Source: Dehalococcoidia bacterium (GTDB lineage: Bacteria; Chloroflexota; Dehalococcoidia; Lucifugimonadales; UBA1127). Taken from it: 62,327 bases of DNA. The translations under genes were made by a program, and so were the position numbers. Below are positions 1-62,327 of the stretch, one piece after another; the first letter of the stretch is position 1; the number at the start of each line of letters is the position of its first letter. The notes under the pieces were generated by a model. The model was not told the origin of the DNA and searched no databases. It saw only the letters and a list, made by a program, of their open reading frames with translations. The stretch is taken from contig JAPYRQ010000003.1 of the NCBI GenBank assembly GCA_029936935.1, forward strand, positions 1-62,327, given 5' to 3'.

Positions 1-585
1 GGTTATCAGGATGTCCACATCCCGGACGCATTCTTCGGCGGAATTCACCGCAACCACGTCCAGTCCATGTACCTCACGCATTTCTGCAGCGAAGGCTTCC
101 CGCTTCTCAGCGGAGCGACTGTACGCCTTCACATGGGAAATCGTACGGACTTCGTTCATCGCAGTTATCTGCGCCCTGGCTTCCCAGCCTGAGCCGATGA
201 TGCCGATGGTGGAGGCGTCCTCACGAGCCATGAACTTGGTGGCTACGCCGCTGACGGCACCCGTCCGTATCTGGCCCAAGTCTCTGGCTTCAACAATGGC
301 CTCCAACCCGCCCAGTTCCAGGTCGTACAGCATGACCAGGTAGCGTGTCCTGGTAGGCGCGTTCGGCCTGCGATCGCTGCCGTAAGTCTTCATACCATAG
401 ACGCCGAACCCGTGGGCAATGCCGAACACTGTCCTATGCATGCCTTTGGGAAGCGGCAGATGTGTGCGAGGAAGATTGATTGCCTGCCCTACAGCCTCGT
501 CACGGAACACCTTCTCCGTCAACTCGATGCATTCGTTCATGGGAAGTAGGTTTCTTACATCGTCGTTACTTAGGTATATCGTCAT
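1..585 (-). CDS. Ornithine cyclodeaminase/mu-crystallin family protein (3' part runs off window)
   Basis: Manual translation MTIYLSNDDVRNLLPMNECIE...QIRTGAVSGVATKFMAREDASTIGIIGSGWEARAQ; RTGA and GxG motifs; AGGAGA RBS. Not in ORF track. Confidence 0.85.
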   Translation of the reverse strand, partial: MTIYLSNDDVRNLLPMNECIELTEKVFRDEAVGQAINLPRTHLPLPKGMHRTVFGIAHGFGVYGMKTYGSDRRPNAPTRTRYLVMLYDLELGGLEAIVEARDLGQIRTGAVSGVATKFMAREDASTIGIIGSGWEARAQITAMNEVRTISHVKAYSRSAEKREAFAAEMREVHGLDVVAVNSAEECVRDVDILIT

Positions 586-759
586 CGCACTCTCCTGAAA
601 CAGAATGGATTAGGGGGTTGGGATTGGCCTGCCACAGTATAGGGTCAGCGGCACAGTGTCGCAATCAGGAAGCTAGCTGCCTCGCGTAGCTGGGTATGCT
701 ATAGTGGTTTCCAGCCCGTTTTTACCTTGTGGTTACGTGGCTATGGGGAGGATAGTACC

Positions 760-2040
760 TTGCTTACACCAGAGGAAAACAAGCTTGTAACAGAGATTGG
801 TCCAGACACGCCCATGGGTGATCTCTTCCGTAGATTCTGGGTCCCTGTATTCCATGCCCGAGAGCTAGTTGATCCCGATGGTGCACCTGCTCGTACCAGG
901 TTACTGGGTGAGCACATTGTGGGGTTTCGAGACACCAGTGGGCGGCTTGGCATCCTTGAAGCGGCATGTCCGCATCGCGGCGTCGACCTCTCCTACGGCG
1001 TCAACGAGGAAAACGGCCTTCGCTGCGGCCGATGTGGCTGGAAGTTTGACGTAGAGGGCAACATCCTAGATATGCCCTACGAGCCTGATGCTGAAAGCCT
1101 GATGAAGACCATTAAGGCTGTGACATACGGCGTACAGGAGTGGGGCGGCCTCATCTGGGCTTATATGGGTCCGAAAGAGGAGTCCCCGGAACGTCCCGAG
1201 TTTGAGTGGGGTCAACTGCCGGAAGACCATCGATACATCTCCAAGTTCGTCCAGGAGTGCAACTACCTCCAGGGCCTTGAGGGTGGCATAGACAGTTCAC
1301 GCATCTCCTTCTTGTACGACATGCTCTTCGGTGACCCGCCGACGGTTGAGACTACTGCCGACCACCTGGTGCAGGGGATAGAAGGGACTCGTAAAAAAGA
1401 GAAATCCCAGTCCGTGTCAATCAAGACCACTGACTATGGCCTGATGGTCGCCGCTTCTATCGATGAAGGTCAGGAGACTAACGACTGGCAGGTCAACCAG
1501 TGGATGATGCCTTTCTACACCACTCCAAAGCCAGAAGGCGACGGATTGCTGGGCTGTCTGGCGTGGGTTCCCGTAGACGACAAGAACACGATGGTCTATG
1601 TCATTACCTACCACCCGAACAGGCCTATGACTGAAGAAGAGCTTGAGACCCGCAAGGCCGGAGGCGGTAACCACCCTGAACTCAATGAAGGCACATACAA
1701 GCGCAAACGCAACAAGGAAAACGGCTACATGATTGAGCGGAAAACCAGTGGGGCAAACCCCCTGGCCACAATCTCCAACGAGTTTGAACTGGCGTTGGTG
1801 CTAGAAGAGAGCATGGGCGCTATTGTCGATCGAACCAAAGAGCAGCTTGACCCCAACGACATTGCAATCATGGAAACGCGCAGGATACTGATGAAGTCCG
1901 CCATCGATCTGAGAGAGGGCACCGAGCCCGCTGCTGCCCACAACGGCGCTGCATACAACGTACGAGCGTCATCGCCTGTGTTGAAGCGGGATGCGTCCAT
2001 TGATCAGGTCGAGGACAAGCCCATTCCTGAACGCGAATAG
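760..2040 (+). CDS. Rieske oxygenase alpha-subunit paralog (phthalate 4,5-dioxygenase-like) with degenerate metal sites
   Basis: Colinear with the paralogs at 25153-29191; TTG start MLTPEEN after GGGGAGG; CPHRG...CGRCGW; IDSSRISFLY. Confidence 0.85.
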   Translation: MLTPEENKLVTEIGPDTPMGDLFRRFWVPVFHARELVDPDGAPARTRLLGEHIVGFRDTSGRLGILEAACPHRGVDLSYGVNEENGLRCGRCGWKFDVEGNILDMPYEPDAESLMKTIKAVTYGVQEWGGLIWAYMGPKEESPERPEFEWGQLPEDHRYISKFVQECNYLQGLEGGIDSSRISFLYDMLFGDPPTVETTADHLVQGIEGTRKKEKSQSVSIKTTDYGLMVAASIDEGQETNDWQVNQWMMPFYTTPKPEGDGLLGCLAWVPVDDKNTMVYVITYHPNRPMTEEELETRKAGGGNHPELNEGTYKRKRNKENGYMIERKTSGANPLATISNEFELALVLEESMGAIVDRTKEQLDPNDIAIMETRRILMKSAIDLREGTEPAAAHNGAAYNVRASSPVLKRDASIDQVEDKPIPERE

Positions 2041-2133
2041 TACGTCGCACGATCCGATATATATCCCACGATACAAGGATGTACCTGTGCCCAGCACCAG
2101 TGAGATGACTACACGGATTCATGTGATCCAACC

Positions 2134-3471
2134 ATGACCTCGGACAACAGCGTGCGGCCCAATACGCCCCACTTCTTCTACGGCTGGGTAGTCGTTGCCA
2201 CAGCATTCTTGGTCAACGTGGTTGCTGCTCCGATGAACGCTGTGGTTGTAGCCTTCTTCGTTGGCCCCTTAAGCGAGGATCTGGGTGTAAGCCGTAGTGC
2301 CATTGCGTGGGCTTTGACCTTCCGCATCGCCGTTGCAGGACTTACCGGCCCGTTCATGGGACCGCTCATAGACAAGCATGGCTCCCGGTGGTTGGGCGCC
2401 ATTGCCGGTGTGTATACGGGAGCCACTCTCATCGGCCTCTATTTTGTGGATAGTATCTGGATCCTTTACTTGATGTTCGGCCTTTCCGGACTTATGGGGT
2501 TCGGCGCCCCCGGCGGCAGCCTGCTCATCACAGTCCCTGTTGCCAAGTGGTTCGTCATTCGTAGAGGCCGCGCTATGGCGATTGCAACTGCTGGTGCGCC
2601 TTTGGGGACAGTGGCCGGGATTTTCATAGCCCAAGCCTTAATCCACAGCATCGGTTGGCGTGGAGCCTGGGTGGTGTTTGGCCTTGGCTTGTGGGCGGTC
2701 ATGGTGCCTTTATTTGCCGTCTTCATGCGAAGGACACCGGAAGACCTGGGCCTGAAGCCGGATGGAGCTGTTGAAGAGCCCTCCAGCGATAACGTATCGG
2801 TTGGAGGCCATGCGACTGTTTCTCAAGAGGTGGATTGGCCTCTGCGGACGGTATTGCGAACCCGGGTCATGTGGATGCTGGTAGTGGCCTTTGGAATCAA
2901 CCAGTTCGTGGGATCGGGCACGTTGCTGCACAGGGTTGGGTCATTTGAGGCTGACGGCCTGTCAGACGGCGTGATAAGTGTGGGTATCGCTGTTGAGCCC
3001 TTCACATTCCTTATTATGGCCCTGGTGTTCGGTATGGTCATTGAACGGGCTGTACCCCGGTTTATCGGTGCCCTGGGCCTCGCCTTCATGTCAATATCCA
3101 TCCTGCCCATGCTGTTCTTTGTGGATGGTCAGAACTACTTCATCTTCATCCATAGCATCATGTGGGGCATGGGAGCTGGGGCTGGCATGAACTTCATGAA
3201 TGTCGTTTGGCCCAGCTACTTCGGTCGGAAACACCTGGGGTCGATTCGGGGATTCATCCTGCCGATTACCATTCTGGCGGGGGGCCTTGGTGCGCCGATG
3301 TATGGCTACATCATCGATCACTGGGGCGGGTATTCCATGGCCTGGTCGATTACGCTTATTTCGATGAGTGTTTCTGGAACCCTCTACCTTTTTGCCAGTC
3401 CACCAAAACCCAAAGAGAGCGCAGCCCAGGAAGCAAGCGGTGAATCCGGGCAATCTACCCTTCTGGAGTAA
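2134..3471 (+). CDS. MFS transporter
   Basis: About 12 TM helices; motif A GPLIDKHGSR; FFYGWVVV N-terminus. Confidence 0.9.
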   Translation: MTSDNSVRPNTPHFFYGWVVVATAFLVNVVAAPMNAVVVAFFVGPLSEDLGVSRSAIAWALTFRIAVAGLTGPFMGPLIDKHGSRWLGAIAGVYTGATLIGLYFVDSIWILYLMFGLSGLMGFGAPGGSLLITVPVAKWFVIRRGRAMAIATAGAPLGTVAGIFIAQALIHSIGWRGAWVVFGLGLWAVMVPLFAVFMRRTPEDLGLKPDGAVEEPSSDNVSVGGHATVSQEVDWPLRTVLRTRVMWMLVVAFGINQFVGSGTLLHRVGSFEADGLSDGVISVGIAVEPFTFLIMALVFGMVIERAVPRFIGALGLAFMSISILPMLFFVDGQNYFIFIHSIMWGMGAGAGMNFMNVVWPSYFGRKHLGSIRGFILPITILAGGLGAPMYGYIIDHWGGYSMAWSITLISMSVSGTLYLFASPPKPKESAAQEASGESGQSTLLE

Positions 3472-4609
3472 CCGTTCCCGCCTCTATCCAGAAGGTTGCT
3501 ACAGCGTCCTGTAATTCGTCCGGTTGCCGCTCGCCATCCACCATCGTCACCAAGGCTTGCTCAGCGTTGCATGCGGCTTCCAGCACTTTAAGCTGTCGCG
3601 CTTCATCAAGCTCTGAGAGGACATCGTCCAGCAGCAGTATCGGCTCCTCGCCAAGGATTTCTGTCAGATAGCCCGCCTCGGCCAACCGTAGTGACAACGC
3701 CACCGTTCGTATTTGCCCGCGAGAGCCATACTGGCTGACGTTCACATCGCCCACGGTCGTCCGTAGCTCGTCCCTGTGCGGGCCGACCAGGGTCTGTGCC
3801 ATCTGTACCTCGCGAGTGCGTACAGAGACGAGCCGCTCTGCGATGTAGGTGGCAACCTCTTCCGGTGTGCCTTGTTGCTCTATTGAAGGTTCGTAGGTGA
3901 CGACGAGTGCTCCGTCCTCCGCTGCCATGGATTCGTATGCTTCTGACGCCATCGGCGACAAAGCCGCCATTGCTGTGCGACGTCGGTTGGTGATGCTTGC
4001 GCCGTGTTGGCTGAGTTCATCGTTCCAGAAGATGAGCTCGTCTTGCCCGGCCTGACCCTCGCGTATACGTTTGAGTAGCTGGTTTCGCTGAATCATGACC
4101 TTCTGATAGCGCTGCAGGACTTTGATGTACTCCCTGTCCACCTGAGACAGGAGCACGTCCATGTACCTACGCCGGTTCGATGGTGAGCCACTAATAAGAC
4201 TGAGGTCATCTGCAGAGAAGAGCACCGCTGCAATCGCTCCAATGGCTTGGGCTGCGGGTTTTGGTAGGCCGTTCACCCGGATTCGCTTCTGATACACCCC
4301 GTTCGGGCTGCCGGCCGGCCCCGGCGCGATGGCCATGTCTACCTGAACCTCTACCTGCTGTCCGTCCTTCCGCTGTGCCGTACCGATAAGCCGTGTGTAC
4401 GGAGTCTCCTGCGCCGCTTCAAACCTGATGACGTCACGCTCGTTCTCGGCGCGAGTGGATTTTGTGAGTGCAAGGAGGTAAATGGCTTCAAGAAGGTTGC
4501 TCTTACCCTGGGCATTGGCACCACGGAAAACAGACAACCCTGGACTGAGGTCCAGTTCCGTGTCCGCGTAGTTGCGGAAATTTTTGAGGCTTAGATGTGA
4601 TAAATACAT
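3455..4609 (-). CDS. recF: DNA replication/repair protein RecF
   Basis: MYLSHLSLKNFRNY, Walker A GANAQGKSN, GPHRDEL, SRGQ, LLLDDVLSELD. Confidence 0.97.
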   Translation of the reverse strand: MYLSHLSLKNFRNYADTELDLSPGLSVFRGANAQGKSNLLEAIYLLALTKSTRAENERDVIRFEAAQETPYTRLIGTAQRKDGQQVEVQVDMAIAPGPAGSPNGVYQKRIRVNGLPKPAAQAIGAIAAVLFSADDLSLISGSPSNRRRYMDVLLSQVDREYIKVLQRYQKVMIQRNQLLKRIREGQAGQDELIFWNDELSQHGASITNRRRTAMAALSPMASEAYESMAAEDGALVVTYEPSIEQQGTPEEVATYIAERLVSVRTREVQMAQTLVGPHRDELRTTVGDVNVSQYGSRGQIRTVALSLRLAEAGYLTEILGEEPILLLDDVLSELDEARQLKVLEAACNAEQALVTMVDGERQPDELQDAVATFWIEAGTVTPEG

Positions 4610-4967
4610 TGCGTCCGTAGGCCTTTTAGCAGTGGCAAAAACTGACGGTATAACAGACCACGGGTATTCTAGCAGTAACGGGGCTTCCACGATTGATCTA
4701 CACTCGTGATTTGGGGCAGAAACTGCGTCGAAATTCGTAAAAACACGATAGGCATAGCTTCAAAGAGGTGTGCTATACTCCGTTTGTGCCCATGTGGCGT
4801 GGGCAGTAACTAGCATTGAATATCGGAGGTTGAGCCTCCGTGAATTCATCCCTCCAATCCAGCGTGTCTCGCTTTTTAAAAGGAGACACATAAGAGTAAA
4901 GGGGTGCAGTTTTGGGATTAACAGGGCAGGGCTACCGAGTCAGAATTTGTAAGACAAGGTGGTTGCT

Positions 4968-7706
4968 ATGACCCTTCGTGATACAACCAAACAGACCCAG
5001 TGGGTCTACTCTTTTCAATCGGCAGACGGTAGCCAGCGCAACCTCCTAGGTGGCAAAGGAGCGGGCCTGGCAGATATGACCGCTGCTGACCTTCCTGTCC
5101 CCCCTGGTTTCATTATCACCACAGAAGCCTGCCGCTCCTACTATGAATCCAGTAAGACCATGGCCGATGAGATGTGGGCCCAGACCTTGGAGGCTATGCA
5201 GGAACTGGAGCACACCACCGGGCGGTTCTTAGGAGTCCCTTCCAATCCCCTTCTGGTCTCCGTTCGTTCAGGCTCCTCGGTCTCCATGCCCGGCATGATG
5301 GACACGGTTTTGAACCTTGGCTTGAACCAGAGCGTCGCTGACGGCATCGCACGGCGTTCAGGGAACCCACGGTTCGCCCTCGACCTCTATCGACGCTTCA
5401 TCCAGATGTTCGGCAACGTCGTCCTTGGCATTGAAACCAAGCACTTCGATGTAGTTCGGGAGGCGATCGAGAAGGAGGCTGGCGTCAAACTGGCCTCGGA
5501 ACTGTCGCCGGAAGCATTGCAGCGCCTCATTAATGAATACAAAGTAGTGGTCAAAAACGAGACCGGGGAAAACTTCCCGGACACACCTAAATTCCAGTTG
5601 GAACAGGCCATCCGTGCAGTGTTCGAGAGTTGGGACACGCGCAGAGCCATAGACTATCGTAACTTCAACAATATCCCTCATAACCTGTATACCGCCGTCA
5701 ACATCGTCGCCATGGTCTTTGGCAACATGGATGACACAAGCGGCACAGGCGTACTGTTCACCAGAGACCCCTCCACCGGGGAGAAGAAGCTCTACGGAGA
5801 GTACCTGATAAACGCCCAGGGTGAAGATGTTGTGGCGGGTATTGCCACCCCTCAGAAGATAGCCCAACTCCAACAGCAAATGCCAGAGGTCTATACCCAA
5901 CTGGATCAGATGGCCATGCAACTTGAGCAGCACTATCGTGACGCCCAGGATGTCGAGTTTACAGTGGAGCAAGGTAAGCTCTACCTTCTACAGACTCGAG
6001 GGGCCAAACGCAGCGCGAAGTCTGCTATCAAGATGGCTGTAGATATGTTTGAAGAAGGTCTGATAACCAAGGAAGAAGCCCTGATGCGGGTTGAACCCGA
6101 GCAGATTTATCAACTCCTTCTGCCACGCCTTGATGAAAGCGCCAAAGAAGCGGCGAAGGACGCCGACCGACTCATAACAGTTGGCCTGGGCGCATCGCCT
6201 GGTGGAGCCACTGGAAAGGCCGTCTTCACTGCCGACGAAGCCGCAGCGCAGGGCAAACTCGGAGTTAGCGTCATCCTTATCCGACCAGAGACCAGCCCTG
6301 ACGATGTCCACGGCCTTATTGCCTCCGTCGGTGTGCTTACCGCAAGAGGAGGCGCAACCAGCCACGCCGCTGTGGTAGCTCGTGGGTTGGGCAAGCCCTG
6401 TGTCGCAGGAGCAGAGACGCTTGATGTCCGGCCGGATGAAGGCGTTCTCCGTTGCGGCGACGTCACTATCAACGCAGGCGATGAGATCAGCATCGATGGC
6501 TCGACTGGCGAAGTATTCATCGGCGGAATCGCTACCCTGGCACCGTCGGTCAACGACGATTCCGACCTTGTGACGCTTCTTGAGTGGGCCGACGAGACCA
6601 AACGTCTGGGCGTATGGGCCAACGCAGATTACCCAAGGGATGCGGAAATGGCCGTTGCCTTTGGCGCGGAGGGGATTGGCCTCTGTCGGACGGAGCACAT
6701 GTTCTTTGAGCCGGAGCGTCTCGCACTGGTGCGAGAGATGATGCTTGCTGCTCATGCAACCATTGCCATCCAAGAGGGTGAAGAGGCACAAAAGCGCTAT
6801 GAGAGTTCATTGGCCGAGTTGGAGAAGCTCCAGATTGACGACTTTGAGGGAATCCTTCGCGCTATGGCGGGGAAGCCCGTAGTCATCCGTTTGCTGGACC
6901 CGCCGATGCATGAGTTCCTTCCCCCCTATGAAGAGTTGCTTGCTGAAGTGATTGAGCTTCGCATCAAAGGCACCGATCCCGAAGAGCTTAAAGAGCGTGA
7001 GAATCTGCTTAGTGCCGTCAATGAAATGCGTGAGACCAACCCAATGATCGGGATGCGGGGTTGTCGCCTTGGCCTGGTCTACCCGGAGATCTACATCATG
7101 CAGGTTCGGGCAATCATGACCGCAGCCACACAGGTTGCATCGGAAGGGTTGCAGGTGTGCCCGGAAATCATGATTCCATTGGTGAGCCATACCAATGAAT
7201 TCCAGTCACTGAGAGATACTTTAGAGGCCACCATACAAACTTACAGGGATGCCACAGGAAGCACACAGACGTACAGCATTGGCACGATGATTGAACTGCC
7301 TAGAGCTGCGCTGACTGCCGACCAGATAGCCAAGTCCGCTGAGTTCTTTAGCTTTGGCACCAATGACCTGACACAGAACACGTTCGGGTTTAGCCGCGAC
7401 GACGTTGAGACGAAGTTCCTCATGCGCTATCAGGAAGCAGGGATTCTGAAAGAGAACCCGTTCCAGGTTGTGGATGAAGAGGGTGTCGGCCAACTTATCC
7501 GAATGGCGTGTGCGTTGGGTCGTGGGGCACGCAGCGATATCTCGTTGGGCGTTTGTGGTGAGCACGGTGGTGACCCCAAGAGCATTGAGTTCTTCAACAC
7601 CCTGCCGCTGGATTACGTTAGCTGCTCTCCCTACCGGGTGCCGGTAGCACGGTTGGCAGCTGCCAGAGCAGAGTTGAAGCAGAACGCGGCTAAGGGTGGC
7701 GAATAG
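4968..7706 (+). CDS. ppdK: Pyruvate, phosphate dikinase
   Basis: LLGGKGAGLA, SMPGMMDTVLNLG, phospho-His GGATSHAAVVARG, GLCRTEHM, FSFGTNDLTQ, CGEHGG. Confidence 0.97.
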   Translation: MTLRDTTKQTQWVYSFQSADGSQRNLLGGKGAGLADMTAADLPVPPGFIITTEACRSYYESSKTMADEMWAQTLEAMQELEHTTGRFLGVPSNPLLVSVRSGSSVSMPGMMDTVLNLGLNQSVADGIARRSGNPRFALDLYRRFIQMFGNVVLGIETKHFDVVREAIEKEAGVKLASELSPEALQRLINEYKVVVKNETGENFPDTPKFQLEQAIRAVFESWDTRRAIDYRNFNNIPHNLYTAVNIVAMVFGNMDDTSGTGVLFTRDPSTGEKKLYGEYLINAQGEDVVAGIATPQKIAQLQQQMPEVYTQLDQMAMQLEQHYRDAQDVEFTVEQGKLYLLQTRGAKRSAKSAIKMAVDMFEEGLITKEEALMRVEPEQIYQLLLPRLDESAKEAAKDADRLITVGLGASPGGATGKAVFTADEAAAQGKLGVSVILIRPETSPDDVHGLIASVGVLTARGGATSHAAVVARGLGKPCVAGAETLDVRPDEGVLRCGDVTINAGDEISIDGSTGEVFIGGIATLAPSVNDDSDLVTLLEWADETKRLGVWANADYPRDAEMAVAFGAEGIGLCRTEHMFFEPERLALVREMMLAAHATIAIQEGEEAQKRYESSLAELEKLQIDDFEGILRAMAGKPVVIRLLDPPMHEFLPPYEELLAEVIELRIKGTDPEELKERENLLSAVNEMRETNPMIGMRGCRLGLVYPEIYIMQVRAIMTAATQVASEGLQVCPEIMIPLVSHTNEFQSLRDTLEATIQTYRDATGSTQTYSIGTMIELPRAALTADQIAKSAEFFSFGTNDLTQNTFGFSRDDVETKFLMRYQEAGILKENPFQVVDEEGVGQLIRMACALGRGARSDISLGVCGEHGGDPKSIEFFNTLPLDYVSCSPYRVPVARLAAARAELKQNAAKGGE

Positions 7707-7748
7707 CGGCGGGCTCCGCAAAAGAGGCTCCCGCCGCCTGATTCTCCA

Positions 7749-9905
7749 CTAGTTTTTCTCTTTGTCCTTGCCCTCGTCTTCTGAAGACTCAGCGTCGTCT
7801 GACGTAGCATTGCCTTCGCTGCTATCCGCAGAAGACTCGTCTTCGCCTTCGTCCGTAGGTTGGGTGGGGAACAGGGAGTCTTCCTTTTCACCCAGGTTGT
7901 CTTCAGCTTCTCTCAGCATGTCAGCTACTGACTCCGGCTCAGGTGGTAGCATGTTCTCTTTTCCGGGTGTCCTGATGTGGGACCCGCCTCCACCAATGAT
8001 CGAGAACACCACGGAGCCACCCATGACCACACCGCCTACGAGCAGCAAGATCATTGCTCGACTCTTCACACCATCGAAGAATGCATCACCTACCTGGAGG
8101 CCGGTATCGTAGGCCTTTTCTAGAACAATGGCCTCCAACTGGTCTTCAGCATCTGCAACACGTTCAATCTTTTCTTTTTCCAACTCATCTTTTGCAATAG
8201 AGTCATAGAGAGGTCCACTGGCTACAAAAACCAACAACGCTGAAACAAACAGGGAACCGGCGGCCCAACCCAGCTTGGTTATCCACTTACGGCCACCAAT
8301 GAAGCCGGTCATGCCTAACATGACTAGTGACAAGAGCGGCAATCCTAGGCTCCATGACCGGGCACGGTCAATATAGCCTCTGGTATCGTTAAAATCCTCT
8401 ATGTCCTCGCTATAGCTCAGGTCGTCAACGTCATAAACGAGTTCCAGGAGGTCGTCCTTTGTCCAGTTCCAGCCGTCCCGGATGGTCTCTCGTATGTAGT
8501 CCAGGTCATCCAGTGAGGATTGATCCATAACCTTGGGGAGATCAGTTTCATTGAATGACCAGCCGTTTTTAACAGCCATCCGTACATCATCCAGGGTTTT
8601 AGCAGACTCAGTTCCACTGATGGTTGCCAGAAGATCCTCTTTTGTGAAAGTCACGGAGGAAGGCAATTGATCTGTGATGCTCTGACCAAGGAAATCCAGA
8701 GGGTCTATGCCCAGGCCGTCTTGGAGTGCCTCAACGGTCAGGCCGTGTATCGTGCACAGGAGTGACGTGGGATCAGCGACACCCAGGGCTATCTGAATAA
8801 TCTGGGCTGAGGTACAAGCAGGTAGGCTTTCTAAAAGCGCGGTGTATTTCTGGGTCACAGTGCCGGTCAAGATATCAACTGCAGCACCTATTCTGTCTTG
8901 TACAGGCACCGTCACGATGAATCCTTCGCTTGTGCCGGTCAGATACGGGATGATGCCGTTCACTAGATTGTCAGTCTGCTGGGCTACCCATGTCGGAGTC
9001 AGGGCAGCTTCCACTGCCTGACGTATTTCCGGCCTAGTAATCACGACTCCGAGAGGTAGCTCCACCCCATCGACGAGGTATTCGTCCAAGGCTGGATCAA
9101 TGACTTCATCCAGGATGTACGGTTGGAGGTCTACATTCTCCAGAATACGGTTGAACTCCTGCTGGACTGCAACAACCTTATCCTCCAGGGGGATTGTGAA
9201 GGTGAATGTGTCGCTCTTACCTATAAAGTAGGGCCCAACATCGTTTGCGGCCTGTGTCTGTAGCGATTGGAGGAGTTCCGGAGTGATCACTCGCTCCAAG
9301 GACTCAACGGCTTGATTCGCCGTGAGGGATATGCCCAGTGCCAGGTCAATCTCTGTTCCTAATCTGTCTTCAACAGCTTGAGGGATAGTTTCGTCAAAGA
9401 GGGCGGCATGAAGGTCGATACTGTTGAGAAGCTCTTGGATGACTACCAGCGCCACATCAGCACGCTCGGCAAGGCTGACTGTAAGCGAAAGGTCATCGGT
9501 CTCGCCAGTCAAATAGGGGACAGCGTCGTCAATGGCAAGCTCAACTTCGGTCTGAATCCAATCCGGCGGAAGCGTTGCCTGGATTGCTTCGACGATCTCT
9601 TCCGTGGTCAGATTGATGTCCAGCGGTAGGCCGCCGGCTTCTTCAATCTGTTGATCGATAGCGACTGTGAGAGCGTCCGTATAGAGGAAGTTGTAGATAT
9701 CCGCCTCTACTAGCTGATCTTTAAAGAATTGCTCTTCAAGGAACGTATCGTTCACTCGCAAAGACAACAGTGTGACGATCAGCAGGGGAATCATCAGGAC
9801 GCCCAACCCGATTGCTATGAGCCTTCTTACCCAGATTATTTTGCCCCGTACTAATACGAATTTGAACGATTGCGCCATTCTATGGAGATGCTTCCGCACC
9901 GTCAA
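7749..9905 (-). CDS. Hypothetical membrane protein with three 95-aa extracytoplasmic repeats and an acidic tail (start uncertain, possibly 9878)
   Basis: 718-aa ORF; one N-terminal TM and about three C-terminal TM; PYLTG/PYFIG/PYLTG at aa 130/225/320. Confidence 0.8.
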   Translation of the reverse strand: MTVRKHLHRMAQSFKFVLVRGKIIWVRRLIAIGLGVLMIPLLIVTLLSLRVNDTFLEEQFFKDQLVEADIYNFLYTDALTVAIDQQIEEAGGLPLDINLTTEEIVEAIQATLPPDWIQTEVELAIDDAVPYLTGETDDLSLTVSLAERADVALVVIQELLNSIDLHAALFDETIPQAVEDRLGTEIDLALGISLTANQAVESLERVITPELLQSLQTQAANDVGPYFIGKSDTFTFTIPLEDKVVAVQQEFNRILENVDLQPYILDEVIDPALDEYLVDGVELPLGVVITRPEIRQAVEAALTPTWVAQQTDNLVNGIIPYLTGTSEGFIVTVPVQDRIGAAVDILTGTVTQKYTALLESLPACTSAQIIQIALGVADPTSLLCTIHGLTVEALQDGLGIDPLDFLGQSITDQLPSSVTFTKEDLLATISGTESAKTLDDVRMAVKNGWSFNETDLPKVMDQSSLDDLDYIRETIRDGWNWTKDDLLELVYDVDDLSYSEDIEDFNDTRGYIDRARSWSLGLPLLSLVMLGMTGFIGGRKWITKLGWAAGSLFVSALLVFVASGPLYDSIAKDELEKEKIERVADAEDQLEAIVLEKAYDTGLQVGDAFFDGVKSRAMILLLVGGVVMGGSVVFSIIGGGGSHIRTPGKENMLPPEPESVADMLREAEDNLGEKEDSLFPTQPTDEGEDESSADSSEGNATSDDAESSEDEGKDKEKN

Positions 9906-10025
9906 GGTAACCAGACGCTCCTGGTATACAACGATATTAGGCTATCCAAGGTTGCAAAGACCCCAACAGCATCCCTCTGGCGTAGCTCGTGTAGAATGAA
10001 AGTCGATAACAAACAAGAGGTATTG

Positions 10026-12545
10026 GTGGAAACGATAGGTTCTGATTCCACAGACGAGGCATCACCTATAGACAGTAAGCCGCAGACATTGAGCGCCCGG
10101 TCACTGGAACTGCTGGAGTTCCCGGCCGTGCTGGCCCAACTTGGCGGGCATTCGGCCTTCGCCCTTGGACGTGAAGCTGCCCTCGCGCTGACGCCATCGT
10201 CGAACCATGACGATGTTGCCCGCCGACAGCAGGAGACCTCTGAGGCAAGGCTCTTCATTGAGTCCGATGGCGTCATGGATATGGACGAGGCGGCAGACGT
10301 CCGACTTGAGGCGCATCGTGCAGCCAAAGAGGGCATCCTCACCGGGCTTGAGCTGCGTGCCATCGCAGAGACGCTACGGGCTGGGCGCATGGCTAGAGCC
10401 ACCTTTCAGCGCAGGTTGAAAGAATGTCCTGCGTTGGCGGATGTTGCAGGTAGGATTCCGGACTTGGATCTGCAGGAAACCAACATAGCACGGTCAATCA
10501 GCAAGAGCGGAGAGGTAGAGGATGCGGCTTCCCCCGCCCTGCGTGAGCATCGGTCTCAAGGGCGAATCGCGTACAACAGGTTGGAAGAGACGCTGCAACG
10601 GATGATTCGCTCAGACCGGGGACGAAATGTTCTTCAAGAACCGCTGATTACTGAACGGAATGGTCGATTGGTGGTGCCGGTCAAAGTGGAGATGCGCAAC
10701 AGGTTGCCGGGCCTGGTGCATGACGTCTCAGGCAGCGGCGAGACCATCTTTGTAGAGCCGCTTGCAGCGGTGACCCTGGGGAACCAGTGGCGGGAACTCA
10801 AACTCGCTGAAGGCCGTGAAGAAGAACGAATCCTCCGGGAACTCTCTACAAGCATTGGCGACTACGCTGATGAGGTCGAGTTGACCCTCGATTTGCTCGC
10901 AAGACTTGACCTTGCCCTGGCGAAAGGTCGCTACGCTAAGCGTTTAGGTGCCATTCCAGCAGCTACTGCGGGGGCTGATACCCAGGACATACGGCTGGTG
11001 GCGGCAAGGCATCCGTTGCTGCGAGGCGAAGTCGTCCCCCTATCCTTGGAACTCGGCTCAACCAGTAGGAGCGATGACGCTGATGACGGAGTGGCAGGAA
11101 CCCCTAGAAGGGTACTACTGATAACAGGCCCCAACGGCGGCGGAAAGACCGTGACTCTCAAGACCTTGGGACTCCTGGCACTGATGCATCAGACCGGACT
11201 GCAGGTTCCTGCGTCTGAAGGCACTGTGCTGCCTATCTTTGATCGCGTGTACGCGGACATCGGCGACCAGCAGAGCATTGAACAGTCCCTCTCTACGTTC
11301 ACTTCCCATATGGAAAGCGTGAAATCCATCCTATCGGAGGCCACATCGCGGTCGCTGGTGCTCATGGACGAACTTGGGACGAGCACTGACCCCGAGGAGG
11401 GTGCTGCCCTTGCCGAGGCCGTGCTGCACAGCTTGCTGCAGGTGGGAGTGACTACGGTGGCAACCACGCACTTACGACGTGTTGCAGCCTACGTGCAGGA
11501 GACCGCTGGAATGATCAATGCGAGCGTGGAATTGGACCCTGACACCTTTGAGCCCACTTACGGTCTGGCGGTCGGTCTGCCTGGGCGGAGTTATGCCCTG
11601 ACTATCGCTGCTAGGACGGGTTTGCCCCCGGAAGTGGTGGCGCGTGCACAGTCCATGCTCTCGCCGGAACACCAGCGCGTGGACGAGTTGCTGGCGGAAG
11701 TGGTGGAGGAGCGTCAGGCGGCGGCCAATATGCGTGCCGAGGGTGAGGCGGTTCTGGCTCAAGCCCAGGAACTTCGACGTGAAGCAGAAGCGGAGTTGGA
11801 GCGGTTACGGGCGCTGGAAGTGGAGCAACTTGAAGTCGCTCGACATGACTTGCAGACCCAGGCCCAGGAGTTGATGGGCAAGCTTCAAGCAGCGGGGAAG
11901 GTCCTTCATGCCACACCCCAGGCCCCTACCGTTGAAGTTGTGGCAGAGGTTCAGCAGGCGGTTGCGTCCGTGCAGAACGTACGTAAACAGCTACGCACAC
12001 GCTCGTGGAGGCCGAAGCGCGCCGATAGGGCAGCATGGTTGCAGAACCTTGCCGCGGGAGATTCAGTGCGCGTGCAGGGTTTCCCCGGAATAGCACAGGT
12101 CATTTCTGACCCGGATGGTAGAGGAATGGTTGAGGTGGCGGTAGGCTCCTTGCGAGCGCAAGTGCCCCTGGAACACGTTATGCATCGAGACCCCGAAGGA
12201 GCTTCTACTGCCCCGTCTCCGGTTAAACGCAAGCCCAAACCAAAAGTTGAGATACCGGAAGAATTCATGGGTAGCACCCAGCCCGGCGGCGAATTACTTC
12301 AAGTGCCATCAACAGACTTGGATATGAGAGGGATGCGCGTGGATGAAGCCTTAATCCAACTTGAGACGTTCCTGGACAAAGCTCTGCTGGATGGCGCATC
12401 ACAGGTGCGTATCATCCACGGCATGGGCACGGGCGCGTTGAGAACAGCGGTGCGAGAACGATTAGGCTCTCACGCTATGGTTACCCGCTGGGCGCCGGAA
12501 GAGGGCCGTACTGCCGATGGCGCAACAATTGCTGACCTGGCCTAA
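10026..12545 (+). CDS. mutS2: Endonuclease MutS2 (RqcU-type)
   Basis: ITGPNGGGKT, DIGDQQSIEQSLSTFTSH, DELGTSTDPEEG, C-terminal Smr domain IIHGMGTGALR; GTG start chosen after AAGAGG. Confidence 0.95.
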   Translation: METIGSDSTDEASPIDSKPQTLSARSLELLEFPAVLAQLGGHSAFALGREAALALTPSSNHDDVARRQQETSEARLFIESDGVMDMDEAADVRLEAHRAAKEGILTGLELRAIAETLRAGRMARATFQRRLKECPALADVAGRIPDLDLQETNIARSISKSGEVEDAASPALREHRSQGRIAYNRLEETLQRMIRSDRGRNVLQEPLITERNGRLVVPVKVEMRNRLPGLVHDVSGSGETIFVEPLAAVTLGNQWRELKLAEGREEERILRELSTSIGDYADEVELTLDLLARLDLALAKGRYAKRLGAIPAATAGADTQDIRLVAARHPLLRGEVVPLSLELGSTSRSDDADDGVAGTPRRVLLITGPNGGGKTVTLKTLGLLALMHQTGLQVPASEGTVLPIFDRVYADIGDQQSIEQSLSTFTSHMESVKSILSEATSRSLVLMDELGTSTDPEEGAALAEAVLHSLLQVGVTTVATTHLRRVAAYVQETAGMINASVELDPDTFEPTYGLAVGLPGRSYALTIAARTGLPPEVVARAQSMLSPEHQRVDELLAEVVEERQAAANMRAEGEAVLAQAQELRREAEAELERLRALEVEQLEVARHDLQTQAQELMGKLQAAGKVLHATPQAPTVEVVAEVQQAVASVQNVRKQLRTRSWRPKRADRAAWLQNLAAGDSVRVQGFPGIAQVISDPDGRGMVEVAVGSLRAQVPLEHVMHRDPEGASTAPSPVKRKPKPKVEIPEEFMGSTQPGGELLQVPSTDLDMRGMRVDEALIQLETFLDKALLDGASQVRIIHGMGTGALRTAVRERLGSHAMVTRWAPEEGRTADGATIADLA

Positions 12546-13289
12546 CGCGATAGGGCAGCGCTTGGTGTAGATGTGTCTGTACTAGAGGGTTTCGGCAGTT
12601 GATCCACGATGAAACGATACCCTACGCCCGTCTCTGTACGAATGTACCGAGGGTTGCTTGAATTATCCTTCAGCTTGTGGCGCAACCGGTTCACGAACAC
12701 ACGCAGGTAATCCACTTCCTCGCCGTATTCAATAACCAGACCTGTTGCAACAGCATCTTGTGTGTCATGACCTTGCCCTTATGGGTAACCAACTCTGTCA
12801 GCAAGCTGTACTCAGTGGGCGTCAACTTCACTTCGCTCCCTTCCACCGTGACGAAACGGAGGGCGAAGTTGATCTGAAGGTCTCCGCTCTCGTACGTTGG
12901 CTCAGGGAGCAGGGTCTCGGCCTGGTTGGTGCGACGTAATACCGCCTCTATGCGCGCAACCAGTTCTTCGATCACAATGGCTTCACCAGATAATCGTCTG
13001 CGCCTAATCGCAGAGACTTGACCTTCTCCTGCTCTTCCAGCACGGCGCTGAGCATGATAATGGGCACAGAAGACCACTCACGCACACGACGACATACCTC
13101 AAACCCGTTCATCCCCGGCATAGTCACGTCCAACACCAGAAGGTCAGCCATGGTCTCTTCCATCAACGTTAGCGCATGTAGGCCATCGCTGGCCGTCACT
13201 ACTTCGTATTCCTGCCTGCGGAGGTTCGCGGACACTGACCTCAAGATGCTCTGATCATCGCCCACCAGAAGTATTGTTGCCTTTCTCAT
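12542..13289 (-). pseudogene. KdpE/OmpR-family response regulator with two frameshifts
   Basis: Receiver domain (12972-13289), then a wHTH in a second frame (IEELVARIEAVLRR...LTPTEYSLL), then a third frame EYGEEVDYLRVFVNRLRHKL...TETGVGYRF; apparent 1-nt deletions near 12977 and 12735. Confidence 0.85.
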
Positions 13290-13650
13290 TACATCACAAC
13301 CCCTTGGGTTGTCGCAGTTGTGTGTTGGTCTGCTCTCTTCTATCCATTGAGTCTAGGCGGAATAGGCCGTTATCAACAGAGGGAGGCCATCTAATTTTGA
13401 GGGGGAAGAACTATAATTTTGCTCTACAAGTTGTCTGGAAGATTTCCCAAACACTGGGGGGTTCCGGCACTCTCACGATTCGTGGATTCCCCCAATTCCC
13501 TTGATATTTAGATATGTTTTTGGTGTTAACCCTATCATCGCTCAGAGGCGATGGGGAATGTCCCTCTATTCCACTTCAGACATTGAGGCCGCAGCAATTG
13601 CAGCGATTGAGAGTCAACAAGCGGAGACGGCAACTGCTAGCCACTAGGCT

Positions 13651-14430
13651 TCAATCGTCGCAGGCCTGAAGGGAAACGCCCATGTCCGTGTATTTTGCTG
13701 CGAACACGACTTTGAGCCGTTCCTGGAGAACGGCAAAGTCGTCACACCAACCCTCTGCAATGCAATCCTCTGTCAGCGCCCAATCAAAGTACTCGATGAG
13801 GTCATCTACCTGATCGGAGTCGTTCTTTAACCCTATCGAGAGGCTACGATCGGGCGCCTCAGCAGCCAACCACATGTTGTATCGGAGTTGGTCGCCATAG
13901 GTGAGTGGAAAGCCCGTGTCGTTGGTGTAGCCATCGATGTTGTCAGGCTCAACGGCGTCGAACCCTTTGGCGGCACAGAGGTCGAGACGCGCGCCCATGA
14001 TAGGCGCAAGAGCATCGATGTTCCGGATGTCCAACCAGCGCTCGCCTTCCCAGCCATCGTAGTCGTCGCCAAGGACTTCGGACGGAAACGCATCGGCGTC
14101 AGACCTCCACTCCTCCCAACTCCCAGCGCTCATGTGGCAGATGACATCTCGACCTTGAGCGTGGAGGCTGGAAACGAGCTCAGCGGACACATCGAACAAG
14201 TCGACATCGTAGACATCCACATCGAACGATGTATCAACGTCGCCGGTGTTTATCTGCCATTGCCAGGAGTTTCCCACTGTGGGTAGCCATGAGTCTTCGT
14301 TCAGCGGTGCCGGAGTCAAAACAGAAATAGAAGGCAGAGACTCTACCTCTTCCGAACCGCTGGAGCAGGCCGATATGAAGAGCCCTGTAACCAGGATCGC
14401 TATCAGGGCGCTCCAAGCTTGGGTGGGCAT
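13651..14430 (-). CDS. Endo-alpha-1,4-polygalactosaminidase (GH114) lipoprotein, C-terminus possibly truncated
   Basis: Lipobox ISAC; SWQWQI, DVDLFD, SAGSWEEWRSDA, KGFDAVEPDNID, GLKN, ALTEDC. Confidence 0.8.
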   Translation of the reverse strand: MPTQAWSALIAILVTGLFISACSSGSEEVESLPSISVLTPAPLNEDSWLPTVGNSWQWQINTGDVDTSFDVDVYDVDLFDVSAELVSSLHAQGRDVICHMSAGSWEEWRSDADAFPSEVLGDDYDGWEGERWLDIRNIDALAPIMGARLDLCAAKGFDAVEPDNIDGYTNDTGFPLTYGDQLRYNMWLAAEAPDRSLSIGLKNDSDQVDDLIEYFDWALTEDCIAEGWCDDFAVLQERLKVVFAAKYTDMGVSLQACDD

Positions 14431-14813
14431 CAACCGATGTACGCTATTGCTTCAACTTCCATCAAGAACTCGGGCCTGGCCAGTCGGGAAATGACCAGCA
14501 ATGTGGAGGTTGGCGGGTTCTCGTTCAAGTAGCGCAGCCGAGATGCTCGTACAGCGTAAATGTCGTCTGGGTTCAAGATGTAGGTGGTTGTCTTCACAAT
14601 ATCGCTGAGCTTTGCGCCAACGGAGGCCAGCGCGTTCTGCAGGTTCTGGTATATCTGTTCGGCCTGGGCTGCAGCGTTGCCTTCCCCCACTACGGACCCA
14701 TCCGGCGCTATGGGCACCTGACCGGCGACGTAAATGGTGTCACCAGCTTTGACCACGTGTGAATACCCTGTGGGTGTGTGCATACCGCTTGGGTTCAAGT
14801 GCTCTTTAGGCAT
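14430..14813 (-). CDS. RidA/YjgF family protein
   Basis: YSHVVKAGDTIYVAGQV, PTSTL, LMEVEAIA. Confidence 0.9.
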   Translation of the reverse strand: MPKEHLNPSGMHTPTGYSHVVKAGDTIYVAGQVPIAPDGSVVGEGNAAAQAEQIYQNLQNALASVGAKLSDIVKTTTYILNPDDIYAVRASRLRYLNENPPTSTLLVISRLARPEFLMEVEAIAYIG

Positions 14814-14869
14814 AATGCTCCTTTTGAAAACAGTGTTTCTTCGATGGCCCTGGTATTATAGCCCCAACC

Positions 14870-15035
14870 GGCTCGCCGGTATTGATACGGAGACGAGGGC
14901 AAGCTCCCGCCTGACTTGCTGGCTCAACTATCAAGGGGAACCGGTAAGCCGGACTGGTAGTTAGAGCCGCAAGCTGAACCCGTATAAATCTGCTTTTGAA
15001 TCACTAGTACAACTACTGAGCAAGGCCGGCGAGCC
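14870..15035 (+). ncRNA. Putative 6S RNA-like long irregular hairpin
   Basis: Outer stem 14870-80/15025-35, large central bubble, inner stems 14915-33/14955-73, apical ccgg-taag-ccgg; G-U pairs favour the + strand; TGnTATTAT extended -10 at 14851-59. Confidence 0.6.
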
Positions 15036-15048
15036 AGCGGAGGGACCA

Positions 15049-16059
15049 TTGGACATTGGCAAGCTGCCAGCAGACCTGCTGGGAAAGCTGTTGAATACAG
15101 CGAACACCACGGATCCTCGAGTGTTGCTTGGCCCTCGCGTGGGCGCTGACGCAGCGGTCATCGATATGGGCGATACGGTGCTGGTTGCTAAGTCAGACCC
15201 TGTGACCTTCGCCGCTGAGCGCATCGGCTGGTACACCGTGCAGGTCAACGCCAACGACATCGCCTGCCTTGGCGCGACACCGAAGTGGTTCCTTGCCACC
15301 GTGCTGTTGCCAGAGGGAGCTGAGCCTGAGTTGGCCGAGGAGATATTCAACCAGATCACTGAGGCGTGCGATGGGTTGGGCGTTGCTCTGGTGGGAGGCC
15401 ACACAGAGATAACCTACGGCCTGACAAGAGCTATCGTGTCTGGTCATATGCTTGGCGAGGCGAAGAAGTCAGATGTCGTTTGGCCCGGAGGCGCACTGCC
15501 CGGCGATGTCCTGCTGCTCACAAGTGGGATCGCTATCGAGGGCACAGCGTTGTTGGCGCGTGAAGCCGCGGATGCGCTTCGCGCTGGTGGTATGAGCGAT
15601 GCTGAGATTGATGCAGCAGCGGCATTGTTGGAATCCCCTAGCATTAGTGTGGTCCGTGCGGCGCAGATTGCCTGTTCTGCCGGCGGCATCCATGCGATGC
15701 ACGATCCAACTGAAGGCGGCCTTGCTACCGGTTTGGCTGAGCTTGCTTCCGCTGCCAGCGTTGGCGTTGAACTGGACGCCGATGCGATTCATGTATTTCC
15801 TGAGACCCGGGCGGTGTGTACGGCGTTGCAGCTGGAACCGCTTGGATTGCTCGCTTCCGGCGCGCTTCTGATGGCTGTCGAGCCGGGGGGTGTGGCAAAC
15901 GTCCAGGCATCACTGGATCAAGAGGGTATCGATTCCCACCTCATTGGTAAGGTGACGGAAGCCACCGCCGGACTCAAGCTAGCATTTTCAAGTGGACTTT
16001 CCCCCTTGCCGATATTCCCCCGAGACGAACTTGCTCGTTACATGAGTCAACCGAACTAA
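15049..16059 (+). CDS. AIR synthase (PurM/HypE-like) family protein
   Basis: IGKLP, KSDPVT, VNANDIA, GGHTE, MHDPTEGGL. Confidence 0.85.
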   Translation: MDIGKLPADLLGKLLNTANTTDPRVLLGPRVGADAAVIDMGDTVLVAKSDPVTFAAERIGWYTVQVNANDIACLGATPKWFLATVLLPEGAEPELAEEIFNQITEACDGLGVALVGGHTEITYGLTRAIVSGHMLGEAKKSDVVWPGGALPGDVLLLTSGIAIEGTALLAREAADALRAGGMSDAEIDAAAALLESPSISVVRAAQIACSAGGIHAMHDPTEGGLATGLAELASAASVGVELDADAIHVFPETRAVCTALQLEPLGLLASGALLMAVEPGGVANVQASLDQEGIDSHLIGKVTEATAGLKLAFSSGLSPLPIFPRDELARYMSQPN

Positions 16060-16949
16060 TGCGATTACTTACTCAAACCAAAAAGCGGCCAACAGCCCTC
16101 ATGGTCTACGCCGGGCTGGCGTTGGGCGTCTCCGCCGTTTCTTCAGCTGCTGTCCTCATTCGATTGGCCGATGCCCCTGCGCTGACCATCGCCGCCTACA
16201 GGCTGGTGCTAGCGTCAATCGTCGTGGTGCCAATAGGCCTCGCCACGGACTGGAGTGCCCTTTGCTCGTTGACGTTGAAACAGTGGGGATTGGCTGCCGT
16301 CTCTGCGGCATGTCTGGCAGCGCACTTTGCTTTCTGGATAACGTCGCTGGAGCATACGTCCGTTGCCAGCTCAGTCATCATCGTGACCTCCAACCCGATA
16401 CTTGTGGCTATCGGCTCAAGGCTGATCCTGCGAGAGCGTTCATCGCCGGCGGTTGTGCTTGGCATCGGCATGGCGTTGTTTGGTGGACTTGTCATAACGG
16501 TGGGCGACTGGGATCTGGGAGACCGCAGGCTTTACGGTGATTTCCTGGCGTTTCTGGGAGCTGCTGCGGTGGCGGGATACTACATTGCTGGGCGCAGCCT
16601 GCGTGAACGATTGAGCCTCTTCGGTTACATAACCCCGGTCTACGGCGGTGCGGCGATAATCCTGCTGGTGGTCGTATTTGTGACAGACACATCAATGACC
16701 GGGTTTAGCCTGGAGACGTACGGGTATCTGGCGTTCATTGGTTTGGTTCCCCAATTGGTGGGTCACTCGTCCTTAAACTGGTCGCTGGGCTACCTGCCCG
16801 CAACGTTGGTGTCTACGGCCGTTATGGCGGAGCCGATCGGCGCAACGCTGTTGGCTTGGGCTATTCTGGACGAAACCCCACCCGTGGCCACGGTGGCTGG
16901 CGGCGCTTTGGTGTTGCTGGGAGTGTACATAGCACTGCGAAAGCGCTAG
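16059..16949 (+). CDS. DMT/EamA family transporter
   Basis: About 10 TM; HFAFWITSLEHTSVASS, GHSSLNW, EPIGA. Confidence 0.9.
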   Translation: MRLLTQTKKRPTALMVYAGLALGVSAVSSAAVLIRLADAPALTIAAYRLVLASIVVVPIGLATDWSALCSLTLKQWGLAAVSAACLAAHFAFWITSLEHTSVASSVIIVTSNPILVAIGSRLILRERSSPAVVLGIGMALFGGLVITVGDWDLGDRRLYGDFLAFLGAAAVAGYYIAGRSLRERLSLFGYITPVYGGAAIILLVVVFVTDTSMTGFSLETYGYLAFIGLVPQLVGHSSLNWSLGYLPATLVSTAVMAEPIGATLLAWAILDETPPVATVAGGALVLLGVYIALRKR

Positions 16950-17022
16950 CTTCACCTTGTATTGGGCGTCCTGGCGATGCTAGAATAACCGTGCAGGTCA
17001 CGCCAGTGGCCTCGTGGTTCGT

Positions 17023-17097
17023 TCCCCGGTAGCTCAGCGGTAGAGCAATCGACTGTTAATCGATTTGTCGTAGGTTCGATCCCTACCCGGGGAGCCA
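17023..17097 (+). tRNA. tRNA-Asn(GTT)
   Basis: Acceptor TCCCCGG/CCGGGGA-G-CCA, anticodon arm atcga-CTGTTAA-tcgat, GGTTCGATCC T-loop. Confidence 0.97.
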
Positions 17098-17176
17098 TTT
17101 CCCACTTTCTTGAAACCGCCGCAGTTGTGTGTTCCTAATCCTGCCGAATTTCCGTAGCTGCGCTTATACTGGAGCC

Positions 17177-17452
17177 ATGTTCTTCACCGTAACCGAAGCT
17201 GCTTTGGAAGACCTTCTTAAGGGTCGCAGGCGTGAGCAACACCCGGAAGACCGGGTCATGCGCGTGATCTGGTTTGACGACGACTACGCTTTCAAGCTGG
17301 ACACCCCTGAGTTCGACGACCTGATATTCACGCAGGACGGAGTGCAGGTGCTGTTGATCAGCCTGGATATGAATCAGAAACTCAGTGAGATGAAGATGGA
17401 CGTGGTGTATCGGAACGAGAAGAACCACTTTGTCATGCATCACCAGGACTGA
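17177..17452 (+). CDS. HesB/IscA-like small protein without cysteines
   Basis: MFFTVTEAALE...FKLDTPEFDDLIFTQDGVQVLLIS pattern; GGAG RBS. Confidence 0.55.
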   Translation: MFFTVTEAALEDLLKGRRREQHPEDRVMRVIWFDDDYAFKLDTPEFDDLIFTQDGVQVLLISLDMNQKLSEMKMDVVYRNEKNHFVMHHQD

Positions 17453-17499
17453 AATGACCGATAACCTTGATGCCCACATTCTCCTAAAGGTGCCGTGTT

Positions 17500-18237
17500 A
17501 TGCCTGATGACCCTCTAATCCTCATAGCCCTGTTGGCCGCCGTTTTCTTTGCGGGGCTGACTCAGGGCACCACCGGCTTTGGCTTCGCCCTTGTGGCCGT
17601 CCCTCCGATGACCATCCTGGTGGACCCCCAGATCATAGTCCCGGCGTTGTTGATGCAGACCTTGATGACCGGCACGCTTATCCTCATCCATGCTCGCAAG
17701 CACCTACGCATTAACCGGATGTGGTTGCTGCCGTTGTCGGGCGTGACGGGTATCCCTGCGGGCACGCTGATCCTAGTGGTACTGGACCCCGGACCTTTGC
17801 GAGTGCTCATAGGCATTGTTGTGGTAGTGGCGGCTCTGGCAATGATGGCCGGATTCAGACGGCCCATACGGAATGAGCGGGTTGCTTCTGTGCCTGTTGG
17901 GTTTGTCAGCGGAACCCTCAGCGCAAGCACGGGGTTGTCCGGCCCGCCCGTCATCTTCTTCTACACCAACCAGAGTGTGGACATCCAGGAATTCCGGGCG
18001 AACATCGTGGCCCACTTCATCATCATGAACATCGCCACTATTCCCATATACATCATCTCAGGCCTATTTACCGGCGAGAATTTGCTGCTCAGCGCACAGC
18101 TGTTGCCTGCCACGTTGGTGGGGGTCACCAGCGGCATCGTCATCAACCGGTGGGTTCAAGAGGCGCTGTTCCGTCGGATTGCACTGGGTCTGATTCTGGC
18201 CTCGGGGACCATCGCCGTAGTATCCGGAGCCCTCTAG
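17500..18237 (+). CDS. Sulfite exporter TauE/SafE family protein
   Basis: AGLTQGTTGFGFALV, STGLSGPP; about 8 TM. Confidence 0.88.
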   Translation: MPDDPLILIALLAAVFFAGLTQGTTGFGFALVAVPPMTILVDPQIIVPALLMQTLMTGTLILIHARKHLRINRMWLLPLSGVTGIPAGTLILVVLDPGPLRVLIGIVVVVAALAMMAGFRRPIRNERVASVPVGFVSGTLSASTGLSGPPVIFFYTNQSVDIQEFRANIVAHFIIMNIATIPIYIISGLFTGENLLLSAQLLPATLVGVTSGIVINRWVQEALFRRIALGLILASGTIAVVSGAL

Positions 18238-18314
18238 CGCAAGGCAAACGAAAGCCCCGCAACGATGAAGGGGCATCGTGCAGGGCTATTGCTAGCTGAT
18301 TGACGCGGTGGTTG

Positions 18315-18569
18315 TTAGGCCAACGCGGGTGCGTGGAGCTTGTTCAAGGGACTGATGATCTTACCAGCCTCTTCCCAGGAAACCTGGTACCTCGGCGTCA
18401 CATCCAGGCCAACCGGGTTTGTCAGCCATTCCATCGGATTAACGTCGCCAATGGCTGGGGTGTTCAAGGTCGGAGTGCCAACTGCAACAACCTTGGATGT
18501 CCGGCTCCCCGTGTAGGAAAATTTTGTCCTTACCAGGTCGTCTATGCTGAACGTTTGGTGGTTTTCCAT
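18315..18569 (-). CDS. Hypothetical protein, 84 aa
   Basis: ATG with GGAGGGG RBS; hairpin downstream (18254-18288). Confidence 0.65.
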   Translation of the reverse strand: MENHQTFSIDDLVRTKFSYTGSRTSKVVAVGTPTLNTPAIGDVNPMEWLTNPVGLDVTPRYQVSWEEAGKIISPLNKLHAPALA

Positions 18570-18625
18570 GATTCCCCTCCGTGTCCTCGTTACAAGTACA
18601 CATTAGCTTTTGGGGAGAGGTGGAA

Positions 18626-18682
18626 CATCGTCCTAGGGGATGAGCGAGGGATGATTTACGAGTCATCAAAAAGGATTAATCC
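18626..18682 (-). promoter_or_regulatory. Duplicated 57-bp upstream module, copy A
   Basis: 41/57 gapless identity to 19881-19937; contains GGATTAATCC and ATGA-n8-TCAT palindromes. Confidence 0.6.
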
Positions 18683-18721
18683 TTTTCTCCAATGGCCACG
18701 AATCAGGGCATCCATAGCCCA

Positions 18722-19144
18722 CTAAGCTCCGCCAGACAACGGTCGCGGACGCAGGTAACCATCCGCTCTTGTTTTTGGCCGAAGCCTTGATGGAACTCCG
18801 GGCCTGGAAGAAAGCTCCTCTGTGGTTTCGTTCATTCTCATTTGCATCAGTCGCGCCAACAGCGCTTGATCGATTCCGTCAGGGGCTGTGTATTTACCGG
18901 TCACTTGACTCGTGGCCTGGCCAATGGGGTCATGTTGTTGCGTTGATTGAGCCTCAGACATGAGCCCCCACCAGGACTCCACAAGCCAGTCCGTCAGTTC
19001 TTCACTCATGGCATCGTTTTTGCGGAGAGCAACCTTCAGGAAAGACACGAAGCCAAAATCCGGGTTTGCCCGGAGGGAGGTCATATAGGAATCCATGATG
19101 GGGGTGAGATCGGTGATTCCGTGGGCACTGTTGTCTGCGGTCAT
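18722..19144 (-). CDS. Hypothetical protein, 140 aa
   Basis: ATG with GGGAG RBS; helical composition. Confidence 0.6.
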   Translation of the reverse strand: MTADNSAHGITDLTPIMDSYMTSLRANPDFGFVSFLKVALRKNDAMSEELTDWLVESWWGLMSEAQSTQQHDPIGQATSQVTGKYTAPDGIDQALLARLMQMRMNETTEELSSRPGVPSRLRPKTRADGYLRPRPLSGGA

Positions 19145-19360
19145 CGGTGGTCACTCCCAGTAAATTACTGCTTCTTCGAAACAGAATGCCACAGCATGTT
19201 TAGCGTCACATCGACTTGATGGATGATTGAGGTATCACCCGACTGGGCGATGCCTCATTGGGCCGGCCACTGGGGTTTGGGATGAGCGTTTATTGGCTGC
19301 CATTGAAAAAGCGCGACGATAGTTCATCACACTTTTTATCATGAGCTTTTAGGTCACTAG

Positions 19361-19555
19361 TTATTTGTCAGACGCGGCGGAGGAACCATTAAAGCGACTG
19401 ATGTACTGGCGCCAGTCGTTTCGCTCTCTATCAAGCTTCAACCGGAAGATGTCTGAGAGTCGTACACCCTGCCAGCACTTGGTTGCGTAGGTGTGTAGGG
19501 CCAATGGCTCTTCAACAACCATGACCTTTGTTTTAGGCATCGTTATTGTTGTCAT
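19361..19555 (-). CDS. Hypothetical protein, 64 aa
   Basis: ATG 21 nt after the HTH gene stop; purine-rich RBS. Confidence 0.55.
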   Translation of the reverse strand: MTTITMPKTKVMVVEEPLALHTYATKCWQGVRLSDIFRLKLDRERNDWRQYISRFNGSSAASDK

Positions 19556-19576
19556 TTCGTTTCTCTCTTTTCCTAC

Positions 19577-19786
19577 TTACCAATTACCGGTTTTGGCTGT
19601 GGTGTGCTGCCAGGATTCCATTAACCGCGCCAGGTCTTCTCGATGGAACCGTCGATCTCCCCGAAGTCCTAGCCTGAAATACGGGAGGAGGCCGATCTCT
19701 GCCCATCGTCGAACTGAGTTCGGGTGAGCATTCAGCATCATTGCTGCCTCTGAAACCGTGAGGACTTGCTTCTCTGCTGTGACCAT
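19577..19786 (-). CDS. Excisionase/MerR-like (HTH_17, BldC-like) stand-alone DNA-binding protein
   Basis: LTVSEAAMMLNAHPNSVRRWAEIGLLPYFRLGLRGDRRF; AAGGAGG RBS. Confidence 0.85.
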   Translation of the reverse strand: MVTAEKQVLTVSEAAMMLNAHPNSVRRWAEIGLLPYFRLGLRGDRRFHREDLARLMESWQHTTAKTGNW

Positions 19787-19880
19787 GTGACCTCCTTGTG
19801 TTACCTGAAGTTCTCTGGAACCCCTTTAACCTACCGGAGTTCCCTAACATCACCATAATTCCATTTCTCCGTAGCTCGGG

Positions 19881-19937
19881 CATCCTCCCTTTGATTGAGC
19901 GAAGGATGAAATCCGGTTCATACAAAAGAATTAATCC
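19881..19937 (-). promoter_or_regulatory. Duplicated 57-bp upstream module, copy B
   Basis: 41/57 gapless identity to 18626-18682. Confidence 0.6.
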
Positions 19938-20029
19938 CCGGTCTTTTGAGTAGTTCCCACGGGCGGATGGAACCAAAATCAGAGCGAAATTGTCATATAC
20001 TTCGGATACGAACTTTATTGGAGGCAGGA

Positions 20030-20752
20030 ATGGACTGGGGAGCCGTTGCATGGATAGTCTTAGGAATCTTGGGAGCCGGGCTGATATTCGGTGGAATTGT
20101 GGCCTACCTGAGGCACACGAACCCAACTGTGCGGGCGCTGTCGGCTGCTGGGATAGCGTCAGGTCTGGCAATGTGGGCCGTCATTGGGTTCACCGTCCCC
20201 GCATCAACATCATCGGACAATGGAGAATCTCCTTCGCCGGTGGTCGCAACCGGAGTCATAGCGTCAGGGACATATGAGCCGTTCACCCAGGAAAGAGTTG
20301 CTGCCCTCCTGACCGCGGAAGATGTAGACAACGCGGCAAATAGCGCCGGTTCCCTGGCCGTGGAATACCGGGATGGAAAGGCAATGGCCGGAGGCGTGGA
20401 TCCTTCCCAGGTGACAGAGATTGAGACGTGGTATACAGCGGGATTTCAATCTGAGAACCCCATACAGGGTATGACGTTCAGCGTGATGGATTTCGTATCC
20501 GCCGATGCTGCGCAGGCCCACTTCGATAAGGTCCTCGGTGAGACGCCGGGCTTGGTGTTCATGGATCCGCCCATCGGCGATATTTCCGTATTTGTGGTGT
20601 TCAACGGGCAGGGCCTGGGGAGCATTGTGATGTATCGCTTCGGGGACCTCTACGTGTCCCTCCACACGGCTCAACCCTCCGATATCGAGCCGATGATGCC
20701 GGTCAGTACGCTGCAAGAGTTGGCACAGTTGGCGCTGTCCAGGATGAGTTAG
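20030..20752 (+). CDS. Hypothetical membrane-anchored protein
   Basis: Two N-terminal TM helices plus a soluble domain; GGAGG RBS. Confidence 0.7.
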   Translation: MDWGAVAWIVLGILGAGLIFGGIVAYLRHTNPTVRALSAAGIASGLAMWAVIGFTVPASTSSDNGESPSPVVATGVIASGTYEPFTQERVAALLTAEDVDNAANSAGSLAVEYRDGKAMAGGVDPSQVTEIETWYTAGFQSENPIQGMTFSVMDFVSADAAQAHFDKVLGETPGLVFMDPPIGDISVFVVFNGQGLGSIVMYRFGDLYVSLHTAQPSDIEPMMPVSTLQELAQLALSRMS

Positions 20753-20832
20753 CACCCGCCTCCTCACCTTGACACCCCGTCTCCACTGATGTTCAATCGC
20801 CTCAACGCACGTTGTTGAAGAGGAGGCCTGTT

Positions 20833-21645
20833 ATGCCACTCGCCCAGGTGAACGGTTTTGAGATGTATTACGAGACGATGGGTGAAGGCCCGCCGTTGGT
20901 CCTTGCCCACGGCGTCGGCGGCAACCACGCTATCTGGTGGCAACAGGTGAAGTACTTTGCCCAGTGGTACCAGGTCATCACCTTTGACCATCGAGGGTTC
21001 GCTTTGTCCAAGGACGTGGAGGAAGGACCGGGTAGGTCCGCTTTTGTCGACGACCTTGAGGGGCTGCTGGACTTCTTGAAGCTGGATAAAATTACGCTTA
21101 TCGCGCAGTCGATGGGCGGACGAACCTGCCTCGGTTTCGCTGTGCATGCCCCGGGGCGGGTGAACGCCCTGGTCATGGCTGCGACTACCGGATTCTTTGA
21201 GGCCACAGGCGCACTGGCTGCTCAGCAGGAAGTGACGCGCAAGGCAACGGACGGCCTCGCGCAGGCGGAACGCGTACTCTCTCAAAGCTACCGTGAGCGC
21301 GACCCTGTTGGCACAGAGCTTTACCTGAAGATCAGCGGCTTCAACGCCTCAACCCAGGCGAGGCTTGGCGGCGCCACCATGGCGGCGGTGTCCGCCCCCA
21401 GCACGGCAGCATTGAAGGAATCAGACCTCGCACGCGTGACCATGCCCGTACGCTTCATTGGTGGAGAGGACGATGTCCTTCAGCCTCCGGCGATTCTGGA
21501 GTTGGCATGCAAGCTATTCCCCAACGCGTCGTTGATTGAAGTGCCCCAGTGTGGCCACTCCATGTACTTTGAGAAGCCGGACGTCTTCAACTTCCTGGTG
21601 CATCGATTTCTCAAGGACTGTGGTATCGGAGGGTCGGCGGACTAG
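20833..21645 (+). CDS. Alpha/beta hydrolase
   Basis: LAHG, DHRGF, nucleophile AQSMGG, GH catalytic His. Confidence 0.9.
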   Translation: MPLAQVNGFEMYYETMGEGPPLVLAHGVGGNHAIWWQQVKYFAQWYQVITFDHRGFALSKDVEEGPGRSAFVDDLEGLLDFLKLDKITLIAQSMGGRTCLGFAVHAPGRVNALVMAATTGFFEATGALAAQQEVTRKATDGLAQAERVLSQSYRERDPVGTELYLKISGFNASTQARLGGATMAAVSAPSTAALKESDLARVTMPVRFIGGEDDVLQPPAILELACKLFPNASLIEVPQCGHSMYFEKPDVFNFLVHRFLKDCGIGGSAD

Positions 21646-21655
21646 TTCGCTTTGA

Positions 21656-23254
21656 ATGAAGAATGTTGATTTAATCGCACAGACGTTGGAGAAAGCTGGA
21701 GTCAAATGGGTCTTCGGCGTTCCCAGCGGCCCTGTCCTTCCCCTTATCAATGCTCTAGAGAAAACGTCGATTGCTTACGTGCTCACCGCCAATGAGACCT
21801 CGGCTGGCTTCATGGCCACTGCCGTTGGGAGTCTCACGGGTATTCCCGGTGTTTGCCTCTCCACCCTTGGCCCCGGCGCTACCAACATGGCTACGGGCGT
21901 AGGATGCGCCTGGCTGGACGGCGCGCCGGTCATCGCCATCACGTGCAACGTGCCCACACCCTGGCTTGATCGACGTATCCAGATGCGCATTGATCACCAT
22001 GCCCTCTACGCGCCGATAACCAAGGCATCACTGCCCCTGCGTGCCGATAACGTAGCAGCGACCCTTGCAGAAGCATTGAGCATCGCCTGCGCTGAGACGC
22101 CTGGCTCCGTGCACCTTGACCTCCCGGAGGATGTGGGAGAAGCGGAGGCCGTTCCTTCCACCTACACTGCCCCGACTTTAGCAAATGTGATAGAGACTAA
22201 AGCCGGCGACGATGTCGTAGCAGTAGTAAAAACCGCGTTGGCGATAAGCAGTAGGCCTCTGCTGATGACGGGGTTGGGGTTCACGCGGACCAACGCCGCC
22301 GCCGCGCTCCTGTCTTTTGTGGAACGCCAGAACATCCCGTTCATCTCCACCATGCATGCCAAGGGTTGGTTGCCGGAGAGTCACCCTAACTGGACAGGCG
22401 TGCTGGGTCGCGCGCGACGCACCAACGTGCAGCGGTTCATCAATGAAGCCGATCTGATCATTGCTGTTGGCTACGACCCTATCGAGATCAACTACGAGGA
22501 ATGGGTTGGCGACATCCCTGTCATCCATATCGCTACGGGAAAGGCCGATGTCGCTGGCGTCCAGATGCTCTTCAACGATGTCTGTGACATGGACGCGGCA
22601 ATTCAAGGCATGGCTGAGTTGCCGCCTATGCCTAACGGGTGGTCGATGGAAGCGTGGGCTACCCATCGTGCAGAACTCGACAGCGCTCTGAGGCCGGAGA
22701 CAGCAATGCTGAGCGCGCACCGGGTACTGGACGCGCTACGCGAGAGGCTCCCCGCAGATGGTGTGTTGGCCTACGATGTTGGAGCGCACACACACCAGAT
22801 TGCCAGTCAGTGGCGGACAGACGTGCCGCGCACATGCGTCTCTACCAACGGTTGGTCGTCCATGGGCTTCGGCATCCCTGGGGCTATTGCCGCCAAGCTC
22901 GCTCATCCCGATAAACAAGTAGTCGGCGTCGTTGGCGATGGCTGCTTCCAGATGACGGTCGGTGAGCTGAATGTAGCGCGCCGCTTGAACCTGCCCTTGC
23001 CCATCATTGCCCTGAACGATGGCTGGCTGGGGCTCATAAAGCTCAAGCAACAGGGCAAGGGGTTCGGGCTTGTTGGATCGCGCTTGGGAGACCCACCGAC
23101 ATCGCCGCCCGACTACTTTGGAGTGCCATGCCGCGCCGTCACTGATGAAGCATCGCTCCAAGACGCTTTGGCTTGGGGCATGAACCTTGACGGCCCCAGC
23201 GTCATTGAGGTCTTCATAGACCCTGAATCTTATGCCAGCACCGTCTATGACTAG
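21656..23254 (+). CDS. Thiamine pyrophosphate-binding protein (acetolactate synthase-like)
   Basis: NETSAGFMA, TLGPGATN, SMGFG, GDG...ND TPP motif. Confidence 0.9.
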   Translation: MKNVDLIAQTLEKAGVKWVFGVPSGPVLPLINALEKTSIAYVLTANETSAGFMATAVGSLTGIPGVCLSTLGPGATNMATGVGCAWLDGAPVIAITCNVPTPWLDRRIQMRIDHHALYAPITKASLPLRADNVAATLAEALSIACAETPGSVHLDLPEDVGEAEAVPSTYTAPTLANVIETKAGDDVVAVVKTALAISSRPLLMTGLGFTRTNAAAALLSFVERQNIPFISTMHAKGWLPESHPNWTGVLGRARRTNVQRFINEADLIIAVGYDPIEINYEEWVGDIPVIHIATGKADVAGVQMLFNDVCDMDAAIQGMAELPPMPNGWSMEAWATHRAELDSALRPETAMLSAHRVLDALRERLPADGVLAYDVGAHTHQIASQWRTDVPRTCVSTNGWSSMGFGIPGAIAAKLAHPDKQVVGVVGDGCFQMTVGELNVARRLNLPLPIIALNDGWLGLIKLKQQGKGFGLVGSRLGDPPTSPPDYFGVPCRAVTDEASLQDALAWGMNLDGPSVIEVFIDPESYASTVYD

Positions 23255-23306
23255 CGGGCATTGCTCTCGCGATGTAGAAGGGCTAAGAATGAACGGACTG
23301 TCCAAT

Positions 23307-23345
23307 GGTAGCCAACAGATAGCCTGGGTCCAGGGCGAGCCCTGG
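23307..23345 (+). repeat. REP-like element copy 1
   Basis: ggtagccaacagatagcctgggt-ccagggc-ga-gccctgg. Confidence 0.6.
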
Positions 23346-23347
23346 TC

Positions 23348-23832
23348 ATGAAGGTCTTATCCGTCAACGTCTCCAAACCTGGGGTCGTCGAAATCGACGG
23401 CAAGATGGTATCCACTGGCATCTTCAAACGGTCCGTAGACGGCCCCATCATGTTACGGGCGTTGGATTTCGATGGCGATGGGCAAGCTGACCTGCGGGCG
23501 CACGGGGGGCCACACCGGGCTGTATACGTGTACCCAAGTGAGCACTATGGCTACTGGCCCACGTCATAGGTCTACCGGAGTTCCCCAAGCAGTTCTTGGC
23601 AAGCGGTCGCATTGGCTTCTATCTCCGGGTGGTGGAGGAAGGCGCTGTGAGCGCTGGAGACGCAGTGGAGTTTACCAAGGCTTGCCCTGAAGCCATGAGT
23701 GTCCGTGAAGTCTGCAACCTACTGTACTTTGACCAGAAGAATATGGATGACGCGCGACGTGCCCTCAAAATACCGGCACTCTCTCCCGGCTGGCGGGGCT
23801 CCTTTGAAGCTCGTTTGGCCAAATCCGGTTAA
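23348..23832 (+). pseudogene. MOSC/YiiM-family protein with internal deletion
   Basis: N-terminus (GDGQADLRAHGGPHRAVYVY) stops at 23569; C-terminus (GRIGFYLRVVEEG plus 3-alpha domain) is in another frame; central ENL/PC segment is missing. Confidence 0.8.
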
Positions 23833-23917
23833 CGTGTCTGCTCCCTAGCGGATACGGCAAGTGAGCTAGTGACCTGCCTAATGGCCACCTACAGACCCAC
23901 CAAATATTGTTCATATA

Positions 23918-23984
23918 GGGGCCACATGGCCCCGCACCTCTGGGCCTAATTACCCTGTTGGCTTTGCCATCCCTCATCTAATCT
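23918..23984 (+). promoter_or_regulatory. Putative DevR-like activator boxes and -10 of the ligB/Rieske operon
   Basis: GGGGCCA-CA-TGGCCCC, second site GGGCCTAATTACCC, TTGG, TAATCT; same spacing as 29775-29840. Confidence 0.6.
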
Positions 23985-24074
23985 CCTCATAGGTCGACTC
24001 GTAAGAGCTAACGCCCCAACTGTTGAAGGTGCTATATAGGGCACCTGGAGAGTACTCGACTGAAGGAGAAGGAC

Positions 24075-25058
24075 ATGGCGAAGATTGTTTTAGGGATAGG
24101 GACATCGCACAGCCCACAGCTGAGCGTCCCCGGAGATTTGTGGGACACTTATGCGGAGCGCGACAAGCGTAACCCGGGCCTCTATCGCATTCCTGATGGG
24201 AAGCACGTCACCTATGAGGAGCTCTTGGATGAGCCCCATCCAGGCATTGAAAAGCAACTGACTTCTGAGGTCTTCCAGGCACGGCATGAGGCCAACCAGG
24301 CAGGCATCAGCAAACTGGCAGAAGTGATGGAGAAGGCAAACCCTGACGTGATTGTCATGTTTGGCGATGACCAGTCAGAGGTGTTCTCAGCGGACTTCAT
24401 GCCCGCCATGTGCGTCTTCTGGGGCGACACGGTGCCCTTCTCCCGACGCAGCTTTGGCAACCGCGATGCAGCCATGGAGGCCATTGACGGCTACTACAGC
24501 AGGCCTGAAAAGGAATATCCGGTGCACGCGAAACTCGGCAAGCACATCATCGAGTCTCTGAGCACGGACGATTTTGACATAATGCATGCCCGAACCATTG
24601 GCGAGGGCAAGTCCATCAGCCACGCGTTCGGTTTTGTTTGGAACAGGCTCATGGGCGACAAGATCACCCAGACGGTTCCCATTCACATCAACACGTACTT
24701 CTCGCCCAACCAGCCCACGCCACTCCGTAGCTGGGAGCTGGGTCAATCTGTCCGTAAGGCCGTTGAGTCCTGGGACAATGATTTGAGGGTCGCTGTCCTT
24801 GGTTCCGGTGGCTTCAGCCACTTCGTCGTCGACGAAGAAATCGACCAGAATTGCATCAAGGCTCTGGAGGGCAAGAACACCAAGGCCATCGGAGCGCTTC
24901 CGTTGGAGCGTTTGCAGTCCGGAACGTCAGAAGTCCGCAACTGGTTCGCCGCCGCAGGTGCAGCTGAAGAGCTGGATATGCACATGGTTGACTACGTTCC
25001 CTGCTACCGATCCGTTGCAGGTACCGGCTGCGCCATGGGCTTTGCGTACTGGTCTTAA
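24075..25058 (+). CDS. LigB-family extradiol ring-cleavage dioxygenase (protocatechuate/gallate-type)
   Basis: IGTSHSP, GDDQ, SHAFGF, INTYFSPNQP, SGGFSHF, SEVRNW. Confidence 0.88.
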   Translation: MAKIVLGIGTSHSPQLSVPGDLWDTYAERDKRNPGLYRIPDGKHVTYEELLDEPHPGIEKQLTSEVFQARHEANQAGISKLAEVMEKANPDVIVMFGDDQSEVFSADFMPAMCVFWGDTVPFSRRSFGNRDAAMEAIDGYYSRPEKEYPVHAKLGKHIIESLSTDDFDIMHARTIGEGKSISHAFGFVWNRLMGDKITQTVPIHINTYFSPNQPTPLRSWELGQSVRKAVESWDNDLRVAVLGSGGFSHFVVDEEIDQNCIKALEGKNTKAIGALPLERLQSGTSEVRNWFAAAGAAEELDMHMVDYVPCYRSVAGTGCAMGFAYWS

Positions 25059-25075
25059 ATCAAGTTGTGATTAGT

Positions 25076-25109
25076 GGAGCAGCTACCCTGGAAACGGGGT
25101 AGCTGCTCC
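25076..25109 (+). other. Intra-operon 13-bp stem hairpin without U-tract (possible mRNA stabiliser)
   Basis: ggagcagctaccc / gggtagctgctcc. Confidence 0.55.
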
Positions 25110-25152
25110 TGTGCAGGATTCAAACCAAAACACCTAGGGGAAGGAAGAAGAA

Positions 25153-26466
25153 ATGCTGACACAAACTGACAATGAATTACTAACCAAGACAGGACCCGGA
25201 ACTCCCATGGGGGAAGTGTTCCGGCGGTTTTGGCAGCCCGCACTCCTATCATCGGAGTTGCCCGCGCCTGACTGCGATCCCATTCGCCTTCGATTGCTTG
25301 GCGAGAACCTTGTGGCCTATCGCGACACCAACGGAGACGTTGGCGTGATGGACTTCTACTGCCCGCATCGCCGCGCGGGTATGTTCTTCGGTCGAAACGA
25401 AGAGTGCGGACTTCGCTGCGTATACCACGGCTGGAAGTTCGACAAGGACGGCAACTGCACGGACATGCCGTCAGAGCCGGCAGAGAGCAATTTCAAGGAC
25501 AAGGTGAAAATCACGGCGTATCCGGCCGAAGAGGCTGGCGACGTCGTCTGGATTTACATGGGGCCTGCTGAGAGCAAGCCTGCTTTGCCCGATTTTGAAT
25601 GGACCAAGGTGCCTTCTGAGAACCGTGTGGTGACTCGCTGGATTCAGCAGTCCAACTGCATGCAGGCTGCGGAAGGCGAGATCGACACGTCTCACGTGTC
25701 CTTCAACCACCGTTGGTTCAACATGAAGAACGCACCGGATTCCGTTAAGTCCCTCCCACGTCGTGAGAACAAAGACGGTAAGCAACTGAACCTCATGGAC
25801 GGCGCGCCACACCTGACCGTGAATGAGACCAACTACGGTTTCACCTATGGCTCACGTCGCGCAGTTGAGGATGAGGGGTACTACTGGCGCATAACCCAGT
25901 TCCTTCTGCCCATGTACAGCCTGATTCCCAGCCCTGACTGGCCCCGTGGCGGCCGAGGTTGGGTGCCGATTGATGATGAGAATATCTCCGTCATTCAGTA
26001 CTCCTACAATGCCGAACGACCTTTCACCAAGCTAGAGCGTGAGCACAGGAGATCCAGCCCCGAAGGACTGAAGTATGGCAAGTTCACCCTTGATGACGGC
26101 TACATCATTGACACCTTCATTCCGGCCCGACTGCCGGAGAACGACTACCTCATTGACCGCGAAATGCAGCGTAATGACAACTACACAGGCATCGCTAGCG
26201 GACGCGAGCAGGATATGGCTATGACGGATACCATGGGCGCCGTCGCCGACCGCACCAAGGAGCACCTTGGCACAAGCGACACCGCGATCATCGCAGCCCG
26301 CAGAATTCTTCTTAAGCTGGCTCGAGACCTCCAGGAAGGCACGGAGCCATACGCACCACAGCACCCGGAAGTCTTTGCGGTGCGCGCCATCGACGTAGTC
26401 GACCATGAGGGCGACTTCGACAAGCTCATGGTAGAGCACTCAGCACTCTCGAAGACTACGTTTTAG
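25153..26466 (+). CDS. Rieske aromatic oxygenase alpha subunit (phthalate 4,5-dioxygenase/LigX-like)
   Basis: CPHRR...CVYHGW; IDTSHVSFNH; EQDMAM. Confidence 0.93.
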   Translation: MLTQTDNELLTKTGPGTPMGEVFRRFWQPALLSSELPAPDCDPIRLRLLGENLVAYRDTNGDVGVMDFYCPHRRAGMFFGRNEECGLRCVYHGWKFDKDGNCTDMPSEPAESNFKDKVKITAYPAEEAGDVVWIYMGPAESKPALPDFEWTKVPSENRVVTRWIQQSNCMQAAEGEIDTSHVSFNHRWFNMKNAPDSVKSLPRRENKDGKQLNLMDGAPHLTVNETNYGFTYGSRRAVEDEGYYWRITQFLLPMYSLIPSPDWPRGGRGWVPIDDENISVIQYSYNAERPFTKLEREHRRSSPEGLKYGKFTLDDGYIIDTFIPARLPENDYLIDREMQRNDNYTGIASGREQDMAMTDTMGAVADRTKEHLGTSDTAIIAARRILLKLARDLQEGTEPYAPQHPEVFAVRAIDVVDHEGDFDKLMVEHSALSKTTF

Positions 26467-26540
26467 GTTCGACAAACTTCGAAGCCAATAATGCCCTACC
26501 CAAAGAGGTACGGCGGGAGAACAAGGAAAGAAGGGAAAAC

Positions 26541-27827
26541 ATGCTGACACAAGCAGACAACGAGATAGTCACGCGAACCGGTCCCGGCACGCCCATGGGT
26601 GAGCTGTTCCGGCGGTTCTGGCAACCAGTGTTGCTATCGTCAGACCTGCCTGATAACGATGGTGACCCACAGCGAATAAAGGTGTTGGGTGAGAACCTTG
26701 TCGCCTATCGCGACACCAACGGCGACGTTGGCGTGATGAACTTCTACTGCCCGCATCGCCGCGCGGGTATGTTCTTCGGTCGAAACGAAGAGTGCGGACT
26801 CCGCTGTGTGTACCACGGCTGGAAGTTTGATAAGGACGGCAACTGCACGGATATGCCGTCAGAGCCCGCCGAGAGCAACTTCAAGGGCAAGGTGAAAATC
26901 ACCGCATATCCAGCCAAAGAGGCTGGCACGGTGGTCTGGATCTACATGGGGCCCAAGGAGCTTCAGCCGGAGTTACCGCAGTTTGAGTGGTGCACGGTTC
27001 CCGAGGGTCACGTGGTAGTGACTCGCTGGCTCCAGCAGTCCAACTACCTTCAGGCCATGGAAGGCGAGATTGATACGTCCCACGTCTCCTTCAACCATCG
27101 CTGGTTTGACCTGGACCCCGCACCTGCCACCATTGCCATTCTCAACAGGATGGCAGGGGACGGTTCCCCTCGCCTCACGGTGCGGGAGAACGATTCAGGC
27201 TTCATCTACGGTTCACGCCGGGACTATGACAACCAGTACTACTGGCGCTGCACCCAGTTGATGGTGCCCATGTACAGCCTTATCCCTGGCAACCAGTGGC
27301 CCCGTGGCGGACGCGGGTGGGTTCCTGTGGACGACGAGACCAACATGGTCTTCCAGTACGCCTCTAACCCGGACCGACCTCTCACAGAGGAAGAGATACA
27401 CCTGCGCAAGACCCAGAGCCCGCAGAATCTTCACAAGGTGAAGCATACGTTGTCTGACGGCTACGTCATCGATACCTGGATCCCTGAACGGACACCGCAG
27501 AACGACTACAACATCGATCGCGAGATGCAGCGCACGACGAACTACGTTGGCATCCCAAGCACTCGTGAACAGGACATGGCTATGACGGACAGCATGGGCG
27601 CCATTGCCGACCGCACCAAGGAGCACCTGGGCACCAGTGATACGGCCATCATTGCCGGCCGTCAGTTGTTGCTCAAGCTGGCTCGTGACCTTCAAGAAGG
27701 CCAGGAGCCTTACGCGGCACAGCACCCGGAGGTCTTTGCCGTCAGAGCCATCAACATTGTGGACCCGGAGCCTGACTTCGATAACCTTCTTAAGAAGCAC
27801 GGAGATATGGGCAAGGTCAACGCATAA
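26541..27827 (+). CDS. Rieske aromatic oxygenase alpha subunit (close paralog of the previous gene)
   Basis: CPHRR...CVYHGW; IDTSHVSFNH; EQDMAM. Confidence 0.93.
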   Translation: MLTQADNEIVTRTGPGTPMGELFRRFWQPVLLSSDLPDNDGDPQRIKVLGENLVAYRDTNGDVGVMNFYCPHRRAGMFFGRNEECGLRCVYHGWKFDKDGNCTDMPSEPAESNFKGKVKITAYPAKEAGTVVWIYMGPKELQPELPQFEWCTVPEGHVVVTRWLQQSNYLQAMEGEIDTSHVSFNHRWFDLDPAPATIAILNRMAGDGSPRLTVRENDSGFIYGSRRDYDNQYYWRCTQLMVPMYSLIPGNQWPRGGRGWVPVDDETNMVFQYASNPDRPLTEEEIHLRKTQSPQNLHKVKHTLSDGYVIDTWIPERTPQNDYNIDREMQRTTNYVGIPSTREQDMAMTDSMGAIADRTKEHLGTSDTAIIAGRQLLLKLARDLQEGQEPYAAQHPEVFAVRAINIVDPEPDFDNLLKKHGDMGKVNA

Positions 27828-27883
27828 ACCGTATTTGGATCAAGTTTCCCAGGGGAGGGAAAACTTAACCAAAGGAGAGAACA

Positions 27884-29191
27884 ATGCTGACACCAGAAGA
27901 GAATGATCTGATTTGTAGGACTGATAAGGGCACCCCCATGGGAGAGGTCATGCGCCGATACTGGCAGCCTTTCCTGATCTCTGATGAGCTTCCAGATCCG
28001 GACTGTGACGCCATACGTGTTCGGTTGTTGGGCGAGCAGCTTGTCGCGTTCCGTGACACCAATGGGGTCGTAGGCCTCGTCGCTGACGCTTGCCCACATC
28101 GGGGCGCGTCAATGTTCTTCGGCATCAACCAGGAATGTGGCCTGATGTGTATCTACCACGGATGGAAGTTTGATGTGAACGGTGAATGCACAGACATGCC
28201 TTCAGACCTGCCCGGAAGCGGTTTCAAGGACAAGGTAAGAATTGAGGCCTATCCCTGCATTGAGTCGGCAGGCGTCATCTGGACCTACATGGGGCCCAAA
28301 GAGAAGGAGCCCCCGCACCCCAACTTCATCTTCAACAACCTCCCCCAAGAGAACGTGCATGCATTCCGTGTCCCCATCTACTGCAACTGGTTGCAGAGCA
28401 TGGAAGGGAACATTGACTCCACCCACCTGGGCACGCTCCACGTGGACTACCAGGATATGCACCCGGTGGACCTGGAGTATGACAAGCCGGACACTTACCC
28501 TTCCGGGGCATTTGTCCGATACAACCTAGCCAAGTACCGTTACGCCCGCATCGATGTGCAGGATACCTCCTATGGGTATCGACTCATCGCGTCACGGCCA
28601 ACGGACAACGGCAACCAGCACGTCCGCACTAACTGCCACGTGCTGCCCTACAGCACCTTCATTGCATCCCCGGGCAAGGGTGGCTCCGTTTTGATTCACC
28701 CGCCCACGGACGATGAGAACTGCTACCGCATCGGCATCCAGTTCCGGACGGACAGGCCAATCACCGGACAGGAGCGCCGAACCATCACCATGGCTGGGAC
28801 ATACATGGAGAGTGATGGCAAGACTCGCAAGAACCGTGAAGAGAATGACTTCAACGTGGACCGCTGGGCACAGAAGAACACCATCCTGTCCGGCATCTGG
28901 CCTTTCGCAGACCAGGACTACGCCATCATTGAGACGATGGGCAAGATCTTTGACCGGACCAAAGAGCACCTCTATCAGGGTGACCAGGCCATCATTAGGA
29001 ACAGGCAACAACTGTTGAAGATGGCCATGGACATCCAGGAGGGCATAGACCCGCCAGGAACGGGGAACAACAACGACATTCCTCACCACCTGATCCACTC
29101 CGTGGAGAAGATCATTGGGCCTGACGACGATCCGTGGTTCTTGGAAGCGGACGCAGGAGAAACGACTGAAAAGGGTCAACGTACCCGCTAG
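27884..29191 (+). CDS. Rieske aromatic oxygenase alpha subunit
   Basis: CPHRG...CIYHGW; IDSTHLGTLH; DQDYAI. Confidence 0.93.
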   Translation: MLTPEENDLICRTDKGTPMGEVMRRYWQPFLISDELPDPDCDAIRVRLLGEQLVAFRDTNGVVGLVADACPHRGASMFFGINQECGLMCIYHGWKFDVNGECTDMPSDLPGSGFKDKVRIEAYPCIESAGVIWTYMGPKEKEPPHPNFIFNNLPQENVHAFRVPIYCNWLQSMEGNIDSTHLGTLHVDYQDMHPVDLEYDKPDTYPSGAFVRYNLAKYRYARIDVQDTSYGYRLIASRPTDNGNQHVRTNCHVLPYSTFIASPGKGGSVLIHPPTDDENCYRIGIQFRTDRPITGQERRTITMAGTYMESDGKTRKNREENDFNVDRWAQKNTILSGIWPFADQDYAIIETMGKIFDRTKEHLYQGDQAIIRNRQQLLKMAMDIQEGIDPPGTGNNNDIPHHLIHSVEKIIGPDDDPWFLEADAGETTEKGQRTR

Positions 29192-29192
29192 T

Positions 29193-29242
29193 AAAGAATC
29201 CAAGGGTGCCCTGGCCTGGGCCAGGGCACCCTTGGATTCTTT
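29193..29242 (+). terminator. 24-bp perfect inverted repeat terminating the Rieske operon
   Basis: aaagaatccaagggtgccctggcc-tg-ggccagggcacccttggattcttt. Confidence 0.8.
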
Positions 29243-29289
29243 GGGGGGGTTGAAAGATTGCCCGTGTATCGGGTGCTGGGAGCAACACC

Positions 29290-29751
29290 ATGGCAGTACA
29301 GGCCTTTGCTCAAGAGCAACATATGAAGATTAGTGAGTATCTGAGGGCCGAGCACAAGACCATTAGTGAGGATGTCTGGCGTCTTGAACAACAACTTGAG
29401 ATTGGCAGCCTCTCCATTACTGATGTGAAACTTACAGTCCGCACCATTGCCGCCGCATTGGAAAACCACGCCAAGCTGGAAGAGAAGGTTCTGTTCCCTG
29501 CGTTGGAGCATGCCCTGGGCCGTGATGATGGCCCGTTGGCCGTCATGGAAGCCGAGCACAGTCGAATCGCCGCACTGTTCAGTCGTATCGATGGCGCTCG
29601 TGATGAGGACAACGTGCCCATGCTTACTAAAGAACTCACAGGGATGCTACTGAACCATTTTTCCAAGGAAGAAAGTGACCTGTTCCCGAAGGCAGACGAG
29701 CTTCTAGGCACGGTGGAGATTGATGAGTCGGGTTCAGTTCAGCTTGTGTAG
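29290..29751 (+). CDS. Hemerythrin (HHE) domain protein
   Basis: AEH...HAKLEEKVLFP...MEAEH...HFSKEESDLFP. Confidence 0.88.
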   Translation: MAVQAFAQEQHMKISEYLRAEHKTISEDVWRLEQQLEIGSLSITDVKLTVRTIAAALENHAKLEEKVLFPALEHALGRDDGPLAVMEAEHSRIAALFSRIDGARDEDNVPMLTKELTGMLLNHFSKEESDLFPKADELLGTVEIDESGSVQLV

Positions 29752-29774
29752 TGAGAGGTTACCTAGCAAGGAAG

Positions 29775-29840
29775 GGGCCATTTGGCCCTTCAGGTGTACA
29801 CCGTTTTACCCTATTGGACCCATAGTACAAACCCTAGAAT
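29775..29840 (+). promoter_or_regulatory. Putative DevR-like boxes and -10 of the candidate sRNA
   Basis: GGGCCA-TT-TGGCCC, n18, TACCCTATTGG, TAGAAT. Confidence 0.6.
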
Positions 29841-29846
29841 GTGAAT

Positions 29847-29966
29847 TGTTGAACGAACGGTTCCGGAGAGACTCTTAAGAAGAACATTAACCACCCTCGC
29901 GTAGAGAAGGCCCTCCCCTGGGTTGCGGGTCTGTGATGCTTCTGCATTGCAGGCCCGTACTTTTTG
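29847..29966 (+). ncRNA. Candidate small RNA (about 120 nt)
   Basis: Own promoter, no ORF, CCCTCCCCT tract at 29911-19, + strand terminator 29925-29965. Confidence 0.45.
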
Positions 29967-29968
29967 TC

Positions 29969-30610
29969 CTACACGTCGTTGGGGCCGTAGTGTCGAACAA
30001 AGTAGGCTGCGGCTTCGGCTCTCCGGCTGAGGTTAAGCTTCACCAGAATGCCGCTGACATAGTTCTTGACTGTCTTCTCGCTGAGGAAGAGCGTACTAGC
30101 GATCTGCTTGTTGGTCATTCCGTCTGCAATGAGCTTCAATACCTTGATCTCCTGTTCACTGGGGGCATTGCTGGGGATGGATTTCTGGTCACTGATGGTG
30201 CGAATCCTGTCCATCACACCCTGGGTGACAGCGGGATCCAACAGCGATTCTCCACGGCCTACCCTTCGGATAGCATCGACTAGATCGTTACTGCGAGCCT
30301 GCTTCAACAAGTAGCCGCTTGCTCCAGCCATGATTGAGCCCATGACCGCGCTATCGTCGGGGAACGCCGTCAGCATGATTACTTTGGTGTCAGGGTTTTC
30401 ATCCCGGATCGCCCTGCACGCCTCGACTCCACTGCCGTCTGCAAGCCGCACATCCATGATGACGACATCCGGATGGTGGGCCTTGGCTGCGTCAACGCTC
30501 TCTTGAACGGTGCCGGCCTCTGCTACAACCTCAATGTCACCGAGATGCTGAAGCAAAGTGCGTAGGCCTTCCCGTACAACTTCATGGTCGTCTGCAATTA
30601 GGACGCGCAT
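29969..30610 (-). CDS. NarL/DevR(DosR)-like response regulator
   Basis: ADDHEVVREG, MDVRLADGSGVEACR, LuxR HTH GMTNKQIA...EKTVKNYVS. Confidence 0.93.
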   Translation of the reverse strand: MRVLIADDHEVVREGLRTLLQHLGDIEVVAEAGTVQESVDAAKAHHPDVVIMDVRLADGSGVEACRAIRDENPDTKVIMLTAFPDDSAVMGSIMAGASGYLLKQARSNDLVDAIRRVGRGESLLDPAVTQGVMDRIRTISDQKSIPSNAPSEQEIKVLKLIADGMTNKQIASTLFLSEKTVKNYVSGILVKLNLSRRAEAAAYFVRHYGPNDV

Positions 30611-30619
30611 GGTTTCCTC

Positions 30620-32002
30620 CTAGCCCTGAGCCGTCGCCTCTGTTATTGGAATGTTCACTGATATCGATGTTCCCGTGCCCAATGCGCTTTCCACTTCCAG
30701 CCATCCGCCTACGCGTTGGACACGAATATCCATGTTTCTGAGCCCTTGCCGTTCTTCGCTTCTCGGCTGGAGCGGGTCAAACCCCTTGCCATCGTCCTTG
30801 ACCGTAAGTTTGAGGAGATCGTTGATGTTGCTGCCTTCCACACTGACGTTCTGTGCTTGGGCATGTTTCAGGATGTTGGTCATGGCCTCCCGCATCACCT
30901 GGAGCAGCTCCATCCGATGTGCCGAAGAGAGTGGTTCATCCAGGTTTTCGGTAATCGCCAAGTTCACGTTCAGCAGGGCATTCAGCTGAAGTTCTGTGAG
31001 AAGATCCTCAATGCCCTGATTCAACCGCTTCCCATAGTATACCTGAGGATTCAAGCCAAGGATGTTGTTTCTAAGGTCTCGGATGACCTCATCCAGTTTG
31101 TCCACAGAATACGATAGTTGGTCTGCAACCTGATGGGGGATGTCGGTTGTTGTTCTGACCACGTTTTCTAGACGCAATCCCAGGGCGTAGAGAGACTGGA
31201 TCACGCTGTCATGAAGGTCTCTGGCGATGCGTTCACGCTCCTCCAACATCGCTAGTGTCTGTACCTGTCGGTAGAGTCGTGCGTTCTCGATGGCCACAGC
31301 GGCCTGACGTGCGAACAGCACCATGATCTCCTCGTCCTCCGGAGAGAACTCTGGTTCAGACGCTTCATTGGTGAGGTAGAGCTGGCCGATCGTCCTGCCC
31401 TTTGAGACGACAGGAACACCCAGAAACCGCTCCATGGGAGGGTGTCCTTCGGGAAAACCAACGGAGCGTGAGTGTTCGCCGATACTCGGAACCCGTAGGA
31501 GATTGCCTGTCTGCATCGGTACGGCTAGCAACCCACGTTTCATGGAGGGAGGATGGCCAAGTCGCGCGCGCTCTTCTGTGGTGATGCCGGAGGTCAGGAA
31601 CGCCTCTACCTGGCCGTTCTCGTCCAACACTGCCAGTGCACTGTATCTGGCAGTGGCGACCTCCCTCGCCAGGTCGATGACCTGTTGGAACACCGCTTCA
31701 GAGGAGAGCTCAGAGGTCATTGCAAACGAGGCATCGAATAGCGCGGCAAACTGTGTGTTTCTTCGCTCCGCTCCAACATGGAGGTCAACCAACTCTCGCG
31801 TTTCGCTCTGTGATCTATTCATAACTTCAAACATACCCAGACTGAAGAGCAGAAGTGCCCCACCAACGCTGCCCCCAGCGATGCCATGGGTTACTCCAGC
31901 TGGAAGCCCATCGTCAAAAAAGAGGTAGCGCAGCAACTCCAACGCCCCTGCAAAGAGCGTGGTGAGGGTAAACCCTGCCCAAACAATACGGTTATTACGC
32001 AT
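30620..32002 (-). CDS. GAF-domain sensor histidine kinase, DevS(DosS)-like
   Basis: Two TM, GAF with SVGFPEGHPPMERFLGVP, HisKA_3 ERERIARDLHDSVIQ, HATPase. Confidence 0.92.
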   Translation of the reverse strand: MRNNRIVWAGFTLTTLFAGALELLRYLFFDDGLPAGVTHGIAGGSVGGALLLFSLGMFEVMNRSQSETRELVDLHVGAERRNTQFAALFDASFAMTSELSSEAVFQQVIDLAREVATARYSALAVLDENGQVEAFLTSGITTEERARLGHPPSMKRGLLAVPMQTGNLLRVPSIGEHSRSVGFPEGHPPMERFLGVPVVSKGRTIGQLYLTNEASEPEFSPEDEEIMVLFARQAAVAIENARLYRQVQTLAMLEERERIARDLHDSVIQSLYALGLRLENVVRTTTDIPHQVADQLSYSVDKLDEVIRDLRNNILGLNPQVYYGKRLNQGIEDLLTELQLNALLNVNLAITENLDEPLSSAHRMELLQVMREAMTNILKHAQAQNVSVEGSNINDLLKLTVKDDGKGFDPLQPRSEERQGLRNMDIRVQRVGGWLEVESALGTGTSISVNIPITEATAQG

Positions 32003-32192
32003 GATAGTAGTGTGCGCATGCTAGCATATTTGTACGTGGGAAGGTTCATTTCACTGGCATACGTTGACCGTTTGTGTTATTGTTGCTGCGTGGTGGTCCG
32101 ATCCCAATGAAGATGTGCGCTATGAAATCAAACGTACCTCAATACATCGGAGACCGGTCCCGTGGTTATTCTTTTAGGAAAGGAGGTCACCG

Positions 32193-32492
32193 ATGGCTTT
32201 TGAGGATAAGACACTTACTTGTGTAGAGTGTGGAGCAGATTTCACATTCGAAGCAGGCGAGCAAGAGTATTTCGCGCAGAAGGGATTCACTAACGAACCC
32301 CGCCGCTGCCCCACCTGCCGCTCGGCTCGACGTGCTGCCAGTGGTGGTGGTTACGATCGCGGCCCGCGACAGATGTATCCCGCGGTTTGCGCCCAGTGCG
32401 GTCAGGACACCCAAGTCCCGTTCCTGCCGCGCGGCGACCGTCCTGTCTACTGTAGCGATTGCTTCAGTCAGCAGGCCGGCGGACGACGGTAA
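32193..32492 (+). CDS. Zinc-ribbon / CxxC-x17-CxxC domain protein
   Basis: CVEC...CPTC...CAQC-x17-CSDC; AGGAGG RBS. Confidence 0.92.
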   Translation: MAFEDKTLTCVECGADFTFEAGEQEYFAQKGFTNEPRRCPTCRSARRAASGGGYDRGPRQMYPAVCAQCGQDTQVPFLPRGDRPVYCSDCFSQQAGGRR

Positions 32493-32517
32493 GGTAAACA
32501 TCTAACCGCGCCAAAAG

Positions 32518-32556
32518 AAAAAGAGGCGACTGCCTATAAAGCAGTCGCCTCTTTTT
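32518..32556. terminator. Bidirectional intrinsic terminator
   Basis: aaaaagaggcgactgc / gcagtcgcctcttttt between convergent genes. Confidence 0.85.
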
Positions 32557-32576
32557 GTTGTTCTCTTTAGAACCCT

Positions 32577-33761
32577 TTAAGAGACAGGAACTGTCTTGAC
32601 CTCATGGGCTTGGAGTGCCGGGAGGACGTCCTTACCAAACCTCCGAAGCTGCTCCATGAACATATCACCTGGCATCGCCCCTCTGTTGAAGCTAATGAGC
32701 AACGTATTCGCGCCCACCTCGTCAGCCGTTGCTATGAGCCTGTCCCTGACTTCGCTTGCCGGTCCCCATGCCAGATCCTCGCTACGTTCCACGTCTTCAA
32801 TGGTCATGTTCCTGTAGCTCTCTCGGTTGCCTGCCATGAACTTTCGGTTCTCAGGTTGTACGTAGTCGTAGGCGTCTGAGTTGATGTAGCCCTGCGCTTG
32901 CTGTAAAGACGCCTCCGTGATGTTGCCGTGGCTGAATAACGTCTGACTGAAGTACAGCGAGTACGGGCCGGCCTGCTTCACGGCTTCGGCTCTGCTATCA
33001 GCAACAAAGGCATTGACGGGAAGAATCAGATGATCGGGCGTAATCTGATGCCCGTTCTCACCGAGGCATTTGGCGTAGTAGTTCACAATATCGTGTCGTA
33101 CGCCCATGTGTGGCACTAGCCCCGGTGTTATGGGGAAATTCTCCCTACCCGCGAACTGGATGGTCTCTTTGCTACCGGTTACCGGCAACCATACGGGCGG
33201 TCGAGGCTGCTGGTACGGCCGAGGCCATATTGCAACATCTTTGTATGTCCAGAAATTGCCTTCGTAAGAGAAGACCTCCTCTGTCCATGCCCTTTTAATG
33301 ATTTCCCAAGACTCCTCAAAGCGTGCTCGAGAGTCCTTCATCGACACCTGGAAAACGTTGTGCTCACGCGGAATGCCTCGAGCGAAACCGGAGATGAGCC
33401 GCCCCTCTGAAAGGCAGTCCACCATCGACAGCTCTTCTGCGAGTCGCAGCGGGTCATGGATGGGGAGCAGGTTGCCATACACCAGCAGCTTCAGGTTCTT
33501 GGTGCGCTGTGCCGCCGCCGCCACCATGATGTTGGGAGAATTCATCAGTCCATAGGGCGATGTGTGGTGCTCGTTAAAGCCGATGCCGTCATAACCCAAC
33601 TCGTCCATCAACGTCCACGCCTGCAGGTGCTCTTCGTATGTCTGCGCGGCTACCGTGGGGTCGAAGTGCTTCTTGGGTAGCGGCCACGGCAATTCGGTAC
33701 CCTCTCGCAAGTGGCCGAGGTGTTCTCCGTACGGAAGCAGATCAAAGGCAAAGACCTTCAT
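32577..33761 (-). CDS. LLM-class flavin-dependent oxidoreductase (luciferase-like)
   Basis: GFNEHH, PLRLAEELSMVD, GRLISGFARG, PRPYQQPRPP. Confidence 0.92.
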   Translation of the reverse strand: MKVFAFDLLPYGEHLGHLREGTELPWPLPKKHFDPTVAAQTYEEHLQAWTLMDELGYDGIGFNEHHTSPYGLMNSPNIMVAAAAQRTKNLKLLVYGNLLPIHDPLRLAEELSMVDCLSEGRLISGFARGIPREHNVFQVSMKDSRARFEESWEIIKRAWTEEVFSYEGNFWTYKDVAIWPRPYQQPRPPVWLPVTGSKETIQFAGRENFPITPGLVPHMGVRHDIVNYYAKCLGENGHQITPDHLILPVNAFVADSRAEAVKQAGPYSLYFSQTLFSHGNITEASLQQAQGYINSDAYDYVQPENRKFMAGNRESYRNMTIEDVERSEDLAWGPASEVRDRLIATADEVGANTLLISFNRGAMPGDMFMEQLRRFGKDVLPALQAHEVKTVPVS

Positions 33762-33846
33762 GGGCAATGCTCCTTTGGAGTGTTGATTGCTACGGGTAGA
33801 CTAGGGAGACGGCCAACCAACGTCAAGAGGCGGATTGTATATAACA

Positions 33847-33882
33847 AGGAGGCCCGCCCCAACGAATCGGGACGGGCCTCCT
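33847..33882 (-). terminator. Terminator after amt-PII
   Basis: aggaggcccg / cgggcctcct hairpin with T-rich tail on the minus strand. Confidence 0.6.
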
Positions 33883-33908
33883 CCCCTGACAATATTACTG
33901 TGCGATGG

Positions 33909-34262
33909 TTAGAGTGCTGCCTCGCCTCGCTCGTTGGTGCGTACTCGTGCAAGGTCCAGCATGGCGGTGATAAAGATCTTGCCGTCACCGATGGCACCCT
34001 CGCCCGGGCTCTTGGACGCTTCAATGATGGCGGTAATGACCTTGTCCTTCATCCCATCCTCTACTACCGTCCGGATGCAGGTCTTCTGTACTGCAGACCG
34101 GGTGGCTGTCTGTCCTGCGCGGCCTACGAAGACCTCTACGCCGGCCTGACGACCCTGTCCTGTCACGTTGTAGTAGTAGAACCCCGGGACGCCTACATCT
34201 TCAAGGGCAGTGGTGACGGCGCCAATACGTTCCGGCCGAACAACTGCTTCTATGCAAATCAT
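33909..34262 (-). CDS. P-II family nitrogen regulator (GlnK-like, atypical T-loop)
   Basis: IEAVVRP, GQGRQ, IGDGKIF, RVRT; immediately downstream of amt. Confidence 0.9.
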   Translation of the reverse strand: MICIEAVVRPERIGAVTTALEDVGVPGFYYYNVTGQGRQAGVEVFVGRAGQTATRSAVQKTCIRTVVEDGMKDKVITAIIEASKSPGEGAIGDGKIFITAMLDLARVRTNERGEAAL

Positions 34263-34321
34263 CTGCTTAACTCCTTCTTGGAATTTCCCGTTTTTACTAT
34301 ATCAGGATGAATTGTTGAATA

Positions 34322-35524
34322 TTAATCCGCGCCGTCGCTCACATATGCGCGTTCACCGTGGGCTGTCAGGTCAAGGCCCTGGTCTTCATCATTCTCAGAG
34401 ACTCTCAGACCCAGGCCAGGAATGATGTCCAGTACCTTCAGGATAACCGCTGTCGCAACGAGGGAGTAACCGAGGGTTGCTCCGATGGCAATGAACTGTG
34501 TTCCCATAATCCCGCGGTTGCCCTCGATAAGTCCATCCGTGCCGCCAATGACCCCGACTGCAAAGATGCCTGTTGCGATTGCGCCCCAGAGGCCTCCGAC
34601 TCCGTGGACTGCGACGACTTCCAAAGCATCGTCAAACTTGAGCTTGGCACGGAGGAGGACTGCGCCATAGCAGAGCGCTCCTGCGCCGAAGCCGATTGCT
34701 ATTGCGCCCATGACCCCTACAAAACCGGAAGCCGGGGTTATTGCTACCAAGCCAGCTACCGCACCGGAGGCCACACCAATTGCGCTCATGCGTCCGGTCT
34801 GAATCTGGGAAATGATTCCCCATGTCAGCGCTGCTGTAGCAGCAGAAATATTGGTGACCAGGAATGCGTTCACTGCAATCTCGTTGGCCGCCAAACCCGA
34901 TCCTGCGTTGAATCCGAACCAACCGAACCACAGGATGGCTGCGCCAAGGACGACATAGGGAACGTTGTGTGGTTCAGACGCTGCGTTCTTGCGCCTGCCC
35001 ACCATGACTGCCGCAACAAGTGCTGCAATACCAGCGTTGATGTGGACTACTGTGCCGCCGGCAAAGTCCAGGGCACCCTTCTCAAAGAGCCAACCATCGC
35101 CAGCCCATACCCAGTGTGCTATCGGTACGTACACAAGGGTGACCCACAGGACCAGGAAGACCAGGTATGTGGTGAACTTGAACCGTTCCACGATTGCGCC
35201 GGTAATCAGCGCGGGGGTGATGATGGCGAACATCATCTGGAATACCACAAAGAGCAACTCATCGCCGTCATTCATCACATCTAAGCCACTCAGGCCGAGG
35301 TGACTGAAGTCGCCAATGAACTTCCCGCCTTCGCCAAATGCCAGACTGTACCCCCAAAGCACCCATACAAGGCTCACAACCGCCATGGCTATGAAGCTGT
35401 ACATGATGGTGCTGACCACGTTCCGTGATCGAACCAGACCACCATAGAAAAACGCCAATCCCGGCGTCATGAACAAGACCAGGGCTGATGCTGCGAGCAT
35501 CCAGGCTGTATTGCCGCTATCCAT
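34322..35524 (-). CDS. amtB: Ammonium transporter
   Basis: LFMTPGLAFFYGG, FQMMFA, DFAGGTVVH, WFGWFGFNAGS, twin-His partner VHGVGG. Confidence 0.96.
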   Translation of the reverse strand: MDSGNTAWMLAASALVLFMTPGLAFFYGGLVRSRNVVSTIMYSFIAMAVVSLVWVLWGYSLAFGEGGKFIGDFSHLGLSGLDVMNDGDELLFVVFQMMFAIITPALITGAIVERFKFTTYLVFLVLWVTLVYVPIAHWVWAGDGWLFEKGALDFAGGTVVHINAGIAALVAAVMVGRRKNAASEPHNVPYVVLGAAILWFGWFGFNAGSGLAANEIAVNAFLVTNISAATAALTWGIISQIQTGRMSAIGVASGAVAGLVAITPASGFVGVMGAIAIGFGAGALCYGAVLLRAKLKFDDALEVVAVHGVGGLWGAIATGIFAVGVIGGTDGLIEGNRGIMGTQFIAIGATLGYSLVATAVILKVLDIIPGLGLRVSENDEDQGLDLTAHGERAYVSDGAD

Positions 35525-35592
35525 GAACTCCTCCGTTCTGTGCTGGGGGCATCCCAGCGAGTTTCGATTAAAGTCCATATTGCGGCACAGAT

Positions 35593-35630
35593 GTTTCGTG
35601 GAGATTACGCAGATGTTACGAAGTTGTTAC
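35593..35630 (-). promoter_or_regulatory. GlnR-box-like direct repeats upstream of amt
   Basis: Minus strand GTAAC-n6-GTAAC-n6-GTAAT-n6-GAAAC, exact 11-bp period. Confidence 0.7.
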
Positions 35631-35691
35631 ATGAATACCCGAGGGGTAAAAGAGGAGAGCCTGAGCGAGTCATATTCGAAGTCGCAGTCCG

Positions 35692-35892
35692 TCAATCAGC
35701 GAAGGAAAGCTTGGGGCCAACGGAGATCAACAGGTAAGAAACGAAGCCTACCGCTACCACCACGGCGATTAAAAGAGGGATGACCCACCAATCCATTTTC
35801 GTCCCTGACGGGTTTCCCTTGGGGTGAGCCGACGACAGGTGGGCTACCAGCGTGCCTTCAAAATCCTTATTACATATACCGCAGTGCTCCAT
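35692..35892 (-). CDS. 66-aa C2H2-type Zn-finger protein with C-terminal TM
   Basis: CGIC-x10-H-x4-H followed by a hydrophobic helix; AGGAG RBS. Confidence 0.7.
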   Translation of the reverse strand: MEHCGICNKDFEGTLVAHLSSAHPKGNPSGTKMDWWVIPLLIAVVVAVGFVSYLLISVGPKLSFAD

Positions 35893-35923
35893 GGCGTCAC
35901 TCCTAGACGGATGCGTTGCCTTT

Positions 35924-36136
35924 TTAGTCGGAACCAGGCAGGTTAATGGCCCACTTGGCGCCGAGTTTGAACGTCAGGAATATGAGCGGCGGTGCCCCCA
36001 CCAACAAAAACGGCAATCCCCACCACTCGCCGTAGCTGAATCCATAGATCAGCGGCACTACTAGGCACGCCACACCGCCAATCATGACCGCAAACCACGC
36101 TATGTACTGTGCAATACGTTTGAACACGAGATTCAT
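35924..36136 (-). CDS. 70-aa two-TM membrane protein
   Basis: Two hydrophobic helices. Confidence 0.6.
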   Translation of the reverse strand: MNLVFKRIAQYIAWFAVMIGGVACLVVPLIYGFSYGEWWGLPFLLVGAPPLIFLTFKLGAKWAINLPGSD

Positions 36137-36153
36137 GGGGGGATGGTATCACG

Positions 36154-36194
36154 CCAGGGCTTAGCCCTGGACCCATTCTGCCAGGCCCTGGCTA
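36154..36194 (-). repeat. REP-like element copy 2 (degenerate 5' half)
   Basis: tagcc...tgggt-ccagggc-taa-gccctgg. Confidence 0.5.
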
Positions 36195-36299
36195 ATCTTG
36201 CGAAGCGAACCAGAAGAGCCAGCTAAGCGCGGCCAGACCAATGAGGCCGAACACCAGCTTGTTGGAGAATTTTGCTCGTTTGGGTTGCTTTGATGACAT
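36192..36299 (-). CDS. 35-aa single-TM microprotein
   Basis: MSSKQPKRAKFSNKLVFGLIGLAALSWLFWFASQD; positive-inside N-terminus plus TM. Confidence 0.5.
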   Translation of the reverse strand: MSSKQPKRAKFSNKLVFGLIGLAALSWLFWFASQD

Positions 36300-36375
36300 G
36301 GTATCAACCTAACGTTTTGAACCGGATGGTTCATGCTGATTAACGATAATAAACCGTCAGGGAGCAGGCTTCCCG

Positions 36376-36570
36376 CTAAGCGGGACCCAGGCGAAGATCT
36401 GCTGAGTACTGGACGCGCACAATGTGGCTGGGATTGGATTCCTTCATGTGTCGTTTCCCAACCTCCACCTGAAAGGTTTCAGCTGCTTCTTCCAGTTCTT
36501 TGCCTCTCAGGTCAACTTCTTTGTCCAATTCAAAGGTGCATTGGGTACACCAGGCTTGTAACGTCCGCAT
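36376..36570 (-). CDS. 64-aa putative Zn-binding protein
   Basis: CTQC...H-x7-H; AGGAG RBS. Confidence 0.6.
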   Translation of the reverse strand: MRTLQAWCTQCTFELDKEVDLRGKELEEAAETFQVEVGKRHMKESNPSHIVRVQYSADLRLGPA

Positions 36571-36633
36571 GGGGCTCCTAAAAAATCGCCTTGTATGAAG
36601 GATAGCACGGCCCGAAGAATGGAAGGTCGTTGG

Positions 36634-36861
36634 TTACGCCAGGGCCTCGCTCCGGGTACGTTGGATAAACCGCTGGAGTGCGACGAGTGCCCAGATAGCC
36701 TCTATGACAGTGATGGGATACACCTCCGATAGGCCGCTGTAGACGGATGTGCCCGCAGATGCCAGCGCGAAGGCCAGGATATACCATCGAGAGCGTGGCT
36801 CAAGCCAGTACGCCAGCATCATGATTGCAACCACGACCGAGCCAAATACCGTCAGCATCAC
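36634..36861 (-). CDS. Small three-TM membrane protein (CBU_0592-like)
   Basis: Three TM; YS...YP..VIEAIW; AAGGAGG RBS. Confidence 0.65.
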   Translation of the reverse strand: MMLTVFGSVVVAIMMLAYWLEPRSRWYILAFALASAGTSVYSGLSEVYPITVIEAIWALVALQRFIQRTRSEALA

Positions 36862-36964
36862 GTCCTCCTTCGCAGAGTAGTTTACGGCATTGTTGGCGTT
36901 GACTGACGCAACCCACTGTGTAAGCCTGTTGGCTCTGCCACAAACTTCATCAGGACGTGTATGT

Positions 36965-37717
36965 ATGACTCAATCAATGCAAGGAAAAACCGCTGTTGTC
37001 ACCGGCGCCACATCTGGGATCGGATGGGCGAGCGTTCTCAATTTTGCTAGGCATGGCGTAAACGTTGTCGCATCAGGTCGACGTGAGGATCGAGGCTCGG
37101 CACTTCTCGCAGAGACTGAAGCGCTGCCGGGAAAGGTCATCTTCGTTCGGACCGATGTAACAGTTCCGGCCGATGTCGAGAACCTGATGGCAAAGGCAAT
37201 CGCAGAGTTCGGGCAAATCGATTACGCCTTCAACAACGCCGGTGGTTCTATAAATGCCGCTAGGATACATGAGATGTCGGAGGAGGATTGGGACCACTAC
37301 TCGGATACGTATTTGAAGAGTGTCTGGCGATGTATGAAGCATGAGATTGTCCACATGCTCCCTAATGAGTCTGGCGTAATCATCAATAATGCATCGACAT
37401 CAGGATTGTCCAGCTCCGACAACGCCGCATATGCAGCGGTGAAGCACGGCGTAGTGGGTCTGACCAAATCGACCTCACGACAGTACAAGGGCGAGGGATT
37501 GAGGTTCAACGCGGTTTGCCCTGGTTGGGTTGAGACGGAGATGACTGCTGGGTGGCAGGACAACCCGGCCAAAAGGGAAGAGGTTGTGTCTCAGCAACAC
37601 ATCCAGCGGATAGGCGAGCCTGAAGAGGTAGCTAACCTGGTGCGGTGGATGTGCTCAGATGAGGCGGCCTACATCACCGGAGTTGCCTGGCTGATTGATG
37701 GTGGGATTAGCGCCTGA
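36965..37717 (+). CDS. Short-chain dehydrogenase/reductase
   Basis: TGATSGIG, NNAG, YAAVK, NAVCPG. Confidence 0.93.
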   Translation: MTQSMQGKTAVVTGATSGIGWASVLNFARHGVNVVASGRREDRGSALLAETEALPGKVIFVRTDVTVPADVENLMAKAIAEFGQIDYAFNNAGGSINAARIHEMSEEDWDHYSDTYLKSVWRCMKHEIVHMLPNESGVIINNASTSGLSSSDNAAYAAVKHGVVGLTKSTSRQYKGEGLRFNAVCPGWVETEMTAGWQDNPAKREEVVSQQHIQRIGEPEEVANLVRWMCSDEAAYITGVAWLIDGGISA

Positions 37718-37748
37718 ATACCCGATTCTGATAATTTTGACGAGGTTT

Positions 37749-37785
37749 GGTAACCGCAGGCATATAGGTCCAGGACTGGTCCTGG
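37749..37785 (+). repeat. REP-like element copy 3
   Basis: ggtaaccgcaggcatataggt-ccaggac-tg-gtcctgg. Confidence 0.65.
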
Positions 37786-37953
37786 CTGGTTGACACAGGT
37801 ACGGCCACATAGGTACCATGCCACCTAACGAATTCCCTCGCAGGCGCGTATAGCCCTTACTAATCAATTCCTGTGACTGATGATGGACATTCGTAAGTGG
37901 AATAAGAGCCATGCTCCATTTCCGGAAACTATTTGAATCAAGGGAGGATGCCA

Positions 37954-38823
37954 TTGCGCCCAATTGAGTATGTAGCGGCCAAGACCGTACAAGAAGCCGT
38001 AACGTCCCTGGCGGAGAAAGGTGATGCAGCGCGGCCCCTCGCGGGTGGTACTGACATCATCGTTCAACTGCGAGGCGGCAGACGGCAGCTAGACCGGCTG
38101 GTTGATATGAAGGCCATCCCAGAGCTGAATGAGCTCACATACAACGCTAGTTCAGGATTGCGCATCGGAGCGGCAGTCCCTTGCTACCGCGTGTACGGCA
38201 ATGCCGAAGTCGCCGGTGCCTACCCCGGCCTTATCGATGCTGCATCACTGGTTGGTGGCATCCAGATTCAAGGTCGAGGCTCCATTGGCGGAAACCTCTG
38301 CAACGCGGCACCCAGCGGTGACACCATCCCGGCCCTCATCGCCCACAGCGCCGTTGCTGAGATCACTGGTCCTGGTGGCAGTCGCGAAGTGCCCGTTGAA
38401 GACTTCTGTACTGCACCGGGTCGCACGGTGATTCAATCTGGCGAAATCCTGGTTGCGATTCGCATCCCTGCGCCTGCGGCCCATTTTGGGGCATGCTACA
38501 TGCGCTTCATCCCCCGGAATGAAATGGACATCGCCGTTGTTGGCGTCGGGGCCTCCGTGGTCATGGACGGCAACAAGGTCACTGCCTGCCGGATAGCCTT
38601 GGCCTCTGTAGCACCTACACCGGTGTATGCAGCAGCAGCAGGCGCCGTCCTCGCCGGCAAAGAGGCAACGGAAGAGAACATCAACGCGGTAGCTGAAGTA
38701 GCACAGTCCGCAGCCACCCCAATCTCAGATATGCGCGGCACGGCAGAGTACCGCACGCACCTCATTGGTGTGCTGACTCGCCGAGCATTGCAGAGCGCTA
38801 TCCAGCGCGCGAAGGGAGCATAA
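37954..38823 (+). CDS. Xanthine dehydrogenase family FAD subunit (CoxM-like)
   Basis: LAGGTD, SIGGNLCNAAPSGD, PISDMRGTAEYR. Confidence 0.92.
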   Translation: MRPIEYVAAKTVQEAVTSLAEKGDAARPLAGGTDIIVQLRGGRRQLDRLVDMKAIPELNELTYNASSGLRIGAAVPCYRVYGNAEVAGAYPGLIDAASLVGGIQIQGRGSIGGNLCNAAPSGDTIPALIAHSAVAEITGPGGSREVPVEDFCTAPGRTVIQSGEILVAIRIPAPAAHFGACYMRFIPRNEMDIAVVGVGASVVMDGNKVTACRIALASVAPTPVYAAAAGAVLAGKEATEENINAVAEVAQSAATPISDMRGTAEYRTHLIGVLTRRALQSAIQRAKGA

Positions 38824-38825
38824 CC

Positions 38826-39311
38826 ATGGCATCAGAGAAGACCCACGTACGAACGACACTTAACGGTGAGGCCACAGAGTATCTCTGTGAGACCAACCAG
38901 AGCTTGTTGGAAGTCCTGCGGGACGTCCTGCTCCTGACCGGCACCAAAGAGGGCTGCAACGATGGCAACTGCGGCGCGTGTACCGTCAACATGGACGGGC
39001 GCATCGTAGATTCTTGTCTGGTCCTTGGCGTAGAGGCGGAAGGCGCTGAAATCCTGACAATCGAGGGTGTAGCCACTCCCGAGGGTCTGCACCCCATCCA
39101 GCAGGCGTTCCTGGAGAACGCTGCCCTACAGTGCGGTATCTGCACGCCGGGATTTATCATTGCTTCTAAAGCTCTTCTTGAGAAAGAGCCTAACCCGTCC
39201 GAGGCGAGGATTCGCCACTGGCTGGCCGGAAACCTCTGCCGATGCACGGGCTATGACAAGATCGTCAAGGCGGTTGTGGCTGCGGCCAACACCATAGGGG
39301 GGAAGAAGTAA
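38826..39311 (+). CDS. Xanthine dehydrogenase family 2Fe-2S subunit (CoxS-like)
   Basis: GCNDGNCGAC, QCGICTPG, NLCRCTGY. Confidence 0.95.
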   Translation: MASEKTHVRTTLNGEATEYLCETNQSLLEVLRDVLLLTGTKEGCNDGNCGACTVNMDGRIVDSCLVLGVEAEGAEILTIEGVATPEGLHPIQQAFLENAALQCGICTPGFIIASKALLEKEPNPSEARIRHWLAGNLCRCTGYDKIVKAVVAAANTIGGKK

Positions 39312-41605
39312 TGACGACGTCAGATAAGAAGAAGTATAAGGTCATTGGCACCACACCCATTCGCCACGATGGTGCGGACAAGGTAACTGGCAGAGCCGTC
39401 TACGGAATTGACTTTCACACGACAGGCATGCTGTGGGGCAAGATTCTTCGAAGCCCCCACGCCCACGCCAAGATCAAAAGCATCGATGCCACCAAAGCGC
39501 TTGCGCTCCCCGGCGTCCATGCGGTGGTTACAGGCAAGGACATGGCCGTTGCTCGGGACATAGAGGTTGAGGCAGGCGAGACTTCCCTGAACTACATGCA
39601 TCTCAGCGACAACGTGATGGCCAGGGACAAGGCACTTTATAAGGGCCACGCCGTTGCTGCAGTAGCTGCCGATACCCAACACATCGCTGAAGAGGCTCTG
39701 GGCCTCATCGAAGTGGACTATGAAGTACTGACTCCGGTGTTGAACGGCCGGGAGGGCATGAAGTCGGATGCGCCGCTGATCCACCCTGACCAAACCACCA
39801 AGATTATGGCATTTCGCTTTGACCCCGGCACAGACTCCGGCGAGAAGAGCAACATTGCCGGTAAGTCGCAGCTCAAGCTCGGCGACATCGATGCCGGGTT
39901 CAAGGAAGCCGATTTCATCGTCGAACGTGAGTACACCACCTCCTGGGTCCACCAGGGCTATATTGAAGCTCAGAATGCTACAGCTCACTGGAACAACGAC
40001 GACAACATCACGGTCTGGAACAGCAGCCAGGGTACTTTCAACCAACGCCAGTTGATGGCTGAGATTTTGAAGCACCCTGTCTCTCAGATAAAAATGGTCC
40101 CCATGGAGATCGGCGGCGGGTTTGGCGGCAAGATACCGGTGTATCTGGAAATTCCTGCTGCCATGCTTTCTAAGAAGACAGGCCACCCGGTCAAGATGAC
40201 GATGACTCGCACAGAGGTTTTTGAAGGCACTGGACCGGCTTCTGCAGCGCAAATGAAGGCCAAGGTTGGCGCAACAAAGGACGGTCGCATCACTGCCGCT
40301 TACGCAGAGTTGGTTTTTGAAGCAGGTGCATTCCCAGGTTCAGCCGTGGGCGCAGGTGCCCAGGGCATGTTCACCACGTACAACATTGAAAACGTGTTGA
40401 TCGATGGCTACGACGTCGTCGTCAACAAACCGAAGTCGGCGGCCTATCGCTCGCCCGGCACACCCCAGGCCTGCTTCCCTGCAGAAGCCGTCATCGACGA
40501 ACTGGCAGAACTGGTGGGCATGGATCCCCTCGATTTCCGTATGAAGAATGCGGCAAAAGAGGGCGATCGACGCGCAGACGGCGTCCAGCACCCTGAGATG
40601 GGCAACCTGGAGTGCATGGAAGCGCTGAAGGCCAGTGATCACTACAAGTCTGACCTTGGTGGCCCCAACCGTGGCCGTGGCGTCGCTTCTGGCTACTGGG
40701 GCAACGCGGGCATGCCTGCAAGCTGCTCCATTGCCATCAACGCCGACGGCACAGTGAGCCTCGCCGAGGGTTCACCGGACATCGGTGGCTCACGGACTTC
40801 CATCGCAATGATGTGTGCCGAGGCTTTCGGCATCGCCGCAGAGGACGTCCACCCAAGCATCAAGGACACTGACTCCATCGGCTACCAGGGCCTCACCGCC
40901 GGTAGCAGCACCACCCTGCGTAACGGCTGGGCGGTCTTTGAAGTCACCAACCAGGCCATCGAACTAATAAAGGCTCGGGCTGCCCGACTGTGGGAGACGG
41001 AACCCGAGAACGTGGACTTTGCCGATGGCGTCTTCTTCTCCAAGGCGGAGAAGGAACTGAAACTGACATTCAAGGAGATGACCGGCAAGTTGATGGAGAC
41101 CGGTGGTCCCATCTCTGTGGCCGCATCGGTAGCACCCAGAGGCGCAGGCCCCTCCTTTACGACACACATGGTCGACGTGGAAGTTGACCCAGAGACAGGC
41201 AAGGTAGAAATCCTCCGTTACACAGCGGCCCAGGACGTGGGCACCATGATCCACCCCGACTATGTTGAGGGTCAGGTTCAGGGCGGCGCAGTCCAGGGGA
41301 TCGGTTGGGCGTTGAATGAGGAATATTTCTTTAGCGACAAGGGTGCAATGCTGAACGCCAGCTACTTGGACTACCGCGTACCAACAATGCTTGATCTTCC
41401 TATGATTGACACCATTCTGGTGGAACACGCTAACCCGGATCATCCCTTTGGCGTCCGCGGAGTTGCTGAGATTTCTGTGGTGCCGCCGCTGGGCGCACTG
41501 GCCAACGCAATCTATGCAGCTGTGGGCGTCCGCATGCGTGACCTGCCTATGGCACCGCACAAGATTGTAAAGGCGCTTCAGGAAAAGAACGGAAAGACCA
41601 AGTAG
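39311..41605 (+). CDS. Xanthine dehydrogenase family molybdopterin subunit
   Basis: GGGFGGK, AYRSPG loop, GQVQGG, catalytic Glu in GVAE. Confidence 0.93.
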   Translation: MTTSDKKKYKVIGTTPIRHDGADKVTGRAVYGIDFHTTGMLWGKILRSPHAHAKIKSIDATKALALPGVHAVVTGKDMAVARDIEVEAGETSLNYMHLSDNVMARDKALYKGHAVAAVAADTQHIAEEALGLIEVDYEVLTPVLNGREGMKSDAPLIHPDQTTKIMAFRFDPGTDSGEKSNIAGKSQLKLGDIDAGFKEADFIVEREYTTSWVHQGYIEAQNATAHWNNDDNITVWNSSQGTFNQRQLMAEILKHPVSQIKMVPMEIGGGFGGKIPVYLEIPAAMLSKKTGHPVKMTMTRTEVFEGTGPASAAQMKAKVGATKDGRITAAYAELVFEAGAFPGSAVGAGAQGMFTTYNIENVLIDGYDVVVNKPKSAAYRSPGTPQACFPAEAVIDELAELVGMDPLDFRMKNAAKEGDRRADGVQHPEMGNLECMEALKASDHYKSDLGGPNRGRGVASGYWGNAGMPASCSIAINADGTVSLAEGSPDIGGSRTSIAMMCAEAFGIAAEDVHPSIKDTDSIGYQGLTAGSSTTLRNGWAVFEVTNQAIELIKARAARLWETEPENVDFADGVFFSKAEKELKLTFKEMTGKLMETGGPISVAASVAPRGAGPSFTTHMVDVEVDPETGKVEILRYTAAQDVGTMIHPDYVEGQVQGGAVQGIGWALNEEYFFSDKGAMLNASYLDYRVPTMLDLPMIDTILVEHANPDHPFGVRGVAEISVVPPLGALANAIYAAVGVRMRDLPMAPHKIVKALQEKNGKTK

Positions 41606-41608
41606 CCT

Positions 41609-41884
41609 GTGGCAACTGTTTGGATACCAACTCCGTACCGTGACCTTGTCGGCGGCGCAGAAACGGTCACCGTCGCAGGGTCAACGGTGCGGCAGATTAC
41701 ACGGAACTTGGACACAGTCTACCCCGGGTTCTGGGAACGGTTGGTGGATGACGAGACCGACCGCATCCGGGCTGGGGTATCCGTGATTATCAACGGCGTT
41801 GTAGTGGGTACCGCTCTCCATGAGCCCGTTGGAGAGAACGACGAAGTCCACTACCTCCCCGCCATCGCAGGCGGCCATCCTTAG
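41609..41884 (+). CDS. MoaD/ThiS/CysO-type ubiquitin-like sulfur carrier
   Basis: VWIPTPYR...PAIAGG-HP. Confidence 0.85.
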   Translation: MATVWIPTPYRDLVGGAETVTVAGSTVRQITRNLDTVYPGFWERLVDDETDRIRAGVSVIINGVVVGTALHEPVGENDEVHYLPAIAGGHP

Positions 41885-41895
41885 GCTGTTTTGAT

Positions 41896-41913
41896 CCTGG
41901 CGGTTACCCAAGG
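41896..41913 (-). repeat. Partial REP-like element (5' half only)
   Basis: Minus strand ccttgggtaaccgccagg, compare 57401-57418. Confidence 0.45.
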
Positions 41914-41943
41914 GTGTAGCTAGAAATCTGATAGGTAGGTGCT

Positions 41944-43119
41944 ATGAGTAGGTGGTCGCCAGCCTCCCGTATCAATAATGTGCAACCCCCCGTAATCCGC
42001 ATGGGTGGCCAGCGCGCTCGCGATCTGGCTCTAGAGGGCATCGATGTAATTGACCTTGGCCCCTCAAGCCCGCATTACGTGACTCCCAAACACATCATTG
42101 ATGCCGGTGTGCAAGCCCTCCATGACGGTCATACCAATCATGCTCCATCACTAGGTATTCCAGAGTTCAGGACTGCAATAGCTGAAAAGCTCTCTTCGAT
42201 AAACCACATTCAAGCCGATCCCGGTAGAGACGTCATGGTGGTGCCAGGCAGCCAACAGGGCCTCTACTACGCGGTGAATGCCTACGTTGGCCAAGGTGAT
42301 GAGGTGCTGCTGGTGGAGCCCGTTTGGGGCAGCTTTCGTCAGCAGATTGAGTTGGCAGAGGCCACGCCGATATCCGTCTCCCTTAGTGCGGAAGAGGAAT
42401 ATCACCTCTCTTACGAGGCTTTGGATGCGTGCGCCACAGAGCGTACCAAGCTACTGATCTTCAACAACCCTCAAAACCCTACAGGTCGAGTGTACACACG
42501 CGCAGAACTTGAGAATGTGGCTCGAGTCGCTCAAGAGCGAGACTTACTGGTGCTTTGCGACGAGACGTATGAGTACTTTGTCTATGACTCCAACGAGCAC
42601 ATTTCTCTGGCTACACTCCCCGGTATGAAAGAACGCACGATAACGAGCTTCACCTTCAACAAGTCATACGGCATGTCTGGTTGGCGACTTGGTTGCATGG
42701 TGGCTCCTGGCGAGCTTCTCGACCCGATGTCGAGGGTACAGGAGTACACAGCCAGCTTTGTGCCGCCCTTCACTCAGATTGCAGGAGTGGCTGCGCTGCG
42801 AGGGCCGCAGGACCATATTCAACAATGGCGTGACGAGTGCCGAGACTTGCGATTGCAGGTCGCAGCGATGTTCAACGCTTTGCCTGGAGTCCACTGCCCT
42901 ATAACGGAGGGGACGACGTTCCTCTTCCCTCGATTCCCTGGCGGGGAAGCATCCACGGAGCTGGCGGAGCGATTGCTGAACGAAGCGTTGGTGACCGTCA
43001 CTCCCGGTTCAGGCTTCGGCGATTCAGGTGAGGGTCACTTGCGTGTCTCGTTGATGCGATCTCCAGTTGATCGGGTTCTGGAGGGCGTTGAGCGGATTAC
43101 AAAGGTGCTTAGGGGTTAA
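41944..43119 (+). CDS. PLP-dependent aminotransferase class I/II
   Basis: NNPQNPTG, DETY, FNKSYGMSGWRLG. Confidence 0.93.
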   Translation: MSRWSPASRINNVQPPVIRMGGQRARDLALEGIDVIDLGPSSPHYVTPKHIIDAGVQALHDGHTNHAPSLGIPEFRTAIAEKLSSINHIQADPGRDVMVVPGSQQGLYYAVNAYVGQGDEVLLVEPVWGSFRQQIELAEATPISVSLSAEEEYHLSYEALDACATERTKLLIFNNPQNPTGRVYTRAELENVARVAQERDLLVLCDETYEYFVYDSNEHISLATLPGMKERTITSFTFNKSYGMSGWRLGCMVAPGELLDPMSRVQEYTASFVPPFTQIAGVAALRGPQDHIQQWRDECRDLRLQVAAMFNALPGVHCPITEGTTFLFPRFPGGEASTELAERLLNEALVTVTPGSGFGDSGEGHLRVSLMRSPVDRVLEGVERITKVLRG

Positions 43120-43147
43120 GTACTACCATGCCTATCCAAGTGAAACG

Positions 43148-43176
43148 AAAAGGCCCCTGAATTTCAGGGGCCTTTT
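43148..43176. terminator. Bidirectional terminator
   Basis: aaaaggcccctga-att-tcaggggcctttt; same core as 57359-57389. Confidence 0.8.
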
Positions 43177-43196
43177 GATTATCTTATTCTGTCTTA

Positions 43197-43273
43197 GCTA
43201 TCCGTCAGGTAGTCTGGGTCCAGGCCGAGCCCTGAGGGTAACCGCAGGCTCTCAGGTGCAGGACTCGTCCTGC
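43197..43273 (+). repeat. REP-like element copies 4 and 5 in tandem
   Basis: gctatccgtcaggtagtctgggtccaggccgagccctga followed by ggtaaccgcaggctctcaggt-gcaggac-tc-gtcctgc. Confidence 0.65.
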
Positions 43274-43278
43274 CCTGG

Positions 43279-43803
43279 CTAGACACCCATCCAGCGCTTG
43301 CCTTGTGCCAGGCCCTTAATGTACGCGGCTTGGCCAGCGTGCTGGGTGTTGTCACTGATAATGCTGGCGAGCCGAACGCCGACAGTCGGTAGCGGGCTGT
43401 ACTGCGGCTCATCAAGTTCACGGTCCATATCCGCCGCTGTCATGCCACTCAAGACCTCTTTGGTGCGCTCGTATACTGCGTCGTGGTAGGCCTGCAGTAG
43501 ATCTGCGGCTGGGCGGACTTTGGCTACGTCTTCCGGCGTGTGGCCTGTGCCCGTGTTCTTGACGTCTGGTTCCATATTAAACTTGGCATGCCAGCCGTCC
43601 GCCGTCCACAGCTGCTCTTTGCCTGCCATGCCAGACATGTGGTGGTCCTGCACTCTGCTGAGGTGCCAGATGACCCACGCGGTGGAGTTGGCGTTCTCGT
43701 CAGGGCGATAGTACAACTGATCCGGCGTCATGCCACCCAGCACTCGCCGAATGGTGTTCTGGATACGACCTAGAGCATCTGCAACGATTTCGCTGCCTTC
43801 CAT
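43279..43803 (-). CDS. DinB-superfamily (mycothiol S-transferase-like) protein
   Basis: NSTAWVIWHLSRVQDHH, GVRLASIISDNTQHAGQ. Confidence 0.88.
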   Translation of the reverse strand: MEGSEIVADALGRIQNTIRRVLGGMTPDQLYYRPDENANSTAWVIWHLSRVQDHHMSGMAGKEQLWTADGWHAKFNMEPDVKNTGTGHTPEDVAKVRPAADLLQAYHDAVYERTKEVLSGMTAADMDRELDEPQYSPLPTVGVRLASIISDNTQHAGQAAYIKGLAQGKRWMGV

Positions 43804-43916
43804 GAAAAGCCTCCGCAAAAAGATAGGCCACTAGAGCCTTTATTGGGCAACGAGCCCGCGAGAGCAACGGAAGTGTAGTTGGGTGCGAAGTCGACTGTCA
43901 AACGAAGGGGGTGAGG

Positions 43917-44897
43917 TTAGGCCGTAGTCAAAGATAGGGCTTTCGCCTGGATAACTTCCTGAATCAGATCATTCCATAGGGATTGCTCTGTGGCGGGGCT
44001 CACCAGTGTTGATAGATCCGTGCACCATTGTTTCAACTCTTGGAGAAACGCGGGTTCGTTCTCAATGCGAGTAAGCACGCGGGCAAGGTCGTGTTCGTTC
44101 TCTACCTCATAGTAGCCGGGGTAGTCTTCACCCAGCATGCCTACGGAGCCGGCGATGCGCGATGCGATGACGGGAATCGAGTCCGCCAGCGCTTCAGAAA
44201 CCACGTTGGCACCGCCCTCGGCCAGCGACGTTAGTACCATGGCCTGGCTCTTGGCCATCACGCGACGTGCTTTCCACCTCGGCATTTCCCCCAACCATCG
44301 ATAGCGCGGATTGTTCGCCGTCTCATCCATGGCAGTTTGTTCAAGTTCGGCGTTCATGGCCCCACCTACGTGCAGAACCTGTAGCTGCGACGATTCCGGC
44401 AGCAACCGAGCGGCCAGGGCTGTGCGCATGGGGTCCTTTACGGGGCGAAGGTGGCCGATCACAGAAACGTTGAACGTCTTGCCCGATGGCTGGTGCCCGC
44501 CTGGTGTCTGACGTGCTGATTGGAAGATGGTTCGTGCTTTGTCGCGCACGTGGGTTGGCAGCTGCTCCATGCCCAGTGGCTGTAGCATCATCATCCGTGT
44601 GGCCAGTTCCAGAGAACGCTGGGCCTCAGGCTTCTCATGAATGTCCTGGTAGATGTCTGTGCCCGTAAGCGCCAAGACAATGGGCAACTCAGGGTGGAGC
44701 TGGCTGAACAGCTCTATCGAGTCGGCACTTCGCCATGCGTGAAGAGCAAGCAGCAAATCGCAGTTTGCACCTTTGTACGTCTCTTCAATCACAACGCGGT
44801 GGCCAAGCGCCTTCAGTATGCGCGACCATCGCAATGCGGAAGTCATGTTACCGTGGCGAGATGCCCGCGGTACGGGACAGATAAGCCGGATATGCAT
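43917..44897 (-). CDS. senB: Selenosugar synthase SenB (GT-B glycosyltransferase)
   Basis: GNMTSALRW, ALHAWRS, ALTGTDIY, GHLRPVKDP, EGGANVVSEA. Confidence 0.85.
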   Translation of the reverse strand: MHIRLICPVPRASRHGNMTSALRWSRILKALGHRVVIEETYKGANCDLLLALHAWRSADSIELFSQLHPELPIVLALTGTDIYQDIHEKPEAQRSLELATRMMMLQPLGMEQLPTHVRDKARTIFQSARQTPGGHQPSGKTFNVSVIGHLRPVKDPMRTALAARLLPESSQLQVLHVGGAMNAELEQTAMDETANNPRYRWLGEMPRWKARRVMAKSQAMVLTSLAEGGANVVSEALADSIPVIASRIAGSVGMLGEDYPGYYEVENEHDLARVLTRIENEPAFLQELKQWCTDLSTLVSPATEQSLWNDLIQEVIQAKALSLTTA

Positions 44898-44940
44898 GAT
44901 TGTTTGAGTGCCTACCCCTGTTTGCTTTGTGCCTCTCCCC

Positions 44941-46284
44941 CTAGAGAGCGCAGGTCCGGAATCCTGCCAGGACATCTCTGCGGTCTGGCGGGAAGAAATT
45001 CCTCCAAGTGTTGCGTATCAGTCGTGAACGCGTGGCCCATGCCCCGCCGCGGAGCACCTTGCGTGTCCAGAACCAGGGCGCTGAGTACTCTTTGTACGGG
45101 TCAATGATGAACCCTGGGTAGGGTCCAAAAGCATCGCTGCACCACTCCCACACGTTGCCCATCATCTGACGCATCCCCAAAGCACTGTCGCCTGCACCAA
45201 GGGCCCGGACATCAATGCAGCCCAGGGCCATGGAGTCCATGTTGGCGTGCTCTGCGGTGGGCGCCTCATCCCCCCACGGGTAGATGCGTTTTTCACCCGT
45301 GATTGATTTCCCATCGGCTGACGGCACGATGCTTGCTGCCATCTCCCACTCAGCCTCTGTGGGAAGTCGACGGCCTGCCCAAGCGCAGTAGGCGGTGGCT
45401 TCATACCAGGTGATGTGGATGATGGGGTGATGCGGTTCCAGCGGCACTACCGTATCGAAGTAATGATACTGCCAGGTGCCGTTAGGCCCGGAGACCCAGT
45501 ACCACGGGTGTTGGGCACCCTCCCGTTCCTTCCACAGCCAGCCTTCCTTCGACCACAGGTTCTGCCGGGCGTATCCGCCGCCATCGACGAACTTCTGGTA
45601 CTGCTCGTTGGTAACGGGCGTGTTGGCCATCTTGAACGGGGCGATCTCTACAACATGGCCCCATTTCTCATTATCGAAGACGAAGGGCACCTTGTCCGAT
45701 ATTTGGCCGCCAAGGATGAACGAACCTCCCGGGACGGACACGTCGCCATACGCGAAGTTGTGGTCGGGAGCTGGCGGCGAATTAGGTCGGATGCCTGTGA
45801 TAGTGGGAGGTGTATAGCCCAATGTTTGGCGTGTGTAGGTCAGCGCCTCTCCGTGCATGTCCTCGTGAAGGGTGGCTAGCCGGTAGAAGTAGGCGTCGTC
45901 CTCCGTGGGCTCGGCGCCGTTCAGTCGCTTCAGTCGTGCAAGAGCCTTGTCCATGACGGACTGCATGTACTCAAGTGAACCCTCCCGTGAGGGTAGAGGA
46001 AGCTCCCATCGAGAGTCGTGTGACACCTCGAAGGAGTTGTACAACTCATCGGCGTTAGCGATAAGGGAGTTTTCATTATCCAGGTTGCGGGAGACCCAGC
46101 GTTCCTGGAACCAGCCCACGTGGCCTATTTCCCACAGTGGAGGGTTAACAATATCCAAACTTGGGCCGAACATCTGCTCAGCGTCAAAGTCTGCGATGAT
46201 TTCCAGCAATCGTTGGCGGGAGTCCAGGGCATCGGACGCCAGTTCTGATGTCAGGTTGTGGTCGCCCTTATCAGTAGTAGTCAT
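44941..46284 (-). CDS. senA: Selenoneine synthase SenA (EgtB/OvoA-like DinB plus FGE-sulfatase)
   Basis: VNPPLWEIGHVGWFQE, HEDMHGEA iron motif, FDNEKW, RLPTEAEWE, GNVWEW; adjacent to senB. Confidence 0.82.
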   Translation of the reverse strand: MTTTDKGDHNLTSELASDALDSRQRLLEIIADFDAEQMFGPSLDIVNPPLWEIGHVGWFQERWVSRNLDNENSLIANADELYNSFEVSHDSRWELPLPSREGSLEYMQSVMDKALARLKRLNGAEPTEDDAYFYRLATLHEDMHGEALTYTRQTLGYTPPTITGIRPNSPPAPDHNFAYGDVSVPGGSFILGGQISDKVPFVFDNEKWGHVVEIAPFKMANTPVTNEQYQKFVDGGGYARQNLWSKEGWLWKEREGAQHPWYWVSGPNGTWQYHYFDTVVPLEPHHPIIHITWYEATAYCAWAGRRLPTEAEWEMAASIVPSADGKSITGEKRIYPWGDEAPTAEHANMDSMALGCIDVRALGAGDSALGMRQMMGNVWEWCSDAFGPYPGFIIDPYKEYSAPWFWTRKVLRGGAWATRSRLIRNTWRNFFPPDRRDVLAGFRTCAL

Positions 46285-46450
46285 GAGACCTACCCCTTGC
46301 AGTGTGCGTACTAGGGTACCTGTATTTTTCGCGCAGGACTAGCCCGCGCATGAACAGTTAGGTGTAATCTCGCCCGTGGAGATTCTTGTACGAGAGCGAC
46401 GTGCTCTGCTATCATCACGGCCCAGACTTTGCTTTGGATTGGGGGGCGCT

Positions 46451-46990
46451 ATGGCGGTGGATTTAGCACTGGTGGAGATAGTTAGGAAAGGCGTGGACGC
46501 TAGAGCTAACGTTCCGTCTCCGGACCCATTCCCCCGTGTTCTTCGAGTGGAGATTGAGCCTATTGAACACCTGACGTATCGCGCCAAGCCGACCGCTGAG
46601 CCACATTTTGAGCTTTACGTGGATGAGCCACAGGATCGCGGAGGCAACGATAAAGGCCCGTCCCCAATCACCTATTTCCTCACGGGCGTGGCAACATGCC
46701 TGCTGAACCAGTTCGTTCGACTGGCAATCACGCGAGAGATACCGATCTCCGTGTCCTCTATGACGGTGAAGGGTGTATTTGAGCGCACAGTAGGTGGTGG
46801 GTTCAAGGAAATCGTGAATGAGATTCATATCGAAGGCGATATCTCGCTTGAAGGACTTGAGGAGCTTGCCGTAGGCGCAGAAGGCTATTGTTATATCCAT
46901 AATACGCTAAGCAAAGCGGTGCTCATGACCACTGAGTTATATCTGAATGGAGACCATGTCGTTACCAGAGCGGCAGGGCCAGAAGCATAA
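46451..46990 (+). CDS. OsmC-family protein
   Basis: VDEPQDRGGNDKGPSP, TCL and YCYIHNTL two-Cys pattern. Confidence 0.8.
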   Translation: MAVDLALVEIVRKGVDARANVPSPDPFPRVLRVEIEPIEHLTYRAKPTAEPHFELYVDEPQDRGGNDKGPSPITYFLTGVATCLLNQFVRLAITREIPISVSSMTVKGVFERTVGGGFKEIVNEIHIEGDISLEGLEELAVGAEGYCYIHNTLSKAVLMTTELYLNGDHVVTRAAGPEA

Positions 46991-47015
46991 AAGCCATAAA
47001 GAAAAGGAGAATCAC

Positions 47016-47402
47016 ATGCCAAAGAAAGAGATCATCATTCCAGCAGCATTAGGTCAATCCAACGCCAACCTATCCCCCGCAACCAGATTCGGAAACCTGG
47101 TGTTCGTCGCTGGCCAAACGGGTCGCGACCCAGTGACCAACGAGGTGGGCAAGGATATCCGTGAGCAGACCCGCAACGTCCTGGAGCGCATCAAGATCAT
47201 CCTGGAAGAAGCTGGCAGCTCACTCGACAATGTCCTGACGGCAAATTGCTGGCTCACAGACGTTGCTAACGGGCCTGCATTCAATGAGGAGTACGCCAAG
47301 TATTTCACAGGAAACAAGCCCGCCAGGGCCACCGTCCAGGCCACCCTCATGGGACCGGACCTGTTGGTGGAGATCATGGTCACCGCCTGCATCCCTGACT
47401 AG
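47016..47402 (+). CDS. RidA/YjgF family protein
   Basis: LVFVAGQ, FNEEY, PARATV, LVEI. Confidence 0.9.
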   Translation: MPKKEIIIPAALGQSNANLSPATRFGNLVFVAGQTGRDPVTNEVGKDIREQTRNVLERIKIILEEAGSSLDNVLTANCWLTDVANGPAFNEEYAKYFTGNKPARATVQATLMGPDLLVEIMVTACIPD

Positions 47403-47454
47403 CATCGGTGGGTCTTTGAATATCATGGCAGGATTCCGGCGAGGGTAGGCGACT

Positions 47455-47904
47455 ATGGGCGTTCATGAACACCTGATGGATGGAGAGCGGATTGTGCTTC
47501 AACACCCTCCGTTCTATCTGACTAGCCATAGGTTGCTCCGCTGTGAAAACGATGAGGGCAGCGAGTCCTTCAGGGAAATACCGCTTCTTGGCATGACCGA
47601 GGTTGAGCAACTCCGCGTGACCGATCATAAGATCATGTCCATAGGAGCGGGTCTGGTGGTGTCTGGCGTCATCCTGATGGCCACCTGGGGGTTGTTCACG
47701 GCGTTCCTCGGTGTTATCGCCGGGATTGTTGCACTGGTACTCGGCTCCAAGGGCAAGGTCACCGGCCATCAGGTGAAATCACCACGGATACCTGATCGGG
47801 AGTCGGAGATGTGGCTGCTGCCCACCTGGGGGGCTGACAACTTTGTCAACAAACTCAAGGACATCACTACCGAAAACCAGGACCCCAACCCTCCGCGATA
47901 CTAA
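47455..47904 (+). CDS. Hypothetical two-TM membrane protein
   Basis: ORF with RBS and a central hydrophobic hairpin. Confidence 0.65.
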   Translation: MGVHEHLMDGERIVLQHPPFYLTSHRLLRCENDEGSESFREIPLLGMTEVEQLRVTDHKIMSIGAGLVVSGVILMATWGLFTAFLGVIAGIVALVLGSKGKVTGHQVKSPRIPDRESEMWLLPTWGADNFVNKLKDITTENQDPNPPRY

Positions 47905-48000
47905 GTATTCGCAAACGCGGCTTGTACGTGCCGTGCTACGGGTATACGTTCTCAGGGCTTCAGACACCGGTGGCGACAGACTTGATATTAGGAAACAAAA

Positions 48001-49155
48001 ATGATTCGAAGTACAGATAGAATCCGTACGATGCACGCCGGCACCTTACCCCGGTCCAACGAACTGCGAGAAATGGTCGTCGCCAAGGAGACCGGACAGG
48101 CTTATGACGAGGCCAAGTTCACCCAAATGGCTCAGGCCACCATCAAAGAGAACGTCAAGCTGCAGATCGCATCGGGCATCGACAGTGTCAACGACGGCGA
48201 GGTTAGCAAGCTGAGCTTCACCAGCTACATCAGCGAGCGCATGGGAGGCATTGAGAAGCGCAAGCCTGCGGATGGCCCGGCTCCCTACGGCATCAACGGT
48301 CGTGACACCCAGGAGTTTGGTGAGTACTTCGCCAACAAGACAGGCTTCACAGGCCTTGGGGCAAACCCGTCCTACTTCGTGACCGGCCCGGTCACCTACA
48401 CAGGGCAGACCTCCATCCAGGCGGACATCGATAACTTCAAAGCAGGACTTCAGGGCTCAAACCCGGAGGAGACCTTCCTCCCCGCCGTCACTCCCGGCAC
48501 GATGGAACACTGGCTCAAGAACGAGTACTACAAGTCTGACGAAGAGTACCTTGGTGCTCTGGCGGACGCCCTGCATGTGGAGTACAAGGCCATTGTGGAT
48601 GCGGGGTTCCTGCTCCAGATCGACGACCCTGACCTGCCGGACGCCTGGCAAATGTACCCGGATATGAGCGTCAAGGAGTATCAGAAGTTCGCTGGCCTAC
48701 GCGTGGACGCATTGAACCAGGCCATCGGCGATATCCCGGAGGAGAAGGTGCGCTTCCACACGTGCTGGGGTAGCTACAAGGGCCCCCACAAGTACGATGT
48801 GCCGCTGAAGGACATGGTTGACTTGATTCTGAGTGTCAACGCCATCGGTTACTCCATTGAGGCGTCCAACCCAATGCACGAGCATGAATGGACTGTTTGG
48901 AAGGACGTGAAGCTGCCCGATGGCAAGGTGCTCATCCCCGGCGTCATCGGCCACGCCAGCGACTTCATCGAGCACCCCGAGTTGGTTGCACAGCGACTGG
49001 TTCGCTACGCCAACATCGTGGGCAAAGAGAACATCATGGCTGGAACGGACTGCGGCATCGGCTCCCGCGTAGGGCACGCCAAGATATGCTGGGCCAAGTT
49101 TGAGGCCTTGTCGGAGGGCGCCCGCATCGCTACCAAAGAGCTTTGGGGTAAGTAG
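48001..49155 (+). CDS. Cobalamin-independent methionine synthase II family (MetE-like single barrel)
   Basis: HAGTLPR, NDGE, Zn ligands HTC...E...TDCG. Confidence 0.9.
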   Translation: MIRSTDRIRTMHAGTLPRSNELREMVVAKETGQAYDEAKFTQMAQATIKENVKLQIASGIDSVNDGEVSKLSFTSYISERMGGIEKRKPADGPAPYGINGRDTQEFGEYFANKTGFTGLGANPSYFVTGPVTYTGQTSIQADIDNFKAGLQGSNPEETFLPAVTPGTMEHWLKNEYYKSDEEYLGALADALHVEYKAIVDAGFLLQIDDPDLPDAWQMYPDMSVKEYQKFAGLRVDALNQAIGDIPEEKVRFHTCWGSYKGPHKYDVPLKDMVDLILSVNAIGYSIEASNPMHEHEWTVWKDVKLPDGKVLIPGVIGHASDFIEHPELVAQRLVRYANIVGKENIMAGTDCGIGSRVGHAKICWAKFEALSEGARIATKELWGK

Positions 49156-49270
49156 CTCTCTGTAGTGTGATATAGCTGACGAACGGCTCCTCATTTGAGG
49201 GGTCGCTTTTGTTTATAATTGGTACCCTGGTACTACTTAACAAAAAAGGATTGGACTGAAGGAAAACACC

Positions 49271-49624
49271 ATGGAGACAGTCGTAGGCATCGTAGCCATT
49301 GTTTTAGCCATTCCGGCTTTCCTCATGGTTAAAGCAGTATTAGGAATGCGCTATTGGAATAAGTGTGAAAAGCAGTATAGCGCTTCAATGTCTTCAGGCC
49401 TTTCCCACGAGGAAGCATTGGTCGAGATATGCAAGGAGCGCCATCCGGCACTGTCTTTGGACGTTCATTACTCGATTATCAATAAATTCAACGATGTAGA
49501 TTCGTTAGTACTGTTTCTCACGATTGCACTTCCCAAGAGTGGTGTGGATGACACCCTGGCTTCTAAGCTTGCGAACGATACAACAATTCAGAACCGAAAA
49601 GTTCACATAGAAACGAGTGGCTAA
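49271..49624 (+). CDS. Hypothetical protein with N-terminal TM
   Basis: 117-aa ORF with AAGGA RBS; lower GC. Confidence 0.55.
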   Translation: METVVGIVAIVLAIPAFLMVKAVLGMRYWNKCEKQYSASMSSGLSHEEALVEICKERHPALSLDVHYSIINKFNDVDSLVLFLTIALPKSGVDDTLASKLANDTTIQNRKVHIETSG

Positions 49625-49718
49625 TTTCGTGAACTGATAAGCAATTCGAACTCAGGGCTGCAAGCGCGGTCCTGTATAGTGGACTCCCGACACCTTATGC
49701 CAAGGAAGTATTGAATAC

Positions 49719-50228
49719 ATGTTGCCTACCACCGGGGTCATTGCTGTCTTTCTGATTTTCCTGGCAGGGCCTTACTACACCTTTCAGGGGAAGTGGCCAA
49801 AACGATGGGGGCATCGACTCTCCGTCGAGGCTCACTCCAATGTCAGCATCCTTGTTGCTATAGCCGTCTTTGTTCACGTTGCGCTCAAGTTCAACCAGTT
49901 GGGACCGATAGTTGGTTGGGTTGCTACAGGCTTCTTCATCCTGACCGTGGTCAGTGGCTTCTACGGCATGCACATCGCCAAAGAACCTGCTGCCAGAGCG
50001 AGATGGATGAAACGCCAGGGAATATTTGCGTGTGTGTTCTACGCCAGCCTGGTACCTCACCTGATTCTTGAAGCCATAGGGTTGCCTCTGGTGTTTGCCG
50101 TAGGTATCGGATGGGCTACGTGGCGATGGCGATCAAGGGTCCGCGAGAAGGTCAGCCTGCTGAAGTGGCTGTATTCCCACTTGAGTCAGCGATGTATAGT
50201 TGCATCAATATCACGGGATAACGCGTGA
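49719..50228 (+). CDS. Hypothetical multi-TM protein with intramembrane histidines
   Basis: About 5 TM; His at H..H spacing reminiscent of b-heme TM domains. Confidence 0.55.
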   Translation: MLPTTGVIAVFLIFLAGPYYTFQGKWPKRWGHRLSVEAHSNVSILVAIAVFVHVALKFNQLGPIVGWVATGFFILTVVSGFYGMHIAKEPAARARWMKRQGIFACVFYASLVPHLILEAIGLPLVFAVGIGWATWRWRSRVREKVSLLKWLYSHLSQRCIVASISRDNA

Positions 50229-50264
50229 TTCAAACCGCTAAAAGTACCAGAAAAGGATTAAATC

Positions 50265-51155
50265 ATGAGTACGAGCAACGGGTCTGATGAAGAGGCGTTA
50301 CTTTTCACGTTTAAGTACAACCCGCCCATGGATCTAGTCGCGGGTGAAAAGGCGCTGAAGGAAGCCAAGAAAATCCTGGATAAGCTAGGGATAGTCTTTC
50401 TGCTTGCTTCTGGAACATGTCTGGGTGCAATTCGGGACAACGCGTTTATTCCGTGGGACGATGATATTGACCTCGTCGCCGTGATTGGCACCAACGGCCT
50501 CACCTCGGAAGGGGTGGATGCTGCAATAGCGACTTTCAAAGAAAACGGGTATTTCGTGTATGAGAACAAAGGCATTAAGAGCAGGTCTTTTTCGATGATG
50601 AAGGACCATGTTAGGACTGGCTGGGATTGCTACTACATCGTAGACGAAAACGTATGGGTGTATCCAAGGACGCAGATCCCAGCCAAGTTATTCACTAACC
50701 CAAAAGAGATCGAATTTGTGAATGAGAAATTCCTGGTGCCCAATCCACCGGAAGAGTACCTCCAACGTAAATACGGCGAGGAATGGAGGACACCCAAGAG
50801 GGCAGGGGAGTACGAAAAGGACGTGGTAAGCCAGATGCCTTCTGCGATGTTAGGGGGGCAACCGGCCAGACTTAAAGTCCTTGACGACGAAGGTAACCCC
50901 GTAGCGGGAGCCGAGGTTGTGTTGGCCGGCGGTGGCATCTCCCAAACCGACGAATCCGGTTACGCCGATGTGGTATTGGCGGGCGCCGATTGGTATGCGC
51001 TGGTCATCCGCTACCCGGAGCACGAGAAGGTGCTGTACACGGAAGAACTGGAGCCTGGTAAGACGTATGTGTACAGAGCCGGATTTGAGGCCACCGTGAC
51101 CCGGGACGTGACAGGCCAAACCGGAACGCTGGGTAACGTCTTAACGCAGGAATGA
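50265..51155 (+). CDS. LicD-family nucleotidyltransferase with C-terminal beta-sandwich domain
   Basis: GTCLGAIR...IPWDDDIDL...PEEYL..KYG.EW..P; then VLDDEGNPVAGAEV...TDESG. Confidence 0.82.
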   Translation: MSTSNGSDEEALLFTFKYNPPMDLVAGEKALKEAKKILDKLGIVFLLASGTCLGAIRDNAFIPWDDDIDLVAVIGTNGLTSEGVDAAIATFKENGYFVYENKGIKSRSFSMMKDHVRTGWDCYYIVDENVWVYPRTQIPAKLFTNPKEIEFVNEKFLVPNPPEEYLQRKYGEEWRTPKRAGEYEKDVVSQMPSAMLGGQPARLKVLDDEGNPVAGAEVVLAGGGISQTDESGYADVVLAGADWYALVIRYPEHEKVLYTEELEPGKTYVYRAGFEATVTRDVTGQTGTLGNVLTQE

Positions 51156-51163
51156 GCCTTTGG

Positions 51164-52150
51164 TTAAAGCGTAACGATCTTGCCGGTTCTAGCAGCTTCG
51201 TAGAGTGCCACAGTAGTTCGCACGTGGTTGCGGCTTTCCTCCAGAGTCAGGAAGCTGGGTGTTCCATCAAGGATTGCGGCGTTCATGTCCTCAACCTCGC
51301 CAAGATACAGTCGGGTTTCCGGGACATCGATTTCCTGCGATGTCCCATCGGCGGCGTGGAAGAACATCTGACGGTCAGCATCCATCCTGACGAAGGGTCG
51401 GTTCAGCGATAGTCGACCCTCCGTGCCGAACACCTCTGCAAGCGTGTGCGATGGGTTGATAAAGCTGGATGATATCTGGGCGAGCTTCCCATCGGCGTAA
51501 AAGAGCTGCCCCGTGAACACCTCGTCCACACCGGTGGCACTGACGAACTGCTCGGCTGAAACGCGCTCAGGCGGCCCGCCCATGATCAGTTGGACAAAGC
51601 TGAGCGGGTACACTCCTACATCCCACATTGAACCACCACCAAACTCAGGTGTGAGGCGTATGTTTCCGTCACGGAGAAGCATCTTGTAGGTGTGGACGGC
51701 CCTGACAAAGGAAACATCACCCAGGCGGCCATCCATGATCCACTGGGTTGCCAGCTTCGTCTGAGGGTGGTGTCTGTACATGAATGCTTCTGCTAACACC
51801 AGCCCTGACTTGTTCTTTGCGGCAATCATCGAGTCGACTTCATCTGTGGTCAACGCGACGGGTTTCTCGCAGAGAACGTGCTTCCCGCTTTGCAATGCTT
51901 TGATCGTCCACTCTGCATGGAGGTGGTTGGGAAGGCCGATGTATACGGCGTCGATTTGGTCGGAACCCAGCATGGCCTCGTAGCTACCGAAGGCCGTGGG
52001 TATTTCCCACTTCCTGGCGTAGGCGTCTGCCGTTTCCTGAGTGCGACTGGCTACAGCCACCAGCGTCCCTCGCTCGGATGCACGGATGGCGGGGATAAGA
52101 TCTTTGTTGATGTCTGCTGTGGAAAGTAGGCCCCATCGAACGTCTGCCAC
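51164..52150 (-). CDS. Gfo/Idh/MocA oxidoreductase
   Basis: WGLLSTA, YIGLPNHLH, LCEKP, GGGSMWDVGVY. Confidence 0.93.
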   Translation of the reverse strand: MADVRWGLLSTADINKDLIPAIRASERGTLVAVASRTQETADAYARKWEIPTAFGSYEAMLGSDQIDAVYIGLPNHLHAEWTIKALQSGKHVLCEKPVALTTDEVDSMIAAKNKSGLVLAEAFMYRHHPQTKLATQWIMDGRLGDVSFVRAVHTYKMLLRDGNIRLTPEFGGGSMWDVGVYPLSFVQLIMGGPPERVSAEQFVSATGVDEVFTGQLFYADGKLAQISSSFINPSHTLAEVFGTEGRLSLNRPFVRMDADRQMFFHAADGTSQEIDVPETRLYLGEVEDMNAAILDGTPSFLTLEESRNHVRTTVALYEAARTGKIVTL

Positions 52151-52427
52151 GTAATCCTCCAGTGTTGTTTCCTACTGCCCACCGTCTCACACTAGGACAA
52201 AAGACGACAGCCGCTTGAAAGAGGGGCTGTTTCTGTGGTGGACACTTTCCAGTCCGTCAATGGGGATTCATTTATTTCTTTTATCATTGATTGGAGTTGG
52301 CCTGTTCCGGCAAGGATATTACCGATTCTTCATAGCTGAACTTAAGCTAAATGACGTTCAGAACCCCCCCCCACCTGTGAGTACATTTTAGTTACAGGGA
52401 CATACTGCTACGGAAGACAGTAACTCT

Positions 52428-52523
52428 CTACAAATGGAACCCCTTCCGAGAGAAGCAGATCATTGCGGCATCAATGACGTGCTTGCGCCGCTCGTCAAAA
52501 CTGGCTTTTGGAATCCTAGGCAT
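52428..52523 (-). pseudogene. TetR-family regulator N-terminal remnant
   Basis: MPRIPKASFDERRKHVIDAAMICFSRKGFH then stop before the HTH. Confidence 0.75.
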
Positions 52524-52759
52524 TTGATGATCCTCATATAAAGTATTGCAAGGCTTGCATGCAATTTTAGCATGGCAGATAAATCTATTACTGTCAGAGT
52601 CAACCAACAAGAACCATGACGGTGTGCTTGTGGAGAAATTCCCTCCTCTGTTCTTTCAAAATGGGATTGACAAACACCTGGCGCATATATTAAATACCTA
52701 TTTAGAAAAATGACATTTCGTCCATAAAAGGTAGAGCCAAAAATAGAGGAGGTATGTTC

Positions 52760-53887
52760 ATGGTCACGGAAATCAGCGTCAAGAAGATTGATGCGGACAC
52801 GCATATAGCCCTCCCCGTAGACTACAACGACTTGCGAGACCTGTTGCCCCGGACTCAAGCTGCTCAGGCAAAAGAGATGATGTGGCGTGAGGCCCAGCGG
52901 TTCATGGATCCCAACGGCGTCCGGAAATCCGTAGGGGCTGAGAGCAAAGGCCCGGCACGCGGCTCAGGCGGCGATAGCCCGGACAACATTGAGTTCCGTC
53001 TCAAGGAGATGGCGCGACTTGGATTTGACATGCAGGTGCTGGTAGCCCAGACGGCACTGCCTACCACTCTTCAATCCGCATCCATATTCGGAGTTGCCAA
53101 ACCTCTGTGGCTTCGCACTGCCCTGGCGCAGTTGTACAACGATTCTGCCGCTAAGTTGCAGAGTGAGCATCCAGAGGAGTTCATTGGACTGATGACGGTC
53201 CCCTGGGACGACATTGACGCTTCCATCAAAGAGATGGAACGGGGCGCAGCCAAGGGTCTCCGCGCAGTCACTCTGCAGGGTAGCTGGGCGGATCAGAACC
53301 TGGATGCACCGGAGCTCTACCCCTTCTGGGAAGCGGTGAACTCTCTGGATATAGCCTGTGTCATGCATGACACGCCACAGCCCTGTGGCGGCAACTTGAT
53401 TGATCACAACACTCCGTACCCCATGGTGGGGCATGAACGCTATCACCGCCTGCACATCGGCACATACCTAGGCTTCGGCTTGGATTACGTTGTAGCCTGT
53501 GCTGCTCTTACCCTGGGGGGCGTGTTGGATGACTTCCCCAACCTCCGGTTCCTTTGGTTTGAAGCCGGCGCAGGGTGGATGAATTATGCCATGCTGGGCG
53601 CTGATCGCTCCTTCTATATAGAGCCCGCGTGCTCCCGGACGCAGAATCTGCCCAGCGATTTGATCAAGAAGCACTGCTTCACTGCCGTGGAGAACTTGGA
53701 GCCCTTGGATCAGATGGTGGAAGCCTACGGCGCGGATAACTACATCATAGGTACTGACTACCCCCACCCTGAGTTCCAGCGGCTCCCCAACGCCCCGGGC
53801 GATGTGACCAATAGCACGCGTATCTCGGACGAGGACAAGGCCAAGATCCTTGGAGGGAATATGGCCCGCGCGTTGAAGCTGAACTAG
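52760..53887 (+). CDS. Amidohydrolase_2 family protein (decarboxylase/hydratase-like)
   Basis: IDADTH, FPNLRF..FEAGAGW, GTDYPH, KILGGN. Confidence 0.88.
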   Translation: MVTEISVKKIDADTHIALPVDYNDLRDLLPRTQAAQAKEMMWREAQRFMDPNGVRKSVGAESKGPARGSGGDSPDNIEFRLKEMARLGFDMQVLVAQTALPTTLQSASIFGVAKPLWLRTALAQLYNDSAAKLQSEHPEEFIGLMTVPWDDIDASIKEMERGAAKGLRAVTLQGSWADQNLDAPELYPFWEAVNSLDIACVMHDTPQPCGGNLIDHNTPYPMVGHERYHRLHIGTYLGFGLDYVVACAALTLGGVLDDFPNLRFLWFEAGAGWMNYAMLGADRSFYIEPACSRTQNLPSDLIKKHCFTAVENLEPLDQMVEAYGADNYIIGTDYPHPEFQRLPNAPGDVTNSTRISDEDKAKILGGNMARALKLN

Positions 53888-53907
53888 TTCTCCCCAGGTG
53901 ATACATG

Positions 53908-53949
53908 CGTAATACGGAGGGGCGCTATTCAGTGTCCCTCCGTATTACG
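53908..53949 (+). terminator. Hairpin after the amidohydrolase
   Basis: cgtaatacggaggg / ccctccgtattacg. Confidence 0.65.
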
Positions 53950-54170
53950 GCCATTTGTTAGGTAATACAGATTCAATCTCATCACCGTTTTAACTAAATG
54001 TAAATTCACTAAAGGTTGACAATTAAAGCTGATAGGTATATTAAATAAACGTCATTTTGAACCACGTCCAAATGCTTAATAGTAGCTTTGATAGAGAACT
54101 AAATTAGCATTTCATTAGCAAACAAAGACAACAGCCCCTCGAGTGAGGGGCTGTTTCTGTGGTGGCTGTG

Positions 54171-54245
54171 TGGTAGCGGGGGGAGGATTCGAACCTCCGA
54201 CCTTTGGGTTATGAGCCCAACGAGCTGCCGCTGCTCCACCCCGCG
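54171..54245 (-). tRNA. Initiator tRNA-fMet(CAT)
   Basis: CGCGGGG...CCCCGCT-A-CCA with a 1:72 mismatch; GGG/CCC anticodon stem; CTCATAA loop. Confidence 0.96.
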
Positions 54246-54361
54246 TCGGCTCGCCCTTCAGGGAAGGACGTATCCTCTACTCTACACTGATAGCTGGCGA
54301 CCGTCTAGTCCGAAATTCGTCGCGCTTGCCCGGAAACCCCTATTATCGCTATCCTGCTCCT

Positions 54362-55510
54362 ATGAACCATCCAACCAACAACGCTGCGTTTGTGTACCAT
54401 GACCGACTGACCCGCCACGTCCTCAGTGATAGCCACGTCTTTATTCCTGCCAGACTTCGCTACACGTACGACTTGCTGAACGCCTACGGTGCGTTTGAAC
54501 TCGATAACGCCAGGCTTACCGACCCTCGCCAGGCCTCTATCGATGAACTCCGCTCCTTCCATTCGGCGCACTACATCGAGGCTGTGAAGGCTATTGCGCA
54601 GGGACAACGACTGTCCGACGCTGCCACCTACGGCTTCACCCCCGGTGGTGATAATCCAATCTACGCCAGCATGTACGATTCCGCCCTCTGGACCACCGGC
54701 GCATCGTTGGCCGCCACCGAGGAAATTCTGAGCGGTCGATGCTCGGTAGCCGTTAACTTCTCCGGCGGGCTTCACCATGCGATGCCGAACCACGCTTCTG
54801 GCTTCTGCATCTTCGATGACCCGGTGGTCGCCATCAAGCAGATGACTGCTGCAGGTGCGCGCGTGGCGTATGTGGACATCGACTGCCACCACGGCGATGG
54901 GGTTCAGGCTGGCTTCTACGAGACCGACCAGGTGCTGACTATATCGCTGCATGAATCGGGCGAGTTCCTCTTCCCCGGCACGGGCTTCGTTCAGGAAGAG
55001 GGCGTTGGGGCCGGGCGCGGATATGCCGTCAACGTGCCCCTCTACCCGCACACGGGCGACGATACGTACCTCTGGGCTTTCCGGGAGGTTGTGCCACCCC
55101 TGGTCACGGCTTTCAAGCCTGATGTGTTGGTCACCCAGCTTGGCATAGACACCCACGTGCTTGACCCTATCACCCACCTGCGCCTGACCGTGCAGGGCTA
55201 CGCCCGCGTTGTGCAGGAGCTAGCGCAGCTGTCGCCTGGCAAGTGGCTGGCTCTTGGCGGTGGCGGGTACAACATCGAAGCTGTGATGCGCGCGTGGACG
55301 AAGGCCTACGGAGTGATGCTTGACCACGAGTGGCCGCAAGAGCTTCCCGAGTCGTTGAGAGCCGAACACGACCTCGACCAACTAGATGACCCGGAGCAGG
55401 AACCACTGCCCCCTGACGTCGCAGCGCAGGTGCGTGCGTATGCCGAGAACAGCGTTTCCGAGGTTAAGCGCACCATCTTCCCTGCCCACGGCCTATCGGG
55501 TCTGGCGTAG
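54362..55510 (+). CDS. acuC: AcuC/histone deacetylase-family protein
   Basis: GGLHHA, SGFC, DIDCHHGDG, SLHE, GGGGY. Confidence 0.88.
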   Translation: MNHPTNNAAFVYHDRLTRHVLSDSHVFIPARLRYTYDLLNAYGAFELDNARLTDPRQASIDELRSFHSAHYIEAVKAIAQGQRLSDAATYGFTPGGDNPIYASMYDSALWTTGASLAATEEILSGRCSVAVNFSGGLHHAMPNHASGFCIFDDPVVAIKQMTAAGARVAYVDIDCHHGDGVQAGFYETDQVLTISLHESGEFLFPGTGFVQEEGVGAGRGYAVNVPLYPHTGDDTYLWAFREVVPPLVTAFKPDVLVTQLGIDTHVLDPITHLRLTVQGYARVVQELAQLSPGKWLALGGGGYNIEAVMRAWTKAYGVMLDHEWPQELPESLRAEHDLDQLDDPEQEPLPPDVAAQVRAYAENSVSEVKRTIFPAHGLSGLA

Positions 55511-55541
55511 GGTAGGGTAACACCTGTGATAGATCTCTTTC

Positions 55542-56242
55542 TTAGGCCATCTCATAGACGGACACGTGTAGACGACTCTGTGAGGTAAATGGAGCTTTTT
55601 CCCAATCACCCCATCGCTCCCGTAGGTGCATCCCCGCTAATTGGGCCATTAAGTCGAGTTCCGATGGCCATACATAGCGAATTTGCACTGGCAAGAACTT
55701 GGTGCCTTGGTTGGAGATAGTCATGCTTTGGCTTGAGACCAACTGAGTTACTGAATTGTGGTGATTTACTTCCAGCGTCACTTGCTCTTCTTCTACTCGT
55801 CTAGCTTCTACCGATTGGCCGCGGTTGAACTTGGACATATCCGGCACGAAAGCACTTACAACGAAAATACCACCATCTGTCAGGCGACTCGCCACGTTAG
55901 TGTTAAAAACCACGAACACCAATGGATACTGACCAGCTACAGGCACATCAGCAAAGTCGCCTTGTGTTACCGGGATTGCGCCAGCGCCTTTCTTGTCCAT
56001 CATTTTGGCTATCATGGCGGGCGATGCCTCAATGCCATGTACCTCTACGCCTGCCGCCGCAAGAGGCAAAGCGACTAGGCCAGTACCAATGCCAAGTTCC
56101 AAAGCCGGGCCGTTTTGGGCAAGACCCGCCAGGGTAGTTACCATAGGTCCCACTTGGGCATTGCCCGAGAATCAGCGTAATACTCGTCGTATACTTCAGC
56201 CCACGTTTCGCCATACGCCTCTGGCTTATAGTTATTCACCAT
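55542..56242 (-). pseudogene. Class I SAM methyltransferase with frameshift and probable internal deletion
   Basis: N-terminus MVNNYKPEAYGETWAEVYDEYY is in a different frame from LELGIGTG; VFNT joins directly to NVASRL. Confidence 0.75.
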
Positions 56243-56404
56243 CCCCTCCTCACAAGCGATTAGGCGGAATAACGACGCTCGTGGCTCCTGTGTTCCCTTT
56301 TCTGCAATATTGAACTTCTCCCTCCACACCCCCGTTTCATAAACCGAGTCAAACATTGAAACGACTATTTTGCATTCGCTGAATGGGCCGAAGGAGAGAC
56401 GGTA

Positions 56405-57334
56405 ATGGACCACCTGATTGTGGATGAAGTCCCGGAGCTGAGATCACCGATTATGGTGGTGTCATTCTCCGGTTGGCCAGACGCCCAGGAAGCTGCGACT
56501 GGCGCCATCAAACACCTGGCGAAACAACTGAACACTCGGAAGTTTGCGTCGATAGATGCCGAGGAGTTCTACGTGTTCACGCGAACACGCCCGCACGTTG
56601 GAAACAACGACTTCGGCGAGCGTGAGGTGATCTGGCCAACCAACGACTTCTCGTACTGGCAGGACGATACCGGCGGTCGAGACATTTTGCTTTTCACCGG
56701 CGTGGAGCCTCAGCTCAAATGGAAGACCTACGCGTCAACTATCGTAGACGTAGCAATCCAGCACAACGTAGAGATGGTCATCGTGTTGGGAAGCCTCCTG
56801 GACGGGATACCACATACACGGGCCCCACGAATCACCGGCTCTGCTAACGTGAGCGATGTTGAAGAACTCATGGAGCAGGACGCACTTCAGCCTTCCGGCT
56901 ACCAGGGCCCTACCGGCATTACCAGCGCCCTCATGGAGGAATGCGCCAAGAGCGGCATCAAGTATTCATCTCTGTGGGGACATGCGCCTCACTACCTTCA
57001 GACTTCACCCAACCCAAGGGTTTCCATGGCTCTGGTTAAACAGATTGCCAGGGTTTTGGGCCTTGATATCAGCTTGGCTGACCTGGAGGAGAGCTGCGGC
57101 CCGTACGACCGTCGAGTGCTAAGAACGATGGCCACTGATGTAGAGGCTGTTACCTATATCCAGGGGCTGGAAGACAAGTACGATCAAGCCCTGGGTACGC
57201 AAACGGAGGTGACGCATGACGAACTGCCGAACCCGGACGCCGTCATCGAGGAATTGGAGGCGTTCTTCCGACAGAACACCCCTGGCGAAGACGGCGATTC
57301 CTACGATCTAGGAGACATAGGGCTCAGAGGATAA
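56405..57334 (+). CDS. PAC2 family protein
   Basis: FSGWPDA, GVEPQLKW, PHTR, YQGPTGI, LWGHAPHY. Confidence 0.9.
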   Translation: MDHLIVDEVPELRSPIMVVSFSGWPDAQEAATGAIKHLAKQLNTRKFASIDAEEFYVFTRTRPHVGNNDFGEREVIWPTNDFSYWQDDTGGRDILLFTGVEPQLKWKTYASTIVDVAIQHNVEMVIVLGSLLDGIPHTRAPRITGSANVSDVEELMEQDALQPSGYQGPTGITSALMEECAKSGIKYSSLWGHAPHYLQTSPNPRVSMALVKQIARVLGLDISLADLEESCGPYDRRVLRTMATDVEAVTYIQGLEDKYDQALGTQTEVTHDELPNPDAVIEELEAFFRQNTPGEDGDSYDLGDIGLRG

Positions 57335-57358
57335 CACTACACGCACAACGCAAAAGAG

Positions 57359-57389
57359 AAGAGAGCCCCTGAATTCAGGGGCTCTCTTT
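57359..57389. terminator. Bidirectional terminator
   Basis: aagagagcccctgaattcaggggctctctt. Confidence 0.82.
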
Positions 57390-57405
57390 GTGTCTAACTG
57401 CCTTG

Positions 57406-57445
57406 GGTAACCGTCAGGTTATATGGGTAAAGGGCTTCGCCCTTT
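57406..57445 (+). repeat. REP-like element copy 6
   Basis: ggtaaccgtcaggttatatgggt-aaagggc-ttc-gcccttt. Confidence 0.65.
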
Positions 57446-59357
57446 ATACTTCGCGGAACTCGCCCTCAACAGTGTCGTCGGGCTTGTCCTCGTCAGCAGC
57501 ACCCTCACCTGGAGCGCCCTCTGCGCCGGGTTCGCCTTCACCGGGGCCGCCAGCCTGCTGGTAGACAGCCTCGCCCACCTTCTGCATGACGGCATTCAGT
57601 TCTTCCATCATTGTGCGGAGGGTTGCAACATCCTCGGTCTGTGCTCCTGCTGAAAGGGCTTCTCCCTTGGTCTGTATCTCCGTCTTCAGCTCTTCAGGAA
57701 TGTGTTCAGCCTGCTCCTCCAGTAACTTCTTGGCGCTGAAGCCCAACTGGCTGGCCGCGTTTCGGAGGTCTACCTCTTCCTTGCGTTCCTGGTCCTCAGA
57801 CGCGTGCTGTTCAGCGTCCGTCACCATCTGCTCGATTTCCTCCTTGGAAAGGCCGGAACTCGATTCGATGATGATCTTCTGCTCTTTTCCTGTCGCCTGG
57901 TCCTTCGCGGATACGCTGAGGATGCCGTTAGCGTCGATGTCGAACGTAACTTCAATCTTCGGTGTGCCCCGTTGTGCAGGCAGAATGCCATCCAGAGTGA
58001 ACTTGCCCACGGAGCGGTTGTCCGCTGCCATTGGCCGTTCCCCTTGGAGCACGTGAATCTCAACGCTCGGCTGGTTCTCTGACGCGGTGGTGAACACTTC
58101 TGACTTGGATGTTGGGATAGTGGTGTTCCTGGTGATGAGGGCATGGGACACCCCACCCTCAGTCTCCAGTCCCATGGTCAATGGCGTCACGTCCAGCAGC
58201 AGGATGTCCTGCACATCGCCTTTCAGAACGGCAGCTTGGAGGGCCGCACCTGCAGCAACTGCTTCGTCAGGGTTGACCGAGTGGTTGGGATCCTGTTGGA
58301 ACTTAGCCTTCACTCGCTCTATCACCGCTGGCATACGGGTCATCCCGCCGACCATGATGACTTCGTTGATATCGCTGACAGAGATACCGGCGTCTTTGAT
58401 CGCCTGGGTGCATGGGCCGTCCACGCGGGTCAGCAGGCCTTCCGTCATCTCCTCAAGCTGCGCACGGGTCAGGGTGCGGACAAGGTGCTTGGGGCCAGCG
58501 GAGTCTGCCGATACGAATGGAAGGTTTATCTCCGTCTGTGTTACCGAGGATAGTTCGACTTTGGCCTTCTCGGCTGCCTCCTTGAGGCGTTGCAGGGCCA
58601 TGCGGTCTGTGCTCAGGTCAATCGCAGTCTCCTGCTTGAACTCCTGCACCAGCCACTCCATCGCCTTCTGGTCGAAGTCGTCGCCGCCAAGATGGGTATC
58701 GCCAGCGGTTGAAAGCACCTCAAAGACGCCATCGCCTAGCCGTAGAACTGTGATGTCGAAGGTACCGCCACCAAGGTCGAACACCGCGATAGTCGCCTCA
58801 CTATGCTTGTCCATGCCGTAGGCCAACGCCGCCGCCGTGGGCTCGTTGATGATACGGAGCACGTCCAGTCCAGCAACCTTGCCGGCGTCTTTGGTGGCCT
58901 GTCGCTGCGCATCGTTGAAGTATGCGGGAACGGTGACCACAGCCTCGGTGATCGTCTCACCCAGCTTCGCTTCAGCGTCTGTCTTCATCTTCTGCAGGAT
59001 CATTGAAGAGATCTCCGGCGGGGAATAGGTCTTATCGCCCATGAACACGTGGGCATCGCCGTTGTCCGCCTTCTCGATCTTGTACGGGAGGCGTTTGATG
59101 TCTTCAACCACCACCGGATCGTCGATCTTGCGACCCATCAGTCGCTTTGCGGAGAAGACCGTGTGCTCCGGGTTCACGATGCCCTGGCGTTTTGCTGCCA
59201 GCCCCACGTATCGTTCACTGGTCTTTGGGTTGATTGCCACCACGGAGGGCGTCAGGCGTGAACCTTCAGCGTTCTCCAGAATGACGGGCACCCCGCCCTC
59301 CACATAGGACATCACCGAGTTGGTGGTGCCCAGGTCAATTCCTAATACTTTTGCCAT
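57444..59357 (-). CDS. dnaK: Chaperone DnaK
   Basis: [32 protein letters not shown]. Confidence 0.99.
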
Positions 59358-59387
59358 GTGTTGCCTCTCCTTGTCCTACGTTCTACG

Positions 59388-59987
59388 TTAGTTGTTTTCT
59401 GCTTTTGATGGTTCTTCCGTGCTCTCGGCCTCTGTGGCCTTTATAACCACTACCTGGGAGGGCCGAAGCACCTTCCCGTTCATCTTGTAACCCTGTCGAG
59501 TGACCTCAAGGACTTCGCCCTCTTTGCGACCCGGTACGTCCAGGTAGGATACGATCTCATGTTCCCAGGGGTTGAATGCGAGGCCTTCAGCTTCGATGCG
59601 CTGTAGCCCTTCGCCCTCAAGGATGTTGCTCAGCTTCCGCTCGATGAGTCTGAAGCCTTCCAGCCATCCATTGGCTGCTTCTGAACCTGCTGCCGTGGTC
59701 TGGCCCAGCGCACGTTCAATGTCGTCCAGAGCAGGGAGTATGCGAAGAATGACCTGTGACTTGGCACTGCCAAGTAGCTCCAGCTTCTCCTCGTCAGTTC
59801 GCTTTCGGAAGTTGGCGAAGTCCGCCTGCCCACGCTGGGCAAAGGCTTTGAACTGCACCTTCTCACGCTCTGCCTCTTCAAGCCGCTCTTGCATCAGTTC
59901 CATCTCTGTGGCTTCAGGGCCTGGGAGAAGGCTGCCGCTAGGGGCTTCTTCTTCGCCCTCGGTTGGTTCTTCGCTGAACTCTTTCAA
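59388..59987 (-). CDS. grpE: Nucleotide exchange factor GrpE
   Basis: ADFANFRKR, LPALDDIERAL, FNPWEHE, GY..NGKVLRPSQV. Confidence 0.96.
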   Translation of the reverse strand: MKEFSEEPTEGEEEAPSGSLLPGPEATEMELMQERLEEAEREKVQFKAFAQRGQADFANFRKRTDEEKLELLGSAKSQVILRILPALDDIERALGQTTAAGSEAANGWLEGFRLIERKLSNILEGEGLQRIEAEGLAFNPWEHEIVSYLDVPGRKEGEVLEVTRQGYKMNGKVLRPSQVVVIKATEAESTEEPSKAENN

Positions 59988-59997
59988 TCCGGCCTCC

Positions 59998-60519
59998 TTA
60001 TACTTGCGTGGGCGGCTCCATCAGCCGTGAATCCTGATCGTTGTAGTGGAGCAGCTCCAGCACGGACGACATAAGATGCTGCATGGCTTCCTGGCCGTTT
60101 GCGTCCAACTGTGTGCCCATCACCTTTTGCATGAGCTGGAGGCGGTTCACCATCTCCAGTGCAAGCTCTACACCCGCCAGGTTCATACCCCGGTCTTCAA
60201 CGAGGTGCTTGATCATGCGCAGGCGGCTGATATCCAAATCTGAGTAGTAACGGATCTGTCCACCGCTGCGGGAGGGGTTAACCAACCCCAAGCGCTCATA
60301 CTTTCGTAGCGTCTGAGGATGCATGTGCAGGATACGGGCCGTCACGCTGATGACGTAGACACCCTGAGAGGCTTCATCCTCTTCTGGTGTGGCCTGAGGC
60401 GGTGGGTCTGTTGGCTCAGGTAGCTGTGCGGGTTCATGCTGTGCTGCTGATTGCATACCGATATCCAGAGGGAATGATATCCCCGGGATGATGCGGATGC
60501 GACGGACTTTTGGAGCCAT
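59998..60519 (-). CDS. hspR: MerR-family heat-shock repressor HspR
   Basis: VYVISV.A.IL.MHPQTLRKYERLGLVNPSRS, GMNLAGV; first gene of the grpE-dnaK operon. Confidence 0.85.
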   Translation of the reverse strand: MAPKVRRIRIIPGISFPLDIGMQSAAQHEPAQLPEPTDPPPQATPEEDEASQGVYVISVTARILHMHPQTLRKYERLGLVNPSRSGGQIRYYSDLDISRLRMIKHLVEDRGMNLAGVELALEMVNRLQLMQKVMGTQLDANGQEAMQHLMSSVLELLHYNDQDSRLMEPPTQV

Positions 60520-60554
60520 AGAGCTAACCTATTCCTTGCCAGTGCGTTATTAAT

Positions 60555-60583
60555 AGAGTAATAGTTGATACGCGGCGTGTCAA
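60555..60583 (-). promoter_or_regulatory. Sigma70-type promoter of hspR-grpE-dnaK
   Basis: TTGACA-17-TACTCT on the minus strand. Confidence 0.65.
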
Positions 60584-60743
60584 GAGTTATACTGCTTGAT
60601 GCCGCAAGGATGTTGACCAGAAAATCGCGACGGAATCCGAAACGGATTTCATGCATCCAACCTGGCAGATGGAACGTTATACAAGGTAACAGCGTTCATA
60701 TACATGCAAGGCCCTTAGGGCCAAAAGGTAAAGGAGTTCCAGG

Positions 60744-60905
60744 ATGATCTATTTTAAGGCGTGTCCCAAGTGCAGGGGTGATATCCGTTTGCAAAACGAT
60801 GGTACCGGCGACGCTCTCCACTGCTTGCAGTGCGGATTTGAGCGAGCCGTTGCTCCCCATCTATTAGCAAAAGCTCGAGAGATGCGGAAGGTTCAAGCAG
60901 CCTAG
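60744..60905 (+). CDS. 53-aa zinc-ribbon protein
   Basis: MIYFKACPKCRGD...HCLQCGF; AAGGAG RBS; terminator follows; below the ORF-track cutoff. Confidence 0.8.
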   Translation: MIYFKACPKCRGDIRLQNDGTGDALHCLQCGFERAVAPHLLAKAREMRKVQAA

Positions 60906-60951
60906 CGTATTCACACTGACTCAGACGCCCTGCGTCTGCCTGCCTGATATA

Positions 60952-60981
60952 AAAGAAGGCCCCGTGATCGGGGCCTTCTTT
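60952..60981. terminator. Bidirectional terminator
   Basis: aaagaaggccccg / cggggccttcttt. Confidence 0.82.
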
Positions 60982-60998
60982 CATTTTGTGCACAACCC

Positions 60999-61470
60999 CT
61001 ACAGCGTTATGAACGACACTCTTGGAAGGGCTCCCATCATTTGCCAACTCACATCTTTGTCGCGCTGGAGCAAATCCAACCTGTCTTTGAGCTGCAGGTT
61101 GAGCGAGTTTGTCTGTACTCCCATGAACGTTGGTGTCAACGGCGCAAGGTGGGCGGAGCGCAGCCGTCAACTGCGTCTTTGCTGCAGTGGCGTTGTGACG
61201 CTCGATTTGGAGCAGCCCGACAGCCGTCTTGATGAGGGCGTAGTAGAACAGCTTCATGGGGTAGGGGGCTTCTAACCAGATCGCTTCCAATGATTCATGG
61301 GCTTCAAAGTACAACCCGTCGTTCAGTTGCTGAAGGCATTGAGAGAATGAGGGAGAAGGAGTCGGAGTGCCTGCGATAAGGGCGTTCACTCCCTCACTTT
61401 CGAGGCGAGCTAGCCAAAAAGCATCGTGAGCAGGCCGCGATGCAGGGATGTCGGCTGGTTTTGGGGTCAT
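60999..61470 (-). pseudogene. DUF309 protein with a +1 frameshift near 61152
   Basis: YFEAHESLEAIW motif; removing one C gives RHLAPLTPTFMGV... ending at a stop just before the terminator. Confidence 0.7.
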
Positions 61471-61476
61471 GCGACC

Positions 61477-62046
61477 TTAACCGTACCGTTGTTCCTTCCA
61501 AGGGTCGCCGACCATGTGGTACCCGCGTTGTTCCCAGAAGCCGGGCTTATCCTGAGCCATGAACTCTATGCCGTTGACCCACTTTGCGCTTTTCCACGCG
61601 TAAAGCTTGGGAACGATGAGTCGCAGCGGGCCGCCGTGGTCAACGCCCAGGTCTTCGCCCTCCTGCTTGTAGGCGAATATGACGTCGTCCTGCTGGAGGT
61701 CTAACAGCGATAAATTGGTGGTGTAGCCGCCGTAGCAGTGGAGCATGACATGGCTGGCCTCCGAGAGTGGCTTGATGAGTTTCATAATGTCCTGGATAGT
61801 GACGCCTTCCCACGCGTTGTCCAGTTGGCTCCATTGGGTCACACAGTGGAAGTCACTGGTCATGGCTGTTGCGGGTAACGCCTTGAACTCATCCCAGGAC
61901 CAGGTCAGCTCTTCTTCAACAAGGCCGAAGACCTTGAACTGCCAGGTCGCCATATCAACCTTGGGAGTGGAACCGAAGGTGAGGACAGGGAACTTATCGG
62001 TCAAGTACTGGCCTGCGGGGACTCGTGGGTCGCCTGTGTTCGCCAT
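61477..62046 (-). CDS. Sulfite oxidase-like molybdopterin oxidoreductase (YuiH-like)
   Basis: RVPAGQ, DFHCVTQWS, HGGPLRL, YAWKSAKW, GFWEQRGYH. Confidence 0.92.
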   Translation of the reverse strand: MANTGDPRVPAGQYLTDKFPVLTFGSTPKVDMATWQFKVFGLVEEELTWSWDEFKALPATAMTSDFHCVTQWSQLDNAWEGVTIQDIMKLIKPLSEASHVMLHCYGGYTTNLSLLDLQQDDVIFAYKQEGEDLGVDHGGPLRLIVPKLYAWKSAKWVNGIEFMAQDKPGFWEQRGYHMVGDPWKEQRYG

Positions 62047-62205
62047 ATCCTCATCAACTCCGTTAGGGTTTTGAACGGCACCTGCGCCGACAGAGAACAT
62101 CCGTGACGGCCACTGAAACATTCTTGCCTACTTCATAATCGCTGTTTGCGCCATCGTACCCACACAAATCAGGCCTGTCAAAACAATCTCTCAACATCCT
62201 GCTTA

Positions 62206-62244
62206 GGTAGCCGCCAGGAATATGGATCCAGGGCCTTGCTCTGG
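62206..62244 (+). repeat. REP-like element copy 7
   Basis: ggtagccgccaggaatatggat-ccagggc-ctt-gctctgg. Confidence 0.6.
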
Positions 62245-62247
62245 CTT

Positions 62248-62327
62248 CTAGATGTCGCCGGTCAGGAGATTCATCACCAATCCCGTCGGCAGCTTGGGCA
62301 TGAAGAAGGTGCTCTTTGGTGGCAGCC
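62248..62327 (-). CDS. DUF1015 family protein, C-terminal end (partial)
   Basis: LPPKSTFFMPKLPTGLVMNLL. Confidence 0.75.
   Translation of the reverse strand, partial: LPPKSTFFMPKLPTGLVMNLLTGDI

Follow-up and report, generated by a model that had tools for sequence, protein, structure and literature searches.

The gene described here, from a window of 62,327 nucleotides (the whole stretch of DNA that was analyzed), belongs to an orthologous group that is old and single-copy and occurs in SAR202-type Dehalococcoidia; the group descended from Rieske oxygenase alpha subunits of the phthalate/isophthalate (LigXa_C) type. The defining features of Rieske oxygenases are a Cys2His2 cluster and a 2-His-1-carboxylate iron that are wired via a bridging Asp. 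The sequences of the clade no longer contain what O2 activation depends on (all three mononuclear-iron ligands are replaced), and the carboxylate-anchoring Arg (position 244) has also been lost in the group. The clade has kept the two-domain fold along with the helix at the interface (N168, Q171, E174, D178) and the first loop of the Rieske site. Because the gene is intact and conserved, all three catalytic-iron ligands are lost, and the residues of a Cys3-His1 site are in place, the clade appears to be a selected non-oxygenase offshoot of the aromatic-ring dioxygenase family. In short, a conserved clade swapped the wire (His-Asp-His to Cys-Asp-Arg), dropped the iron, kept the fold, and stayed single-copy. 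For bioinorganic chemists, it would provide a natural Cys3His site on the Rieske fold, and for enzymologists, it asks what a Rieske oxygenase scaffold can do without O2 chemistry. Searches of the openly accessible literature found no account of a natural oxygenase relative of this kind.

Gene structure and ligand replacements

The host of the gene is a marine SAR202-type Dehalococcoidia. The open reading frame is intact on the forward strand from a TTG start at 760 to a TAG stop (2038–2040), and the full-length gene with a ribosome-binding site claimed in the preliminary description was borne out (426 aa; GGGGAGG 8 nt before the TTG; Table 1). The TTG at 760 is favored as the start because nine orthologs begin with [M/V]LTPEENK. 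A second in-frame TTG is present upstream, at position 727. Sites found in a promoter and terminator scan were no more common than in shuffled sequence. NCBIfam profiles matched the window protein only far below threshold, and the ESM Atlas comparison returned generic Rieske/LigXa clusters and nothing more specific. A second domain search gave the same boundaries for the Rieske domain, and its Rieske score of 54.3 bits was lower than that of any other full-length oxygenase-like ORF (>400 aa) in the genome. The AF2 model (pLDDT 91.1, pTM 0.90) had its best Foldseek match in 9INA (isophthalate dioxygenase, TM 0.85), with 9INA/7V25 matched across the full length, and a PDB sequence search also ranked 9INA best (E 1.3e-81, residues 5–412), with further matches to 7FHR and 7FJL. 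The window protein is a full-length homolog of LigXa_C/phthalate-type Rieske oxygenase alpha subunits.

Table 1 Positions of the gene and its main features in the window
Feature	Position	Strand	Basis or remark
Shine-Dalgarno-like GGGGAGG	745..751	+	Sequence reading; 8 nt 5' of TTG start
CDS, 426 aa + TAG, Rieske oxygenase alpha-subunit homolog without catalytic-iron ligands	760..2040	+	ORF, ortholog N-termini, Pfam Rieske + LigXa_C, AF2 pLDDT 91.1
Rieske-fold domain, residues 27–110	838..1089	+	PF00355, E 1.8e-13
First ligand loop Cys70-Pro-His72, canonical	967..975	+	Invariant in clade and canonical relatives
Second ligand loop Cys89-Gly-Arg-Cys92	1024..1035	+	Cys92 in place of second Rieske His
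LigXa_C-type catalytic-domain homolog, residues 134–391	1159..1932	+	PF19301, E 9.5e-24
Former iron motif E174-x3-D178-x2-R181-x4-Y186	1279..1317	+	Glu and bridging Asp kept, His1 now invariant Arg, His2 position variable
Arg315, clade-specific invariant residue	1702..1704	+	78/78 clade rows
Glu343-Leu-Ala345	1786..1794	+	Ala instead of iron-binding Asp; Glu343 invariant in clade only

Three paralogs encoded in the window were aligned with the protein (37, 41, and 34% identity), and this alignment confirmed the motif changes reported earlier. The CPHRG motif is retained (C70, H72), CVYHGW/CIYHGW of the paralogs is replaced by CGRCGW (C89, C92), EGEIDTSHVSFNH by EGGIDSSRISFLY (R181, Y186), and EQDMAM by ELALVL (A345). 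Each residue of the mononuclear-iron triad is thereby exchanged (His1 to Arg181, His2 to Tyr186, Asp to Ala345), and D178 has lost both of the histidines that it bridges in canonical enzymes, one at the Rieske cluster and one at the iron of the neighboring subunit. The preliminary description had attributed several nucleotides to each change, which holds for His-to-Cys (two needed) but, at the level of single residues, not for His-to-Arg, His-to-Tyr, and Asp-to-Ala, which need one each. Likewise, it had the whole electron path lost together; the Rieske His and the iron triad are gone, but the bridging D178 and E174 are invariant (78/78 in the clade). With the bridging Asp still in place, the electron path is erased only in part.

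Conservation, selection, and genomic context of the clade

The same ligand state (C-H-C-C / D178 / R181 / non-His186 / non-Asp345) was shared by 78 of 246 full-length homologs, 147 of which had fully canonical ligands. Another 57 homologs yielded 12 more clade members and no partial states, so that orthologs, as anticipated, keep the CxxC and lack the His/His/Asp in 78/78 clade rows and in the 12 later members. FastTree placed the 78 altered-ligand rows on one side of a branch (support 87), and the clade received an SH-aLRT support of 100 in IQ-TREE (24 clade and 42 canonical rows, leaving out P0063 and P0079). These two database entries were considered as evolutionary intermediates and rejected. 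P0063, which has the CxxC, retains His/His/Asp, and is sister to the clade in one tree, comes from one 2.5-kb contig and is chimeric, given that it shares 95–98% identity with the window protein over its first ~130 residues and only 20–45% over the remainder; P0079 (canonical ligands with ELALVL) is the reverse chimera.

Ten residues are invariant in 78/78 clade rows (C92, R181, R315, E343, H305, F252, Y253, W269, E174, D178). Position 92 is Cys in all of these and His in 147/147 canonical rows, whereas position 315, always Arg in the clade, is Pro (66), Thr (17), or a gap in canonical rows. At position 345, 72/78 clade rows have Ala and the remainder Ser, Thr, or Ile, versus Asp in 147/147 canonical rows, and Arg at position 244 occurs in 133/147 canonical rows versus 2/78 clade rows. 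The second-loop consensus of the clade is C-[PGA]-[RQ]-C-[GYF]-W.

The possibility that the gene is a decaying or recently inactivated paralog without function, which draws on the loss of every catalytic-iron ligand, is refuted and given practically no weight. The frame was intact in 43/43 clade genes read, and dN/dS among orthologs was 0.03–0.24 (unsaturated values: 0.028, 0.082, 0.096, and 0.21), a result of the proposed dN/dS check that argues against decay. Two deep subclades (A and B, 43–50% identity) have the same ligand state throughout, and the codons at replaced positions have turned over: Cys92 is encoded by TGT in 7 and TGC in 32 of 39 distinct genes, and Arg181 by five different Arg codons across clade genes. 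Cys92 and Arg181 are thus maintained through synonymous codon turnover. Between genomes, the window protein is 84, 73, and 73% identical, versus 63–69% for two neighboring canonical paralogs. By these comparisons, the gene is under purifying selection and is not a decaying copy; the earlier reading of an intact, selected protein incapable of Rieske-oxygenase chemistry is likewise supported by the orthologs and dN/dS. RNA-library contigs of a close relative span positions 745–1779 of the ORF region (none over 600–744 or 1788–2200, the uncovered part carrying no evidential weight), which speaks weakly against a gene that is not expressed; since DNA may have been carried over into the libraries, this falls short of proof of transcription.

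In the 2.05-Mb genome of the window, 61 of the 63 paralogous ORFs with a length of 300 aa or more have all eight canonical ligand and bridge residues. Only the window protein shows the Cys/Arg/Ala state, and its uniqueness against these canonical paralogs indicates that the ligand pattern is not due to chance. Each of five genomes had one clade member (655–672 bits) and 50–66 other family matches, which scored at most 449 bits, i.e., in the canonical range. In the class sample, clade members were found in 8/401 genomes, in one copy each and all in the order of the window, where they occur in 8/9 genomes with at least 50 first-look candidates versus 0/17 listed genomes with no more than 8. This confinement to oxygenase-rich genomes of its order fits an oxygenase-linked role, possibly including physical association. 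A phylum-wide search with four candidates scored per genome returned 29 foreign loci, all canonical, and there was no clade member among the 59 candidates, all scored, of genome G380 (96% complete). The same was true of four oxygenase-rich genomes of other families with 112–188 candidates each (all 149, 112, and 142 scored in three, and 150 of 188 in G095).

Gene neighborhoods differ between the subclades. In subclade A, recF lies beside the gene in 6/9 loci and pyruvate phosphate dikinase in 8/9, whereas 10/19 subclade B loci contain a short-chain dehydrogenase gene (immediately following the clade gene in the same orientation in 8), with Amidohydrolase_2 nearby in 7 and an alpha/beta hydrolase in 6. 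No oxygenase or reductase gene was a conserved neighbor in these 9 and 19 loci; an oxygenase adjoins the clade gene only at locus L116. A phthalate-dioxygenase-reductase-type partner was sought in the genome of the window and nothing was found near the gene; reductase-type domains in this genome comprise one NAD_binding_1 match and four Fer2 matches, one of them SdhB.

Candidate roles of the clade

With moderate confidence, we read the window protein from its sequence as a non-oxygenase, probably with a Cys3His [2Fe-2S] cluster, that acts alone in a redox or sensing role. The site formed by Cys70, His72, Cys89, and Cys92, all present and invariant in the clade, would still bind a [2Fe-2S] cluster with three Cys and one His. 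The head-to-tail assembly of alpha3 oxygenases, whose interface residues are conserved, may be retained, and Arg181 would then fill the empty iron site beside Asp178, facing Cys92 of the neighboring subunit. A Cys...Arg/Asp contact could thus stand in for the His-Asp-His wire, from which the strict coupling of the changes would follow. Such a protein would be a stand-alone, redox-active, non-catalytic Fe-S protein, i.e., an electron carrier or a redox/ligand sensor in an oxygenase-rich lifestyle, and presumably not the operon-encoded partner of any one oxygenase.

Whether the site holds a cluster at all is the point of an alternative that we consider unlikely, in which a mononuclear Cys3His Zn or Fe site of the rubredoxin or zinc-ribbon kind is structural only and the protein serves for binding or as a scaffold, without redox activity. 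A single-metal site is suggested by the second loop, which reads CPRCGW in many orthologs and whose C-P-x-C-G pattern we take to resemble a rubredoxin or zinc knuckle; moreover, with the catalytic iron gone, an electron acceptor is not apparent. However, rubredoxin/zinc-ribbon sites have two CxxC-type knuckles and the window protein has one, in the second loop, while the C-x-H spacing typical of Rieske proteins persists in the first loop, and Pro71, Arg73, and Trp94 are shared with relatives that bind a cluster. Conservation within the protein is also highest in the Rieske domain (entropy within the clade 0.95, versus 1.21 for the catalytic domain), and engineered His-to-Cys Rieske-type ferredoxins keep their [2Fe-2S] cluster. 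A rather improbable role, as a non-catalytic subunit that tunes, stabilizes, or silences canonical paralogs in mixed trimers, is compatible with the interface residues shared by the clade and canonical relatives (N168, Q171, E174, G175, D178, and the DRxxE motif), with exactly one copy beside 50–66 canonical paralogs in six genomes, and with the restriction to oxygenase-rich genomes within the order. This hetero-oligomer idea is weakened by the lack of a canonical paralog as a conserved neighbor, by the oxygenase-rich genomes without a clade member (G380 and the four of other families), and by the clade-specific invariant R315, E343, and H305 in its own catalytic domain, which a filler subunit would not need. 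Co-occurrence, in turn, may just reflect descent from an expanded family, and a Cys at the place of His92 cannot hydrogen-bond the bridging Asp of the neighbor (mechanism: PMC12445078).

The invariant residues could instead belong to a new enzyme, with a pocket remodeled around Arg181, Arg315, His305, Glu343, and Tyr253 for a reaction other than oxygenation, with an anionic and probably aromatic substrate, and with the cluster as a structural element or electron source. Of the ten invariant residues, seven fall within the catalytic domain and several are specific to the clade, and the dehydrogenase and hydrolase genes near the subclade B genes would fit this reading, but subclade A does not share these neighbors, and genes of this sort are frequent in the genomes concerned. 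Conservation is only moderate at the positions that match the substrate contacts of isophthalate dioxygenase (IPDO) (entropy 1.47, versus a clade mean of 1.18); as it does not exceed that of the remaining protein, a defined ligand pocket is not demonstrated, and we consider a new enzyme improbable.

Comparison with known systems

The closest structural relative is IPDO from Comamonas testosteroni KF1 (9INA/9IOY), an alpha3 Rieske oxygenase and the top PDB match by both sequence and fold. The window protein shares its Rieske + LigXa_C-type architecture, the C-x-H first loop, and the bridging Asp (IPDO D174 = D178). In contrast, the IPDO ligands H91, H177, H182, and D337 and its carboxylate anchor R234 (PMC12445078) correspond to C92, R181, Y186, A345, and Q244. 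Position 244 was assigned to IPDO R234 by the PDB alignment, and R234 is equivalent to R244 of phthalate dioxygenase (PDO), the carboxylate binder (PMC12445078). PDO-KF1 (7FJL, 7V25) and the Rieske oxygenase of Cupriavidus metallidurans CH34 (7FHR) belong to the same family (E 3.2e-64 and 8.2e-69; TM 0.80–0.84), but they are canonical oxygenases, whereas the window protein lacks the iron triad and the second Rieske His. PDO is an alpha3alpha3 hexamer (PMC12445078).

Outside the oxygenases, NEET proteins and IscR have known natural three-Cys-one-His [2Fe-2S] clusters, the ligand set predicted for the window protein. Their single His renders the cluster labile and couples it to protons, for use in sensing or cluster transfer (PMC11138216, PMC8463382). 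By analogy, the clade might be a NEET/IscR-like redox/iron sensor or cluster donor, with a labile, natural Cys3His [2Fe-2S] cluster on a Rieske fold and an Arg-plugged iron site, serving the 50–65 Rieske oxygenase paralogs of small SAR202 genomes, a specific role to which we assign only a small probability. Unlike NEET proteins and IscR, the window protein has no CDGSH or Rrf2 domain (its Pfam matches are Rieske + LigXa_C only), and the folds are unrelated. The engineered His-to-Cys Rieske-type ferredoxins are also Cys3His on a Rieske fold, but they are laboratory mutants of small ferredoxins, whereas the clade of the window protein is natural and conserved and has an oxygenase scaffold.

Ligand substitutions in a Rieske oxygenase homolog

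The gene under study, which probably begins at the TTG codon at position 760, encodes a product of 426 aa, and a homologous [M/V]LTPEENK forms the N-terminus of nine orthologs in other genomes. No family exceeded the cut-off in an NCBIfam search; Pfam domains and other features are listed in the table. Aligned with the three tandem paralogs in the window (34–41% identity), the protein (whose numbering is used throughout) keeps the first Rieske loop (CPH), and the CxxH of the paralogs becomes CGRC. The iron motif E-x3-D-x2-H-x4-H is changed to E174-x3-D178-x2-R181-x4-Y186, and the third iron ligand, Asp, to Ala345. The substitutions reported in the preliminary description (CxxH to CGRC, loss of the iron His/His/Asp) are all borne out by this alignment. 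Its proposal that the whole electron path was lost together holds for the cluster His and the iron ligands, but not for the bridging Asp178, which is kept; that retention went unremarked there.

Features of the gene under study, the window and the window's genome (2.05-Mb assembly)
Feature	Position	Strand	Note
Open frame	727-2040	+	ORF call in window
GGGGAGG	745-751	+	8 nt 5' of TTG 760
Rieske domain	residues 27-110		Pfam, E 1.8e-13
LigXa_C domain	residues 134-391		Pfam, E 9.5e-24
327-aa ORF	24075-25058		window, ahead of tandem oxygenases
Three canonical oxygenase genes	25153-26466, 26541-27827, 27884-29191		window, tandem
153-aa ORF	29290-29751		window, after tandem oxygenases
Rieske-ferredoxin-like ORFs	C86:2056-2316, C15:4808-5065, C15:5157-5414, C95:3465-3704, C24:8709-8951, C79:2946-3209		other contigs of the window's genome

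Homologs were taken from a word-indexed search (best 120 of 2042 proteins with E ≤1e-10) and an exhaustive search of representatives (best 150 of 10410 with E ≤0.001). Those 360 aa or longer (243 proteins), the window protein and the three paralogs, minus a window-identical entry, gave 246 aligned rows; Dehalococcoidia, Chloroflexota and the SAR202 cluster are named in record titles. Among these listed matches, 78 rows combine Cys92 and Arg181 with non-His186 and non-Asp345 (hereafter, the clade; position 345 is Ala in 72, otherwise Ser, Thr or Ile), 147 are fully canonical, and the other 21 for the most part have gaps or deviate at single positions. A single branch separates the 78 rows from the rest in FastTree (support 87, one state change), and likewise the clade rows in IQ-TREE under LG+C20 (SH-aLRT 100), run on a hand-picked or random subset of 24 clade and 42 canonical rows without two chimeras and other rows. 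The clade splits into two deep subclades, A (23 rows, 71–100% identity to the window protein, motif ELALVLEE) and B (55 rows, 42–50% identity, mostly FEMALACQE). A second search, with a deep-branching clade member as query, added 57 new proteins, 12 of them in the clade state (one a fragment without Rieske loops) and none in a partial ligand state. The CxxC and the loss of His/His/Asp, which the preliminary description proposed to check in orthologs, recur in both sets.

Two database proteins, P0063 (CxxC with an intact iron triad, placed by the tree as sister to the clade) and P0079 (canonical ligands but ELALVL), were rejected as false INTERMEDIATES, each being a chimera that joins a clade member to a canonical paralog. 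About 130 residues of P0063 are 95–98% identical to the window protein, after which identity falls to 20–45%; P0079 is its mirror. Metagenome mis-assembly at stretches conserved within a highly paralogous family probably produced both, and such entries are a trap for ligand-state surveys. No true intermediate between the canonical and clade states was found in the homologs aligned.

Distribution, paralogs and genomic neighbours

At E 1e-145 or better, 8 of 401 genomes sampled from the class carry a clade member, one copy each. One is the window's genome; the others, all of the subclade-B type, are seven of the nine genomes from a sister family within that order. Within the order, a clade member is present in 8 of 9 genomes with 50–90 first-look candidates and in none of the 17 listed genomes with ≤8, a contrast among kin that amounts to no statistical test. 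Five further genomes, found via subclade-A loci, each contain one clade member (655–672 bits) and 50–66 other family members (≤449 bits). Clade members were absent from an oxygenase-rich sister-family genome (G380, all 59 candidates scored) and from four genomes, likewise rich in oxygenases, that belong to other Chloroflexota families and have 112–188 candidates (all 149, 112 and 142 scored in three, 150 of 188 in G095). In a phylum sample of 401 genomes, with four candidates scored in each, the 29 foreign loci were all canonical; one belongs to an unpublished genome, G038, on which no claim is based.

The window's genome (94.6% complete) yielded 65 matches to the window protein in a protein search. 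It holds 63 LigXa_C-type paralogs of at least 300 aa (E 1e-20 or better), many in tandem, including five to six in a row at C87:17101-27185; this set fits the ring-hydroxylating dioxygenase expansions (up to 62 copies) published for some SAR202 groups, in an account that, in the part consulted, does not mention a variant without iron ligands (PMC6946804). Of the 63, 61 have the canonical residue at each of the eight positions (C, H, C, H, D, H, H, D), the exceptions being the gene under study and C21:4430-5656 (also L119:859-2226). The latter has Asp as second Rieske ligand (CVYDGW), keeps both iron His and has Asn at the iron Asp position (TQNQAV). No phthalate-dioxygenase-reductase-type gene was recognised in this genome (one NAD_binding_1 match, C75:4893-5231; a Fer2 match on C28 is SdhB), which, together with the six small (107–135 aa) ferredoxin-like ORFs, suggests that the ~61 oxygenases may share a few ferredoxin-type donors.

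In the window, the gene under study is flanked by a divergent ornithine cyclodeaminase/mu-crystallin family gene (1-585, minus strand), truncated where the window ends, and, 94 nt 3' and in the same orientation, by an MFS transporter gene (2134-3471, plus strand). Within subclade A, a transporter in this place is confined to the window and the two relatives closest to it. Pyruvate phosphate dikinase adjoins in 8 of 9 subclade-A loci and a convergent recF-type gene in 6 of 9 (from crude ORF calls that probably missed some recF). In subclade B, a short-chain dehydrogenase cluster occurs in 10 of 19 loci (in 8 of them immediately 3' of the gene and in the same orientation), with Amidohydrolase_2 (7 loci) or an alpha/beta hydrolase (6) beyond it, and radical-SAM (12), CofD (4) and CofC (4) genes further on. 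Two radical-SAM ORFs followed by CofD and CofC homologs lie downstream in L059, L060, L063, L064 and L069–L071, a run that resembles a gene cluster for making coenzyme F420.

Constraint and possible function

Nei-Gojobori dN/dS for orthologous genes ranged from 0.03 to 0.24 over 45 pairs, those with dS >1 being saturated (window vs L007, 0.028 at dS 0.32; L005 vs L006, 0.082; L003 vs L009, 0.096; L002 vs L004, 0.21). Codons vary synonymously in 39 distinct gene sequences at Cys92 (TGT 7, TGC 32) and Arg181 (CGC, CGT, CGA, CGG, AGG), showing that the replaced residues are themselves maintained. A decaying gene, which the preliminary description had named as the outcome to check by dN/dS, is the sole alternative excluded by these results. 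Identity between the window protein and its orthologs in three genomes is 84, 73 and 73%; in these genomes two canonical window paralogs (two comparators only) have best matches of no more than 63–69%. Contigs from three seawater metatranscriptome runs cover 745-1779 at 90–96% identity, as a relative's ortholog, with most differences at third codon positions; they are compatible with transcription, DNA in the libraries being the alternative. Judged from these comparisons of sequence, the product is shown to be a functional, selected protein that should be incapable of Rieske-oxygenase chemistry as known.

Residues specific to the clade (≥90% of clade and ≤15% of canonical rows) are D76, S78, C92, R181, V219, R315, A345, N366, T388 and G396; R81, H186, R234, R244, D326 and G337 are conserved in canonical proteins and lost in the clade. 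The counterpart of position 244 in isophthalate dioxygenase (IPDO) is R234, which forms a salt bridge to a substrate carboxylate in the crystal structure and corresponds to R244 in phthalate dioxygenase (PMC12445078), so the family's substrate anchor is also lost. E174, D178, R181, F252, Y253, W269, H305, R315, E343, E350 and, likewise, the four predicted metal ligands are invariant in all 78 clade rows.

The Cys3His site would bind a [2Fe-2S] cluster, since the first loop and Rieske signature (P71, R73, W94) are unchanged and no other part of the protein is as constrained as the Rieske domain (entropy 0.95 vs 1.21 in the catalytic domain). A mononuclear Zn or Fe site in its place is unlikely. 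In canonical enzymes His92-Asp178-His181 is the inter-subunit wire (PMC12445078). Here, Arg181 may take the place of the missing iron, next to Asp178, and contact Cys92 of the neighbouring subunit, where a His without its Asp partner would be unfavourable beside Arg and a thiolate acceptable; such a contact would account for the strict coupling of the changes, seen in 90 of 90 clusters. A subunit of mixed trimers with canonical paralogs is improbable. Across the 9 subclade-A and 19 subclade-B loci, the conserved neighbours include neither a reductase or ferredoxin nor a canonical oxygenase, and the only oxygenase adjacency seen is at locus L116 (G606:C31), where a canonical-type ORF (CSYHGW, 526-aa frame) directly adjoins a subclade-B gene on the opposite strand. 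A new non-oxygenase enzyme is a slightly poorer prospect still; positions aligned with the substrate contacts of IPDO show no particular conservation (entropy 1.47 vs clade mean 1.18).

A full-text search of openly accessible literature returned no natural Rieske oxygenase relative with a Cys3His ligand set, and the parts consulted of a 2025 Rieske oxygenase review and a 2024 Fe-S protein review give only the Cys-X-His...Cys-X2-His motif. The AlphaFold2 model (149-row alignment; mean pLDDT 91.1, pTM 0.90, residues 208–211 alone <50) has full-length matches to IPDO (9INA/9IOY; Foldseek E 3e-42, TM 0.85), 7V25/7FJL and 7FHR. For the favoured Cys3His cluster protein, a sensing or carrier role is plausible by analogy, because the natural Cys3His clusters of NEET proteins and IscR are described as serving in sensing or cluster transfer (PMC11138216; PMC8463382).

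Follow-up and report, generated by a model that had tools for sequence, protein, structure and literature searches.

The locus examined here raises the question of what controls a set of ring-degrading oxygenase genes, and whether the two-component system encoded beside them does so in response to oxygen. In the window, by which we mean the whole stretch of 62,327 nucleotides that was analysed, boxes at two promoters, of the kind typical of DevR/OsdR low-oxygen regulators, together with a matching haem-type kinase and regulator beside them, suggest that oxygen supply probably governs these O2-consuming enzymes, as judged from sequence. We consider it reasonably probable that the module encodes a DevRS/OsdKR-type two-component system and two of its own target promoters, so that aromatic hydroxylation and ring cleavage, which consume O2, would be coupled to O2 or to a different haem ligand.

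The module, which is variable among relatives, spans about 8.3 kb from promoter 1 to the kinase gene (approximately 23558..32063, no strand assigned), flanked by a TPP-enzyme gene on one side and a Cys-rich ORF of 104 aa on the other, and comprises an oxygenase operon, a non-coding unit and a regulator-kinase pair. The operon starts with a gene for a LigB-type extradiol ring-cleavage dioxygenase (24075..25058, + strand; Pfam PF02900, E 3e-18), followed by three tandem Rieske oxygenase genes (25153-26466, 26541-27827 and 27884-29191, + strand), each with PF00355 and the LigXa_C domain PF19301. A hemerythrin gene (HHE domain; 29290..29751, + strand; PF01814, E 9e-20) follows on the strand of the oxygenase genes, with a weak hairpin (29200-29235) between it and the Rieske genes. 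The gene identities given in the preliminary description, namely LigB, three Rieske proteins, hemerythrin, a regulator with REC and GerE domains and a kinase with GAF, HisKA_3 and HATPase domains, were all upheld by Pfam.

Two promoters had been described as sharing one layout, and both coordinates and spacing proved exact: each consists of the palindrome GGGCCAnnTGGCCC, an 18-nt gap, TACCCTRTTGG and a -10 hexamer at equal offset. The core of box 1, GGGCCACATGGCCC, lies at 23919-23932 and that of box 2, GGGCCATTTGGCCC, at 29775-29788; the second element reads TACCCTGTTGG in promoter 1 (23951-23961) and TACCCTATTGG in promoter 2 (29807-29817); and the -10 sequences, TAATCT (23979-23984) and TAGAAT (29835-29840), both begin 21 nt after TTGG. 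Between the motifs the two promoters have diverged, with identities, counted manually, of just 7/18 in the 18-nt stretch and 3/17 in the 17-nt stretch, which argues for conservation of the motifs and not for recent duplication. As primary DevR/OsdR-type boxes, box 1 (GGGGCCACATGGCCCC, 23918..23933) and box 2 (GGGGCCATTTGGCCCT, 29774..29789), neither assigned to a strand, have PWM scores of 21.7 and 24.3, both sites being among those from which the PWM was built.

Promoter 1 also contains a candidate weak secondary box (GGGCCTAATTACCC, 23942..23955, + strand), centred 23 bp from the primary box and abutting the -35 position, which scores 11.3 as a site left out of PWM building. The core promoter (23956..23984, + strand) has a poor -35, TGTTGG, a 17-nt spacer and the -10 TAATCT, with a predicted start near 23991; assuming that start, the box centres fall at -65.5 and -42.5. 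In promoter 2 (29798..29840, + strand), a degenerate secondary box, ACACCGTTTTACCC, TATTGG at the -35 position and the -10 TAGAAT repeat this geometry; the secondary box is very weak (PWM <3), so that only its proximal half, TTACCC, is common with promoter 1. A scan of 23300-32700 with the sigma-70 consensus called zero promoters, and it is thus conservation that carries the -35 and -10 assignments.

This conservation extends to relatives: box 1 is kept upstream of the LigB orthologue in two of them (G003 and G011), amid diverging flanks. A comparison of G000 with G011 shows the -10 and the sequence running from the box to TTACCCT to be conserved, whereas the flanks and the spacer have diverged; G011 also retains CTAATCTCC of core promoter 1. 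The G011 counterpart of the secondary box, AGGCCTTTTTACCC, lies 22 bp from the primary box of that genome and keeps TTACCCT but not TTGG. Thus, the weaker promoter-proximal site proposed earlier is present, but TACCCTRTTGG does not stand as a conserved unit; to judge by its sequence, it more plausibly represents one half of a second, weak box of 14 bp, with TTACCC as the proximal half.

By its sequence, the candidate box is of the DevR/OsdR type, in agreement with the earlier claim of a DevR-type palindrome. In each half-site, position 6 is the only one at which it departs from AGGGCCGATCGGCCCT, the consensus for OsdR, a 16-nt palindrome examined by EMSA with point mutants in Streptomyces coelicolor, as given in the available text of that report (PMC5069765). 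Members of the DevR/DosR-OsdR subfamily of NarL-type response regulators recognise 6-2-6 palindromes of the form GGGxCx in sets of at least two tandem boxes, and candidate sites of this form are present here, enriched and in tandem. The DevR C-terminal domain contacts the half-site G4G5G6A7C8T9, of which the box keeps G4, G5, G6 and C8 but not A7, which is replaced by C (PMC3177182). Tandem primary and weak secondary boxes are a hallmark of DevR, every DevR promoter of M. tuberculosis having at least two tandem boxes, and at tgs1 the box centres are located at -63.5 and -42.5 (PMC3177182); here, too, a strong box has a weak neighbour next to the -35, although at a spacing of 22-23 bp rather than 21 bp.

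The exact palindrome occurs five times in the 2.05-Mb genome, and all five copies are intergenic according to a rough ORF map in which 88% of the sequence is coding. By comparison, 240 palindromes with the same composition and 6-2-6 structure average 0.36 copies per genome; three or more intergenic copies were found for only 2/240, this box and an unrelated repeat core; and the reversed control has two exact copies. TACCCTRTTGG has three copies genome-wide, just the two in the window adjoining the palindrome. When mismatches are allowed there is no enrichment, neither in the window (up to two mismatches, 4 sites versus 5.03 expected) nor in the genome (up to one, 13 sites versus 17 for the reversed control). 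The genome-wide motif scan previously called for favours the exact palindrome, which is enriched and intergenic (5 versus 0.36), but not the mismatch-tolerant pattern. Among the top 13 PWM scores, 11 are intergenic, 8 of these 11 being sites that built the PWM. The genome also holds a 48-copy palindromic repeat family.

In this genome of approximately 1,939 ORFs, further boxes adjoin two of the four genes for HpaB, the single gene for a flavin reductase, and genes for a binding protein and an amidohydrolase. The flavin reductase gene is preceded by two boxes (C96:2242 and 2263) 21 bp apart. Of the two-promoter regulon postulated beforehand, both promoters were retained as candidates, but the limit to two was not, since the candidate regulon takes in HpaB, flavin reductase and the binding protein. 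Dormancy or stress genes, such as those for USP, were not found beside the boxes, whose neighbours encode LigB, Rieske, HpaB, flavin reductase, binding protein, amidohydrolase and MFS proteins. The lone USP gene seen is on contig C20, next to a kinase-regulator pair other than the present one.

The response regulator (REC plus GerE HTH by Pfam; 29969..30610, - strand) has DevR 3C3W as the best of its 241 solved-structure matches (E 2.4e-51) and keeps the DevR contact residues, which bears out its earlier designation as devR-like. In its receiver domain (Response_reg, E 2e-27), D53 aligns by HMMER with D54 of DevR, the phospho-acceptor (PMC3029386, as far as the available text goes). Within SEKTVKNYVS (residues 177-186), K179, K182 and N183 are identical to DevR in residue and number, and these are reported as base contacts in DosR (PMC4082495). 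The helix KTVKNYVS is, however, common to all 29 of the best phylum homologues, so that it does not single out the box by itself. DevR and OsdR are described as autoregulatory, osdR belonging to its own regulon (PMC5069765), whereas no site with PWM >=3 was found in 32003-32600, upstream of the kinase-regulator operon; the sole box near this operon is that of promoter 2, convergent and at the regulator 3' end. Among that part of the ORFs in 12691-37717 that was run through Pfam and gave a match, the only other DNA-binding one was a 128-aa OmpR-type fragment (12691-13077).

The sensor kinase (30620..32002, - strand) combines two hydrophobic stretches, seen by eye in residues 1-65, with one Pfam GAF domain (residues 99-239), HisKA_3 directly after it at 255 (PF07730, E 3e-13) and HATPase_c (PF02518, E 3e-11). 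Its GAF domain is DevS GAF-A-like, with a predicted haem site, as had been claimed: the best matches are GAF-A structures of DevS and DosT (E 1e-25 to 6e-24), among them 2Y79 (E 1.2e-25; about 37% identity over 147 residues, counted manually). In the alignment, H187 corresponds to the haem ligand His149 of DevS, Y209 to the distal Tyr171, A124 to Glu87 and L126 to His89. Both the haem His and the Tyr are kept in 28/28 phylum homologues covering the domain, and the channel residue is small, being Ala here and Gly in 28/28 homologues, like Gly85 of DosT. Since E87A and E87G variants of DosS are reported to form stable O2 complexes, a small residue at this position is predicted to favour direct O2 binding by the kinase haem domain. 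The kinase departs from DevS in its single GAF domain and its two hydrophobic N-terminal stretches.

When compared with known systems, both proteins find their best solved-structure matches in DevS/DosT-DevR (DosR) of M. tuberculosis, keeping His149 and Tyr171 of DevS as well as K179/K182/N183 and the phospho-acceptor Asp of DevR. However, GAF domains A and B are both described for DevS (PMC4082495), and the DevS/DosT kinases are soluble, as opposed to one GAF and two hydrophobic stretches here; the gene order here is kinase then regulator; and the DevR regulon consists of dormancy genes, not of catabolic oxygenases. OsdK/OsdR of S. coelicolor (SCO0203/SCO0204) likewise joins a NarL-type regulator to a GAF kinase, but in the available account many OsdR sites cluster around its own regulator gene, and its regulon is one of stress, USP, nitrate-reductase and developmental genes plus osdR, in contrast to the aromatic oxygenases found here and the operon with no box before it (PMC5069765).

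By homology, the putatively membrane-anchored kinase would carry haem in its DevS-GAF-A-like domain and, with no O2 bound to this haem, would phosphorylate the DevR-like regulator. The contact residues and the box sequence suggest that a regulator dimer would then bind the strong palindrome at about -65, with cooperative loading onto the weak second box at about -42, next to the poor -35, recruiting RNA polymerase. This would switch on the operon of ligB, the three Rieske genes and probably hemerythrin, together with a second target, a terminator-bounded RNA of about 120 nt transcribed towards the regulator gene 3' end; and the same box elsewhere would bring two HpaB hydroxylases, the only flavin reductase, the solute-binding protein and an amidohydrolase/MFS pair into the regulon. 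By analogy with DevS/DosT, scarce O2 would raise the ring enzymes and the O2-binding hemerythrin.

FixL/FixJ-type haem O2 sensors, which switch on high-affinity respiration at low O2, follow the logic proposed here, in that a haem kinase active without O2 raises the capacity for using scarce O2. They differ in having a PAS haem domain, another regulator subfamily and DNA site, and oxidase and nitrogen-fixation genes, not ring oxygenases, as targets. It is tempting to speculate, tentatively, on a fuller circuit in which falling O2 turns on the haem-GAF kinase, the tandem boxes raise the ring hydroxylases, the ring-cleaving dioxygenase and a hemerythrin that captures or hands over O2, and a small RNA, transcribed into the regulator operon 3' end from a promoter that depends on a box, closes the circuit; we regard this complete version as doubtful. 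If true, it would be a scavenging programme by which aromatic organic matter continues to be oxidised in deep or vent water poor in O2, whereas the known role of DevR-type systems, dormancy, is the opposite.

The part of this circuit most open to another reading is the putative transcript of promoter 2 (29847..29966, + strand), which would run for about 120 nt from the predicted start to an intrinsic terminator, convergent with the regulator gene. Promoter 2 might make no trans-acting small RNA, being the leftover promoter of a lost gene or the source of a convergent, read-through transcript that damps the regulator operon in cis, and the odds of this are only slightly short of even. The unit is a single copy for which no homologue or paralogue was found in the genome or in any relative searched, no Rfam family matched it, it contains no ORF with a plausible start, and ranking of targets by duplex energy gave no candidate. 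Furthermore, it faces the regulator gene 3' end with the only box near that operon, and an 11-nt word alike in 10/11 bases (GACTCGTAAGA and GACTCTTAAGA), common to the unit and the ligB leader, hints at common ancestry. Against this, a stem of 16 pairs (29924-29959) followed by CTTTTTG, 120 nt past the expected start, should make read-through into the regulator gene rare; the fold (-43.6 kcal/mol) is stabler than those of shuffles (z -2.6); and the promoter geometry matches that of promoter 1 to the base. That a DevR-type regulator can control a small RNA is known from DrrS (MTS1338), which is DosR-regulated in M. tuberculosis (PMC5360333, in its available text), although no kinship is expected with the RNA at the regulator operon 3' end, which is predicted only.

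A less probable reading, but one to be taken seriously, keeps the circuit and changes its signal: the haem kinase would report NO, CO, H2S or redox state, any of which would make a plausible signal in the water of hydrothermal vents, and the oxygenase genes would follow that signal. DevS and DosT respond to NO and CO too, and whether DosS is a gas or a redox sensor is described as disputed (PMC4082495); binding of H2S to ferric DosS haem has been reported as well (PMC9062744). In addition, the sequencing runs holding at least one fifth of the sampled words are all labelled hydrothermal vent metagenome. Nevertheless, the small channel residue favours direct O2 binding, and the flanking targets all consume O2.

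Somewhat less probable again is that the palindrome is the operator of another transcription factor, governing substrate-responsive aromatic catabolism of the hydroxyphenylacetate type, with the DevR-like pair there by coincidence or controlling something else. The candidate targets do form a coherent catabolic set (HpaB, flavin reductase, LigB, Rieske, amidohydrolase and binding protein), the regulator operon has no upstream box, and relatives offer further support. Three of them (G002, G006 and G009) have the exact palindrome in non-coding DNA just upstream of a Rieske gene, G002 and G009 having a second one, and in none of the three was a DevR-type regulator (the best matches having 35-40% identity across the full protein) or a kinase remnant found; in G009, moreover, a -10-like hexamer precedes the box and the ribosome-binding site of the Rieske gene follows it, a position that would suit a repressor. 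However, these sequences are near-identical and represent at most two independent loci in one clade, near chance over 12 genomes.

In three relatives the module itself has undergone deletion, differently in each, the joins located by blastn running from about 23557 to 32064 in the G009 clade, 23511 to 31830 in G010, 24469 to 31866 in G011 and 25718 to 31289 in G003. It is intact in contigs from 4/4 metagenome runs examined. G003, G010 and G011, which keep orthologous boxes, all retain a remnant of the kinase gene, which speaks against an unrelated factor, and none has an intact system; their boxes may be relics, or sites of another factor. Also in favour of the DevR-like regulator, the ORFs tested in the neighbourhood of the sites included no second complete regulator gene, the box nearly equals the OsdR consensus, and the DevR contact residues are kept. 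Related regulators elsewhere adjoin the same class of box, often as tandem pairs: on 80 metagenome contigs with regulators 49-63% identical to this one, GGGnCnnnnGnCCC occurs 110 times versus 33 for the reversed control, and among the 36/80 contigs for which gene coordinates were used, 13 loci have a total of 15 boxes located 47-201 nt 5' of the regulator gene. The most similar contig (63% identity) keeps the kinase-then-regulator order and has two tandem box pairs 21-22 bp apart. At the 29 best regulator loci of the phylum sample, 18 boxes versus 12 for the control are barely above it.

That the motifs arose by chance, or are structural elements such as terminators or repeats, as G+C-rich palindromes forming terminator parts in relatives (e.g. 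L014, L019 and L026) and the 48-copy repeat family might suggest, is very improbable, given that 2 nt are too few for a loop closing the 6-bp arms and that the arms have no T tract behind them, that 5/5 copies are intergenic against 0.36 expected, that three elements recur at identical spacing at two sites, and that they are kept in G011 amid diverged flanks. Kinase-regulator pairs of this kind are common in the phylum, occurring in 151/401 sampled genomes, and the host of the present one is described as a marine bacterium.

The oxygenase and RNA-unit promoters share the layout claimed for them in the preliminary description, and both sites read exactly as noted there. The palindromes, GGGCCACATGGCCC upstream of ligB and three Rieske genes (promoter 1, 23919-23932) and GGGCCATTTGGCCC upstream of a non-coding unit (promoter 2, 29775-29788), are each followed, 18 nt further on, by a second motif of the form TACCCTRTTGG (TACCCTGTTGG, 23951-23961, and TACCCTATTGG, 29807-29817, respectively), and the -10 hexamers, TAATCT in promoter 1 and TAGAAT in promoter 2, both begin 21 nt after TTGG. 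The inter-motif stretches of the two promoters are unrelated, with 7/18 and 3/17 positions identical by hand count, which argues that the motifs were kept selectively and excludes a recent duplication. A consensus promoter scan of 23300-32700 called no promoters.

The genome-wide motif scan proposed as a check was carried out on the host genome (G000; 2.05 Mb in 105 contigs, 94.55% complete, 56.6% G+C), of which the window is contig C97. There are five exact copies of the palindrome, all of them in intergenic DNA (5/5), and two of the reversed control pattern. For comparison, 240 palindromes of the same 6-2-6 architecture and composition averaged 0.36 copies per genome, and only two of them, the present box and the core of an unrelated repeat, reached at least three intergenic copies. 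When mismatches were allowed, the pattern was not enriched in the window or in the genome. Of the three genomic copies of the second motif, only the two in the window adjoin a palindrome. The same genome holds a REP-like family of palindromic repeats, with 48 mostly intergenic copies (e.g. C55:13171, C61:18202, C65:16726 and C21:11547), whose core, (C/A)AGGGCnnGCCCT(G/T), lies within an imperfect inverted repeat of about 60-70 nt with flanks resembling GGTAACC...TGGGT / ACCCATAT...GGTTACC.

The palindrome corresponds to a known type of operator. OsdR of Streptomyces coelicolor, an orthologue of DevR, binds AGGGCCGATCGGCCCT, and point mutations at conserved G positions reduce this binding in EMSA; that site differs from the present box solely at position 6 of each half-site (PMC5069765). 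Of the half-site that the C-terminal domain of DevR contacts, positions G4, G5, G6 and C8 are retained (PMC3177182). DevR promoters all carry two or more boxes in tandem, the conserved one nucleating cooperative binding to adjacent, poorly conserved ones, with box centres at -63.5 and -42.5 in tgs1 (PMC3177182). A weak box of this kind is indeed present, but not as the second motif was drawn: TACCCTRTTGG resolves into a 14-bp box, GGGCCTAATTACCC, at 23942-23955. This secondary box, which scores 11.3 on a weight matrix built without it, is centred 23 bp from the primary box and lies immediately upstream of the -35 position; an assumed start at 23991 places the two centres at -65.5 and -42.5. 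The secondary box of promoter 2 is recognisable only in its proximal half (TTACCC).

In G011, a relative whose LigB orthologue is 88% identical across the first 138 residues, two parts of the promoter are conserved, one reaching from the palindrome to the end of TTACCCT and the other comprising the -10 with its flanks. The spacer and the upstream flank are diverged, and TTGG is not kept. The second motif was also considered as the -35 element of an alternative sigma factor, or as the site of a NarL-type regulator encoded on contig C20; both were set aside, since TACCCTRWTGG occurs four times genome-wide, as expected by chance (about 3.6, hand estimate). The C20 regulator, with recognition helix SENTVKYH, which is not of DevR type, is encoded beside a second DevS-like kinase with GAF and HisKA_3 domains (L048, C20:27676-31134; GAF 52% identical). 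Upstream, in divergent orientation, is a universal stress protein gene, and about 110 nt upstream of the kinase gene lies a TACCCTGATGGGTA palindrome that has TACCCTRWTGG in common with the second motif.

Pfam matches identified LigB (24075-25058), three genes with Rieske and LigXa_C domains (25153-29191) and hemerythrin (29290-29751), followed on the opposite strand by a regulator with REC and GerE domains (29969-30610) and a kinase with GAF, HisKA_3 and HATPase domains (30620-32002). The DevR likeness suggested for the regulator is borne out by its best match among solved structures, DevR itself (3C3W, E 2.4e-51). Lys179, Lys182 and Asn183, which make the base contacts in DosR (PMC4082495), are all identical in the present regulator, numbering included. 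The kinase GAF is matched best by GAF-A, the domain that binds haem in DevS and DosT (E 1e-25 to 6e-24), and at sequence level the proposed DevS-like haem GAF holds: H187 aligns with His149 of DevS, the proximal haem ligand, and Y209 with the distal Tyr171. A124 aligns with Glu87 and L126 with His89, DevS residues being given in construct numbering, as confirmed by the E87A and E87G mutant chains among the structure matches. Unlike DevS, the present kinase has only one GAF, and its N-terminal part contains two hydrophobic stretches. A scan of genome contigs with the kinase returned only distant relatives (best 37% identity).

A mechanism in keeping with these protein identities and key residues, and with the geometry and enrichment of the boxes, their target genes and the modular inheritance of the segment, all read directly from the sequence, would run as follows. 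First, the kinase would bind haem and be active without O2. Second, the regulator would bind the boxes cooperatively and activate from about -42. Third, the hemerythrin gene would be co-transcribed with the oxygenase genes, and promoter 2 would yield an RNA. The system carries the sequence features of the DevRS/OsdKR family and probably works likewise, but the described members have tandem GAF domains, autoregulation and a dormancy or stress regulon, none of which was found here. DevR/DosR-type systems are known as actinobacterial switches for dormancy and stress; sensor, regulator and box are familiar, and it is aromatic-ring oxygenases that appear to be wired to the same set here. Among the literature matches listed, none is on this lineage, none describes an output of ring oxygenases and hemerythrin in a marine bacterium, and none treats the kinase-regulator pair outside actinobacteria. 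If confirmed, the system would tie the breakdown of aromatic organic matter in deep or vent water to oxygen supply in a concrete and testable way, and would provide a defined cis-element with which to predict the oxygen-responsive members among the many paralogous oxygenases.

For a genome of 2 Mb, the oxygenase repertoire of this uncultured marine bacterium is very large, and its boxes extend beyond the window. The other exact palindromes, at C87:4129, C53:12946 and C86:87, lie upstream of genes for HpaB and a solute-binding protein and of an ORF without Pfam family, respectively. Additional sites, found with a relaxed pattern and the weight matrix, are flanked by genes for a TPP enzyme and a second HpaB (C87:60124) and by genes for an MFS protein and an amidohydrolase_2 (C87:10354), or lie upstream of a flavin reductase gene, where two boxes 21 bp apart (C96:2242 and 2263) are followed by TTGGCA, 17 nt and TACTAT; weaker candidate sites at C26:10518 and C99:51799 adjoin paralogues of LigB and Rieske genes, respectively. 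Paralogue loci, counted by tblastn (E <= 1e-10, query coverage of 50% or more) in a genome of about 1,939 crude ORFs, number 63 for Rieske/LigXa-type proteins, 15 for amidohydrolase_2, 10 for luciferase-like monooxygenase, 9 for LigB, 7 for TPP-enzyme, 4 for HpaB and 1 for flavin reductase. Since HpaB and flavin reductase are this rare, the box matches beside them are specific, which a box beside one of 63 Rieske loci alone is not. On the 2.7-kb contig C86, the ORF downstream of the palindrome has 286 aa, and a 28-codon frame with a Rieske-like start (MLTQADNEL...; L249, C86:1-120) continues straight into the palindrome and ends shortly beyond it, which looks like a rearrangement scar.

The non-coding unit contains no plausible ORF. 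Its putative RNA folds at -43.6 kcal/mol (z -2.6); 120 nt past the expected start there is a hairpin of 16 pairs (29924-29959), with CTTTTTG directly after it. The unit is directed towards the 3' end of the regulator gene, and its terminator region is common with the upstream hemerythrin gene. Because no box was found upstream of the regulator operon, the RNA unit is the only box-dependent element beside that operon. Searches of Rfam (E <= 1, 23500-32600) gave two chance-level matches, neither at the unit; blastn-short found no paralogue in the genome, and no relative searched had a homologue. In a search for targets of the putative RNA, duplex energies against 1,866 translation-start regions yielded unrealistically long duplexes, with the regulon genes ranked 347th or lower. 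The unit may give an RNA that acts in trans, give a convergent transcript that acts in cis, or be a relic, all three being compatible with the sequence. A word of 11 nt, with 10/11 bases matching, occurs in the ligB leader (23995-24005, GACTCGTAAGA) and in the putative RNA (29870-29880, GACTCTTAAGA), at different distances from the -10 in the two promoters; it is not conserved in G011.

The segment from promoter 1 to the kinase gene forms a module that is variable among relatives. An orthologue of the regulator (E <= 1e-40) was not found in 20 genomes of the same family, and blastn showed window position 23511 joined to 31830 in G010, 24469 to 31866 in G011, 25718 to 31289 in G003 and about 23557 to 32064 in the clade of G009. 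G010, G011 and G003 retain a piece of the kinase gene, and therefore descend from carriers that lost the system by three different deletions, although these genomes are fragmented and assembly artefacts are possible. The same three genomes keep orthologous boxes (LigB promoter, HpaB and binding protein). Gain and loss of the module as a unit among close relatives suggest that oxygen control of the pathway is an optional trait. The main observation outside the preferred explanation, control by the DevR-type system, comes from the clade of G002, G006 and G009, which has no kinase remnant and no DevR-type helix, yet two non-coding palindromes. In its loci L073, L074 and L028 (G009, G002 and G006, respectively), where a DevR-type regulator is lacking, an exact palindrome follows a -10-like TAGGAT and precedes the ribosome-binding site of a Rieske gene, which is where repressor operators typically lie. 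Just upstream of promoter 1, a MOSC/YiiM-like gene is broken into three short ORFs (23348-23832; Pfam match in the last only), and in G003 (L071, 4476-5153) it is one open frame of 226 aa, with about 150 nt of additional sequence. A Cys-rich ORF of 104 aa lies upstream of the kinase gene (32187-32556), with paired CxxC motifs, no Pfam match and a strong two-way terminator (32518-32556); this piece is conserved, at 79-84% DNA identity, even in relatives without the whole module.

The intact arrangement recurs in contigs of four metagenome runs from four studies, with no listed difference within either promoter, at a divergence too low to inform. The link between the box and a DevR-type regulator finds broader support in 80 metagenome contigs (532 kb in total) whose regulators are 49-63% identical: they contain 110 copies of GGGnCnnnnGnCCC and 33 of the reversed control, with half-sites of both GGGCC and GGGAC types. 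Gene coordinates were assigned in 36 of the 80, each of which has one box or more; here 15 boxes, spread over 13 loci, sit 47-201 nt upstream of the regulator gene. The closest contig encodes the same single-GAF kinase, then the regulator, and has two box pairs 21-22 bp apart, one just upstream of a multicopper oxidase gene. A box scan of five order-level regulator loci gave nothing useful, and the 29 best loci of the phylum, which are short, showed no clear enrichment (18 boxes versus 12 for the control); boxes upstream of phylum kinase genes were dropped as autoregulatory sites, as they may fall inside N-terminal coding sequence. A regulator homologue (E <= 1e-50) is present in 151 of 401 genomes sampled across the phylum, including the unpublished genome G078, which enters that tally only. 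In all 29 best loci a kinase homologue is adjacent and the regulator carries xKTVKNYVS, and the 28 kinases that cover the GAF all keep the His and the Tyr, with Gly at the position of Glu87, as in DosT.
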